Shown piece after piece: positions 1 to 64,000 of a DNA stretch of 64,000 nucleotides. The position numbers and the translations under genes were made by a program. The notes below the pieces were generated by a model. That model was not told the origin of the DNA. It was given only the letters and a program-made list of their open reading frames with translations, and did no database searches. The stretch is from assembly GCF_006345805.1 (NCBI RefSeq), contig NC_043000.1:111042001-111106000 (forward strand), in the 5' to 3' direction. The stretch is from Octopus sinensis (taxonomy: Eukaryota). Positions within the stretch are counted from its first letter, which is position 1. Every line of letters begins with the position of its first letter.

Positions 1-95
1 AATTATAAAAGTTTTTTATGAGGGCTGATGGGAGAAAAATTGATTTACTGACTTTCTTAAAATTTATATTTATATCGGCGATATATTGTATATAT

Positions 96-356
96 GTGGA
101 GGCGCGTGGCTTAGTGGTTAGGGTGTCAGCACCATGATCGTAAGATTGTGGTTTCTATTCCTGGACCGGGCGACGCGTTGCGTTCTTGAGCAAAACACTT
201 CATATCACATTGCTCCAGTTCATTCAGCTGGCAAAAATGAGTAACACTGCAATGGACTGGCGTCCCGTCCATCTGGGTGGGGGGGACACATACGCCATTG
301 AAACAGGGAAACCGGGCCCATGAGCCTGGCTAGGCTTTAAAAAGGGCGCATTTATT
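96..356 (+). mobile_element. tRNA-derived SINE (family C)
   Basis: Head GGAGGCGCGTGGCTTAGTGGTTAGGG (A box) and GTTTCTATTCC (B-box-like), then the body and an (ATTT)n tail. Related heads at 32848 and 44433(-). Confidence 0.7.
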
Positions 357-921
357 TATATATTATATTGTGTGTGTGTGTGTATATATATACCTACGCA
401 CAACACATACTCAGTGACACGAGACTGGACAGAGAGCAGAGCCAAAATTCTTAGAAAACCACAGGAGGTCCAGTAGGCCAACGGAATAATAATAATACTT
501 CTTCTTCCCTATCAGATACAAACGCACACACACACACACACACATACACACACACATACACACACACATACACATACACACATGTTTTCTCTGTCTCACT
601 TCCTCCTCACCCTTTTATACTGTCTTATTCCTCCCCACCACTACTACGAAACTATAAAATGTTCAAATTACCCACAAGGAATTGATTTGATTTGAAAACC
701 CCACTGGATTGGGAGAAAGCGCTAATCCGAATGATATGATATATATGTAAAAAATGTAATATATAAATAAATATCTATAAATATGAACCATCCGATCTGA
801 TTACCTCATTTTTTCTAATATATATATTATATATATATATATATTTATATTGAACGAGAGGGAGCGAACAGTAGGAGAGAGTAAAGTACAGAAAGAAAGA
901 TAAAACTGTTTAAATCAGATG

Positions 922-1279
922 ATTTATCTTTTACTTGTTTCAGTCATTTGACTGCGGCCATGCTGGAGCACCGCCTTTGGAAGCCTAGTACTTATTTTAT
1001 CGGCTATTTTGCCGAACCGCTAAGTTACGGGGATGTAAACACACCAACATCGGTTGTCAAGCGATGTTGGGGGACAAACATATACAAACACACACGTATA
1101 TATATACATATATACAACGGGCTTCTTTCAGTTTCCGTCTACCAAATCCACTCACAAGGCTTTGGTCGGGCCGAGGCTATAGTAGAAGACACTTGCCCAA
1201 GGTGCCACGCAGTGGGAATGAACCCGGAACCATGTGGTTAGTAAGCAAGCTACTTACCACACAGCCACTCCTGCGCCTA
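922..1279 (-). mobile_element. tRNA-derived SINE family A (CORE-like central segment)
   Basis: Minus strand reads GGCGCAGGAGTGGCTGTGTGGTAAG...GGTTCATTCCC...GGCACCTTGGGCAAGTGTCTTC...TGACTGAAACAAGTAAAAG. More than 15 copies in the window. Confidence 0.85.
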
Positions 1280-1460
1280 TTTATTTTTCATAGAGTCCCG
1301 ACAGTGTCGAATGGGAATATCTTAGCAGATTCACACAATCGTTTTGATTTTCGTTGTTCACCGTTAAGTCCTCGTATGACGATTTATCATTGTTTAAAAT
1401 GTTATCTAGCAAGAGATCTGTTAAATTTGTTCGGCAATTTCCTGTTAATCAAACTGTGTC

Positions 1461-1494
<34 letters not shown>

Positions 1495-1709
1495 CACACA
1501 TATTCGATTTCTGATTAGATATAGAATATTACATGGCAGATAAACATGACTCACACATTGTTAATTTCAAAAACAAAATCAGGCATACAGTGTTGTTAAG
1601 AAGTTTGTTTGGTAACCATGCGGTTTTCAGGTTCAGCCTTACTGCGCAGCACCTCGTGAAATTAGAAGATGGTATCTGTGAAACACAGTCGTGTGTGTGT
1701 GTGTGTGTG

Positions 1710-1755
<46 letters not shown>

Positions 1756-1756
1756 T

Positions 1757-2162
1757 CTCTCTTTTACTCTTTTACTTGTTTCAGTCATTTGACTGCGGCC
1801 ATGCTGGAGCACCGCCTTTAATCGAGCAACTCGATCCCGGGACTTATTCTTTTTTGTAAGCCCAGTACTTATTCTATCGGTCTCTTTTGCCGAAGCGCTA
1901 AGTGACGGGGACGTAAACACACCAGCATCGGTTGTCAAGCAATGCTAGAGGGACAAACACAGGCACACAAACACACATACATATATATATATACATATAT
2001 ACGACAGGCTTCTTTCAGTTTCCGTCTACCAAATCCACTCACAAGGCATTGGTCGGCCCGGGGCTATAGCAGAAGACACTTGCCCAAGATGCCACGCAGT
2101 GGGATTGAACCCGGAGTCATGTGGCTGGTTAGCAAGCTACTTACCACACAGCCACTCCTGCG

Positions 2163-2165
<3 letters not shown>
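1757..2165 (-). mobile_element. SINE family A, full length
   Basis: Same head, core and tail as 922-1279; flanked by (TA)n. Confidence 0.85.
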
Positions 2166-2235
<70 letters not shown>

Positions 2236-3134
2236 TCTTATCGTTTTATTTGTTGCAATTATTTGACGGCGGCCATTGCTGAAGCACTGCCTTGAAAGGT
2301 TTTTGTCGAACAGATCGACCCCAAGATTTATTTTTTAAGCCTAGTACTTATTCTATCGTTCTCTTTGACCGAACCGCTGGGTTACGGGGACGTAAACACA
2401 TCAATAGCGGTTGTTAAGTGGTAGTGGTGGTGGGGGAAAATATAAATACAAAGACACACATTCATAGATATATACATACACATACACACACACAGAGTAT
2501 CCAAACGTGTGTCCGCGGAGCACGTTCACCCCTTATGGTTACCAGATATCATCAGCAATACCTTGCATTCCTCATTGGGTCAACTTCCAAGAATTCCAGG
2601 GTGCACGAAGGGTATATATTAAAGGTTACTAGAGAAGACGGAGTGTACCAAAAACAATTTGTTATTCTTAAGCGAGAATATCGTTGACAGTACCTTCGAA
2701 GTTTGAGCCAGTTAAGCCATCGTCGGACGTTGGCCTATTTATTCTAAATATTCTCTGTGCTTATGTTGTATCTCCCACCACTGCCTGGCAACTGATATTG
2801 GTTTGTCTATATCTCCATAGCTTAGCAGTTCTGCTAAAGACACCGATGAATAAGTACCAAGATTACAAAAAATAAATAGGGCTGAAATCGAAACAAGCAA
2901 AAGAATAAAAGATATCCATAGATTCATATATTGACGTATTAATCCTTATTTCTGTTAGTTATACATTTAGCCTTTGTTTTCATGTATTATTCAATATATC
3001 TATATACATCCCGTGTTTGTGGTTACATATTGAGTATCAAGGAACAGACTTACGCATCAGTGAATTGTCTGTATGGTTCTATCTGTTTCATTGTAGGTTT
3101 TATGCTACGGCGCTGTTGCATTGTCTTTCGTACT

Positions 3135-3502
3135 TTATTGTTTCAGTCACAAGACGGTGGCTAAGCTGGAGCATTACCATTGAGGATGTTAGTTGAACAA
3201 ACCGACCCCAGAACTTATTCTTTTTAAATCTGTTTATTCTATCGGTGTGCTTTGTCGAACTTCTAGATTACAGGAACATAAACACACCAACAGCAGTGGT
3301 AGGGGGCGAACACGGACACAAAAACGCACATATACGTATATATACGATAGGCTTCTTTCAGTTTCCGTCATCCAAATTAACTCACAAGGCTTTGGCCAGC
3401 CCTAGGTTATAAGTAGAAGACACTCTGCCATGGTGCCACGCAGTAAAATTAAACCCGGAACCATGTAATTGGGAAGCAAGCATCTTATCACACAGTCACG
3501 CC
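3135..3502 (-). mobile_element. SINE family A, diverged
   Basis: Shared GGCTTCTTTCAGTTTCCGTC and CTCACAAGGCTTTGG blocks. Confidence 0.75.
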
Positions 3503-3534
3503 TTTAAATTAGACAAAATAAATAAGTAATAATC

Positions 3535-3670
3535 CTTCCTGCTTTCGGTACAGGGCCTGAAATTTTGAGGGGAGGAGACGAGTCGGTTACATCGAACCCG
3601 GTACTTATCTGATTTTATCGACCCCAAAAGTATGAAAAGTAAAGTCTATCTCAGTGGAATTTGAACTCAA
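3535..3670 (-). mobile_element. SINE family B fragment
   Basis: TTTATCGACCCC-AAAG-ATGAAA...GGAATTTGAACTC central block plus tail B. Confidence 0.65.
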
Positions 3671-4159
3671 AATATATAACTAATAATAAAGATAATGGCT
3701 GAGTATTACTCGACTCAAAGGACTCGTAGCACCTGTTTTTCAGCTTCCATGGCGTACAGGTGGCTGACATCGTATTAAGCCATTCTGTTCTGTATAGGAA
3801 TTGGTGCCAACAGCCTCGAATCCTTATCTTCTTACGACCTGTATGTGAATTTCTTTTCCATCTTCTTTCTCTCTTCTTTGGAGGTGTTGACAGATTTAAT
3901 ATCCCATATATTTCAAATCAGACGAGCCTTCCTCAATTTACTCTCCCAACCGGCACCCAGTCGAGAGAATCAAGACACATGTTATACGTTTTGGGAGACA
4001 AAGACAAACACTAAATGTTAAGCTTTGCATTTTAATTTCAGTTCACCTGGAGAAAACGTTTCTTTTTATGTTTTTTACATAATGTAATTGATTTGATCCT
4101 CAATTCAAAAAAAGGATAAACATTTGAAACAGCTGTAGTGAACTTCAGCCCATTTGTGT

Positions 4160-4531
4160 TGGCGTGGATGTGTGGTAAGAAGCTTGCTGACTAACCACAT
4201 GGTTCCGGGTTCAGTCTCACTGCGTGGCACCTTGGGAAAGTGTCTTCTACTATAGCCTCGGGCCGACCAAAGCCCTGAGTGGATTTGGTTGACGGAAACT
4301 GAAAGAAACCCGTCGTATATATGTATATGTATATATGTTTGTGTTTGTCACCCCACCATCGCTTGACAAACGATGTTCGTGTGTTTACGTCCCCGTAACT
4401 TAGCGATTCGGTTAAGAGACTGATAGAATAAGTATTAAGCTTACAAAGAATAAGTCCTAGGGTCGATTTGTTCGACTAAAGGTGGTGCTCTAGCTTGGCC
4501 ACAGTGAAATGACTGAAACAAATAAAAGAAT
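4160..4531 (+). mobile_element. SINE family A
   Basis: GTGTGGTAAGAAGCTTGC...GGTTCAGTC...GGCACCTTGGG...TGACTGAAACAAATAAAAGAA. Confidence 0.85.
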
Positions 4532-4554
4532 ATATATATATATTATATTATATT

Positions 4555-5870
4555 AAATTAGAGATAAAACCACTATTAGGCAAATCAAACAGTGAAAATC
4601 ATAGGCCAATACATAGAAATAAAATTAATTAAAAAATATATAAAATATAAAATATAAAAATCCAATTAAAATATTTAAATTAAAGTTAAAATTTAAAAAA
4701 ATTATTTAAATTAATAAATTAAACTTAAAAATTTTAAATATATATATATATATTTATATATATATATATATTTTATTATTATTTTATTTATTTATTTATT
4801 TTTTATTTATTTTTTTTTTAAACTATCAAAAAGTATTAAAAGTTTAATATAAGATAAAGAGTAAAAACTCTACGATCGTTTCATGCCCGTAACCAATTCG
4901 AATAACAATAATAATAATTTAAATTTAATTAATAATTCGAATTATGGTTACAGTCAATCTTCAGGTTAATTGTAATATTTTAATAATAAATCAGAAATAT
5001 TTAAACAATATTTTTTAATAAATAAATAATATAATAAATTTTCTTATAAAAAACTCTATTATCAAACTAGAAACTTAACGATTATGATTATGTCAAAACA
5101 ACGATTATAATGTTAAATATTAATTTTAATTTTTAAGTATTCATTTTTAAGGTAAGAAACCCACCAATAATCTAATATCAGTAATAGTCAATATCTAATT
5201 ACATAAATATTTTACAAAAAATGACTATTCATATTATTAAAATATAAATTTTAAATAATATATAAATTATCAATGAAAATATATAAATGTATATAAATAT
5301 TATAATTAAGATCTAAAATAATCTCTATAAATTAATATATATGCACATATAATAAAGACCTAATAAATTAATTTTTCACATTTAAAGATGAAATAGCTAA
5401 TTTCAAAAATACAAATAAACAATCTTAAACGAACGCTATAGCAAATTAACTATCTTTATATCTCGTTGGCTAAATAATAACTTTCAAAAATCTTATATTT
5501 AAAATACTTAAAGAAATAATCAATTCGTAGTTATATAGTATCAAATAAATACTATAAATATATTTATCAATGGGAATAATATGACTAGCAAATAACAATT
5601 TAAAAAGACAATATATAAGTTAAAATAATAATTATAAGAAATTTAAAACTACAATTAATGCTATTAATACATGAATCTAACTTAAAACAACTCGTATACT
5701 TGCTATCAAACAACATATCTATCGCTAAGTAAATTCTTACGAATAAACTTAAAGTTGATATCTAATAATTGTATAGAAAATTACGATAATTAGATAAACA
5801 ACGATATTTACATAAAAAAAACATTATTATACCATACGACTTATAAAATATTAAAATTTAAAATTCAAAG
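4555..5870 (-). mobile_element. Very AT-rich Penelope-like remnant (pseudo-LTR with hammerhead motif)
   Basis: Extremely AT-rich block holding a hammerhead motif at 4865-4970. Its end resembles 17670-17720. The extent is approximate. Confidence 0.4.
4865..4970 (-). ncRNA. Minimal hammerhead ribozyme motif with long stem II
   Basis: Minus strand: CTGAAGA, a long hairpin (TGTAACCA..TTCGAAT / ATTCGAATTGGTTACG), then GAAAC GATC GTA. Stem III is the palindrome ACGATCGT; stem I is weak. Confidence 0.55.
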
Positions 5871-6160
5871 ATCTTACATATATATATATATACAGGTGCA
5901 GGCATGGGTGTGTGGTGAAAAATTTGCTTCCCAACCACATGGATCCGAGTTCAACCTCGGGGCGTCCAAAGCCTTTTGAGCCGATTAGGTAGACGGAAAT
6001 TGAAAGAATCTCGTTGTGTATGTGTTTCTCAAGCGCTGGTGGAGGACATTGATAAGCACAAAAACACACACACATATCTCTCTGTCTCTGTCTCTCTGTC
6101 TCTCTGTCTCTCTGTCTGTCTCTGTCTGTCTCTCTCTCTCTCTCTCTCTTATATATATAT

Positions 6161-6474
6161 ATATAAGAGAGTTAACGATAAGTGGCTAACTCTAGTGCTA
6201 GAAATAGCTCCTTATTCTTGTATAGCCACCGAAGATTTTTTCCACAGCAGAAACAGCATTACCCTCAACGTAGGGAAAGCGAAATACAACAAAAAGATAG
6301 ATCAATACTGAACAATTGTTTCCTTCTCAACATCTATCTGTTTTTTTTTATTTCGCTTCCCCTACGTTGAGGGTAATGCTGTTTCTGCTGTGGAAAAAAT
6401 CTTCGGTGGCTATACCAGAATAAGGAGCTATTTCTAGCACTAGAGTTAGCGACTTATCGTTAACTCTCTTATAT
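6161..6474. repeat. Long inverted repeat (about 140-bp arms, 29-bp spacer)
   Basis: 6161-6302 is the reverse complement of 6332-6474 with few mismatches. Embedded in (TA)n. Confidence 0.9.
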
Positions 6475-6572
6475 TTATATATAAATTTGTACTCCCTAGT
6501 TTCTGTGTGCTAGGCCACTTGGTGTTAAACTGACGGTATTATTAAATTAATATCTAATTTTTCACCCTCATT

Positions 6573-6635
<63 letters not shown>

Positions 6636-6642
6636 GTCTGTG

Positions 6643-6851
6643 GCGGGGGTCCTGAAAAGTTCCTGGCTTTAAGGGTATTGCAACAGGCCTAGCTGGAGGC
6701 CCAGCCTCCAAGTTCTTTTACAGGCTTAGAAAAACTGAAGGACTGCTGCAATAAGTGTGAATCTGAGAGGGGAATATGTTGAATAAGATCATCTGACTGG
6801 TCCTCCTGTATTTTCTTTTATCTAAAGCCAGGAAATTTTCAGCACCTCCCG
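6643..6851 (+). mobile_element. Mariner-derived MITE
   Basis: TIRs CGGGGGTCCTGAAAAGTTCCTGGCTTTA / TAAAGCCAGGAAATTTTCAGCACCTCCCG. Internal LEKLKDCCNKC..GEYVE* resembles a mariner transposase C-terminus. Confidence 0.65.
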
Positions 6852-6861
6852 TGTGTGTATG

Positions 6862-6955
<94 letters not shown>

Positions 6956-7094
6956 TGTATGTATGTATGTATGTATGTATGTATGTATGTATGTATGTAT
7001 GTAGGTGAAATTTACAGGAAAACAAAAGACGAAGACAGGCGTATGAACAACAAGTAAGTGTATTAGTTTGATGCTCGGGAAAAATGAAAAACGT

Positions 7095-7130
7095 CTTTTA
7101 TGTTTCGAGCCTACGCTCTTCAACAGAAAG
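7095..7130 (-). ncRNA. Degenerate minimal hammerhead motif
   Basis: CTTT CTGTTGA A GAGC gtag GCTC GAAAC ATA AAAG. Stems I and II pair; core A6 is changed to T. Confidence 0.45.
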
Positions 7131-7758
7131 GAATAAGGAAAAAACCGTGTGAGCGGCCCAACATTGCGACTGATTGGGAAAAAAGAGGTTGAATGAAAGG
7201 GAAATAATAATAGTGCTAGAGATCCCAACAAGAGAAAGTGCGTGTTCGTGTGTGTTTGTGAGAATGTGTGTGGGTGTGTATTGTGAATAAGGGCGAGTAA
7301 CTCTGACATGTGTAAGCGTGTGCGTGTGTAACGTGTGTGTGTCTGTTGTGTATAGCAGTTGATATGTGCTTTTTCACGTGGTGTGTGCACATGTGTGTGT
7401 GTGTGAGACCAAACAGTGTGCATGTGTATGGCTTATGTATGTAAGCGAAATTTATCCTTGTCTATGTATGTTGCGTGTGTTAATGCGTGTTGTATGTGTA
7501 TGTATATATTGTGGGCGTTCAGGCATATGTGCTTGTGTGGGTGTGGGAGTGTGCATGATGGTGTGTAGTGTGTGCACTGAGTTAAAAAGTGTGTGTGGTT
7601 ACTCACACAGTTGTATGTGTGGGAACGGTATTGAAGATTCTGTATAGGTGTGTGGATGATGGTATGTGGTGTTGGTACTGAGAAGAGGTCAGTGCTAGTG
7701 TGTGTGGAGTGGTGTGAGGTTGGTTTCAAATGAAGAGAGGAGGTGTCAGAGGTTGGTG

Positions 7759-7947
7759 TCAGATGAAGAGAGGAGGTGGGTTGAGCTCATATGTTGCAAA
7801 GGAGCGAAGAGAGAAGATGAATCCCTGTTCACGGTGAAGGCGGGAGTTCGGATGGTCCCTGTGGAAAGACTGTCCGAACCCAGACACATGTAGTGAATGA
7901 CCGGTAGAGCGGAAATGGCGCGAGACCGGGGTGTCATGATAGAGTCT

Positions 7948-7950
<3 letters not shown>
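7759..7950 (-). pseudogene. Penelope-like GIY-YIG endonuclease C-terminal fragment
   Basis: Manual translation IRLYHDTPVSRHFRSTGHSLHVSGFGQSFHRDHPNSRLHREQGFIFSLRSFATYELNPPPLFI* fits the PV.RHF...H...R..RE...I..L.....LN pattern. Confidence 0.7.
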
Positions 7951-7990
<40 letters not shown>

Positions 7991-8882
7991 ATATATATAT
8001 ATATATATAATATATATATATCATTGCTTTTATGTTAAACTGTTGTATGTCCAAATTTGGACACATGCGTTTTTTTCAATATTTATTTTTGTTTGCAATA
8101 GCTGGTTCTTTTGGTCTGACTATCGTATCTCCAGCTGCTTCAGATGCCAAAATAGCAAATATTGTCAAAGTGTAGTACAATGGTTTTGCTATGGAATGGA
8201 GAAACTATTTTTTCGTTTTCTGAAAAAGCAACGTTTTGACCTAACGACACTTATGCATAATAGCAACGAGATATATATATATATATATTTGTGTGTGTGT
8301 GTGTGTGTGTGTGGTTATAGTTGTCCTGCACCACCGCTTGACAACCGGTGTCGGTTTCTTTATGTCTCCATAACTTAGCGATTCAGCATAAGTGACCAAT
8401 AGACCAGGCTTTCAAAAACAAAAATAGTACTAGTGCTGATTCGTTCGACAGAAATCCTTCAAGGCGGTGCCCCAGCATGGCCGCAGTCCAGTTACTGAAA
8501 GAAGTAAAGGCTAACAAAAGATATTTCCTTATTTCCATGGGATTTCTATTATTTTGCTTAACATCAATCGCGGTGAGGATCCCGTCCTCAACAAAGCCTC
8601 TCTTTCCACACTTTCCCCCGTCATTTAATGCAACCATACAATTCTTTTAATGACTCGAATCAATAAAAATATATTCACAGCTAATGACTTGTATCAATTC
8701 AGTTAATGCGTCGATAGATTCGCTCACACAGTTTTTACGAATACAGTGACAAACCTCATGAGGGTTAGTCGCTATACGGGCATCTGATCTCCTAGAAATA
8801 GCAACCAAACCTCTCTCAAACTACACTCTGTCAGCTTGAGAAGATGAGGGTGGATTTTTTGATTAGCTTCGTTTCATATTAA

Positions 8883-9046
8883 CCCTTTAAATCTCAGAGT
8901 ACTTAAATGTCTGAATATTACTTTTAAATTTTTACAGATGATTGAAAATAGGTTAAAAGGAAAAAAATAATTATTAAAACTCCTTTACTTCAAGTTGAAA
9001 TGGAAATACTCAGTGTCCTATTTATAGGACAGTGGCACTTAATGGG
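8883..9046. mobile_element. Possible piggyBac-like MITE
   Basis: TTAA|CCCTTTAAATCTCA ... TGGCACTTAATGGG|TTAA: imperfect TIRs flanked by TTAA. Confidence 0.45.
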
Positions 9047-9066
9047 TTAATATTCCAGGGGTAATT

Positions 9067-9260
9067 AAGGCGGCAAGCTGGCAGAATCGTAGCGGCATTT
9101 CTTCCCTCTTTACGATCTGCGTTCAAATTCCGTCGTGGGCAATATTGCCTTTCATTCCTTTGGCATTGATAAAATAAGTACCAGTCATGCATTGGAGTCG
9201 ATGTAATCGTCTTACCCCGTCTCCCGAACTTGCTGGCCTTGTGCCGAAATTTGAAACCGA
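9067..9260 (+). mobile_element. SINE family B
   Basis: AAGGCGGCAAGCTGGCAGAATCG head, GTTCAAATTCC B box, GCCTTTCATTCCTTT central block. Confidence 0.75.
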
Positions 9261-9377
9261 TATTTCAGGAGTAATTAGAGTTTATCTTCATATTGAAATA
9301 TTAAATTGCATCTTTTTATTCAGGGATGTAGGTCATATAAGGTAAAATGTTTTAAGATCGGTTATTGCTGAAATAAT

Positions 9378-10180
9378 CCTTTCTATTATAGGTACAAGGC
9401 CTAAAATTTGAGGGATTGTCGATTACATCGACTCCAGTGTTTCACTGGTACTTAATTTGTCGACCCTGAAAGGATGAAAGGCAAAGTTGACCTCGGCGGA
9501 ATTTGAACTCAGAACGTCAAGGCAGACGAAATACCGCTAAGCATTTCACCCAGCGTGCTAACAGTTCTGCCAGCTCACCGCCTTATGTTATTCTTTTCTA
9601 CTCTAGAAACAAGGCCCGAAATTTTGGGGGAGGGGGCGAGTCGATTAGATCTACCACAGTACACAGCTGGTACTTAATTTATCGACCCCGAAAGGATGAA
9701 AAGCAAAGTAGACCTCGGCGGAATTTGAACTCAGAACTTAAAGTCGGACGAAGTACCTATTTCTATTTCTTTACTACCCACAAGGGGCTAAATACAGAGA
9801 GGACAAGCAAGGACAGACAAAGGGATTAAGTCGATTATATCGACCCCAGTGCGTAACTGGTACTTATTTAATCGACCCCGAAAGGATGAAAGGCAAAGTC
9901 GAGCTCGGCGGAATTTGAACTCTGAACGTAGCGGCAGCCGAAATACCTATTTCTTTACTACACACAAGGGGCTATATATAGAGGGGACAAACAAGGACAG
10001 ACAAACGGATTAAGTCGATTATATCGACCCCAGTGCGTAACTGGTATTTATTTAATCGACCTCGAAAGGATGAAAGGCAAAGTCGACCTCGGCGGAATTT
10101 GAATTCAGAACGTAGCGCCAGACGAAATACGGCTAAGCATTTCGCCCGGGGTGCTAACGGTTCTGCCAGCTTGCGGCCTT
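9378..10180 (-). mobile_element. Composite of four nested family B SINE units
   Basis: Units 9378-9584, 9589-9756, 9757-9946 and 9947-10180. TSD-like GTTATTGCTGAAATAAT (9361) / GCTATTGCTGGAATAAT (10183). Confidence 0.85.
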
Positions 10181-10499
10181 ATGCTATTGCTGGAATAATG
10201 CAGTCCGAGAGATATTGTCAGAAAATTCGTTTGTTTCTTTTCAATGTTATTTGAATTAATACGAAAAATATTTTTATCGTAGTGTTTTATGATTTTTTTT
10301 TGTACTTTTCTTCTACCTTTACATCTTTTGTTTGTCGTTTTTGAAATTTGAATAAATTTTGCCTATTTCAGACGTGGGATTAATGTCGACATTTTTTCCG
10401 GGCCCCTTACGTTCTGAGTTCTTATCCGACTGAGGTCATATTTGTCTCGCATTCTTTCGGGGTCGATGAAATAAAGTAGCAGTCAAGTACTGGAGTCGA

Positions 10500-10870
10500 T
10501 GCCATTTTCTTCAACACAGCAGCGCTCGCCTCTGTGTCGCTAATTTGACCCAAAACGCTATTCAGGACCTATATTCGAAAGGTCTACTGCGCACACCGTT
10601 TGCTCCTAATATAGCACCTTCACATTATCACTTATCACTCTCCAACAGTTCACACATTGTTTCGTTCAAGAATATCGTGAAGCTGAAAACGTGGTTCAAT
10701 GAATTCTTCGACTCAAGACCCAGAGATTTCTACCATCAAAGAATTCACAAGAAAGTGGAACGTCAGCAAGAAACCGTGGACAACGAAAGAAAATATATTA
10801 TTTACTGATTTATTAAAATTGTTGATGAAGAAGAGAAAAAAAAAACGAGCGAGTAATCTGACAACCCAAT
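10500..10870 (+). pseudogene. Mariner transposase C-terminal remnant
   Basis: PFAPNIAPSHYHL (compare PYSPDLAPSDYHL) and EFFDSRPRDFY..RI.K.VER...DNE.KYI. Confidence 0.7.
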
Positions 10871-11297
10871 ACGATTCCAGTGAGAAATGACGATGTAGTC
10901 ACGGCTGGAACGCCTTCGATAATAAGCCATTACATTTCGAGCTGATGCAGGGTGAAACCACAACAACGACAAATCTATCGATGGTTCTACGGTTGCTTTA
11001 GGAACGATTCATCTCTTTACCTCGTTACCATGGCTACAATATTGATGCAACATTGATCTCAGTAAAATAGATTGCGTTCACAATTAACGCTCTGTTATAA
11101 TGAGGAGACTGTCTTAAGTCAGTCATAAAAGATGACAGATAAAGACAGATCAAATTTATAAAGTTTAAGGTAGATAGGAAGATATAGTACCTGGAAAATA
11201 AAAAATTAATTGATGAGATGATCACGACTGGAAGGCGGATCTTGAATAGAGATACTTTGATCGGCGATGACCTGGGACTACACGACGACGACAATAA

Positions 11298-11393
11298 TAG
11301 CAACAATAATAATGATAATGATGATAATGATGATAATGATGATGATAATTATGATGATAATGATGATAATGATGATGATAATGATGATGATAA
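11298..11393. repeat. (GAT/AAT)n microsatellite
   Basis: Direct reading. Confidence 0.9.
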
Positions 11394-11419
11394 CCAAATG
11401 ATAACCAAATCCCAGAAGG

Positions 11420-11725
11420 AGTTACTGAGAATTAAGATGGAAAAATCCTGTGGGATGCAATGATTCGGTGTGATCATCAGATTAAACATCGGGAAGCTGA
11501 CATTGTTGTGGTAAACAGAAAAGAAAGAAAGAAAGAAAGAAAAAATATGTCTGATGATTGAGATAGCGTGTCCTGGTGTCAACAGGATTGAAGACGAGGA
11601 AAAAGAAAAAGTGAACAACTATGGCGAATTGAAGTGGGGAAATACACAGATTGTGAGCAATGAAGAGAGTGGACGTGGTACCAATAGTGACTGGCACGCT
11701 TGGAAGTATCAGTACCAATTTGTAG
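11420..11725 (+). pseudogene. R4/Dong-type LINE restriction-like endonuclease fragment
   Basis: KILWDA.IRCDH.I.HREADIVVV..., MIEIACPG.NRIEDEEKEKV.NY.ELKW, VVPIVTGTLGSI. Confidence 0.7.
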
Positions 11726-12153
11726 GCCTCTCTTTATTCTCCTTCTCTGTAGTCTCTTACGCTACAGTGGCCTCAAGCTGTTTGGAACAAAATAACACAC
11801 ACACACACACACACATATATATAAACAAACAAGACATCACTAACACCTTACTACTACTACTATACTACTACTACTACTACTACTACTACTATTACTACTA
11901 CTACTACTACTACTACCATCACCATTTTTTCCATGTAGAACAACACGACTAAGGGATCTTTTCTGCTATATCCATCCTCACTCGCAAGGCTTCGGTCGAC
12001 TCGGAGCTCCAAATGGGGACCCATAAGCATTTGACCCGATGATTCCAAACTGAATTACCATATCAATGATTGAATCAGAGACATTCCCGAAACAATTTGC
12101 AAGCAACGGCGTGTACTCACAGACACGTGCTTAGAGGAAATTTGTCGCCACCA

Positions 12154-12703
12154 ATATACAGGAAAACAATGAATAAATAAAGTGATAGCTTGTTGCCAAG
12201 ATAATGTGGCAGCCCCAGGGAAGGGAAGAATACTACTGCTATTTAGCCCCAATAAACACCGTTTCTAATTGGATAGCTGACACAAGCGTTTTGTGTCCTT
12301 AAGTTTTCAAACAGGGGAGAAAAGCACTTCCACCCAACAAAGCCAGCACCCAGAGACTTAGAAATGCAATATTTCTAATTTCGTAGAACAGTGAATTTAT
12401 TTCACTTGAAATTCTATAAGTTTCCAACAGCGATTTAGCACCGACAGCTAGTAAGGCCAAGCTACTCCGAACTGATGAAGGGCAACTACCCTGAAACTAG
12501 TCTCTGGGTGCTGGCTTTGTTGGGTGGAAGTGCTTTTCTCCCCTGTTTGAAAACTTAAGGACACAAAACGCTTGTGTCAGCTATCCAACTAGAAACGGTG
12601 TTTATTGGGGCTAAATAGCAGTAGTATTCTTCCCTTTCCTGGGGCTGCCACATTATCTTGGCAACAAGCTATCGCTTTATTTATTCATTGTTTTCCTGTA
12701 TAT
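12154..12703. mobile_element. Palindromic Penelope-type remnant (about 205-bp inverted arms)
   Basis: 12154-12358 is the reverse complement of 12499-12703. The spacer ends in a hammerhead motif. Confidence 0.8.
12464..12509 (+). ncRNA. Minimal hammerhead ribozyme
   Basis: CTGATGA AGGG caacta CCCT GAAAC TA GTC. Intact core, stem II, palindromic ACTAGT stem III, GUC site; stem I is imperfect. Confidence 0.7.
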
Positions 12704-12876
12704 AGAAAATAGAAACTACACGTGGAAAAGATATGGGGAAAGTAAGAAGAAAAAAAGTGAAAATGCACATTGGATATCAAAAAAAAATAATGGCTTTTAA
12801 TGAAAAGTAACGAATAATATATACAATTAGATGAACTGAGGTAGAATTAAGAGGAATAAGAGTCACTATTTTGAAT

Positions 12877-12908
<32 letters not shown>

Positions 12909-13084
12909 CGTTTAGTATTAGCTATCGGAAAAAAGGAAATTTCGTGCAATGGTTGGGGATTAATGTTATTTTATTTTGGACGAGTCAGCCTCTTGTTTGT
13001 CTCAGTTTCGCCTGTGGGCACACAATAGTGACAACTTACCTGATGATCCTTTATTCCTGCAAGTGAAACTCAGGGTAGCAAGAC

Positions 13085-15012
13085 TAAAATATTTGGTTAA
13101 TATAGGGCGTAACAAATATCAGAAAATCAAAAAAAAATGTGTGTAATAGGTGTAAAACAACTTCCTATGAACGAATATGAAAAAAAAAAATTCGCGCACG
13201 CGAAAGGGGGGTGGGGGAGAGGCCTCGGAAAATTCACATCGGGAAGTTCCGAAAGCGTCTGAGGGGCTGAGCCGGGCACCAAAACAAAAAAAAAATAGTG
13301 TAATATGTGTAAAACAACTTGCTCTAAACGAATATGAAAAACAAAATGCGCTCTCGAGAAAGAGGGGTGGGGGAGAGGCCTCGGAATATTTATATCGGGA
13401 ATTTCCGAAAGCGTCTGAACCGGGCACAAAAACAAAAACAGCGTAATAGGTGTAAAACAACTTGCTCTAAACGACTATCATGAAAAAAATGCGCGCTCGC
13501 GAAAGGGGGGTGGGGGAGAGGCTTCGGAAATTTCACATCTTCAGTCCACGGCCTTTAAACTAAGAAAAAATAGTGTAATTGGTGTAAAACTACTTGTTCT
13601 AAACGAGTATCAAGAACACACACTCACACATGAATCATAAACTCCGTATTTCGCAAAAAAAAAAATAAAGAGAAGAAATTCTGGAAAAAGTGAAGAAATG
13701 TTGGATCTCCCCATGTGAATCAAAATACGTGTCAGAAACATCTTGAAATACTACAGAAATTATGTTACGAAAATGATAATGTATACATACCTCTTTGAGT
13801 GGTCCATCGATAATGATGATAAAGAAATGAGTTGGATTTGAACTCAGAATATTGACTAACACAACTACATACTACAAGACTCAAAATATTCAGCCAAGTC
13901 ACCACCCTTTAACTAGCAATAATAATAACATCAATAACATAACAGCCAAAAGATTTATTTGTTCTGAAAATAACAATCATAGTAAATAAATATGTTCTTT
14001 AATATTCACATTCATGTGCACAGTTAAACACACTTACATACAAACAGTCACGCATGCATAATACAGAACGGAACACATAAATGAAGGATGCATTACTTAG
14101 TATATATTACATCTAGAGAATTTTGATTAATAAGTCAAATATGCAAATTATAAAGATAATTAATTGCTTTACTAAACAGTGTTGTAAAGGTGAAAAAATA
14201 AATTTGGGAAAAAAATACACGCCAAAACTAATTAATAAAGGATAATTAGGGAAGGATTGACACAAAATAATATTTTTTTCTGATAAATGCATCTTAATAA
14301 GTGAGAAGAATTGCATATATCTGAACTATTTCAAAGAAAAGCATAAATTTAATGTTTAAAATAGCTTTAACCAAGGAATGAGATCCAAAATTTCTTCACT
14401 TTTTCCAGAATTTCTTCTCTTTATTTTTTTTTTTTTGCGAAATACGGAGTTTATGATTCATGTGTGAGTGTGTGTTCTTGATACTCGTTTAGAACAAGTA
14501 GTTTTACACCAATTACACTATTTTTTCTTAGTTTAAAGGCCGTGGACTGAAGATGTGAAATTTCCGAAGCCTCTCCCCCACCCCCCTTTCGCGAGCGCGC
14601 ATTTTTTTCATGATAGTCGTTTAGAGCAAGTTGTTTTACACCTATTACGCTGTTTTTGTTTTTGTTTTTGTGCCCGGTTCAGACGCTTTCGGAAATTCCC
14701 GATATAAATATTCCGAGGCCTCTCCTCCACCCCTCTTTCTCGAGAGCGCATTTTTTTTTTGTCATATTCGTTTAGAGCAAGTTGTTTTACACATATTACA
14801 CTATTTTATTTTTGTTTTGGTGCCCGGGTCAGCTCCTCAGACGCTTTCGGAACTTCCCGATGTGAATTTTCCGAGGCCTCTCCCCCACCCCCCTTTCGCG
14901 TGCGCGAATTTTTTTTTCATATTCGTTCATAGGAAGTTGTTTTACACCTATTACACACATTTTTTTTTGATTTTCTGATATTTGTTACGCCCTATATTAA
15001 CCAAATATTTTA
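13085..15012. mobile_element. Foldback-type non-autonomous DNA element with about 625-bp modular TIRs
   Basis: 13085-13709 is the reverse complement of 14380-15012. Each arm has three to four 140-160-bp subrepeats (GTGTAAAACAACTT...GGGGTGGGGGAGAGGC). The AT-rich spacer has no transposase. Confidence 0.8.
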
Positions 15013-15207
15013 TATCGATATGGATGTAGGACATTCTATTTTGTAAAATTAACATCTGCCGTTTAAATATTAAAAAAGAAACTCATACGTATATATGTAT
15101 GTTTCTGTGCATCTATACGATTATATTACATCATAAAGCTGGCGATCGTATTTGAAACCGTGACGCCAGCTGTTACTTTGTGTCATCAGCATATTACAAA
15201 CCAAAAG

Positions 15208-15412
15208 GAGGCGTGGTGGCAGAGTCGTTCCCGCACCGGACAAAATTACTTAGCAGCAGTTCTTCCGGCTTTATGCTCTGAGTTCAAATGCCGCTGAGGT
15301 CGTTTTTGCCTTTCGTCCTTTCAGAGTTGATTAAACAAGTACCAGTTGAGCATTGGGGCCGGGTGGGTGGGTGGTGGTCGATGTTTGCAGGCCTTGTGTC
15401 AAAATTCGAAAC
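15208..15412 (+). mobile_element. SINE family B, diverged
   Basis: Head and TCTGAGTTCAAAT...GCCTTTCGTCCTTTC block. Confidence 0.65.
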
Positions 15413-16029
15413 CAATACATTACAGATCATGAGACTACATTAACGTCAGCAAAACCTTACTAATTATTTATTCATGCTTAATTGATCTCGCTTCTAAAGC
15501 ATATCCAGGTGAGAGAGAGAATGGAAAGTGTGTGTATATGTATGATGTACGGGTGTGTGTGCGCGCGTATATATGTACATACACGCACACACACAAACAC
15601 ACACACATACACACACATATATGAAAGTACGAATCCAAACGGTCAAGATGATGAGCTCACGATCAGAAGGTCACGGTCTTCAAATCCTGGTGTGGTTGCC
15701 GCATAGTGTCTGTCAGAAAGGCCTTTCATCTCATGTTGCTCTAGTCTACTCTGGTGTAAATAATTACAAACCTAGAGTTGTCTTCTTTCAACTTCACATC
15801 TTCCATGTTTTGCTGAGTAAAGAACGGAAAAGTGACGAGACGATGTCAATGTTTGCTCACAAGTGCAGTGACACTCTGAAACGTAGTGCAAGCAACCAAC
15901 CGCTGTACATTACTTCGCTCCTTTCATCAAATCGAATTTGCCTGAACAGGCGGAACCGTGTATCACATGTCAGGTGTCCAAGTGATCGCAGAGAAGCGTG
16001 AGATGAAGCGTTTCTCTCTCTCTGTCTGC

Positions 16030-16099
<70 letters not shown>

Positions 16100-16156
16100 G
16101 AATGTTTAGGTAGTTGAATGAATTATCCTAGTATGGATAATTCGGTTAACCGAATT

Positions 16157-16239
16157 TTTTCCTGATGAGAAGGCGGCATAATGCACCCTTTATTCCTTCG
16201 GAATTGAGAATATGCAGGCTTCGAAACATATGTCGAGAA
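16157..16239 (+). ncRNA. Minimal type I hammerhead ribozyme (apparently intact)
   Basis: TTTTC CTGATGA GAAG...CTTC GAAAC ATAT GTC GAGAA. All core bases are canonical; stems I and II pair; stem III is the palindrome ACATATGT. Confidence 0.8.
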
Positions 16240-16291
16240 TAAAGGAATTTTGTTAAATCGTCGTTCGACTCCATTCTTTCATTTATATATA

Positions 16292-16348
<57 letters not shown>

Positions 16349-16351
<3 letters not shown>

Positions 16352-16897
16352 GAGAGTGGCTCAAAAAGTAATGCCATTCTGTTTAGGACAGGTATAATTA
16401 TCAACACAGGAAAATGTATCATGCATCAAAATGAAGCTGGTCCTCTGTGGATCACATCCCTACTTCTCAACGTGTTCCTGTTTTTCTCAATAGCAATGTT
16501 CCACCTTCGAATAAGAGCATGTATCCCTGCCCTGTAAAATTCTGTTGACTGTTCTTTGAGCTACTTCTTCACTACAGTTTTCACTTCCTCGTCATTGGAC
16601 TATCATCTCTTCGGCCCCATGAAGGAGGGTTTGAGAGACAAACATTATTCCAGTGATGAGGAAGTGAAAATTGTAGTGAAGAAGTGGCTCAAAGAACAGT
16701 CAACAGAATTTTATGGGGCAGGGATACATGCTCTCATTCGACGGTGGAACATTGCTATTGAGAGAAACGGTGACTAAATTGAGATGTAGGGATGTGATCC
16801 ACAGAGGACTAGCTTTATTTTGATGTATGATACATGCTCATGTACTGGTAATTATACCTGTCCTAAACAAAATGGCTTTAGTTTTTGACTCACCCTC

Positions 16898-16900
<3 letters not shown>
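16349..16900. mobile_element. Mariner-derived palindromic MITE made of two 3' ends
   Basis: TA-CGAG...CTCG-TA ends. 16349-16599 is the reverse complement of 16649-16900. The right arm encodes DYHLFGPMKEGL...RRWNIAIERNGD. Confidence 0.8.
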
Positions 16901-16933
<33 letters not shown>

Positions 16934-16935
<2 letters not shown>

Positions 16936-17810
16936 CAGCAACTCTCAGATAAAATGGAAAATTATTGCTAAAGCTAAAACTTACAGACGACATGGTACCA
17001 ATTGTAAACTCTGTATTACTGAAAAACTAAACATTATACAATTAAGAGATAAGATTCTAAACAATGGGGATGAAAATTTTTCTCCCTGCATACACAAGTA
17101 ATATTTTATACTCAGATGCTTCAAAGAAGAGACACCATCTGCGATGGTAATCCCACCAGGATTCACCTGAACGTGAAATCTGAACACACATAGCCCCCCC
17201 CCACACACACACACAGAAAAATATGCCCCAATGATGAACTACCCCAGCTCACAAGTATAAGAAAGAACAACATACCAAGAACAAATACAGATCGCATTTG
17301 TTATAACCATTCCTTTTAATATTATCATCTATCAGAGTCACTATACATTTATATACTACATCGGCCAAATTAGATTTATTATTAATTTTACATTTCGTCT
17401 TATCTATGCATGTACAATTAATTAAATTCTGGTCATTAGTATTATTGGAATTATTATGCATTTTTTTAATATAGAACTCATTTAGCTTAAATCTATTAAA
17501 AAATGAAACAAAATCGAATTAATATTAACTTTTAATATTATCGATTTAAATATAAGATTACGAAACGCGCGTAGTCGATATAATGTTTATTTTTGTTTTA
17601 TGATTTTTAGAATAATATCTATAAAATATTTAACTACTTTCTATATGGTTTTATATACATAATATCGTTCAATATTGATTGAATTGCTAAATAGAGGTTT
17701 TGTCGCTAAATTCTATACATTTAAATTATTGTGCATGTTGATTTAGTATTGCTAAATTGAATCTTTTTGCTGTTGGTTTGGAATTTTATATTCCCTAACT
17801 ATTAATAATA
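16934..17810. mobile_element. Rearranged Penelope-like remnant (GIY-YIG pieces on both strands)
   Basis: Plus strand IKWKIIAKAKTY...CKLCITEKL...ILN...CIHK; minus strand CTCIDKTKCKIN...VVYKCIVT; GAAACGCGCGTA half-hammerhead at about 17562. Confidence 0.6.
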
Positions 17811-17837
17811 TATATGTATACATATATACATATAGAT

Positions 17838-17875
<38 letters not shown>

Positions 17876-18152
17876 GCGTGTGTGTGTGTATGTGTGTGTG
17901 TGTACACGCATACACACACAGGTATTCATACTCGCCTATCAACCTTTCCCGTATAAACTATGTATACCCACACACACATTTATATGCAAACGTATTTGTT
18001 CAACCCACATATATTCCTATTCATACATCCTACTTTACATAACGAAACAGATACGTAACATAGAAAACCACCAACATACATACATACATACATACATTCA
18101 GAACACAATACACAATATACATAAATACCTATATATATATATATATATATAG

Positions 18153-18184
<32 letters not shown>

Positions 18185-18371
18185 CAATGTATATATATAT
18201 ACTAGCATTAAAGACCCGTCGTTGCCGGGTCATAGTGCTAGTGCATGTATATATGTGTATATATATGTGTACATATTACATGTACATCTATATATATACA
18301 TCTACACATAAAATACAAAATACAAAGTTATATCTTGATATCGCTAGTGATAACGATACTCAAAATATATA

Positions 18372-18691
18372 ACAGACTGGAATTGTTAGCCCGTCTCTTG
18401 TAATTTCCATCAATTGTATCTTGTCCTCCCTCTTGTATAGAAGTGTGGCTACAATCCAGCCTACCTCTACTTCTGGGGGGAGGAAGCATTTTAAATTTTA
18501 TTCCGGTACGTCCTACGTCCCAGATATAAAGGTAAAACTAAAATATGTCCACTTTGCAAGTTCGAGTTGAGTACTCCCTTGCACGCTCCGTTGACTCGAA
18601 ACTTGCTTCTATTGTGGCAAATTTACCGCCTCTGATTAGATACCTTTCATAGTCGCACCAAGACGCTTTTCGAAGGTGCTTTCCTCCATGT
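18372..18691 (-). pseudogene. Tx1-family ORF1 remnant (downstream half of interrupted element 0)
   Basis: MEESTFEKRLGATMKG / YLIRGGKFATIEASF / VLPLYLGRR / PPEVEVGWIVATLL aligns with ORF1 at 24982-25479. Confidence 0.7.
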
Positions 18692-18867
18692 TGATTTATT
18701 ATTACCCACAAGGGGCGAACATAGATGGGACAATACAATCTGGGTCAGACAAACGAATGGGTTTTTACAATAAATCGGATTTAAAAATTTTCATGAATTA
18801 CAATAAATGGACAGAAATCGAATGATGGGACAGACCGGAAGACATTACGGGTGGAGTGGGTGCGGGT

Positions 18868-21800
18868 TTAGCTCGGACCCCACGAGCCCCGCCTCCCCAC
18901 TGATACTTTTGGTTGCGCTGGTATTACGTATGTTGTATCTTTCACTCGCAACTTTCGTGCTACATCCTTCCATCGTTCTTCATACACTCTCCTAGTCAGG
19001 CATATTCTCTCCAGCCCTATCTTCCTTTTCAGGTGAAAGATGAAATAATTCATCAAACCAGGGCCGGAGATGAACTTGCCTGACTGTAAACCTTTCATTC
19101 TCGTCTTCCATATCACCTCTTTCGCAATTGCTACTACAACGAGAAAACGAAACTTACCTTCATTCACGAGGAAATCCGGTGGGTCAATTTTTGTAATCGA
19201 CTCAGTCGACAGCTGTACTCTTCGTGTACCTGACAACAGGTGTTCGGCATAAACCCACACCTCAGACACGTCCGACAATGAACAATAGCGTGCGGGACGG
19301 TTTCCCTATCCCGCCCGCATCTTGGACATATCGGACTGTCTTGGCCACCGTGCCTTGCGAGTTTATCCCGAAAGGTAGAGCTCCTCTGTAGCATTGCCAT
19401 GCCAGAGACTTCTGGAAGTTGTCCAGTGTCTCGGCTCGAACGTACGTCGGAACAGACTGGCCAGCTGATTATCGTCGAGACCTAGGGTTTCCCCCAAGGT
19501 ATCTTCACATTCCGCCTCTACCAACCCTCTATAGAGGAATGTGGTGGAACCCCCACCGCAGGCGTTGCCCGAGCGACGGAATAGCAGGAGAGCCTTGCGA
19601 CACTCCGTGTACCAAGTACCACCAAGTTTCGATCTACGATTCAGCCAGGTTTCCCATCCACCGAAACTAGTGAACTTGGGAAACATCAGTTTTGCTAGCG
19701 AAGACCACACCCGTTCACCATCCAGGTAGAGCCACAGATGTCTTAACCTCAGCGCATGTCTGCGCATCATCAGCCAAGGCATCCCTAGCCCACCCTTTAA
19801 CGGTTGTTGACAGCAAGTAGAGCGTTTCACAAGTGGTTTCCCGCCCTTCCACAAGAAGTAGAAGAGCTGTCTTTTCAACTTGATCAACCACGAGTCAGGG
19901 CAAGAGCGACGGAAAGGCGGTAGGTGATAACCGATGCGATAAACCATTGGCCACCTCCGCCCTCCCTTTCAGGGATAGCCACCGCCAAGACCAGGTCTTG
20001 GCTACTGCAGCCACCTTGCTCGTTACCTCGCCCCAATTCTTCTCTATTTGGAGGTCTGGACCGAACCAGACCCCTAGCAGTTTAATCGGACCCTCCGTCC
20101 AACGTCCCACGACGCTGTCAGGAGGCATCGACTTGCCTCTCCAGGTGCCGAGTTGCAAGCCGACTGACTTTTCACGATTAACTTTTGCTCCTGTCACCGT
20201 CTCGTAAACCTCTATGGCCTTGCCTACTTTACATAGGTGGTCCATTTCGGTTACGATGATGGTGATGTCATCCGCGTACGCTGACACTGATTTTCCATTA
20301 CCTGGCTGTCTCGGGATGCCGCTCAGTTTTCGCAGTAATGGCTCAAGAGCCATCACGTACAAAAGCGGGGAGAGCGGACACCCTTGACGAACCGAGCGTT
20401 TGATTTTGAACGGCTTCGACAAGAAGCCGTTCACCCGAACTACCGAGTCGATGTTATCATAAATTTGGATAATCCACCTGAGGAAGCCAAGGCTCAGCCC
20501 GAACTGTGCCAGGGCAGATACCAGGTAACGATGGTCGACCCTATCAAAAGCTTTAGATTGGTCTAAATGGACCAGTGCCCCGCCCTTGCCAGAATCACTA
20601 TTAAACCCCTCTATAGTGTACCGCATTAGATGGAGATTATCCTGAATGGATCTGCCCGGAACGGCACATGTCTGTGCCTCTCCGATCAGACCATCCGCGA
20701 CACGCGCCAATCTTTTCGATAACACTTTGGCCAAAATCTTCAACTCTGTGTTTAGCAGAGTGATGGGCCTGAAATTATCAATGCACTCCCCCTTGCTCGG
20801 GTCCTTTCTGACGAGAGTCACTACTCCCCGGCGCACAGATCTGGGTATAAGCCCGTTCTGCTGCCAGTTCGCATAGACCTCCGCCAGTAGGTGCCCGAAC
20901 AAGTCTGGCATACTCTTATATAACTCATAGGGTAGACCATCCAAACCCGGCGCCTTGCCCGCGCCGCAGTCCGCCATTGCCTCAAACACCTCCCCAGGCG
21001 TGATTGGCCCTTCACAGCCCCTCCGCATCTCGCCCCGATAAGCGCGGCAGACCGTCGAGTAGGTCCGTAAAGGCCCTCCTCCTATCCAGTCCGCCGCACT
21101 CACCGAAAAGCTGAGCGAGCGAAGTGCTCCTGAAAGGCCTCACACATCTCCTCGGGTTCGTTTATCAACTCACCTTGTTGGTTCGTCAAAGATCGAATCG
21201 TGGCATCGTTACCATGCTGAGCTTCCACCACTCGGGCCCATCTCACGGCGTTGATTCCTTCACATCCCACATGACGGATTCTAGCCCTGACAATGCAGCC
21301 CATGTGTTTGGCCTCGAGGTGCTGGTTTAACACCAGTCTCTTGGACGCCACCTGAGCCGCAGAGCCAGTTTTCATGGCTTCCTCTAATTCCTTAACTAGA
21401 GTAGTTTCCCTTCTAGCCTCTCTAGCCACTACTCCTATGCTATATCTAATAGACTCAAACTTGATGGCTCGTTTGAGGGCGTACCACCATTTGTTATTAA
21501 TGATGGTACCAGATAGTGCCCTCTGAATTATATTCCTAATCCGGTCTTTGTACTCCTTAATCGCCAAAGGGACGTATTAAGTTTCCAGTAACCGGATCCT
21601 CTATTTTTAACCTTATCTATGTCAAGCTTACAAGTGACCATTTTATGATCACTGTAGCTGATCGGGTAAAACTGTGGACACTTAGCTATTTTACTGTCTA
21701 CTTTTCTAATTAGTATTCTATCTAAATATGACCTGGAAGATCCGTCGCTGTTTGACCATGTCCACAATGGAGCGTTCGGAAATTCCAGCCTATAAGGATC

Positions 21801-22323
21801 TGCTAGCTCAAAGCGGCTTAGCAGTTCCATGAAGCCACTGTTGCCTTTTCTATCTGGACACGAGCCAACATAATCTACATCCGCTTTGCAAATTGTGTTA
21901 AAGTCTCCTAGCACCACTAATGAATGCGAAGTACCAAGAAAGTTTTCTAGTTCAAAAATAATCACTTTGCCCTGTATGGTTGGGTGCGTAAATGCAAACC
22001 AGTCTGATAACTTTACCATTACTGAACGTCAAATCCATGACGACCAGCCTACCTTCTGGATCTGCAAAAATTAACTTTTTCTCAGAAACCCGGTTTCTTT
22101 TTAATAGGACCAACACCCCACTCCCGCCTGTAGGACTGCCAGGAGAGAAAAAACTCTCGTAGCCGTCAAACAGCGGGAGTAGACCTCTTGGCCCCTCTAA
22201 CCGGGTTCTGTAGCAACAATAACATCTAAATTACGCGACCTGATGTCATGCAGGAAGCGACCTTGCTTCCAGCCTGCTCCCAGGCCGCGCACATTCAAAC
22301 AACCAACATAAATGTAATCCCAT
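18868..22323 (-). pseudogene. LINE ORF2: AP endonuclease-reverse transcriptase-zinc finger (frameshifted)
   Basis: CLNVRGL, LGDFN, SYLDRIL, YSDH (APE); APGLDGLP, FRPITLLN, DQSKAFDRV, RQGCPLSP, YADD (RT); GGLGMP; CPRCG...ETVPH. Confidence 0.92.
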
Positions 22324-22329
22324 TGCTTA

Positions 22330-23692
22330 CCTTATATCAGTGGTTCGGTTTTCTCTTGTTCTTCAAACTCTTTTTCTGGGCCTCGTGGGGAGTCTGACGT
22401 AGGCCCTCGAATATATGTGGAGATGTTACATCAACCTAAGTGGGGCCTACGTCATGGAAGAATTCTGACTTTATCCGCCCGTAATCCCTCCGGTCTATTC
22501 TGTAAATTACAAAGTCATTTTTTTTTCTACTTTCTCTACTTTGGCCATGGCTGCCAACACGTTTCCGAGCCTGCTATTTGATGCTTTTACGGCCATATAT
22601 GCGTTCATTGACTCTTTTTTCTTTTTTAAAATTACTCTGGGAGGTGTGGTTTCCGTTTTTCTTTTTTTTTTTCCGATAATTTTTTCCCACCCCTCCTCAT
22701 TTATCTTTTCCTCGCTCTTTTTTTTTTTCCGCCGCTGGTTCTGCTGTCACCGTCACCTCCACACCTTCAGTCTTCCCTTCTGGGCCGTCTGACGCTGCTT
22801 CTGGTGACACATTGTCTTCTTTTTCTTTTGGCTTAGGTGCTTCCTGCGGTTTGGGTTGGGGTTGGCATTCCGCCTTACATGCCCTTCTTGCCGCAGCCGA
22901 AGCACCTCGGTTTCCTGCCCTCCACGAACACTGTTATTTCTCGTCTTCACTAATCTTTACCGTTTCTGGAATTTCTTCCAGTGTTTGCACCTCCGCCTGA
23001 ATGGCTATCACTTTTTTTGGCCTTTCCAAAAATCCTCTTCTCCACTGTGGCCTGGAGGATGTTTATTTTTTCCTCCAGACCTACCATCACTGCTGCACAC
23101 CAGACATTCAGCATCAGCCTCTGGCGGTATGTTGTTCATTGAAATTTTGACGTCTTTTTCCTTTATACAATGGTAGTAAGACAATGTTTTCCGCTTTGAT
23201 CGGCTCCATCGATAGTTTCTTCGCTACATCCTCCGTAGTAAAACGCACCTCCACTGTGCCGTATCTTTTCCTCTGTTTATATACGTTATTTGTCCAAAAG
23301 GTTTTAGACAAGACTCTATTTTTTTTTCTTCGATTTTTTGGATCATTTTTTCGTTGTGTCGTAAGTTTTATATATATTCTTTTTTTCTCTATATCGTCAT
23401 GTATTTGTATGTTTGTGGCCACAGTCACTTCTGTGCCTTCTTTTTACGCAGTCTGCAAATTTTTTAAAATTGTCTATATTTATTTTTTTGATCTTTTTCC
23501 CAGCCACTTCAGCGAATTTTTTTGCTGGAGTTGATGCTGGTACTGGTTTTTCCATTTCTTGGGCGACGCCGCCTCTTTTTTTTCGGCGACAGCGCCTCTT
23601 TTTTTTGGCGACAACGCCTCTTTTTTACTTGGCGACAACGCCGGGTATTCATCCTCGCTCGTCACGGGCGAATAAGAGATGGGGGACTCCAT
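22330..23692 (-). pseudogene. LINE ORF1 (zinc knuckle), frameshifted
   Basis: YGTVEVRF..., LPLYKGKR, VFVEGRKPRCFGCGKKGH; Lys-rich. Confidence 0.7.
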
Positions 23693-23919
23693 CTTGAACA
23701 AATGGCTTTAACAAGCCTTTGGTAAATCCAATTAATTGTAGTTTTCCCCCACTGAGGGGGGAACACCAACGCGAAGTCTTCGCGCGAAGGCTGACTTCGT
23801 CCGTTAGACAATAATAGACAAAAACAGGTAGACCAACAGTATATAATAACAGAGATAATAGTACGAGAGCAAAAATATATATCAACTTACTAATAACGCA
23901 AAAATGATTTCCTCCATGT

Positions 23920-25834
23920 TGTTTTATTATTACCCACTAGGGGCTACATAGATGGGACAATACAATCGGGAAAATGAATAATGAGTTATGAAGTTTGTAC
24001 AATGTGGTGCAATGCCCACTCGATCCCCGAAATCGAGCGGTTACATTTCGTCATTTATTTTTATTCGTCAACAATATTTTCAAATAAAACATTTTATACA
24101 TTTTCAGCATACATTTCAAAAAGTTTACAAGTTCAACATCTTTTTTTTTTTTTTCCGAATTAAAGTTCTTTTTATCATTTACAAATAAAGTTTTCACAAT
24201 ACTTTTCTTTTATATATACTCCATTATGTCTACCAAATCTGAGTAAATTTCCATCGTTCGAGGCCACCTTGGAAGTCGGCATTTCATATGTTTTAACACG
24301 TTCTCGCCAGCTGCCTCGATGAACGCCTCGGCGTCGTTCTCGTGGACGAGTGCACCTGTTTCTTTCCATTCGGTGCCCATCCTGACCCACGTATATCCGT
24401 TTGTTTCGCTTATTAAATTTTCCATCTCCTCACAGTGCTTGTGATGGATCAACGTTCCATAGTATTTGAATTTTCTATTCGTACCTGCGTTTTCTCTAGT
24501 TTTTCTCTTAGGACTTACTTCCTCTTTTTTCTCCTCCCTCGGTTTCTCTCTTTCTCTCTTTTTGCTTTCTCTTCTTTCTTTTTCCTTCTCTTGTCTTTTT
24601 GGCTCTTTGTCTGCCGTCTCTCTACCCTGTGCCTTAAGTTCCTTTCCTGTTGTTTCTTTTCCTTTTTGCATACCATCTTTTCCTTTCTCTCGGTTCTGTT
24701 CCTTCTCTTGTTCTTTTCCTGCTTTTTCTCTTTCCTTTAATGTACTTTCCTTTTCTTTCTCTTGCTTCTGCCTTGGCTCCTTCTCCTCTACTTCTGCACC
24801 CTGTGAATTTTGCTCCTTTTCTACTATCTTCTTCCCTTTGTTTTCATTTTCCTTCAGTGCGCTGTTACTTCCCTTCTCTTGTTGTTTCTCCGTTATTTCC
24901 TTTTCCTTGTTTTCGCTGTTCTTTCCTTCGTGTTCGTTTTCCTTCTCTCCCCTTTGTGTCTCTTTTTGCTCCGCTGTGAATTCATACAGCGGACATTCCT
25001 TTTTTTTTGTGCCCTCTTGAACCGCACAGGTAGCAATTCGGTTTTCTGCCTTCCACTATTACACTAATTGTTTTTTCGTTTTCTATTTCTATTTGGAAGG
25101 GAAATCTTTCGATGTCTTCAATTTTGGCCATCAGCCACAACTCGACTCCGAATCCCTTCCAATTTACAACGTTCGTCTCCTTAATTGACCCTATTTCTAC
25201 TTCCTCTTTTGCTGCTCCAATAATGGCTGTTACCAGCATTTCTGTTTTAATATTTGGGGGCACCTTTGGGACTCTTACCCGTACCCCTCGTCTTCCTTTA
25301 TACGTCGGCCACATGGTGAAATTTTCCGCTTTCAGGACAGTGGAAGCCAATGAGGCCGCCACTTCCTTTGTTGCGCATCTCACCTCCACCGTACCATATT
25401 TCTTTCCTCTGTCCACAAAAGTCGCTTTTTTCATGATGTCCCCCAGACATTTCTCTATTTCTTCAATCGTCACTCTCACCAGTTTTCTCGTGTTTCTATC
25501 TTGCGTTCTATACGTTATCGTCTTGTTATTTTTTCTTCTATTGTTTCCACAGGCGGGACCAGCTTCACGCTGTCACCCTCCCTTTTGACGAACTTCTCGT
25601 ATTCCTTCAATTGTTCTTTTCTAAAGAACACTTCTTTTATTCTAAGTGACTCGTCACTTTTTGTTGTGGCGACCCCCGCGTAAGTCTCCATGACTTGAGG
25701 GTCGACACACCTTCTATAAAAGGTTCAAACACGCAGCGGCAAACGCCTCGCGCGATTCAATTTTTGACAATTTTTTAACAGTCTTTTTTCCAAAGTTTCA
25801 CATGCAAAAATAACTCACAACACACTTGGGTAAA
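23920..25834 (-). mobile_element. ORF1-only non-autonomous Tx1-related element (element 2, HAL1-like)
   Basis: 5' UTR, ORF1 and about 290-bp 3' UTR ending in the same tail as element 1. No ORF2. Bounded by target copies at 23908-23919 and 25835-25846. Confidence 0.8.
24210..25691 (-). pseudogene. ORF1-like protein: N-terminal domain, CCHC zinc knuckle, long K/E-rich region, C-terminal domain (two frameshifts in A-runs)
   Basis: METYAGVA...EIEKCLGDIMKK...YGTVEVRC...VEGRKPNCYLCGSRGHKKK/ECP...DLVDIMEYI*. Confidence 0.75.
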
Positions 25835-25960
25835 TTTCCCCCATGTGTTCGAATCTTTTTTCTCTACATTGTATACTTTATAGACAATAGTCTTTTCTTT
25901 AATTTAATTTTTTATTATCTATCTGGACTATTCCATTTCTGCACGCTAATTTTATTTTTA
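25835..25960 (-). pseudogene. Upstream half of interrupted ORF1 (element 0)
   Basis: KEKTIVYKVYNVEKK/RFEHMGE joins the segment starting at 18691 and aligns to KTITYRTQDRNTRKLVRV of element 2. Confidence 0.6.
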
Positions 25961-26651
25961 ATTTATTCCCATTCATGTGAAACCACTTATTCAAGTTCAA
26001 GTCATTGATGCAATTTTATACCAATTGCTATTTTTACTTTTGTTATGTTACGATTATATTATACTTTAGTTTGATTTTAATTATTACTTACTACATATAA
26101 TTCAATTGTTATTATTATTTTTATTGTTAAAGTGAAAGTATCTGACATCAAATAGAGAAGCGTTTTTGTTTCACTTTTAACACGTAATACTGAAATAGTG
26201 GAGAAGATATGATATTGCTATGGGCTCGCTCTAGGCAAGAAGTTGAACATTTATTTTGCCCATGAAACTACATGGACCCTAAGTAAGGCAAGTGTAAAAT
26301 TTGAATGAAATTGGTTGTGTAGTTCTCAAGTTTTAGGGAATCGTAGTGGAGAAGATATGATATTGCTGTGGGCTCGCCCTAGGCAAAAAGTTAAAAAATG
26401 TTTTTGCTGATGACACTCCCCGGACCCTAAGTAAGGCATGTGTAAAATTTGAATGAAATTAGTTGTGTAGTTCTCAAGTTTTAGGGAAACACGCAGACAG
26501 ACAGACAGACATACACACATTCTCAGTTTTATATATATAAAGATGTGTTTGTTTGGGGATGTGGGAGAAAGACTTGTCCAAGATGCCATGCAGTGGATTA
26601 AACCCAGAAACATGTGGTTATGCAGCCAACCTCTTACCACGCAGCTACAAC

Positions 26652-26707
<56 letters not shown>

Positions 26708-29700
26708 TGTGTGTGTGCATGCATATGCGCGCGTGCTTGTATGTATGTATGTATGTGTGTATCCTTCCTTTTTTGAGCGTTCAACTCATGACGGAATAAG
26801 GTTGTCATCATGGTATACTCTGCATCTCGGACTTCTAAATCACGTTGTTGCTGTCCGTCTCCAGATCCGACAACAACCGTTTTCTTTCAGATCAAATCCT
26901 GGACTGCTTTGAAAAGGGATTTGAACTTAGAGTACAGAGAGCCATATCACGGGTGCCAGAAACCATTTTAGCCTACTGTATAACAACTTTCATTTGGCTT
27001 AGAGTGTAGCCAGGTCTTACAACTTGCAATCATCACGAGGGGGAAGTCGTCAGACTGAAGCTAACTTCCGGTTATTAGTTGCAAAATCCCCGAAAAGCTT
27101 TGTAGATGCAATCCTTGCTAGTTATCTGCAGGAATTTGCTCCGCTCTTTGATTATGAGCAATGTTACCAGCTCATTGCGTATATAAAGGTTCTTCTTATT
27201 GTTCTTCGCTACGAAAGGTCGAGCTTCACACAATTTCCGCTCAGGAGACATTCTCTTTTTAAAATCATAAATATTTTCCGTTTTTTTTTGTTTTAATTAA
27301 GAGGATAGATTACATATGACTGTGTGACTGAACACATTTATTTTACGTGCTTATGAATGTGTATGTGAAACTGTCAGTATGTAGGCATAACGTATATATA
27401 CATATATGTGGTTATGCAGCCAACCTCTTACCACGCAGCTACAACATATATATGTTTTTTAACTTTTTGCCTAGGGCGAGCCCACAGCAATATCATATCT
27501 TCTCCACTACGATTCCCTAAAACTTGAGAACTACACAACCAATTTCATTCAAATATATATTTGGATAGACATAGAGAGATAGATAGATAGATAGATATAG
27601 ATATATATATATACACACGCATACATATATATATACACACACATTCATATATATATATATATACATAAATACATACACACATACATACATATATACATAC
27701 ACATACATACATACATACATACATACATGCATACATACATACATACATACATACATACATACATACATACACACATACATACACACATACATACACACAT
27801 ACATACACGTGTGTATTTACAGTGTGAGAAGGCAGCTGAACTACTAAATCGTGAATTCTGTTATCCAAACTCTGTTTATATTAGTGAGAAAAATCTCAGA
27901 AATCCCTAAACAATCTTAGGGAACAATTGAAGGAATTAAATGAGGAAGTTTGCATTGCAATAAGATTGCAGCTCCCAATTGGCTGAGATCGATGGTGAGA
28001 ATGGAAACCTGATTTATTCGACACAGCAATTATGGTCGAGAGAAAACATACAACACTTGATATTTCGTTGTGACATCATTGATTTTTGTTTTAGAAAATC
28101 TTTTATTAGGATCAAATAAAAGTTCAAAGCCCATTAAAAATCATTAGCTCATTTGTGAAGTCGTTATTCGACAATATTTAATACTTTCATTGACATAACC
28201 ATTCATGTCTGTTTGCTACGTTACGTTTAGAAATCTTTGTGGAAAACAAACGAAACACGTTTAGAAACTTTTATTTCTCTTTCTTTTTTGTTTATATATA
28301 TATATTTCATTTATTAAAAACAAGACACACGTTTTGGAACATTTTATGTCAACAGATTACGAGCGAAGTTGTTTTTGTCTCTGCAAATCGCAGTCCGTAT
28401 CATAAAGGTCGGTCCAGTTTATTGAGAGAACCCGGACGATGTAAGACGTTAATGTGTTTATTAGAGTTGATAACAAGTCCAGTATACCTGGTGAACTGTA
28501 TAAACGATATAATTAGCAAGCAATAATGTTTTAGCTTCGTTTCTTTAACGATTGATGCTATTTCTATCAAGATTCATTTTTTGTCATTCATTTTATGATT
28601 GCTTGATTACGTCGGGCAGAAAAAAAAACATTCTGTAAAACCTCCATAAAAACTTTGAGAAAATATTTGATATAGGTTAATCTGTGTTTTGATAACTGAA
28701 ACATGATCGATATTGATAATTAATGAGACCAAGAGGACAGCACCTGTTATGTACTGTGGTTCATATTGTTCCTTACTTCTACCCGACCCCGCACGAAGGA
28801 GCACGAAGGAGCGATTGTATAACACACACCACTGAAAAAGGTGTTTGGAATTAAACAGCTTTCATTATAAACAGCATAATTGAAATATTCAAAAGAGGAC
28901 CAATAATTCTTCCCGAATCACACGTACATAAGGCCGGTCTTCTGGATTCTGTGGCGTGTATACTCTACCCACCCCGCCGCCATCTACTGGACGGGACGTC
29001 AGTTCATCGCTGAGTTATTCCTTGTAGCCAGTAACATGAAACGAAGCGTTTTGTTCAAGAATACGACGCATCGAAACCACAATCTTACGACCATGAATGC
29101 AAAACCCTAACCCGAACCACAAAGCAATGCGCTTTCATGATTGGAATACTAGTCTTTTACAGGTAAATCTAAATTTACAATGCTTCCATTTCTGTCTCGC
29201 TCGCCTTCCTATTCACTCAATAAACTTTTTATATCTTCTCTACATTTCTCTTCGTTAAAATACATAAGCAAGAAAACACGCATACAGCCAAACCACTCAG
29301 GTCCCTAACATAAAACCAAATACACCGCATACACAACATACTACAACAAAAGTGTTGAGATTGGAAAAAATGTTAACAAAATGGAAAAACATTACAAAGG
29401 TAAACTTACCAGCAGGGGAGTTTCCCTCCAATAAAATGTGTGTCCTGATAGACATAGCAAAATTTTAAAAACTAAAAAAAAACTTTCGGATCTGATATAG
29501 ACCCCATAGGGACGAAGGTGGAATTTGATACCCTGTCTTCTGTCATTGAACGCAAGGAAGGGGAAACACTCACAAAGTATGTAACTGTTGCAATGAACTT
29601 GTAAGAAAAATCAATTGTATTAAATGTCACAACTCGAGTGCAGGGCTCGAGTAGCCATTGCACATTATTTACATTTGACGGATATTTGTACTCGTCTTGT

Positions 29701-29708
29701 TTGTTGTT

Positions 29709-29755
29709 AACACAACCTTTCGGCTGGTGTACTCTCCAGCCTTCATCAGGTGTCC
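29709..29755 (-). ncRNA. Minimal hammerhead motif
   Basis: ACAC CTGATGA A GGCTGG agagtaca CCAGCC GAAAG GTT GTGT. Stems I and II are perfect; C15.2 is changed to G. Confidence 0.6.
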
Positions 29756-30097
29756 TGGGGGAATTTCTCTCTTTTCTTAAAAGAATAATAAAATATAATT
29801 AACTCCCCCACTGCCTCCGACTGATGAAGTTCAAATATATCGAAATAGCTACGTATACGAGTATTGGACACTTTATACTTGAATGAGAATATTAATGACT
29901 CGATGAGTGAAAAGCAAAAGAAAAATATTCAGACTGTATGATATATATTCTAGACTATCAAACTCAAATTTGCTTTAATAGCGAAAAAAAATGAAAGGAA
30001 ATGTCTTGCAAGACGATCGTCTGCCTTGTAATGGAACGACCAATCAAATAACAACCTACAGCGATGGAAACCATTCATATTGCTATATTGATTTTAT

Positions 30098-30501
30098 TAT
30101 TTGTTTCAGTCATTTGACTGCGGCCATGCTGGAGCATCGTCTTTAGTCGAACAAATCGACCCCAAGACTTATTCTTTGTAAGCCTAGTACTTATTCTATC
30201 GGTGTCTTTTGCCGAAACGCTACATTACGAGGACGTAAATGTACCAACACCGGTTTCAAGCGTTGGTGATGGCGGAACAAACACAGACGCACAAACATAT
30301 ACAAACACATATATACATATATATATATATTTATACGATAGGCTTCTTTCAGTTTCCGCCTACCAAATCCACTCACAAGGCTTTGGTCGGCTCGAGGCTA
30401 TGTTAGAAGACACTTGACCAAGGTGCCACTCAGTGGGATGAGAACCGGGAACCATATATTTGGGAAGCAAGCTACTTACCACACAACCACACCTGCGCCT
30501 A
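30098..30501 (-). mobile_element. SINE family A
   Basis: Full head, core and tail match. Confidence 0.85.
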
Positions 30502-30549
30502 TGGCTACTCATGTTTGTATTGATTGAGGACTATATGTATGTGTGTGTG

Positions 30550-30607
<58 letters not shown>

Positions 30608-30752
30608 CTTTCATTCTTTCGGGGTTGATGAAGTTAGTCCCAGTTGAGCACTGGGGTCGATTTAATCGACGAGCTACCAACCCCAACATTTCAGGTCTTG
30701 TGCCCATTACAGAAGGAATATTAAGCATGTTAGCACCCACTTTACTCTGTGT

Positions 30753-30814
<62 letters not shown>

Positions 30815-31366
30815 TGTGTTGTGTGTGTGTAATTATTTGATAATGTGGAGGAAATAAAAGAGAACATAGAAAAAAATCCACAGCCATTAGCGAAATCTTA
30901 AATGTATGGAAAGAGTGTTTGTGCAAATATTGTTTTCTAAAGGGAAATAAATACAAACCGAATGAAAAAACAACTTTATGTGAACTGGTTTTCTGTTAAT
31001 GAAGGTAATTTCCTAAACGATTTTGCTGTTATTGTAGAGCAGTTGTGTTGTGTGTAGAGTCGTAGGGAAGTAAATAACATCTTTAAGAGACACAAATATT
31101 CACTCCACAAAATTATTTTCTCACATCGGCAACATACTTTGACAATTGATTTCTTGAGATAACAGATTCGGAACTAAGTAGATGTAATTTTACCGGGTAC
31201 AGTGTCTAGTCGAAAGAACAAACACTTGCAATATCAGTTGGATATTCTTAAAGATTACGCGGGCGAGTTATTGTATATTTCTAAAGAATTGTCGTATTGA
31301 AAGCAGGCATAGAGTACATAGTATATTATATAGTATATATATATATATATATATAATATATATATA

Positions 31367-31441
<75 letters not shown>

Positions 31442-31448
<7 letters not shown>

Positions 31449-31800
31449 GTAATATGTGACAATTATTCGGTAGCCAAGATAAAACTCCAAGTTTCGGATG
31501 CCGAGGTGCAAATCCACGCCGCCATCTCTTCAGTTATCCGGCCATCGGAAAAACGCTATGAAAAATGACCGTTATATAAAGGCAAATTACTGTTATTGAC
31601 TGCTATTTTTCATAGCATTTTTCCGATGGCCGGATAACTGAAGAGATGGTGGCGTGGATTTCCACCTCGGCATCCGAAACTTGGAGTTTTATCATGGCTA
31701 CCGAATAATTATCACATATTATATTTACAGATAAATTCCTCTATTTACATAATATTGAGGTCTCCTTCTTTCTTTTGTTATCTTACCGTTTTTATCAATA
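31442..31800. mobile_element. Palindromic Penelope-type remnant with a hammerhead motif in each arm
   Basis: 31442-31566 is the reverse complement of 31605-31729, followed by a short unique tail. Confidence 0.8.
31633..31693 (+). ncRNA. Hammerhead motif (mirror copy at 31478-31538 on the minus strand)
   Basis: GATAA CTGAAGA GATG...CATC C GAAAC TTGGA GTT TTATC. Confidence 0.6.
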
Positions 31801-32847
31801 TATATATATATAGTAAAATTGTGGATTTTTTCTATGTTCTTTTTTATTTCCTCCACATTATAAATAATTACACACACAGACACACACACACACACACACC
31901 CACACACACACACACTCACGCACGCACACACACACACACACACACACACAACACACACACAACACACACACTAGTTAGAATGATCGAATAGAGAACGTAT
32001 TCCATCACAGGAGTATAAAAAAAAGTGTTCCCCCCATGGCAATCACGTCTTATTGTGTATCAAATGCTTTGTCCTGTATAGTTTCATATATCAGCTTAAG
32101 AAATTTAAGGTATATTTGGCTGCTATTTTTAGCTAAATAAAGTTACCGGATCCCGTATTTTATATCAACCCTATTCAGGATACCCGATCCCTTGTTGTGT
32201 TGTGGTGAGTCTTGTGTTGGTAGCACCACCAGGGGACCCATTGTATCTAAACAAAATGCTCACTCGTAATTCATAAATAAAATAGTTTTGTTAACAAAAC
32301 AGAAAAAAATACTCGATCAACCTGGATAATAGTTGCTAATCTTAGGGCATTATTGATTGGTTATTGGCTATTTATGCATTTAAGTAGAACAATCAATTGA
32401 TTCGTTTCTACATTTATATTCGAACTAAAATACGTTGTTTATATCCGTGTTTAAAGCTTTCAGAACAGAAGGTATTTCTGAATAATATTTTTCTCATCTA
32501 GCAAAACAGTCGCCATTTCCCCCTTCGATTATTCTCGACTGAAATAAGACACAAGGAATAATAAATCAAGCAGACTGGACAGAACCTTTCCTTCCGAGCA
32601 TTCTTACAACAATATAAACTCTTGTTTCTTCAACACCGCCATTGCTTTGTATTCTTTGACAAGTAAGTTTGCTTTTTAACTCATTCAACCCAACTTGAAA
32701 ACAGGAAGTTGGTAACAGCTCGTCTCCGATACATTAATATTGGATAAGGCAAGCATTCTAAAGAGATTCGATCCCTCTGAAAACCTGTATTCCAAGAACA
32801 AAATGTGTTTCAGCAAAACGTTTGTTTGTGTGCGTATGTGTGTGCAG

Positions 32848-33232
32848 TGTGGAGGCGCAATGGCCCAGTGGTTAGGGCAGAGGGCTCGCGGTCATAGGAT
32901 CGCGGTTTCGATTCCCAGACCGGGCGTTGTGAGTGTTTATTGAGCGAAAACACCTAAAGCTCCACGAGGCTTCGGCAGGGGATGGTGGTGATCCCTGCTG
33001 TACTCTTTCACCACAACTTTCTCTCACTCTTACTTCCTGTTTCTGTTGTACCTGTATTTCAAAGGGCCGGCCTTGTCACTCTCTGTGTCACGCTGAATAT
33101 CCCCGAGAACTACGTTAAGGGTACACGTGTCTGTGGAGTGCTCAGCCACTTGCACGTTAATTTCACGAGCAGGCTGTTCCGTTGATTCGGATCAACCGGA
33201 ACCCTCGTCATCGTAACCGACGGAGTGCTTCC
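32848..33232 (+). mobile_element. tRNA-derived SINE (family C)
   Basis: GGAGGCGCAATGGCCCAGTGGTTAGGG A box and GGTTTCGATTCCC B box. Tail shared with 44130-44433(-). Confidence 0.8.
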
Positions 33233-33233
33233 A

Positions 33234-33369
<136 letters not shown>

Positions 33370-34076
33370 CTGAAGGTGGTGTTCAGTCTGTTCTGAGCCT
33401 TAGGACAGGATTCCGGGTTTGAGAATTATTTTCCCTTTTCTTCGCACAGAAAACCTGAACAACAAAAAGTCGTGGGCACAGCCCTTTCATCACTAACTAA
33501 ACCATAAAAAAAAAAACTGAACATCTAAATTTTCAGTTGATCAAAAATTACAGTGGTGATTGGGGAGTCTCTTCTTTGGATGCTATGGCGACAACCCCGG
33601 ACATATTTCAGGCTTATAAGACCATATCAGAGAAACAATCAAACTATTTCTTCCAAGACATCAAAACGACTAGAAGATCTAGTTTTGTGTTTGAAAATAA
33701 TATACTGGTTTATTATTTTTTTTAAATAATAACATTAGAAATTTGTCCCAGAATGCTGCCTGCATGCAGAATATATAGGTGTAGGCGTGGCTTGTGTAGT
33801 TAAGAAACTTGTTTGCAGCAACGTGGTTTTAGGTTCAGTTCAGTTCCACTACATGGGCAAGTATTTTCTGTTATATCCCCGGGCCAACCAATACTTTGTG
33901 AATGAACTTTGTAGACGGAAAATGTGTGGAAGTGGTTGTGTGTGGTGTGTGTGTGTCACCAGACGGTCACCAACAGCTCAGCAGTTGTTTGCCAGAGGAG
34001 TTGAGCGCAATTTCGTGTCATTATCGATAATACTGATTCCAACTTGGAAGCAACTAGCAAGAGAAATTGCTGGAAA

Positions 34077-34471
34077 TCTTTATATATAAAAGTGAGGTTG
34101 TGTGAGTGTCTGTCTCCTACGATTTAGATTCCTAAATACTCCCACATTTTGCGGTGCAGTTTAACCAAAACCGGGTATCTTATAGTCGTGATTCATATCG
34201 AGCCCTTCTGGGTATTAGCGCGCGTCTACGATGAGTCTACGATTTAAAAAAAAATTACCATCAATTTTTCCCATTTTTAATGCATTTTTGGCATATATAA
34301 GGGAAGTAACTCTCTAAAAATTTATTATTAAATCTCAGAACATAAAAAGCTACAGTAACACCCCGCTTTGTGGTTAGCCATATTGAGATGGCTTTTATAC
34401 TTTACATCTCTAAAAATGCTTATATAGTTATTTCCCTTACAAACCCGAGCAACGCCGGGCGATACTGCTAG
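34077..34471 (+). mobile_element. Non-autonomous Helitron
   Basis: A|TCTTTATATATAAAAG 5' end, subterminal CCCG..CGGG hairpin, CTAG|T 3' end, no TSD. Confidence 0.8.
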
Positions 34472-35911
34472 TGTGATATATATTTAGATAACAAGAGAAC
34501 ATTCAATTCCAGATTTATATGAAAGGCATAAAATTTTCTATAGAAGTTCAATTCTGATGAACCTCGGTAACGAGCGAGATGAAAGCACTAATAAATAATT
34601 ATCCAAAATTCTGCCTCTTTTTTCTTAATATATAAAATAGGTACACCATTGCAAGCAATTTATATTGTGTGCATGTGTGTTGCATGCATGTATATGTATG
34701 TCTTACTGCACATCGAATTATATCTTGACCTACAACATTCTGGTATTTGATTAAGTGTTATACATACATACATACATACATACATACATACATACATACA
34801 TACATACATACATAAATACATACATACATACACACATGTATACGAGGGGTGTATGAACAGTTTTGAGCCTTTGAGTCTTCAAGTCTTGTACCTTCATCAG
34901 AAGTCTTGTAGCTCGTACATGCATTAGTACATACATGCATATATACATATATGTGTGTGTTGTTGTTGTTGTTGTTGTTAAGCAAGAAGACGGGTAAGGG
35001 TGATTAGGTGATGGTCTAGGGCTTAGGGACGGGAGACCCCAACCTTGGAAAATAAAAAAATTTGGTCGTCTTGTAGTCGAGGGCTCTTTGTTGACGTCCG
35101 ACACCACTGGGAGGTGGCTCTCGAAGTCGCTGGAAATAGAGATCTCCAGGTCCAAATTCTTGAACGGCTGTGTGTGTGTGTGTGTGCATTCGTATATATG
35201 TATATAACTGTATATGTGAGTATAATCGTATATATATATATATGCTCGCGCGCGCTCGCGTGTGTATGACTAAACCTAACATTGGAAATACGTGTTTGTC
35301 TTCGCCATGAGACTTTCCACACCAGCCATTATAGAATAGATTTGCTCAGAGCTCTAACGCTGCTTGAGGACAGAAAATTAGAATACGAATGGCTTTTCCT
35401 ATACTAATCCTCAAAGAGTCAAGTCTCTTAATCGTTGATGGCCTCAAATTCAAAACAGAGACACATCCTCTGGACTTGGGTGACCTTAAAGCAGATGACA
35501 TCAGCGCAAAGCGTTTTATCCAGCTTAAGTCATACATTTTGAACTGAGCAACCGGGATAATACATAAGATTCGACATCGCTACAGCAATGCTTTCTTAGA
35601 AGCGTTAAAATTGCTTCAAATTGGTATAACGCAACCTATGAACGATACAAATAATCACCCTGGTCGAAGGTGATTATGATTTACCTCAATCCTGTTGAAC
35701 AGACGACCTGTTGGAAACCTGAATCCTGAAGAAGTGGTCCTTTATTTATGATTTTTAGCAGCAAAACAACGAAACAGGAAAAGTGCCATTATTCGCGAAT
35801 TATTCTTTCTAGCTATTGGAATTTTGAAATTACTTTGAGAAATTGCTGAATTTGATTTCCTACGCAAAACAACTCATTATTAACAAAATATAAGTTTTAT
35901 GATTGAACCTT

Positions 35912-37570
<1,659 letters not shown>

Positions 37571-37664
37571 ATTCTAACTTCACACCAGACTGCGACGGCT
37601 TCACACACAAACCTATCTATTAATGTGTGAGTGTGTGTTCATATATATGCATGCACTATATATA

Positions 37665-37715
<51 letters not shown>

Positions 37716-38109
37716 TATATGTATGTGTGTGTGGATATATACATATATAAATATGTATATATATATATGTGTGCATGTATGTATATATATATATATATGC
37801 ATGCAAGTATAACCGCACACACACACACACACACACAAACGCACACTCATCGATAGATATATGTAACTGTGTATGTGTGTGTGTGTGTATGTATGTACGT
37901 ATGCATATATGTGGATAGATCGATAGATACATCAGCAGTCTCTACAAGCAAATCGATTGCTAGACGGGGATGTCCCTCGTTAGCGTAGTTCAATGACTGG
38001 GGGAAAAGAAAATGACACAAACAAGGCCAATACTACTCTGAGGAGAAGTATGTATGACCGGTTGGATGGATGAATGCGTGTATATGTGTGTGTGTGTGTG
38101 TGACTGTGC

Positions 38110-38117
38110 ATAAAATA

Positions 38118-38180
<63 letters not shown>

Positions 38181-38457
38181 GATATATATATATATACTAT
38201 ATATATACATTATATATTTAAGTATATATATATATATAAGTATTATATATATAAGTATATATATTAAGTATATTATATATAAGTATATATATATATATAA
38301 GTATATATATATATATAAGTATATATATATATAAGTATATATATATATAGTATATATATATATAAGTTATATATATATATAAGTATATATATATAATTAT
38401 ATATATATATTATATATAATATATATATATATATATATAAGTATATATATATATAAG

Positions 38458-38503
<46 letters not shown>

Positions 38504-38527
38504 TATATATATAAGTATATATATAAG

Positions 38528-38558
<31 letters not shown>

Positions 38559-38560
38559 AA
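38110..38560. repeat. Degenerate (TA)n / TATAAG low-complexity array
   Basis: Direct reading. Confidence 0.9.
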
Positions 38561-38683
38561 ATAAAATAAAATAAAATAAAAATTTACTCCACCACCTACA
38601 CCACCAAACGGTATACACAGGTGCTTATAATTATCAAGTACTCACCCCGAATTTCTATATATATATATAAGTATATACATAAG

Positions 38684-38718
<35 letters not shown>

Positions 38719-38831
38719 TATACACACACACTTGTGTATGGATCTATGCATACAGGTTTGTATGTATATATGAATACAAACATAGACACCTGCATATGTA
38801 TGTGTGCATATGCGTGTGCGTATATATATAT

Positions 38832-38884
<53 letters not shown>

Positions 38885-39603
38885 CAGAATAAACATCAAT
38901 GGGAATATACTTTAACGTCAGTAGTGAGTGTGTATACGCATATGTATGTGTGTGTGTATGCGTATGTATGTGAGTAGTGTGTGTGTGTGTATGTGTGAGT
39001 GCGTTTGCATACGTGTATGTGCGTGTATACGTGTCTGTGTGTATGAGTGTGTTTGTGTTTGAGTATTATGTGTATGTTTGTGTACTTGTGTCTGTATGAG
39101 TGAGTGTTTTTGCGCGCTCGTATGCATTTGTGTGTATGTGTGCATATGTATGTATGTGTCTACTTGTATGTGCATGCGTGTGTATGCGTGTGTTTATATG
39201 TCTGTGTGTCCGTATCAGTCACGCCTGACTTCACTGTCGTCTGGTATAAAACCGTTCTGTTTGTTGCCCAGTGTTTCACATTTAGTGATGTCATTCGAAC
39301 AGTCGATGTTGTTATTATTGCTATAGTTTATTCCCAGGTCATCCCTAGTCGAACACATGCTAGCCGTGACCATCGTGTCGAATCCCACCCGGAAATACCA
39401 TATCCAGTAATGACCGCTATTAATTTATATTCTTTTAGATTTCTATTTTGAAGATCAGTAATGCGTGATGTGAGAGGGATTTGCATGGCTGCTGTGTTTA
39501 GCATTCAGAGGCACCGTCCGTTGATTTGCACGCGTGGGAATAATGGAGGAACAATAGAAGGATAACAGGAGAATAATAGGAGAATAGGACGGAAATAACA
39601 TTG

Positions 39604-39604
<1 letters not shown>

Positions 39605-39681
<77 letters not shown>
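39605..39681. repeat. (TAA)n microsatellite
   Basis: Direct reading. Confidence 0.95.
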
Positions 39682-39682
<1 letters not shown>

Positions 39683-40149
39683 CTAGAAACTCATTTTGAA
39701 AGAAAGAAAAAGAAAGACAAGAAAATTAAGAAGATCCACCTAAGAACATAAGAATGGAATTTACTCGTGTTCGGTGTTGGTGAAGTCGTTTCCTAATTAA
39801 GTTTAAACAGGTAAGTTTTAAATACATTTACCTTTCACATTTTATGTTTTTTTTTTCTTTACTTGTTTCAGTCATTGGACTGTGGCCATGCTGGAGGCAT
39901 CGTCTCCAAGGGTTTTACTCGAACAAATTGACCCTTGGGCTTGTTTTTCAGTTTGGTGCTTTTTAGACCGGTTTATTTTGCTGAACTACTTTGTTACGGG
40001 GAAGTAAACAACCCAAAAAGCGCTTGAAGGGTGGGGGGGATAAACACACGCGCAGGCACACACGCACGCACGTATCTTTGTTTCATACATAATGTCTACA
40101 CGTTAATTATGGTACATTGAAGACAAATTTTAATTAAATACTGCCTCAG

Positions 40150-40641
<492 letters not shown>

Positions 40642-40866
40642 ATATATATACACGACAGGGTTCCACACAGTTTCCGTTTACCAAATTCACTCACAACGCA
40701 TTAGTTCGCCTGTGACTACAGTAGAAGTCACCCAAGATGCCACGCAGTGAGATTGAACCCGAAACCACGCAGCTGCCAAGCGTCTTAAACCACTTTGCAT
40801 GTTTGATAATTGTTGTCAATGTTTGCTATACGTTTGTTTTAGAGTTAACATTGATGGAGTCACGGT

Positions 40867-41060
40867 AGGCGGCGAGATGGCCGAGTGATTAGCAAACTGC
40901 TTAGCGGCATTTCGTCCATCTTCACGTTCTGAGTTCAAACTCCGCTGGAGTCGATTTGCCTTTCGGGGTCAATAAAATATGTACCAGTCGAGTACTGGGG
41001 TCGATATAATCGACTTGTCCCTTCCCTTGAAGTTTCGGGCCTTGTGCTCATAGTAGAAAG
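40867..41060 (+). mobile_element. SINE family B (tail B)
   Basis: AGGCGGCGAGATGGC...GTTCTGAGTTCAAAC...GGCCTTGTGCTCATAGTAGAAAGG. Confidence 0.75.
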
Positions 41061-41397
41061 GATAGATTGAGTTATCGACTAAAGATCAATGACAATCCGA
41101 TCGTGATCATCCTGCCTTTATCAAGATATTTAGAGCTACACGAGCGTTCTTTTATCTTTTACTTGTTTCAGTCATTGGGCTGCGGCCATGCTGGGGTACC
41201 GTCACTTCTTTGAAAGGCACGAGCTGGCAGAATCTTCTGCGGATCAGAAGAACTGCTATTCGGTATCCTTTTGGTTCTCTGCGTTCGAGTTTCAAATCCT
41301 GCCTAGGTCAGCTTTACCCTTTATCCCTCCGGCGTCGGTCGAGTAAAGTACCAATCTAATGCTGAAGAGGACTTTTTTTGGGTTTTTTTGTAGTGTC

Positions 41398-42042
41398 TTT
41401 TATCTTTTATTTTTGACTTGTTTCAGTTATTGGACTGCGGCCATGCTGGGGCACCGCCTTGAAGGGTTTTTTTTTTCTTTAAAGCCTGGTACTTATTCTA
41501 TCGGACTTTTCTTCCGAATCGCTAAGTTACGGAGACGTAAACACACTAACGCCGGTTGTCAAGCGGTGAAGGGGGACAAACACAGACACACACACAGATA
41601 TATATATATATATGATGGGGTTCTTTCAGCTTCCGTCTGCCAAATCCACTCACAAGGCTTTGGTCGGCCCGAGGCTATAGTAGAAGACACTTGCCCAAGG
41701 TGCTACGCGGTGGGACTGAACCCGGAACCATGTTGTTGAGAAGCAAACTTCTTACTACACAATCACACACATACATACACACACATGTCGAGCGATGGTG
41801 GGGGGAGGGGCAAACACACACACACGCACACACACATCGGTTGTCAAGCGATGATAGGGGAAAAACACAGATACACAAACACACACACATATATACGACG
41901 GTCTTTCAGTTTCCGTCCACCAAATCCACTCAAGGCTTTGGTCGGTCCGAGGCTACAGTAGAAGACACGTGCCCAAGGTACCACGCTGTGGTACTGAACC
42001 CAGAACCATGTGTTTGGTAACCACACAGCTACTCCTGCGCCT
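41398..42042 (-). mobile_element. Two adjacent SINE family A copies
   Basis: Two sets of CAAATCCACTC..AAGGCTTTGGTCGG / GAAGACAC blocks. Confidence 0.8.
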
Positions 42043-42101
42043 ATACATTTTTCAAAAATAAACACTAAAAATATTTTAGGAAGAAAACCATATTTCTAGT
42101 C

Positions 42102-43255
42102 TATCAGGTCATCCCATAAGTTCTGTCCAATTTTACATTTTTTAAAATTTAATGAAATTTAATAGTATTTTAGAATGTCTATTGGAATTAAAAATTATTT
42201 TTATGCATTTGTGTACATTTCAACTAATTAAATATTATTTTACTGAATAATAGAATTAAAATTTCTTTGGTTAAAACCCTTACTAACATGGAAGTATCCA
42301 AAGCGCATACAAAAAATGAAATTCTGCAACTGAAGCGACTCGAAACATACACTCAGTTTATGGGACAGAATACTTGAATGAAATAACTTGCAGAAGATGG
42401 CTTTCAAAATTCAGAAGTGGAGATTTCAGACTTGAAGATGAAGATCGAACAGGACGTCCAGTTTTGAAGAAAATCCTGCGTTATCAGTTGATGAATTGAC
42501 AATAAAACTTAGTTCATACCATCGTCATCTTCAACAACTTGGAAAGGTTCCTAAGCTTGGAAAATGGGTACCTCATGAATTGTCCGAAAGCAACCGCAAA
42601 TCCTGAGTTGACATCTGCTCTTCTCTCCGTTCTCGCGGACCCATTTTCACCCTTTTTGGATAGACTTGTGACTGGGGACGAAAAATGGATCTTCTGTCGA
42701 AATGTTAAACGTCGTAAACAGTGGCTTGGTAAAAGGGAAAAAGCTCAACCACAACCGAGAATGGAGCTTCATAGGAAAAAGGTTCTTTTCTCTATCTTGT
42801 TGGATTGCGAAGGAGTAATTCACTTTCAACTGTTACCACTTAATGCAACAATCAATGCTCAAGTCTAGTGTCAGCAATTAGAGTATTTGAACCAGGCTTT
42901 GAAGAAAAGAAACCCTGCTGAAGTGAATCGAAAAGGAGTGGTGGTTCATCAGGACAATGCGTGACCCCACACTGCAAAGATCACATCACAGAAGATCGAA
43001 GAGCTTGGTTGGGAAAAAATTCCTCATCCACCTTATTCTCCAGACCTTGCTCCTTCAGACTACCATTTGTTTCGTAGTTTACAGAATCATTACGGGGACA
43101 TAACTTTCGCAAGCCAGGAGGAGGTCAAAACTGGCATTTCAGAGCTCTTCGCTTTGAAACCAAAAGAGTTTTACATTGATGGGATTGAAAAGCTTGTAAA
43201 TAGATGGAAGGAAGTCATAGATAATCAGGGAAAGTACATTGATGATTAAATTTCA
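42102..43255 (+). mobile_element. Tc1/mariner (mariner DD34D-type) element, decayed
   Basis: TA-TCAGGTCATCCCATAAGTTCTGTCC left end and transposase motifs. Right TIR not seen. Confidence 0.85.
42288..43249 (+). pseudogene. Mariner transposase
   Basis: KWVPHEL, LVTGDEKWI, HQDNA*PH, HPPYSPDLAPSDYHLFRSLQNH, GKYIDD*; contains stops and frameshifts. Confidence 0.9.
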
Positions 43256-44129
43256 ATGTGCAATCGACCCTAATGTTTACTTTTTTAAGTCAAGTATTTA
43301 TTGTACCGGACTCTTTTGCCAAACAGCTAATGTTATGGGGACGTAAACAAGCCATCATCGGTTGTCAGTCGAAACAAATACTGACAGAGACATGCAGACA
43401 CAGACAAATATACGGGGCTTCTACATAGTTTCCAACAACTAAATTCACATACAAACCATTAGTCGCCCGGGATGGGACTATAGTAGCAGACACTTGCCCC
43501 ATTTCTGCGCAGTGGCACTGAACCCGAAACTACACGATTGCATAACCAGCTCCTTAACCACAAAGCCATGTCTGCGCATGTCTGGAATTAATTAAATTGT
43601 TGTTAATAAGAATGAACTTCTGATGAATAACTCCTAAAATACAGTCTTCGTCTGTCAATTCTCAAGTTTACAAATATGTCAAAGTGACATGTCAATCAAT
43701 GAATTTTTCTCCAAAACATGATCAATAATTACTTTATCGATCTTTGCAGAATGCTATGAGATAAAACTAAATACTGCAATGCTGTTTAATCCTGGATTCT
43801 GTTATTTCTACGACACCATCCCTTCTTTGGGTTTTTAAGGAATTGTTGTTTAAGCACAAGGTAGGTGACGTTGAGGAAAGAGGGAGGGAGAGATATATAT
43901 ATATAGAGAGAGAGAGAGCAAGTGAAAACCATCGAATTCACTATTTGAATGGTTCTTTATTTTATCGATCGCAAAAGAAAATTAAAATTAAAAATGACCT
44001 AACCTAGGCGTGACTCGAACTCAGAACACCAAGAGTGAGAACAATTACCGCAAGCCATTTTTCCGATCCTTAATGATTCTGCAAGTTGTCGTGATGACGA
44101 TGATGATGATGATGATGGACATCTGATAC

Positions 44130-44433
44130 TAGCACTCCGTCAGTTACGACGACGAGGGTTCCAGTTGATATGATCCACAGAACAGCCTGCTCGTGTAATT
44201 AACGTGCAAGTGGCTGAGCACTCCACAGACCCTTAAGGAGGTTCAACGTTGCCACAGAATATGACAACGCTGGCCATTTAAAATCCAGTTGCTACTCAAT
44301 TTTGCCAGCTGTGTTGACCGGAGCAACGTGAAATATAGTACCTTGCTCAAGGAAACGACGGTGGCCAGGGATCAAACGCACGATCTTACGATTATGTGCC
44401 GAACGCCCTGACCACTGAGCCACGTGTCTTCAC
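44130..44433 (-). mobile_element. SINE family C
   Basis: Shares the GTGGAGTGCTCAGCCACTTGCACGTTAATT tail with the 32848 copy and has a tRNA-like head. Confidence 0.75.
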
Positions 44434-44563
44434 ATGCAGCTGATACTATAACACACAATACCACCTATTCTCATGCAACTCGCAGTTTACTCAATTGACG
44501 CCACCTTGCAATACAGTCACTCCATCCAGATTCTTTTTGTAAGAATATTGGCCAAAAATATTG

Positions 44564-44800
44564 AAGGCGGCGAGCTGGTAGAAACGTTAGCACACCGGGC
44601 GAAATGCTCAGCGGTATTTCGTCTGCCGTTACGTTTTGAGTTCAAATTCCGCCGAGGTCGACTTTGCCTTTCATCCTTTCGGGGTCGATAAATTAAGTAC
44701 CAGTTACACACTGGGGTCGATGTAATCGACTTAATCCCTTTGTCTGTCCTTGTTTGCCCCCTCTATGTTTAGCCCCTTGTGGGCAGTAAAGAAATAAGAA
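44564..44800 (+). mobile_element. SINE family B with Tx1-like tail A, TSD present
   Basis: Full length; flanked by AAGAATATTGG(C/T)CAAAAAT at about 44540 and 44796. Confidence 0.9.
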
Positions 44801-45845
44801 TATTGGTCAAAAATCTATAACACTGCATTTAGTAGAGTTCCAAGCCCCAAATTCTCAACCGTTCACTGTAGATGCTGCTAATATGTTGTCAGTTACGATG
44901 GATACTTTTATGATCGTAGTCAACAAGACTGGCTCATGAATGAGAATCTTGTTGCGTATCTCATCCAAATCTAGCGCTCGTCTCCTCACACAGCTACTCG
45001 CCGTTTCCCTTATATTATCGACTCTTTGCAATACTCCACTTCCTCTGGCAATAATTGCAGTAGGTTTGCCACTTCCCTCAAAGTCTTGGAAAATGTATTG
45101 CTAAAAGTTTTTATAATTCTGCTTGAAAACGTATAGTATACACCCATCAAAATCTAAACTATGGTTTTGTTTGCACATTGCCCTGCTGTCACTCTTTTCA
45201 TCCCAATTCTGTAAACCGGCGTTCACGTGTGTAAGAGAACACAACCTAGCTTAAACCGAGCAATGCTTTGTGTCAAAGCCATGTTCGAGTGCTATTTTTC
45301 TCTGCTAGCATATCAGTTGCGTTGCTTTTGCTTGTCGACTCAGCTTAACCCCGATATAACCAATTCCAACAGACGACACTATATCCATAAAATAAAGCGG
45401 GAAAATTATCTTATTTTTAAAGATCTGAAGATAAAGATAACCAATATGTGGTGAATCCCAATAATAACAGAGAAATAATCTCTGTAATAATAATGATACG
45501 AGGGTTATACCGGAAGTAACGCTAAAATGAGTATATTTTTTTTTCTTAACTGATATAGTTTACATATTTGTTGAGGAATTCATCTTCTATACACTGATAC
45601 CCCATATAAAAACAAAATCTCTATCAGATGCCATCGTTAAACCCAACTTACAAATCCTCTTTGAAAGATTACAGGTGGACACAATTGTACTTACAAACAT
45701 ACACATACATAATACATATGTACACAGACAATACATTCAAACATACATTCATACATACGCACATTACACATATACGTATATCGTTGCACACATGCATACA
45801 TTCATATATGCATAATACATACATACATACATACGTATATGCATA

Positions 45846-45949
<104 letters not shown>

Positions 45950-46024
45950 CATACATACATACATACTTACATACATACATACTTACATACGTACATACAT
46001 ACGTACATAATACTATGATAGTAT

Positions 46025-48140
46025 AGGCATTTCAAAGGGAATATTCCAGGGAGAGAGTCTTTCTGTACTTCCTTTCATGTTGGCACTGAATCCATTATCA
46101 TTTCTATTGCAGAGAACAAATGGTTACAGGCTAGGGTCTTGAACTGCTAGAAATATCAATGTAACTCATAATTTCTTTGCAGACGTCTTGAAGATTTATG
46201 CTAAAAGTGATAACAATGCCAAAAACAATTGTAATTAATATCAACATTTTCAGCTGATATAAGCATAGAATTTGGCCAAAAGAAATGTTCATATTTGGTT
46301 ACAGAACGAGGAAAGTCAGTCCCCCAAACCCCAAACCTGTGCATCAACGGTCTCTCTGTTTCCATCATTCCACACAAAGAATGTTACAAGTACCTAGGCA
46401 TAGACGAAAATGTATCAAATGAAGGCACTGTGAATGAAGATACATCGACCCGAAAATATTACACCAGACGTAGGCGAATATGGCAATCGGAACCCTCCTC
46501 TTACAACAAGGCAATATCCCACAATGCATTTGCAGTACCAGTGCTGATCCCAACATTTGGGATACTTGATTGGTCCGTAGAGAAAATCCACTCCATAAAT
46601 ATCAAAACCCGCAAAATCCTGACAACAACTGGGAACTTCCACAGAAACAGTGATGTTGCCAAGTTCTAAGAAATGAAGATGGTTGAGATCAGTGCAGAGA
46701 GATTGAGAGTTGAGATCAGTACAGATGGCCTTCGAATGACGTATGGTATCACTCAGGCAAAACCTGCTAAACAACAGTAGCAAAAATATATATATAGATT
46801 CAGTGCTGAAAAGTGAAGTGAGCAACATTGTACGAGTTGGCAGGGAACTCCTCAAGAAACACTCTCTTCTTGATCTCTTATACAGCCCCAAAACAGCTGG
46901 GCTCTCTTACCTCAGAGAAGACGTGGATGGAAAGCATTCAGCATACAAAACCAAAAGACCATGTATGGGCATGTTGCCCGAAAGCTTGAAGAAGACACTA
47001 GAATTGACACGAAACGTAGTTTCTCTTGGACACAAGACTACTACATCACATCACACTTTGAAGGCCATGTGTTCGCAAAGTACCTGACGAACAAGAGAGA
47101 CAGTGACGCTCTTGGAATCTCAGGGTGCAACTGCATGTCTAGGCTATGTCATGTTTCTGTGGAAGACATTATGCATGTGATTAGCAGCTGTCCTAAAACG
47201 TCGAGACGGTACTACCTCCCTATGCGGTACGATGTTGTAGCTAAAACAGTTTACAATGCCATCCACAAAAAAGACTGTCCTAAAATAAACTTAGAAAATT
47301 CCTCTGTTATGGAAATACATTCATAAACACCAACTCAAAGAATACTAGTGGAATATTGCCATCAAAACTTCTGTCAAATGTAAACATAACAGACCAGATA
47401 TTGTTGTTTGGACAGAGGGGCAAAGGTATGAACCATCATAGAGGTCAGCAGCCTTGCAGATATAAATAGCTTTTTGAAAACCAAAGGGAAAGAGGATATC
47501 TATGGATAACTGCTTCGAAACCTCCAGCTTCTATATTCAGACTATGAATTCATATTCATACCAATAATAATTGGAGAACTAGGTCTTGTTAGTAAATGCT
47601 TAAAGAAGAATCTGAATAAACTGGGATTTTCAGAAAGAGAAATTGACCGGCTGATTCGTACAAGTCCAATCTGGGAGTGGAACAGTAAAAATATGCAAGA
47701 TTTTCTCAAGTTCCAAATGTGGATTTTCTCAAGTTCCAAAGATGGAGCCTAGTATCTTTGTAGGAAACCCGCTCCCTCCTCAGTGGAAGATTTATAATAA
47801 ATATAAAAAAATAGAAGAGACATACATACATAAAACACAAATCTGCACATACATACATAGATACATATATACATACATACATATATGCATACATACAAAA
47901 TACCCTATTGTTGATGTTGAAATTCCAGTGAAGGAACCTTGGATCTAGGCTAGAAACCGGTTCTTTCTCTTTTAGCAAGAAATCTTGAAATAAACTGAAT
48001 AATGACATACATACATACAAACAAAAATACCTTGTTGTTGATGTTGGAATTCCAATGAAGAAGCCTTTGATCTAGGTTAGAAACCGGTTCTTTCTCTTTT
48101 AGCAAGAAATCTTGAAATAAACTGAATAATGACATACATA
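46025..48140 (+). mobile_element. 5'-truncated R4/Dong-type (RLE) LINE in a (CATA)n context, with duplicated 3' tail
   Basis: GIFQGESLS, HNFFADVLKIYA, YKYLGI, RLC..VEDIMHVISSC, RYDVVAK, HNRPDIVV, PIIIGELG. 3' tail copies at 47903-48006 and 48028-48132, each followed by CATA repeats. Confidence 0.8.
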
Positions 48141-48975
48141 CATGTTGAAATTCCAAGGTTAAAAAAACATTATTATATAAACATTCAACACAAAAGAATA
48201 AAGAAGAAAAATGTAGCCAATAACTCCGTAAACATGTACTTGAACTGGCGCCGGCATTCACCCGGGGTGGGTTGAACCAGCTCCATACATACATACATAA
48301 CATACATAAAGAAAACAACATTACAACCAAACTAGAAACAAGATCGAAATTCGAATAATGATGAAAAGTACAGACATCACCATGGAAACGCTCAAGTAAA
48401 AACCCCAACCGCAACATTACTGTACGCTTGACCCGGCACTTAACAATAAACCTAATGAAAACAGACATAAAAATCACAATAGATGAACCAGAGTTAACCT
48501 TGAGGAGTACTTTAGCAAGATTCAGGGAGTGTGGCAAAATCAATGAGCGTGACTGGACAGAAACACTTGTCGTGGCAACACATGAACGAACAACCAGACA
48601 AGGAAGTTGTGGGTTATGACAGGACTTGATAAGGAATTATGGAAGTAGAAGAACCGAAACGAGTGAAATGTCAATCGAGTTTCTGATTTGATCTGTTTAG
48701 GAATAGACTCGGTAAAGATCAAAAGCCAGACGTGATCAGGTGAGAAAATGATGTGTCTGTGTGCGCGCCTGTGTGAGTGAGTGTGTGTACCTGTGTGTGA
48801 GTGTGTGTGTGTGTGTCAATGTGAGTGTGTGTGCCAGTGTGTGAGTGTGTGTGTGCCTGTGTAGTGCGTGTGTGTGAGAGTGTGTGCTTGTGTATGTGTG
48901 TGTGCCTATGTATGTGTGTGTGTGCCTGTGTGTGTGTCTGTGTGTATGTGTGCATGTGTGTGTGTGCCTGTGTGT

Positions 48976-49345
48976 ATTTCAGTCATTTGACTGCGGCCAT
49001 ACTGGAGCACCGCCTTTAGTCGAGCAAATCGACCCCAGGACTTATTCTTTGTAAGCCTAGTACTTATTCTATCGGTCACTTTTGCCGAACCGCTAAGTTA
49101 CGGGGACGTAAACATTCCAGCATCGGTTGTCAAACAATGTTAGGGGGACAAACATATACACACATACATATATATACATATATACAACGGGCTTTCAGTT
49201 TCTGTCTCTTAAATCCACACACTAGGCCTTGGTCGGCCCGAGGCTATAGTAGAAGACACTTGCCCAAGGTGCCACGCAGTGTGAATGAACCCGGAACCAT
49301 GTGGTTCGTAAGCAAGCTACTTACCACACAGCCACTCCTGCGCCT
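48976..49345 (-). mobile_element. SINE family A
   Basis: Full match. Confidence 0.85.
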
Positions 49346-49516
49346 CGTTGTTTATCTTTTTTTTTTCTTGAATTTGACGATGGATACAGGAAAGAATATA
49401 TGAAAAATGTAATTCTTAAGACCAACTCACATATTCATAGCGGGTGGTGGCGTGTATACATCTTCGACAAAAACAATTATTGTGATGCTCAGTTTATAAA
49501 TGATATTAAACATAAC

Positions 49517-49932
49517 AGGCGCAGGAGTGGCCGTATGATAAGAAGCCTGCTTCCCAACCACATGGTTCCGGGTTCAGTCCCACTGCGTGGCACTTTTGGC
49601 AAGTGTCTTCTACTACAGCTTTGGGCCGACCAAAGGCTTCTGAGTGGATTTGGTAGACGGAAACTGAAAGAAGCCCGTCGTATATATATGTGTGTGCGTT
49701 TTTGTGTGTGTGTGTGTGTGTATTTGTGTGTCTGTGTTTGCACCCTCACCATTACTTGACAACCGATGTTGGTGGGTTTACGTCCCCGCATCTTAGCGGT
49801 TCGGCAAAAGAATCAGATAGACTAAGTACTAAGCTTACAAAGATTAAGTCCTGAGGCCGATTTGTTCGTCTAAAGGTGGTGCTCCAGCATGGCCGCAGTC
49901 AAATGACTGAAATAAGTAGAAGAATAAGAGAA
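49517..49932 (+). mobile_element. SINE family A
   Basis: Full match; divergently oriented to the 48976 copy. Confidence 0.85.
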
Positions 49933-50850
49933 TAATATATTTACGTTTCGAAGAATTCCACCGTAGAATTCATTAATGGCTGATTTCGCATGCGAACTCT
50001 GGAATTATATTTTCTTAATACCCTTTCAATTTCGCCCGTTTTGGATTACTTTGATTTCGTTGTTAGTTTATATTTTCGGATATATATTCTAATATTTTGG
50101 CACAGTAGAAACGATAATGTACAGCGCGATCATCAATTATCAAAGATGTGATTCTTTCCCTTCTTGTTCTTACACCATAATACCCCGAATTTCTTGAAAT
50201 TCTTCCAGGCGATATTTGGATTCACTTGTCATGCATGAACAATTATCTTGGGTGTTAAATTCTACTTGAATTTCTTAGAGTGTTGATCATTGCAGAGGTT
50301 TCATTGACCAAGTCACCACCAATTATTGGAGCACACACAGCCTGGTTTTGAAGCAGGTTCTAGAGACATTCTTTAACAAAAACTAAGCGGGGTGCCCCAC
50401 TCTCAGTGGTTTTCCAGCACACTGGTAATTCTGAGGACCTGTGAAAACATGGCCGACAATAACTAAGGAATTTACCAATACATTAGAAAGTACACACGAC
50501 TAAGAAGTCGGAGAGATCGATAACCCGCCCACCCAGTTTCTTCCAGAAACGCCAAAACATCGTTTATGAATCTGTGGTAGCAGTATTTAATGAACAGGGT
50601 TAAAAGTCGAGCGTTTGTGGCAAGAGAAAATCATACTGATTTCCAAAAATATAAACATTAAAGAGTTCCAAATTTAAGGGCGATAACTTGTTTATTAGCG
50701 ACTAACAAATTCCTTATATTTAAAATAATATTTTAAACAGAATGGACAGCAGGAATATCTTATTAGAGGAGTTCAGAGGATGCTGGAACGGATGTAAAGA
50801 GCAGCTACTGATGAATCTAAAACAGGTAATCATCACAGACAGTGGTAATA

Positions 50851-51215
50851 TAGGCGCAGGAGTTGCTGTGTGGTAAGGGGCTTGCTTACCAACCACATGG
50901 TTCCAGGTTCAGTCCCACAGCGTGGCACGTTGGGAAAGTGTCTTCTACTATAGCCTCGGACCGTCCAAAGTCTTATGAATGGATTTGGTAGACGAAAACT
51001 GAAAGAAGCCCATCGTGTGTGTTTGTCTCTCCAGCATCGTTTGACAACCGATGTTGATGTATTTACGTCCACGTAACTTGGCGGCTCGGCAAAAGACACC
51101 GATAGAATAAGTACTAGGCTTACAAAGAATAAGTCCAGGGGTCGGTTTGTTCGACTAAATGCGGTACTCCAGCATGGTCGCAGTCAAATGACTGAAACAA
51201 GTAAAAGAATAAAAA
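50851..51215 (+). mobile_element. SINE family A
   Basis: Full match. Confidence 0.85.
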
Positions 51216-51279
51216 GTAAAACAGGAGAAAACAGAAAATGAGTTAATTAATGAAAAGCATTTGTTAATTTCCTGGGAAC

Positions 51280-51700
51280 TTTTCCCAGAAATACGAGTAA
51301 AGCAGCTCCAGTAATGAAACTGCACATTAACGATGCTGTGTGATAATGGAAGGCAGCCATATTGCCCTATGACGAAGAGGACGTGTTTAAACCATCCCCG
51401 ATACGCATAAAAAGAGAAACATTTCAGGGTGACACATTATTTCCTCCTCTCATAAACAAATCGGCTGAATTAAATCCCCAATGGTTATGAATGTGACGGA
51501 CAAATTATAAATTATATCATTATACGTATGGCTTAATACTGCTTACAAGAGACAATACCGAAGTAACTATTAATTGGACATGAACTCAATCAATTACGTA
51601 TGGATGAGCTCAGGATAAGAGAAATGCGTCAAAGATGCAAGAGGAAGAAAATTAATAAAAAATGATAACATTAAATTAATCCAGATCTTAAAATCAGAAA
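51280..51700 (+). pseudogene. Highly decayed R4-like RT fragment
   Basis: PIRIKRETFQGDTL.P, GYE.., G.EKC-like motifs. Confidence 0.4.
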
Positions 51701-52049
51701 ATTATAACTAATTACGGCTTTCATTCGCAATTGAGGATAAACTGGTATCAACATGCATCATATTTTTCGCTAAATATTTCTGGGGTGCCTATGCTGTTGC
51801 GAGTAGTCGAGAGACAAAAAGCCTCTTTCACCGTCACATCCTTTACTCAAAGGAACATTCTAGATGTGACAGCTGGGATGGGACAAGTTTAAAAGTTAAT
51901 CTTAAAGATCTTCCTAAAAATCCTAATCGGATTCCAGAGATGAAATACGAAGTGCCAGTAGCTTTGCAGTTTGCTGAAGATATTTATCGCATATATCATA
52001 AAAAGAATGAGAATGATTCCAGCCATTACTTCACTGATGCTTTACTATT

Positions 52050-52596
52050 ATTGAGTGAGAGAACAGTGCATGACATCAAGGTGACACTGGGGTAAAATAT
52101 ACGAAGCCCAGTATACCCATCATGACTACCCGTCTGATAAGGGTACACTAGCCACATGCATCACAACCATATGTGTGTCATATGGTGATCTCATATCAAA
52201 ATAAACAGCACATGACCTTGCAGGTGGGGACCGGTTAGAATTTTCTTCTGGTCGAGTAGCCCACCCCGCTCAAAAGATCCCTGAATAAGGATGTTGAACG
52301 AAACACCCATGTTTCCAGAGGTGAATTATTCAAACCCCAAAGAATCCCTCTCAACACATGGCTATGATGCTCCCCCACTACTTCTACTCGTGATCAGAGA
52401 TGCACATATCATCAGCCACCAAGAGACATGCTCAACTGGTTATGGTCAAACAACTGACAAGTAAATCTGTGGTATTGAGCAGAATATTTGCTGTAGCCCA
52501 TCTTTTATACCAAGACAAAACAAGGTACATGATAACACTTCCAATCAGCTAAGATCAGAAGCCACGAGAGCCACTGCCTGGTACTACATCAGGGCA
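52050..52596. mobile_element. Unclassified interspersed repeat adjoining (TAA)n
   Basis: About 340 bp near identical to 57066-57406. Both end at ATCAGGGCA followed by (TTA)n. Confidence 0.7.
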
Positions 52597-52769
52597 ATTA
52601 TTATCATTATGATTATTATTATTATTATAATAATTATTATTGTTGTTGTTGTTGTTGTTGTTATTTGACATCGAAAACGCGAAAGATAAAGGTGATTTTG
52701 ATCTCTGAACCTAAGAAGAAATATCACAAGACATTTGTTCGGCGTTCTGACTATTCTGCCATTTCACTA

Positions 52770-53750
52770 CCATATAAGCTATCCATGCGAACGATTAAGA
52801 GTAGAGGAAACTGATAAGATATGACATACAGAAAAGGAACTCTATAGCAGAGCCAGACTAATATTAAATATTGAACTCAATGTTAGAAATAAAAATTATA
52901 GGAGTAAACACCCTACAATTTCACTTAGAGATTACTGTTTCAATATAAACTAGACTAAGTAAATTGTGTACCTAAACAGAAAACTAGAAAATTACTTATA
53001 CAGATTTGAGATCACTAGTCCAGTTCTTCTTGTGTTTAGCGTAGATAAAATTTTAATGACAGGCTTTGATACAAATAGAAAATTACTACGTAGTGACAAT
53101 AGTAGGACTAGAAAAACACTTAGAAGGATGCAAAAATGGAAAATGCTAAGAGTAATAAAGGAACATGGAGAAAGCAAAAACGATCTTTTCTTTGTAAATA
53201 GGGAAGTGTTTAGAAGTTAACCACTGTGAAGAAAGAATATCCAAATAAAGCCAAACCAGCAGAAAGCTTTAAAAGGCAAAAGGAAAATAGCATTCCAAAA
53301 TATGGCAAAACGCTACGAGACATTTTTCTCTTGAATGGTGAGTAGAGAAAGTAAGTCAGAGTGAAAGGCAACAACAGATCAAAAGCTATGAGTTGAAAGC
53401 AGAAGAGGGAGGTCTGATTTAGCTTCATAACACACACACGCGCACACACACGCACGCATACGCGCGCAGACACAGAATTATTTGAACAAAATGAAACAAG
53501 AGACCAACAACAACTACAGTACATGCAATCAGTGCAATGAAACAGCTGACCATATCTTTCGCTTCTGTCCTTGCAAAACCAGAGTGTATCTATGGACATG
53601 ATTGAGTGGACGTGCATGCCGATACTCAGACTTGAAAACGCATTGAAAGCTAGATGTGATCATGCACGAAACATGAAACAATTTACAACGTTCTGTCCAC
53701 AATAGTACGGGACGTAGCTTTTCAGACTTACGCGTAAACCAAGGCAGAAT
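52770..53750 (+). pseudogene. Decayed R4-like LINE fragment
   Basis: RLILNIELNVRNKIIGVNTL..., KAETEG-like and AIQ/TRDQ..C..C..ET.DH-like remnants. Confidence 0.45.
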
Positions 53751-53792
53751 GAATCTCCTTTTCGATTCCTTCTGGTTATGGCGATCATATAT

Positions 53793-54019
53793 CTTTACTA
53801 CCCACAAGGGGCTGAACAAAGAGGGGACAAACAAGGACAGACAAAGGGATTAAGTCGATTACATCGACCCCAGTGCGTAACTAGTGCTTAATTTATCGAC
53901 CCCGAAAGGATGAAAAGCAAAATCGACCTCGGCGGAATTTGAACTCAAAACGTAACGCAGACGAAATACGGCTAAGCATTTCACCCGGCGTGCTAACGCT
54001 TCTACCAGCTCGCCGCCTT
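53793..54019 (-). mobile_element. SINE family B with Tx1-like tail A
   Basis: TTTACTACCCACAAGGGGCTGAAC tail; flanked by TGGTTATGG(C/T)GATC. Confidence 0.9.
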
Positions 54020-54500
54020 GGTTATGGTGATCTTGAAATTAAAATAAGCAGACTGTCTGTGCGGTATTAAAATGAAAACAGTATTATTAATAAATGGAGC
54101 AGCTGATACGATAAAGAAGATAAACGGTAACCTAGAAAGTACACCAGGACAAAGAATTCTGCACAAGGGTTAAAAATAACCCTCCTAGACACTGGTCATA
54201 TCTTTCCTACACAGGTCACTGGCAATTCAATAATACTACTTATATAATGGCCTTTCTATACGTCTCATACAACGCTTATTGCACATATACTCTTCACAAT
54301 CGTCATCCGACCAACACAAAACATACGGCATCTACTCTACGCCATCATACTCAATAAAACAACACATGCATACAGTTCTATAATCAATATCCGATGAGAT
54401 GACACGCGCCTTATACACTAATGACGACTCAAACAACTCATATCTTACAAAAAGTAACAACAAAATCAGGGAGCACCAAATCGAATGATAATAAAATATA

Positions 54501-54720
54501 TAAGGCGACGAGCTGGCAGAATTCTTAGCAGGCTGGGCGAAATGCTTAGCCATATTTCGTCTGTCTTTACGTTCTGAGTTCAAATTCCGCCGAGGTCGAT
54601 TTTGCCTTTCATTCTTTCAGGGTCGATATATTAAGTACCAGTTGTGTACTGGGGTCGATCTAAGTGACAGGCCCCCTCGCCCCAAAATTTCAGGCCTTGT
54701 GTTTAGAGTAGAAAAGGATA
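54501..54720 (+). mobile_element. SINE family B (tail B)
   Basis: Full-length match. Confidence 0.85.
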
Positions 54721-56359
54721 ATAATATATATACGAGCCATTCTATAATCAAAACACTAACTCTTACACACAACTAAATCCACTCACAAGGCTTTGGTTGA
54801 CCCGAGGTTACTGAAGACACTAGTCTAAGGTGTCATGCAGTGGGACTGAACCTGGAACCATCTAGTAGGGAAGCAAACGTCTTACCACGCAACCACGCCT
54901 ACACAATTATTTTGATGGAAACAGTTTTTAATGTTTTTTAATGTTTTTTTTTTCAATTTGTTAAAGAGTGGTGGATTCGTAGAATTGTTTGAGTGTCAAT
55001 AAAAATGTCTTGTAGTATTTCTCCTGGTTTTTTAATGTTCTGAGTTCAAATCTCTCCCAAGGCAGTTTTACCATTTGTTCTATGGGATCGATAAAATGAA
55101 GTAGCAGTCAAGTGTTGGGGATCAATATTCACCCTATTCCCTTAAAATTCCTGGCCTTGTGCCAAAATTAAAAAGCATTATTATACGCTGCGAATTGGCA
55201 GAACCGTTTATGCCTCCTGCAAAATGGTTAGTGATATTTCTTAGTTCTGAGTTCAAATTCCACCGAGGTAGACTTTACCTTTCATCCTTTCAGGGTCAAC
55301 TAAGCACCAGTTTAGCGCTGGGATAAATGTAATCAATTGTGCTCAAATTAGCAAGAATATTAGATAATATGCGGTAAAAAAAATGCACAACAGTATTTCT
55401 TGTGGCCCTTCCCGCTCTTGGCGGCATTTCCCTGATTACTTATATTTTGAGTTCAAATACCTTTGAGGCTAATTTTACCTTTTAGACTCCCGGGTTCATA
55501 AAATAAAGTAGCAGTCAAAGACTGGGGGCGACCCCTGTTGTCTTCTTTCAAAATTGCTTTCGTGTGTCTAAGAACCAATATCAGGCCATGGATCATGGCA
55601 TTGATACTAATTTTGTGAAATTATTTTATTGATCAAGTTTTTAAAAAAAATTATTCTTGTATATGAAAACTGCATGATATAGTTTTTAATTAACCTCCAA
55701 AAATTGAGTGAAAACAAAAACTGTCGACTCCATATGGCATCCCTCAGTTTTAATTAAGAATTTTATCTGGAAAAGTCCCAGAATAACTATAATCTAAATA
55801 TTTTTTCTTTTCCTAAGAACAGTTTCCAGTCAGTGGAATATGTCAAAAAAATTTCCGCTTAATAAAAAAATCGTTCATCTCAGAAATTAAAAACTACGGG
55901 ACAGGAGAGGAAGGAGGGAAGAAGAGGGGGAAGAGAGAGTAAGAAGGGAAAAGAGAGGGTCAGAGATAGAAATACAGAAATAGAGAGAGGAAGAGGGAAG
56001 AAAAGAGACAGAGAATGAGAAAGAAAGACAGGGAGAGAAAAAGTGAGACAGAGGCTGAAAGTGAAGGGGAGAGGAAGAAAGAGACAGAGGGCAAGAAAGA
56101 AAGATGGATAAGAAGAGAGAAACAGAGAGAGAGAAAGGGAGAGATGGGGAAGAGAATGAGTGTGAGTGTCTCTGTGTGTTTTACCAGAACAGTCTTAATG
56201 AATTAATGGAATTTATAATTAAAGACAAATTGGTAAATTGTTTTTTTAGAAGTAAAAACCTTGATATCTAACTTACCGATCGAACTCTTATCTAAAACTC
56301 ATCGATAATTAATCAGTTTTGAACGTGTTTAAATAAATAGAGGAAAGTTTTAGATTCAC

Positions 56360-56737
56360 AGGCGTGGCTGTGCAGTAAGAAGTTTACATTCCAACCACAT
56401 CGTTTCAGGTTCAGTCCCAATGCGTAGCACCATGGACAAGAGTCTTCTACTAACGGCACGGACCGACCAAAGTCTAGTGAAACGGAAACTGAAAGGAACC
56501 GGTTGTATATATATGTGTGTGTGTGTGTGTGTTTGTCTCCCAACCCACCGATTGTCAACAGGTGTTGGTGTGTTTACGTCCCTGTAATATTAGCGGTTTG
56601 GCAAAAAGAGATCGATAGAAGTACCAGGATTAAAAAGGAAACATAAGCCTTAGGGTCGATTCGTTCGACTGAAATTCATCAAGGAGGTACCCCAGCATGG
56701 CCGCACTCTATAAACTGAAGCAAGTAAAAGATAAAAG
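56360..56737 (+). mobile_element. SINE family A
   Basis: Head, core and tail match. Confidence 0.8.
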
Positions 56738-57065
56738 CTTGGCTGTAATTAACCGAGATATTGTCAAAACAATTAATAGAGTTTCATGTGTAATATTGAT
56801 TGTAAATACTAATTAGTGTTCACGTGATAAGTAAATAAATGAATTAGTTATCATTTAAATAATGAAGAACAATGGCTGCCTAAATGACTTTTCCTCAAAT
56901 AGTTGACTAACCACTTCCGGTGTGCCATGAAGTTGTTTACTCGGCCCTGTTTCAATTTAAATCAATAATAATAATCTACAAGGCGACGAACTGGCAGAAT
57001 GGTTAGCACACCAGGCGGACTGCTTAGAGGCGTTTCGTCCGTCTTCATGATCTGAGTTCAAATTC

Positions 57066-57405
57066 CCACTCAAAAGGTCCCTGATTAAGGTTGTTTAAGG
57101 ATGTTGAATGAAACACCCATGTTTCCAGAGGTGAATTATTCAAACCCCAAAGAATCCATCTCCACACATGGCTATGATGCTCCCCCACTACTTCTACTCG
57201 TGATCAGAGATGCACATATCGTCAGCCACTAAGAGACATGCTCAACTGGTTACGGTCAAACAACTGACAAGCAAATCTGTGGTATTGAGCAGAATATTTG
57301 CTGTAGCCCATCTTTTATACCAAGACAAAACAATGTACATGATAACACTTCCAGTCAGTTAAGATCAGAAGCCATGAGAGCCGCTGCCTGGTACTTTATC
57401 AGGGC

Positions 57406-57406
<1 letters not shown>
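57066..57406. mobile_element. Second copy of the 52050-52596 repeat
   Basis: Direct sequence match; interrupts a family B SINE head at about 56980-57066. Confidence 0.75.
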
Positions 57407-57456
<50 letters not shown>

Positions 57457-57499
57457 CATTATTATTATTATTATTAATATTGTTGTTGTTGTTGTTGTT

Positions 57500-58165
57500 G
57501 TTCTGAAAGACTCTCGGATAGTTCTTAATTACCGGTTATTCTTTACTTGAAAGCAACAACAAATCCCCCAAAATTTCAAGTAGTGCCTTCTCCTGCGACT
57601 CAAAGAGACTATACTCTCCTTAGAATGCGAGCTGTACCCAACAATGCTGTCTTCTGGATCACCTCAAGTCTGACAGTAGCTCCAATATTCTTAATATGTT
57701 TTTGGAAACTGCTCCTAATGCTCCAATTACCACCGGTATCACTATTACTTTCCTCATGACCCATAACTTTCTTATCTCGTCCCGCAGTGTATGGTATTTC
57801 TCAATCTTTTCTGTTTCCTTACATTCCTGCTATTGCAACATCTATTATCTTCACATCTTTTTCATCTTTATGGATGATCACGATATCTGGTCATCTCGCC
57901 TCTATGACTTGGTCGCACTGTATGTCAAAATCCTAGAATATTTTGTAATGTTCGTTTTCCGTTATTCCCTCTGGCTTATGTTCATACCACTGTTCGGCTT
58001 TCTCGTGGTTTGCTTTACCACAAAACAGCCAGTGGACATATCTGGCCACATTGTCGTATCACCTTTTATATTCGCGTTGTGTGACCTTACAGCACTCACT
58101 AACAATAGGGCTAATACTTTCTCCCTTCTCAGAGAACATCCTACACTGTGGCAAGTGTAGGATGG
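57500..58165 (-). pseudogene. R4/Dong-type LINE 3' fragment (RLE domain) ending at (CAA/TAA)n
   Basis: YKRRYDNVARYVHWLFC, RRPDIVII, IEKY, VIPVVIGALGAV, IQKTALLGTARILRRV. Confidence 0.8.
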
Positions 58166-58724
58166 AATGATTAGATATTGTAAGTTTTTGGATAATTTTC
58201 GGGTTTTAAAAGTTGGCATTTTTTTTTTGCTGACGAGGGGCTGCGTCTGCGCAGTAGATTTTGAAATATTATTTATTTGCTAAACTAAAATCAGAAACCA
58301 ATTGGTCCAGGAAACTAGATAGTAAAAACTTTTTCTTTTTTCAATTCGTTCCTGCCGGATTTTATCCCTAATTTTGTGGTTATAGAACCTAGCTGTTATT
58401 TCTAACGTGTTGAATCTCACGAGTGGATTCCTTATGTGTTTAAATGTACACTGTATGTATATATATATATATATAAGAAGTAGTCAGAATTTTGGATAAT
58501 TCTTTATTAACGTTTTCGTTTGTTTAACCGAACTCTTCAAGAAAAATTGAGCGAAAACCCTAACAAAGATTTATCCAAAATTTTGACTGCCACCTTTTTC
58601 TTAATTTACGATGTCTGTAGTACACATCAAACACTCTATGCATACATATCAAACACCCTATACATACATACATACATACATACATACATACATACATACA
58701 TACATACATACATACATACATACA

Positions 58725-59278
58725 TGGTGGCTGCCCCTTCGTTATCGAGTATGGCCATTGCGCAAAGCTTAATAAATGTTGTTATCACACAATACCTGTG
58801 CAAGAAGATTTTTTTAATGTGAGGAAAGGTTGTGCACTGAGTCAATCCCACTCACTAAGCAACAGCAGTCATAATACGAAAAGAAGAACAAGTCAACATC
58901 ATCGATAACCACTGAGCCGCAGGTTTTATGTCGGAGTTATCCCAGTTTCCTGAGTTACCTTCTCCTAGAAGGATGCCCTAACAAAGGCTAGGAGTCCTTC
59001 AATCCCAATGGTTTAACCGCGCGATCGGGTATTCAATCCGATTATTTCTATGTCCCCGCGCATGATACAGCCTTAAGACATTTATTGGATGGCCGTTGAC
59101 TCTCAAGAGTTCCCCCGCCCTTTGACGGGTTTTGTTTTTCATCCCGCAGGGTGTCCAATAAACACCCTCCTCACCAAGCAAGCTTGCTGGGGTTGCCGGT
59201 TTAGACGCCGACGACCCGACCATGCAACAGGTTGTACTGGGTTATCTGTTACCAGTAGCACTCGAAAGTGACCTGACA
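58725..59278 (-). mobile_element. Short non-coding retroelement, RTE-like ends, between (CATA)n tracts
   Basis: Minus-strand 3' end GGCCATACTCGATAACGAAGGGGCAGCC and 5' GGGTCGTCGGCGTCTAAACCGGCAACCCC resemble RTE-clade termini. No ORF. Confidence 0.5.
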
Positions 59279-59279
59279 T

Positions 59280-59545
59280 AACATACATACATACATACAT
59301 ACATACATACATACATACATACATACATACACGCATACATACATACACTCATACATACATACATACATACATACAAACATACAAACATGCATACATACAT
59401 ACATGCATACATGCATACATACACTCATACATACATACATACATACATACATACATACATACATACATACATACATACATACATGCATACATACATACAT
59501 GCATACATACATACATACATACATACATACATACATACATACATA
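59280..59545. repeat. (CATA)n microsatellite
   Basis: Direct reading. Confidence 0.95.
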
Positions 59546-59756
59546 GACCAGCAGAGACACCCAGTCTTGCTCAAGATTAAAATGGCATAGTTTTTAATGT
59601 TTTACTTGTTTCAGTCATGTGATTCGAACAGAACAACCACAGGATTTATTCTTTGTCAGCCTAGTACTTATTCTATCAATATCTTTTGCAGAAGCGCTAA
59701 GTTATGGGAATGTGAACACAGCAACATCGGTTGTCAAGCAATGGTGGGGGTACAAA

Positions 59757-59789
<33 letters not shown>

Positions 59790-59805
59790 CTATACACATA
59801 TATGC

Positions 59806-60079
59806 GACAGGACTCCTTACATGCTAAAAAGGCCAGTTAAATCCTAAACCACGAAAAAGAGAATTCATGAGGCACACCAATAATTATAACACCAGAACGA
59901 ACAAAAAATAAATTAGTTAATCCTGAACTCGAGTTTCGTTATTCATTTCCAAATAAACTAATTTGGAATCTGTAGCTCGTCAGCTTTTCGTTCTGGTCTT
60001 ATAAATGGCGTGCCTCATGAATTGTCTTCTTTGGAGTTTTAGCTTTAACTGCCCTTTTTAGCATGTAAAAAGTCCTGTC
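59806..60079. mobile_element. Diverged palindromic element with a hammerhead motif in the spacer
   Basis: 59806-59901 versus 59987-60079 inverted. Minus strand CTGACGA GCTA...TAAC GAAAC TCGA GTT at 59926-59985. Confidence 0.65.
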
Positions 60080-61723
60080 AGTGGTCTCCTCTTTGTGTAT
60101 AAAGATATTTCATACACTCTTATATCTTAAAAAATATGTTATGTCTTATGACTTTAATTTATGCATGCTAACCACTGGTAAGAAATTATGTTAATCTATT
60201 ACCCTCATATTTACGATAATAATCAGGTGTGTGTGTGTGTGTGTATACACAACTGATCATTCAAAAAGAGTCATTTATTGAGGTTATTCAACAATATTTT
60301 GCAGAACCCTCATTTGTCATGTACGAAAGGACAGTCCATCCGATAATATGTATGTATGCAAGCATGTATATATGTATGGATGTATGCATGCATGCATGCA
60401 CGCATGCATGCACGCATGCATGCACGCATGCATGTACCTATTTGTCTGCCTATCTGTTTGTCTATTTATCTATCTCTGAATGCATGTATGTCTATATGTG
60501 TCCGAATTGTTCGTTACCAGTCCATTGTATATACAAGACATTAGAAAGCATTAACCCTTCGACATGAAAGAGAAACATCAGTTCAGCCAATCCCAAAGCA
60601 TTAAACAAAACAATAGAAACACTTCTGAAACATTAATCGCTAATGTAACTGCTTCTCCAACATCTATTTACCATTTGATGAGAACCACCTACCCACAGTC
60701 CACACACACACACACAGGCGCGCGCGCGTGTGTTGTAGGTTCTCAACGCGATATTAAGATCTATACAAGATACTCTGTAACCAAGGAAAACAATACATGA
60801 AATCTTCATTGAAAAGTCAAGTGCAATTTCTAGAAACAGCTATGTATTTATTCAGAAAGGACAAATCATTAAAGGACAAATCATTAAAGTATTTTCGCTA
60901 TCTTTCATCATATCGCTTTTCCTGTTCATTTTGAATTTGTGCAGGAAAATAGACCGTTTAAATGGATGTTAACATTTATTTTTATGTTCTGTTGTCGTTT
61001 GTTATTCGGGCGTCATAGATGACTGCTTTCTGTGTTTATTGAATGGAGAAAGTAGCTCAGGTGTGATTTTTATGTCGGCCTGTTTACCTGTTGACAGCAG
61101 CAAGGCAAATGCCGCTTGTTGGACAATGTCTTGGGGGGGGGGGGTTCAGAGTTGCTTGACAGAGAAGTAAAATCACTGGGGAACCGATCCGCGATTGTTC
61201 TTTGTTCTTTGAAAAACCTTGGTCAAGACCGCTGACAGGGAACAGTGATACCGCCGTCGTTGGCGGTGAACTTAATTGCGATTGTGACTGAATGGAGCGA
61301 TATGGGGTGGACTGACGATGATGATGATGATGAGGAGGAGGAGGAGGAGGAGGGGGAGGGTAATTGCTTGACATGTTAAATGGAAATAAATAAACTTCAG
61401 TTTTCGATATCATCTAGAGAAGCCGGGACCGGGTGGGACTGAAAGACCAAAGTGATCAGAAAAAATCGATCAAAAGTTAGTACTTATGTCCCACATTATA
61501 TGCTGCAAAAACGAATTCGATTCGCGATCGAACTGGGGAAAAACATTGAAAAGGAAAGCCAATGCAAAATGCTTGCTTAAGTACAAAATCGATCTCACTA
61601 TCACCTGAAATAAAAGTACATTGCTGTCACGGGCTTCAACATACGTCAATGTCTTTACCAAATCAAATACGACCGTGTCCTGAGACATTTGTTGGTGTTT
61701 GCTTTTCATTATTGATCTCTGTC

Positions 61724-61940
61724 TAAGGCGGCGAGCTGGCTGAAACGTTAGCACGCCGGGCGAAATGCTTAGTGGTATTTCGTCTGCCGCTCCGTTCTGA
61801 GTTCAAATTCCGCTGAGATCGACTTTGCCTTTCATCCTTCGGGGTCGATAAATTAAGTACCAGTTGCATACTGGGGTCGATCTAATCCACTAACCCCCTT
61901 CCCAGAAATTTCGGGCCTGCTGCCTAGAGAAGAAAAGATG
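61724..61940 (+). mobile_element. SINE family B (tail B) with 16-bp TSD
   Basis: ATTGATCTCTGTCTAA at 61711-61726 and 61941-61956. Confidence 0.9.
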
Positions 61941-62039
61941 ATTGATCTCTGTCTAAAGGCTGTTTTACAAATGTAAAAATTCTTAATAACGCCAGTAATT
62001 AGCACGCAAGTCATTATGCAAATCATTGTCTCCTATTTA

Positions 62040-62510
62040 GGCACAGGCGTAACTGTGTGGTAAGAAGCTTGGTTCTGGGTTCAGTCCCACTGCGTGGCAC
62101 CTTCGGCAAGTGTCTTCTACTATAAACTGTATGCTGCATATAAGCTTGGAAAGAGGAGTAACTCTTTGGTAAGAAGCTTGCTATCCAACCACATGGTTCC
62201 AGATTCAGTCCCACTGCGTGGCACCTTGGGCAAGTGTCTTCTACTATAGCCTCGGGCCGACCAAAGTCTTGTGATTGGACCTGGTAGAAGGAAACCGAAA
62301 GAAGCCCGTCGTATATATATATATATATGTGTGTGTGTATTTGTGTCTGTGTTTATTCCCCCACCATCACTTGACAACCGTTGTCGGTGTGTTTATGTCC
62401 TCCTAACATAGCGGTTCGACAAATAAATAAATCCTGGGGTCGATTTGTTCGACTAAAAGGCGGTGCTCCAGCTTGGCCGCAGTCAAATGACTGAAACGAG
62501 TAAAGATTAA
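62040..62510 (+). mobile_element. SINE family A with duplicated head
   Basis: Two GGTAAGAAGCTTG...GGCACC...AAGTGTCTTCTACTATA heads, then body and tail. Confidence 0.8.
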
Positions 62511-62643
62511 AGTATATCTTAGAGTTAAACCTACGAAACAGAAAAATTTCCCTTTGCGATTGAAAACGAATTATAAAAAAAGTAACAAAGAAACAATGCC
62601 TCGAGGGAAATGGTTAGAGTTAAAAACCCGAGAGAGAAGTCAC

Positions 62644-62690
<47 letters not shown>

Positions 62691-62694
62691 GACT

Positions 62695-63880
62695 CTCAAA
62701 ACGTGCTAGGATGGTGATGAGACGAGGAAAGCTTGCCAGGACAGAAAGCATATTGTTGCCAAATAGTGGAATGATGAAGGCAATTCAACCTCAATCCAGC
62801 TATAGATACTTGGGAATGTTCGAGGCAGATGGAATCAAACACAATGACATGAAAGAAACGACAAAGCTGAATACCAGAAACATAATATCGACAATAAACT
62901 CGCGCACAGTTGCAGTAGTTCGGTTTGGTGCTGGAATCCTGGAGTGGACAGTGAAGGAGCTAAAGGAAATGGACAGGAAGTCAAGAAAGCTCTTAACGAT
63001 GCATGGAGCCCATCATCCACGTGTAGATACTGATCGCCATTACATGAAGAGAGAAAATGGAGGAATGGGACTGATAAATGTGGAAGACTGCGTGCGTATC
63101 GAACTCGAAAGCTTAATGAGATACCTAGCACAAAGTAAGGAAACCTTGCTAGCGACAGCTGAGAAAGAAAGAGTATTGAGAGCAGAGGAAAAGAGAAGAC
63201 AAAGGAAGAAGTACAAAAAGGACATGAAGAAGAATTGAGGGACTACACAATCAATTCCATGTAGCCACAACAGAAATTGCTGGAAAAAATAGGTAGCATT
63301 GGCTGATGAAAGGAACCCTTAAAAATGACCGAGAGATTATGGAATGTATGAACCTATTTGGTATTGCATCGAATGTTGAGCGATTGCTTGGAAAAAGTAT
63401 GGCGAAGTGGAGGACGGAACTGACAGCATAGGAAAGAAGTTTAGGGACAATAGAGATCAGGAGAGGCATCTTCGAAAGGGACTGCCTGTCCCCACAGATC
63501 TTTGTACCGTGCATGATACCACTAACACTGATTCTGAGGAAAGCAAAGGCTGGGTATTTATTCAAAAGTCGCCAACAAAAAGTCAACCATTTGTTATTCA
63601 TGGATGACCTCAAACTTTATGGTAAAGATGAATCCCAAGTCAGTTCCCTCGGTGATACGGTGTATACTTTCAGTGCTGATATCAGAATGGAGTTTGGACA
63701 GAGAAAGTGTGGTGTGTTAGTCTTGAAGAGAGGCAAAATCAAATGTATGGATATCGACGCGGTAGGTTATGAAGCAAATAGAAGAAACGGGCTATAAGTA
63801 CTTCAGGATGTTGGAAATGGATAAATTGATGGAGAAAGAAATGACAGAACAATTTAATGTGGAGTACTTGCGCAGACTAA
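62695..63880 (+). pseudogene. Two overlapping R4/Dong-type RT fragments after (TAA)n
   Basis: YRYLG, LNTRNIISTINS, DRKSRKLLTMHGAHHPRVDTDR, GGMGLI; then VNHLLFMDDLKLYG, MEFGQRKC. Confidence 0.8.
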
Positions 63881-64000
63881 TTATTTTCGCTTTGTAAGAA
63901 TTGTCTAGCTTCGAAAAATGCTCAATTTAGTTTAATTTATTTATCTGAGATTATGCCGTGCTGATGATTTCAAATAAAGATGAAATGGTACTAAAGGTGG

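What the first reader, a model, noticed from the sequence alone, without database searches (positions are those of the whole stretch)
18372..25960. Tx1-like retrotransposons inserted twice at one 12-bp site inside the ORF1 of a relative
Seen: TTTCCTCCATGT at 18680-18691 and 23908-23919 and TTTCCCCCATGT at 25835-25846 separate a full LINE and an ORF1-only element, head-to-tail on the minus strand. Joining the outer flanks gives KTIVYKVYNVEKKRFEHMEESTFEKRLGATMKG (one A-run indel allowed). This aligns without gaps to KTITYRTQDRNTRKLVRVTIEEIEKCLGDIMKK of the inserted ORF1. The two inserts lack the 12-mer at the homologous position. Known: Tx1-clade elements are often target specific, for example Xenopus Tx1L inserting into Tx1D, and others into snRNA/tRNA genes or microsatellites. 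Inference: this family targets the ORF1 coding sequence of a sibling lineage while avoiding itself. I do not recognise this kin-targeting arrangement as described.
Basis: partly seen in the sequence, partly recalled or inferred. Interest (0 to 1): 0.85.

Follow-up and report, generated by a model that had tools for sequence, protein, structure and literature searches.

The report
LINE guild nesting inside a Helitron
In an octopus-like genome, a LINE retrotransposon and three ORF1-only relatives sit again and again at one site inside a roughly 1.1-kb Helitron-type DNA transposon, a site that lies within a decayed piece of their own clade's ORF1, and they likely stack there head-to-tail because each copy's 5' end recreates the target.

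Summary
In detail: the 12-mer occurs three times, separating a 5.2-kb LINE (E1) and a 1.9-kb ORF1-only element (E2), and the rejoined flanks are ORF1-homologous (z 8-33). Targeting is real: 80 of 90 sampled tails of E1, E2 and a further family E4 sit at this site or in front of another member's head. But the host is not a LINE. It is a ~1.1-kb non-autonomous Helitron (A|TC...hairpin-CTAG|T; at least 965 empty sites) carrying a frameshifted ~345-bp ORF1 relic. Inserts are about ten times younger than their hosts (31 of 31 loci), so they inserted independently. The 12-mer is not a plain target-site duplication: off-target duplications are 16-18 bp, and elements carry GAGGAAATC-like heads of their own. 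They therefore do not avoid themselves; they insert in front of each other's heads, in arrays of 11 or more units. A live sibling ORF1 with a 10/12 match is not hit (0 of 100 listed). Tx1 elements targeting DNA transposons are known (piggyBac, Mariner, Harbinger). A Helitron target, inside a relic of the clade's own ORF1 and shared by several ORF1-only partners, was not found in my searches. New variant; interest 0.55.

The parts
25847..26543 (-). 5' half of the non-autonomous Helitron host: A|TC start, (GTCT)n microsatellite, two 145-bp tandem units (26196-26340, 26344-26488)
   Evidence: contiguous with the 3' half in 26 of 30 loci
25847..25903 (-). 5' piece of the ORF1 relic (KTIVYKVYNVEKK); approximate outer edge
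25835..25846 (-). host/E2 junction: first 4-5 nt likely from the host, the rest likely the E2 head (one mismatch to the host 12-mer)
   Evidence: split is inferred from other loci
23920..25834 (-). E2: 1.9-kb ORF1-only non-autonomous LINE; ORF1 about 25691-24210 with zinc knuckle, frameshifted in this copy
23908..23919 (-). E2 tail / E1 head junction 12-mer (regenerated target)
18692..23907 (-). E1: 5.2-kb Tx1-like LINE; ORF1 about 23692-22335, ORF2 (APE, RT, C-terminal CCHC) about 22322-18928; frameshifted in this copy
18680..18691 (-). host target 12-mer ACATGGAGGAAA at the 3' junction (nick inferred just 5' of it on the sense strand)
18402..18691 (-). 3' piece of the ORF1 relic, several frame breaks; approximate outer edge
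18202..18679 (-). 3' half of the Helitron host, ending in hairpin GACCCG..CGGGTC (18231-18213) and CTAG|T
   Evidence: (z -5.1, 0 of 200 shuffles)

Best explanation
A Tx1-like LINE (E1) and ORF1-only relatives (E2, E3, E4) sit at one site in a non-autonomous Helitron and in front of each other's 5' ends, likely placed there one by one by target-primed reverse transcription. Steps: (1) shown - the Helitron holds a frameshifted ORF1 relic of the same clade and spread to well over 1,000 copies, now about 4% diverged. (2) shown - the inserts are about 0.4% diverged, so they came later and separately. (3) inferred - the ORF2 endonuclease nicks at |ACATG (off-target consensus ACATGT) and cuts the second strand 16-17 nt downstream. 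(4) inferred - transcripts start in the upstream duplication, so each element carries a GAGGAAATC-like head; this pairs with the overhang, shortens the apparent duplication to 12 nt and rebuilds a target. (5) inferred from shared head tags - the next copy inserts in front of that head, so arrays grow at their 5' side without breaking earlier copies. (6) inferred - E2 and E3 borrow E1's ORF2 through the shared tail; E4 may use another partner, since it usually removes 8 bp of target.
For: Tails on target: E1 25 of 30, E2 26 of 30, E4 29 of 30; E1 heads 29 of 30. Helitron ends: 25 of 25 starts follow A, 61 of 62 ends precede T; hairpin. Host vs insert divergence 4.2 vs 0.34% (16 of 16), 4.4 vs 0.42% (4 of 4), 3.75 vs 0.53% (11 of 11). 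Duplications of 16-18 bp at 7 of 10 off-target copies. Off-target full-length E2 begins with GAGGAAATC in L097 and with host-derived GAACACATGG.. in L096. 5' junction tags differ from the host allele in single loci such as L101 and L102-L103. Neighbouring heads share tags in 8 of 14 arrays vs 2.0 shuffled, 0 of 10,000, also across families. One host base matters: ACCT is 13 of the first 100 occupied sites but 596 of 965 empty ones, odds ratio 10.8, with similar subfamily ages. On-target E1 copies are mostly full length (22 of 25 seen whole) against 1 of 5 off target.
Against: No biochemistry or transcript start was tested. Tail samples are the top 30 of 40 scored hits, so biased to young copies close to the query; they include the window itself and near-duplicate loci. 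10 of 90 tails are off target; 2 of 10 off-target copies show no duplication and 1 only 12 bp. Two truncated E1 copies sit on the host's 3' half with no 5' half upstream (L143, L154), which this model does not explain. ACATG alone is far too common to give this specificity, so the extra determinant is unknown. Same-family runs (L108-L109) could be tandem duplication. The tag test used a regular expression that missed some arrays and caught two false junctions. No autonomous Helitron partner was sought. Tx1 membership lacks a tree with reference families.
Confidence: 0.8

Rival explanations
1. Kin-targeting (first reader, revised): the ancestral target was the ORF1 of a sibling LINE; a Helitron captured that stretch and multiplied it, so the family now mostly hits the decoy.
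For: The site lies inside the ORF1 relic, same strand, not at its edge. The relic is a separate lineage, 31-44 of 112 residues identical to six clade ORF1s. A Helitron that both carries this clade's ORF1 and is this clade's target is unlikely to be pure chance (inference).
Against: No LINE carrying this ORF1 was found. Live sibling E4 with a 10/12 match: 0 of 100 listed sites occupied. The host allele linked to the ancestral-looking Ile codon is the poorly used ACCT (13 of 14), while the preferred ACAT goes with a Phe codon (35 of 37), which suggests the strong target arose after capture.
Confidence: 0.2
2. Recycled nest: the clade already targeted this Helitron lineage; an old member inserted, decayed to the relic and was amplified by the Helitron; a chance ACATG in the relic, plus head capture, became the new site.
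For: Explains same clade and same orientation without ORF1-specific targeting; Helitrons lose internal sequence (PMC3288121, passages); a subfamily deleted across the site exists (133 matches); preferred allele looks derived. Compatible with the best explanation; it concerns origin only.
Against: No old tail, head or duplication was seen at the relic's edges; the site is internal to the relic.
Confidence: 0.4
3. Hitchhiking: one or a few LINE insertions were copied around the genome by the Helitron.
For: Identical E4 5' junction in most E4 loci; slight clustering of occupied hosts on the tree, 29 of 500 shuffles as low; two loci lacking the host 5' half.
Against: Inserts are about ten times younger than hosts in 31 of 31 loci; occupied hosts need 17 changes on a 69-row tree and are one clade in 0 of 200 bootstraps (star-like, weak); array content differs locus to locus.
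Confidence: 0.04
4. Primary self-targeting: the elements evolved to insert before their own heads, and the Helitron site is only a look-alike that seeds arrays.
For: 43 of 90 tails precede a family head; an E4-like copy sits in an E4 head (L160); an abundant SINE with the same tail is often followed by its own internal sequence.
Against: Arrays whose ends were reached lie inside the Helitron, and one E2 carries host-derived upstream sequence in its head (L096), pointing from target to head rather than the reverse.
Confidence: 0.2

Closest known systems
Xenopus Tx1L in Tx1D (non-autonomous piggyBac); crocodilian Tx1-Mar and SINEU in Mariner-N4_AMi; Tx1-9_AMi in Harbinger; Tx1-8_Crp and Tx1-4_AMi in LTR elements (PMC4494074: passages and part 3 of 5 read)
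   Same: APE-type LINE with preference for a fixed site in a multicopy transposon; non-autonomous partners share the target; tandem insertions sandwich a duplication; 5' extension derived from the target is reported for SINEU-2B.
   Different: Target here is a Helitron, the site lies in a relic of the clade's own ORF1, the partners are protein-coding ORF1-only elements, arrays reach 11 or more units, and the wave is very young.
HeT-A/TART/TAHRE arrays; HAL1; Ag-Sponge (PMC5537684 and PMC5786205, passages)
   Same: ORF1-only non-autonomous LINEs; mixed same-direction head-to-tail arrays with autonomous partners.
   Different: Those derive from Jockey, L1 and CR1 clades and HeT-A adds to chromosome ends; here arrays are internal, in a transposon, with endonuclease-type duplications.
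Non-autonomous Helitrons with captured fragments (PMC3288121, passages)
   Same: 5' TC, 3' CTRR, subterminal hairpin, insertion between A and T, captured fragment, internal deletions.
   Different: The captured piece is LINE ORF1 and is a hotspot for that LINE clade; the fold extends the stem to the terminal CTAG.

Membership tests
Helitron (non-autonomous) | 5' TC preceded by A | tested here: met
   25 of 25 distinct 5' ends matching the strict motif
Helitron (non-autonomous) | 3' CTRR followed by T | tested here: met
   61 of 62
Helitron (non-autonomous) | Subterminal hairpin near the 3' end | tested here: met
   z -5.1, 0 of 200 shuffles
Helitron (non-autonomous) | No target-site duplication or terminal inverted repeats | tested here: inconclusive
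   None seen in printed ends, but many flanks are TA microsatellite and no formal test was run
Helitron (non-autonomous) | Autonomous Rep/helicase partner with matching ends | not tested
   No search made
Tx1 clade | ORF1 plus ORF2 with APE endonuclease and RT, L1-group architecture | tested here: met
   Pfam; closest relatives APE-RT-zf-RVT; best solved structure human L1 ORF2p
Tx1 clade | RT phylogeny groups with reference Tx1 families | tested here: inconclusive
   Same 331-aa region scores 281 bits to a protein named 'Transposon TX1 uncharacterized 149 kDa protein' and 117 to human L1; no tree with Repbase references, which were not available
Tx1 clade | Target preference (more than 20% of flanks one repeat, criterion in PMC4494074) with duplications | tested here: met
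   80 of 90 tails; 16-18 bp duplications at 7 of 10 off-target copies
Tx1 clade | Endonuclease nicks the target in vitro | not testable with these tools
   Needs a bench assay
ORF1-only non-autonomous LINE (HAL1/HeT-A type) | ORF1, no ORF2, 3' tail shared with an autonomous LINE, dispersed copies with duplications | tested here: met
   E2, E3, E4
Sibling LINE as host ('element 0') | Host continues into zinc knuckle, ORF2 or LINE tail | tested here: not met
   Homology stops about 280 bp after the site and the host ends in hairpin-CTAG in the loci examined

The most novel reading that the evidence does not exclude
A three-level parasite chain: a LINE lineage evolved to insert into a sibling LINE's ORF1; a Helitron captured that very stretch and made more than a thousand decoy sites; the LINE guild now nests there, while Helitron subfamilies with a one-base change (ACCT) or a deletion of the site largely escape.
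Probability: 0.2. Interest if true: 0.8.

Novelty: new variant of a known kind. Interest (0 to 1): 0.55.

Why it matters
It offers a very young (about 0.4% diverged), many-copy natural experiment on how LINE target specificity arises and is kept: about 1,100 countable host sites, a single-base allele with roughly tenfold lower odds of occupancy, a target-less subfamily, and head tags that record insertion order. It extends transposon-in-transposon targeting to rolling-circle elements, and links capture by a Helitron to creation of a safe haven for the captured clade. Practically, these nests will confuse repeat libraries and gene annotation in octopus (several ORF1s are annotated as uncharacterized genes), and the endonuclease is a candidate for studying site-directed TPRT.

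Tried and rejected
Search for an intact source LINE: a 33-aa relic query returned 150 scored hits of 2,973 candidates at 94-100% identity; the 30 loci cut were all host copies, and two with long open frames were E1 on the host; protein search gave no closer ORF1. This cannot exclude a diverged source. A near-target in one E4 copy proved a single variant (1 match). A tail-motif census was swamped by a SINE with the same tail (83,684 matches), so no genome-wide on-target fraction exists. The host tree is star-like and weak; the ORF1 tree does not place the relic (long-branch warning). Expression: no RNA holder listed; contigs of four runs cannot show starts. Pfam found nothing in the ORF1 frames. 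Earlier scan findings: none. Literature searches with no matching report: 1 paper, on Dada; 0; 4; 1; 2; 0; 3; also 23 and 57. Repbase and Dfam could not be searched; figure 3 and supplements of PMC4494074, which list more Tx1 targets, were not seen.
Full report
Setting. The window lies in a 2.72-Gb animal genome. The closest named ORF1 proteins, up to 88-96% identical over part of their length, are from Octopus and the closest named ORF2 from Argonauta, so I call it octopus-like.

Observation. The 12-mer occurs three times at the stated places, beyond chance. Between them lie E2 (1.9 kb, ORF1 only) and E1 (5.2 kb; APE and RT), head-to-tail on the minus strand with a shared tail. Both are frameshifted in this copy; longer open frames exist in other copies. 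The flanks are ORF1-homologous: frameshift-aware scores against E1, E2 and E3 ORF1 give z 8-33, above all 60 shuffles, for the window's flanks, one natural empty copy and the consensus of 26 empty copies.

The host is a Helitron. Of 30 loci found with the left flank, 26 are empty and contiguous; of 30 found with the right flank, 21 are empty, 8 occupied (the window among them) and 1 carries something else. The repeat is about 1.0-1.2 kb. It starts with TC after an A (25 of 25) and ends in a hairpin and CTAG before a T (61 of 62), the Helitron features given in PMC3288121 (passages). ORF1 homology covers only about 345 bp, with several frame breaks in the consensus. The relic matches 31-44 of 112 residues of six clade ORF1s, so its source is another lineage; no LINE continuing it was found. 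Exact-match counts: 369 empty ACAT sites, 596 empty ACCT sites, 128 occupied 3' junctions, 133 copies deleted across the site; reversed controls 0. The empty joined form also appears in contigs of 3 of 4 public runs.

Targeting. Two further ORF1-only families, E3 and E4, emerged. Tails: E1 19 on host, 6 before a head, 5 off; E2 6, 20, 4; E4 12, 17, 1 (30 loci each, the best of 40 scored, not a random sample, including the window and near-duplicates). 29 of 30 E1 heads are at the junction. Off-target sites start ACATGT with no signal beyond six bases (10 sites). ACCT hosts are 13 of the first 100 listed occupied sites (my count) against 596 of 965 empty ones: odds ratio 10.8, estimated occupancy 23% vs 2.7%, with similar host ages (4.1 vs 3.6%, p 0.44).

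Independent insertion. At the same loci, hosts differ from their consensus by about 4% and inserts by 0.3-0.5%, in 16 of 16, 4 of 4 and 11 of 11 loci (only loci with host directly downstream and enough insert, one duplicate dropped). Occupied hosts are scattered on a star-like tree of 69 rows (17 changes vs 20.5 shuffled; weak).

What the 12-mer is. Off-target copies have 16-18 bp duplications in 7 of 10 cases, 12 bp in one microsatellite and none found in 2. An off-target full-length E2 begins with GAGGAAATC after its own duplication (L097); another carries host-derived upstream bases (L096). In several nests the 5' junction tag differs from the host allele after 3-5 bases. So the distal part of the motif is the elements' own head. 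Neighbouring heads share tags (8 of 14 arrays vs 2.0 shuffled), also across families, while the host end keeps its own 12-mer; this points to arrays growing at the 5' side. Arrays reach 11 or more units (L108-L109) and mostly run E4, E3, E2, E1; E1 abuts the host in 19 of 25 on-target cases against 6 of 26 for E2 (p 0.0002). E4 usually removes 8 bp at its 5' junction. Nick positions, transcript starts and head pairing are inferred, not shown.

Kin-targeting. Live E4 has ACATGGAAGCAA, 10 of 12 matches, near the homologous ORF1 codons; none of the 100 listed of 119 sites follows a tail. One E1 tail is followed by E1's own internal sequence (L107) and one E1 sits before a truncated E4-like copy (L093); these are single cases. 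The weak ACCT allele is linked to the Ile codon shared with live ORF1s, the strong ACAT allele to Phe, which suggests the strong site arose inside the Helitron. Still, a target inside the clade's own ORF1 relic is unlikely to be pure chance, so capture of an ancestral kin target (0.2) or recycling of an older nested member (0.4) remain open.

Known systems. PMC4494074 (passages and part 3 of 5) reports Tx1 families in piggyBac, Mariner, Harbinger and LTR elements, tandem SINEU insertions around a duplication, and a target-derived 5' extension; PMC6719617 and PMC1950540 (passages) confirm the Tx1L case. PMC5786205 and PMC5537684 (passages) cover ORF1-only LINEs and HeT-A arrays. PMC8967140 (passages) notes L1-Tx1 expansion in coleoids without targets; PMC8869645 (passages) added nothing. 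The RT region is closer to a Tx1-named protein than to human L1 (281 vs 117 bits), so 'Tx1-like' is supported but membership is not proven. My searches found no Helitron-targeting Tx1; Repbase, Dfam and that paper's figure and supplements were not seen.

Verdict. Real, well-supported site-specific nesting; host identity and the reading of the 12-mer corrected; new variant of a known kind; interest 0.55.

Noticed in passing
window 44566-44796 (+), about 53790-54040 (-), about 9760-10000 (-): A ~230-bp tRNA-like SINE shares the 3' tail of E1-E5; the tail motif has 83,684 matches genome-wide. Copies are often followed by the SINE's own internal sequence, giving ~184-bp tandem units; two window copies show approximate duplications.
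   Followed up: partly
L221 and L093 (G000:C4 near 77.064-77.070 Mb): E5, another autonomous relative (about 79% to E1 in ORF2), one copy with a ~19-bp duplication outside any Helitron; its tail variant matches E4 and the SINE, so it is a candidate partner.
   Followed up: partly
L043 860-870; 133 matches genome-wide: Helitron subfamily with about 300 bp deleted from just upstream of the target; a second, larger deletion form shows in run X19.
   Followed up: partly
L143 and L154: Truncated E1 on the host's 3' half with no 5' half upstream; in L143 the E1 is fused to a SINE head. Unexplained.
   Followed up: partly
L160, L193, L201, L203: E4 heads are entered by other copies at slightly different positions, and E4-like elements form their own tandem runs at ~1.67-kb spacing.
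   Followed up: no
L043, L053, L060, L110, L123: The Helitron itself often sits in tandem with another copy.
   Followed up: no
window 27406-27554: 100 bp identical to the Helitron's 145-bp repeat region in inverted orientation, joined to 50 bp identical to 26612-26661; may be a local rearrangement.
   Followed up: no
L095 1376-3181: A more distant LINE (69% to E1 ORF2) with a different 3' end lies upstream of a truncated E1.
   Followed up: no

What the first reader, a model, noticed from the sequence alone, without database searches (positions are those of the whole stretch)
23920..25834. ORF1-only (HAL1-like) partner element with its own UTRs and the LINE 3' tail
Seen: a 1.9-kb unit encoding an ORF1 with a CX2CX4HX4C knuckle, a long K/E-rich tract and a distinct C-terminal domain. 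It has no ORF2, and its last 45 nt or so (GATTGTATTGTCCCATCTATGT..GCCCCT.GTGGGTAATAATAAA) match element 1. Its ORF1 is clearly diverged from that of element 1, so it is not a simple recent deletion. Known: HAL1 elements are ORF1-only L1 derivatives in mammals. Inference: an independent protein-coding non-autonomous family that borrows Tx1 ORF2 and its target specificity. Both frameshifts lie in A-runs and may be sequencing errors.
Basis: partly seen in the sequence, partly recalled or inferred. Interest (0 to 1): 0.7.

Follow-up and report, generated by a model that had tools for sequence, protein, structure and literature searches.

The report
ORF1-only retrotransposon parasite in octopus
A 1.9-kb octopus jumping-gene copy carries only the RNA-packaging gene (ORF1), sits beside a full-length LINE at a three-times-repeated insertion site and shares its tail, so it likely borrows that LINE's copying enzyme and likely belongs to a family of such half-elements, a design known from other LINE groups.

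Summary
Observation confirmed. 25834-23920 (minus strand) is a 143-nt 5' UTR, a 493-codon ORF1 with two A-run frameshifts and no stop, a 290-nt 3' UTR, and no ORF2 trace. Its last ~52 nt match the adjacent full-length Tx1-like LINE. New: a 12-mer occurs only three times in the window, at the outer ends and the junction of the two elements. The outer flanks are two halves of one decayed ORF1 of a third family. So both elements inserted at the same site with target duplication, and the short one was likely retroposed in trans. Its ORF1 is 35% identical to the neighbour's and has 11 Octopus relatives in two subfamilies. A second, diverged ORF1-end-to-UTR junction sharing a hairpin lies at 29.3-29.7 kb. 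Corrections: the C-terminal domain is probably a diverged lineage-wide domain (predicted ferredoxin-like), not unique; dispersed SINE-like repeats share the tail too. Not shown: that other copies lack ORF2 (no octopus genome DNA was searchable). It works like HAL1/HeT-A/Ag-Sponge; I found no Tx1-derived case in nine literature searches (Repbase and Dfam unchecked).

The parts
23920..25834 (-). ORF1-only element (element 2), 1915 nt, between target-site duplications
25692..25834 (-). 5' UTR, 143 nt, unrelated to element 1's 5' UTR
24210..25691 (-). ORF1, 493 codons; frameshifts in A-runs at 25534-25529 and 25008-25000; no in-frame stop
24990..25533 (-). ORF1 core: RNA-binding-type region (atlas leads to ZCCHC3-RBD/RRM + CCHC clusters) ending in a CX2CX4HX4C knuckle
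24507..24980 (-). K/E-rich low-complexity linker, 158 aa
24213..24470 (-). C-terminal domain, predicted beta-alpha-beta-beta-alpha-beta (ferredoxin-like) plus helix; probably homologous to the C-terminal domain of other ORF1s of this lineage
23920..24209 (-). 3' UTR, 290 nt, no ORF2 remnant
24007..24048 (-). 3' UTR hairpin motif shared with the fragment at 29622-29663, absent from element 1
23920..23970 (-). 3' tail shared with element 1 and, more loosely, with SINE-like repeats
25835..25846 (-). target-site duplication, 5' copy (one mismatch)
23908..23919 (-). target-site duplication, middle copy (between elements 2 and 1)
18680..18691 (-). target-site duplication, 3' copy
18692..23907 (-). 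element 1: full-length Tx1-like LINE, 5216 nt (ORF1; ORF2 with APE endonuclease, RT, zinc finger); at least 22 frameshifts; candidate ORF2 donor family
25847..25903 (-). 5' half of the interrupted, decayed ORF1 of a third family (profile positions 119-135)
18393..18679 (-). 3' half of the interrupted, decayed ORF1 of a third family (profile positions 138-238, starting within the 3' duplication)
29343..29663 (+). second ORF1 C-terminal end (diverged family) with stop at 29602-29604 followed directly by the shared hairpin; 5' part and terminal tail missing

Best explanation
This is a 1.9-kb element with ORF1, its own UTRs and no ORF2, bounded by a target-site duplication, and it is likely a member of a multi-copy non-autonomous LINE family whose RNA is likely reverse-transcribed in trans by the ORF2 protein of Tx1-like LINEs such as its neighbour. 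Shown: anatomy, tail sharing, triple duplication, empty site, separate ORF1 lineage, multi-copy ORF1. Inferred mechanism: (1) the element is transcribed from its own 5' end and makes its own ORF1p, which would coat its RNA and could co-assemble with the partner's ORF1p; (2) the ~52-nt tail is the handle for the partner's ORF2p; (3) the partner's APE endonuclease cuts its preferred site, here the 12-mer ACATGG(A/G)GGAAA, and target-primed reverse transcription inserts the element with a 12-bp duplication; (4) because the duplication recreates the site, a second element inserted into one copy, giving site-element 2-site-element 1-site. The order of insertion is not resolved.
For: The 12-mer (<=1 mismatch) occurs at 3 of 127,976 positions, all at the junctions. 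The 5' flank ranks 2 of 127,900 windows for ORF1 profile positions 119-134 and the 3' flank 2 of 127,888 for positions 138-155; in both the other top-three rows are the ORF1s of elements 2 and 1; the 3' flank continues colinearly to position 238. Tail: 48/53 columns, 0/2000 shuffles. ORF1 is outside element 1's lineage: 56/160 identity; in a 75-row quick tree it groups with P0001 (100) inside sets of 13 rows (99) and 38 rows (96) that exclude element 1. Family: 11 of 7496 candidates, all labelled Octopus vulgaris, on contigs of 8 different lengths; one subfamily 227/244 identical (P0009), another 234/375 (P0001); P0001-P0005 end at the same residue as this ORF. Second junction: a C-terminal-domain profile built without this family ranks 29476-29562 and 29343-29453 first and second of 3128 segments (iE 0.0017, 0.0074), followed by a hairpin shared with this UTR (0/2000 shuffles; of 2522 windows only SINE tails score alike), with no ORF2 match there. 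Precedent: tandem SINEU-3 copies sandwiching a duplication are read as sequential insertions by Tx1 machinery (PMC4494074, passages).
Against: No DNA of other copies was available, so that they lack ORF2 is untested; 0 of 158 ORF1 relatives carry ORF2 sequence, but this says little since element-1-type ORF1 models lack it too. Open frames across subfamilies show selection on ORF1, which could predate ORF2 loss. The tail does not name the donor: four SINE-like copies share it and none lies at the 12-mer. Target specificity rests on one locus. The 29.5-kb fragment lacks its 5' part and terminal tail, and its C-terminal domain is of another family. The region is indel-rich (at least 22 frameshifts in element 1), so assembly quality is uncertain. 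Tx1 placement of the partner rests on one named hit and domain layout, not a reference tree.
Confidence: 0.75

Rival explanations
1. A one-off or rarely recurring internal deletion: an autonomous Tx1-like family with this ORF1, ORF2 and this 3' UTR exists, and this copy lost ORF2 before or during its own insertion, using its own family's ORF2p.
For: The protein family is multi-copy and young (94-97% among P0001-P0004), as an active autonomous family would be; gene models cannot show what follows ORF1; many L1-Tx1 families exist in O. vulgaris (80 in the supplement table of PMC13282606).
Against: No ORF2 remnant at either side of the supposed deletion. A second ORF1-end-to-hairpin junction from a different family in the same 64 kb makes a single accident less likely. 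Element 1's 3' UTR lacks the hairpin (939/2000 shuffles reach the score).
Confidence: 0.17
2. Assembly artefact: ORF2 was dropped or two repeats were mis-joined in a poorly polished region.
For: At least 22 frameshifts in element 1 with at most one stop in 1105 aligned ORF2 codons, a pattern more like consensus error than neutral decay (inference); exact local duplications nearby at 26299-26398/27554-27455.
Against: Three copies of the duplication at exact junctions and a colinear empty site; element 2 itself has only two indels in 1.48 kb; the UTR hairpin recurs after another ORF1 end.
Confidence: 0.05
3. The two elements arrived in one event (template switch from element 1 RNA carrying target sequence at its 5' end, or a read-through tandem copied from another locus), so element 2 need not be mobile on its own.
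For: Head-to-tail, same strand; middle and 3' duplication copies are identical.
Against: A middle copy still needs the same target sequence and an element-2 RNA with its own ends; relatives lie on many contigs. This changes the history of the locus more than the nature of the element.
Confidence: 0.03

Closest known systems
HAL1 (half-L1) of mammals
   Same: ORF1 only, non-autonomous, own protein; thought to rely on an autonomous partner (PMC5753468 and PMC5786205, passages; Bao and Jurka 2010 not held)
   Different: Host is an octopus; partner is Tx1-like; ORF1 has a CCHC knuckle; a specific 3' tail and a specific target site are shared with the partner, whereas mammalian L1 uses poly(A) (recalled; also abstract listing of PMC3472496)
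HeT-A and other ORF1-only telomeric Jockey elements of Drosophila
   Same: ORF1-only element in head-to-tail array with an autonomous partner at a shared target; repeated ORF2 loss and ORF1-only lineages that give rise to new ones (PMC13534243, passages)
   Different: Not Jockey, no sign of telomeric position; junctions carry target-site duplications
Ag-Sponge (CR1-derived, mosquito)
   Same: Listed as an ORF1-present non-autonomous LINE (PMC5786205, passage)
   Different: CR1 clade; primary paper not seen
SINEU-3 / Tx1-Mar of crocodilians; Tx1L in Tx1D of Xenopus
   Same: Tx1 machinery mobilising a non-autonomous partner into a shared target inside another transposon; tandem copies sandwich a duplication (PMC4494074, passages and section 15)
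   Different: SINEU is non-coding; their targets are DNA transposons, LTR elements, microsatellites or RNA genes, while here the site lies in a decayed LINE ORF1 and the partner encodes a protein

Membership tests
ORF1-present non-autonomous LINEs (HAL1, HeT-A, Ag-Sponge type) | Encodes ORF1p and no ORF2 | tested here: met
   For this copy:
ORF1-present non-autonomous LINEs (HAL1, HeT-A, Ag-Sponge type) | Retains a LINE 3' end | tested here: met
   48/53 columns with element 1, 0/2000 shuffles
ORF1-present non-autonomous LINEs (HAL1, HeT-A, Ag-Sponge type) | Inserted by retrotransposition (target-site duplication) | tested here: met
   Triple 12-mer and colinear empty site
ORF1-present non-autonomous LINEs (HAL1, HeT-A, Ag-Sponge type) | Many copies share the ORF1-to-3'UTR junction | not testable with these tools
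   No octopus genome DNA searchable; indirect only: 11 protein clusters, one further diverged junction in the window
ORF1-present non-autonomous LINEs (HAL1, HeT-A, Ag-Sponge type) | ORF1 kept under selection after ORF2 loss | tested here: inconclusive
   Open frame across subfamilies at 234/375 identity, core 104/142 against C-terminal domain 34/77; timing relative to ORF2 loss unknown; no DNA for dN/dS
HAL1 in the strict sense | Mammalian host | tested here: not met
   All 11 close relatives are labelled Octopus vulgaris
HAL1 in the strict sense | Derived from an L1-clade element with L1-type ORF1p | tested here: inconclusive
   The ORF1 profile matches zinc knuckles in Pfam and PDB; the partner RT is of the L1/Tx1 group; no reference tree
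Tx1 clade (partner, element 1) | ORF1 plus ORF2 with APE endonuclease, RT and C-terminal zinc finger | tested here: met
   Pfam Exo_endo_phos 4e-07, RVT_1 3.6e-32, zf-RVT 7.4e-05; colinear alignment over 1105 codons
Tx1 clade (partner, element 1) | RT phylogeny with named Tx1 references | tested here: inconclusive
   One of 120 listed hits is named Transposon TX1 149 kDa protein (38%); best PDB match is L1 ORF2p, then R2; no tree with references was built
Tx1 clade (partner, element 1) | Target-sequence preference | tested here: inconclusive
   Two insertions at the same 12-mer at one locus; Kojima's criterion needs flanks of many copies (PMC4494074)

The most novel reading that the evidence does not exclude
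Octopus carries an old radiation of ORF1-only Tx1 parasites, marked by a shared 3' UTR hairpin, that outlived several partner families and share one tail with both the autonomous LINEs and a dispersed SINE; the LINE and its ORF1-only passenger home to a 12-bp site inside the ORF1 of a third, related family, so that related retrotransposons stack into and disable each other.
Probability: 0.2. Interest if true: 0.72.

Novelty: new variant of a known kind. Interest (0 to 1): 0.55.

Why it matters
ORF1-only LINE derivatives are described from three clades (L1, Jockey, CR1; PMC5786205). A Tx1-like case in a mollusc would be a fourth independent origin, and one where tail recognition, target choice and a separate ORF1p can be tested together. 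It bears on an open question: why keep making your own ORF1p when the partner supplies one? Here the two ORF1ps are only 35% identical, so cis-packaging versus hetero-assembly can be tested. Practically, such elements lack RT and are missed by RT-based annotation and mis-called as host genes (all 11 close relatives are 'uncharacterized' or unnamed gene models). The shared tail also points to a Tx1-like LINE as partner of an abundant octopus SINE-like repeat.

Tried and rejected
(1) The shared N-terminal leader of gene models P0005 and P0008 as a Tx1 ORF2 C-terminus (which would show tandems elsewhere): no match to a profile of 63 ORF2 C-termini among 159 test peptides, while element 1's own C-terminus matched at 8.6e-14, and no match in the window; rejected, origin unexplained. 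(2) The target as a conserved feature of ORF1 families: 0 of 66 relatives covering the site show the target's peptide there; this lowers the 'targets ORF1' reading. (3) The target or UTRs as a known RNA: no Rfam match at gathering level in the window, only microsatellite-driven or sub-threshold matches in 17500-30500; no tRNA gene. (4) A specific family for the C-terminal domain: no Pfam hit, no usable atlas hit, no Foldseek match at E<=0.001, best VIA Z 7.2 (rmsd 2.9, 69 aligned) and 5.9 (rmsd 3.2, 74 aligned), a common arrangement only. The profile comparison on whole-protein alignments was not significant and out of register (E 0.39). (5) Read-through of gene models into the UTRs as a proxy for other junctions: one marginal match among 158 queries, none to element 2's UTR. 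(6) The careful tree did not finish; the quick tree was used (72 of 158 relatives long enough were kept). (7) Cluster membership of P0001 could not be listed. (8) The element as a deletion product of element 1: rejected by ORF1 divergence and unrelated UTRs.

Full report
Setting. The window is octopus DNA: the closest protein relatives are all labelled Octopus vulgaris. Two LINE-type units lie head to tail on the minus strand: element 2 (the finding, 25834-23920) upstream of element 1 (23907-18692).

Observation. Element 2 has a 143-nt 5' UTR, ORF1 from ATG 25691 to TAA 24212-24210 (494 codons with the stop) and a 290-nt 3' UTR. Frameshift-aware alignment to P0012, P0001 and P0009 gives two frameshifts, both in A-runs (25534-25529 and 25008-25000), and no stop. 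The knuckle is complete only across the second one; 9 of 11 Octopus homologues read it in one frame. A profile of 63 ORF2-like proteins finds nothing inside the unit among 3128 segments, while it recovers element 1's ORF2 from end to end. The tail matches element 1 at 48 of 53 columns (0 of 2000 shuffles). The rest of the UTRs is unrelated. Whether the frameshifts are errors is open. Element 1 has at least 22 (12 in the ORF1 core, 10 in ORF2), only 6 of them near runs of five or more, with at most one stop in 1105 aligned codons. That looks more like assembly error than decay (inference).

Insertion site. The 12-mer ACATGG(A/G)GGAAA occurs, with at most one mismatch, at 3 of 127,976 positions: 25846, 23919 and 18691, that is before element 2, between the two, and after element 1. 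An ORF1 profile built from 26 database relatives matches the 5' flank at positions 120-135 (weak alone, iE 1.6) and the 3' flank at 138-238 in order. Scored without gaps, the 5' flank ranks 2 of 127,900 windows and the 3' flank 2 of 127,888; the other top-three rows are the two elements' own ORF1s. One relative, P0107, resembles both flanks. So the two elements interrupt one decayed ORF1 of a third family, and the 12-mer is a target-site duplication present three times. Two insertions at the same bases are hard to explain without a shared target preference. The same pattern was read as sequential insertion for SINEU-3 and Tx1-Mar (PMC4494074; passages and section 15 seen). Order is unresolved: the identical middle and 3' copies slightly favour element 2 first, its better-kept frame favours it being later.

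Family. A search with the ORF1 core found one longer protein among 1342 candidates. That protein, P0001, found 11 among 7496, on contigs of 8 different lengths. They fall into two subfamilies: P0009 is 227/244 identical to element 2, P0001 234/375; P0001-P0005 end at the same residue as element 2. A wider search gave 299 relatives at E<=0.001, of which 150 were listed. In a quick tree of 75 rows (72 of 158 relatives long enough, plus three window rows read with X at breaks), element 2 groups with P0001 (100) within sets of 13 (99) and 38 rows (96) that exclude element 1; the two share 56/160 residues. Element 2 is therefore not a deletion product of element 1's family. None of 158 relatives carries ORF2 sequence, but element-1-type models do not either, so this is uninformative.

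A second junction. A C-terminal-domain profile from eight proteins outside this family ranks 29476-29562 and 29343-29453 (plus strand) first and second, and element 1's ORF1 end (22519-22442) third, among 3128 segments (iE 0.0017, 0.0074, 0.046). The stop at 29602-29604 is followed at once by a 42-nt hairpin motif that also lies in element 2's 3' UTR (0 of 2000 shuffles; of 2522 background windows only SINE tails score alike) and is absent from element 1's. No ORF2 follows. The fragment lacks its 5' part and its terminal tail, so it is supporting, not decisive. Still, the window holds two ORF1-to-UTR junctions and one ORF1-to-ORF2 junction.

C-terminal domain. It is probably not unique. The family profile hits P0155's C-terminus at E 0.0022 among 25 proteins, and profile-profile alignment is in register but weak (E 0.16; 1 of 60 column shuffles reach it); on whole-protein alignments it was not significant. 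AlphaFold models of both types give the same order of strands and helices (pLDDT 66 and 80) and hit largely the same ferredoxin-like domains at Z 5-7, a common arrangement that names no function. The ORF1 core has atlas leads to ZCCHC3-RBD/RRM plus CCHC clusters and knuckle matches in Pfam and PDB.

Partner and tail. Element 1 has APE, RT and zinc-finger domains. One of 120 listed RT hits is named Transposon TX1 protein (38%); the best solved relative is L1 ORF2p. I call it Tx1-like. Four copies of a dispersed ~235-bp repeat end in the same tail; their identity as octopus tRNA-derived SINEs is recalled, not tested. Two of three copies examined show their own duplications at unrelated sites. 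So the tail marks a group of LINEs, not one donor, and tail sharing does not by itself confer the target.

Mechanism. Most likely (0.75) a non-autonomous, ORF1-coding family: own promoter and ORF1p, partner ORF2p recruited by the tail, insertion at the partner endonuclease's site, and re-insertion into the duplicated site to form tandems. Anatomy, duplication, empty site and family are shown; trans-mobilisation, cis-packaging and genome-wide lack of ORF2 are inferred. Rivals: internal deletion of an unseen autonomous family (0.17), assembly artefact (0.05), single-event tandem (0.03).

Comparison and novelty. ORF1-present non-autonomous LINEs are listed as HeT-A (Jockey), HAL1 (L1) and Ag-Sponge (CR1) (PMC5786205, passage; PMC5753468, passages); about 40% of Drosophila telomeric families are ORF1-only (PMC13534243, passages). 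Bao and Jurka 2010 was not held. Nine searches showed no Tx1-derived or octopus case. The O. vulgaris repeat annotation (PMC13282606; first third of the text, term searches of text and supplement) counts 80 L1-Tx1 families and does not use the words ORF or autonomous. Passages of PMC4758252, PMC4824008, PMC3531059, PMC3747384 and PMC10294476 name no partner LINE for octopus SINEs. Repbase, Dfam, subscription journals and preprint supplements were not searchable, so an existing entry is possible. It works like HAL1 but is not HAL1 in the strict sense. Verdict: real, a new variant of a known kind, interest 0.55.

Noticed in passing
window 53870-53790 (-), 44715-44800 (+), 10030-9948 (-), 9845-9763 (-): Copies of an abundant ~235-bp SINE-like repeat end in the same tail as elements 1 and 2 (score 59 against element 1, 0/2000 shuffles), suggesting a Tx1-like LINE is its partner; two of three copies examined have their own duplications at other sites.
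   Followed up: partly
window 29343-29760 (+): Diverged ORF1 C-terminal end plus hairpin; the sequence after 29665 looks like another repeat (Penelope-like by recall; no Rfam ribozyme match) that may have replaced the tail.
   Followed up: partly
window 26544 (-) and 18231-18201 (-): A Helitron-like 5' end and a Helitron-like hairpin-CTAG 3' end (features recalled; similar ends bound a compact unit at 34077-34470) flank the whole cluster on the same strand. The target ORF1 fragment might be cargo of a Helitron, which would make the target multi-copy; the 3' end is palindromic and may be a separate mini-element.
   Followed up: partly
window 18692-23907 (-): Element 1 has at least 22 single-base frameshifts but almost no stops, against 2 in element 2.
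   Followed up: partly
proteins P0049 and P0137: Two unnamed gene models each hold two separate ORF1 cores without ORF2 sequence (2 of 156 matched), as stacked ORF1 elements would give.
   Followed up: no
proteins P0005 and P0008, first 29 residues: Two gene models on different contigs begin with the same unexplained leader, so some repeat recurs upstream of this family's copies.
   Followed up: partly
window 13085-13709 / 15012-14380 and 12154-12358 / 12703-12499: Long inverted repeats at 97-98% identity, the first with internal 143-158-bp tandem units: foldback- or MITE-like elements.
   Followed up: no
window 26299-26398 / 27554-27455, 26612-26661 / 27406-27455, 35930-36760 / 36723-37569: Exact or near-exact local duplications, possibly recent rearrangements or assembly seams.
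   Followed up: no
window 62690-63800: Fragments of another RT-coding element (weak ORF2-profile match at 63483-63677, iE 0.0056).
   Followed up: no
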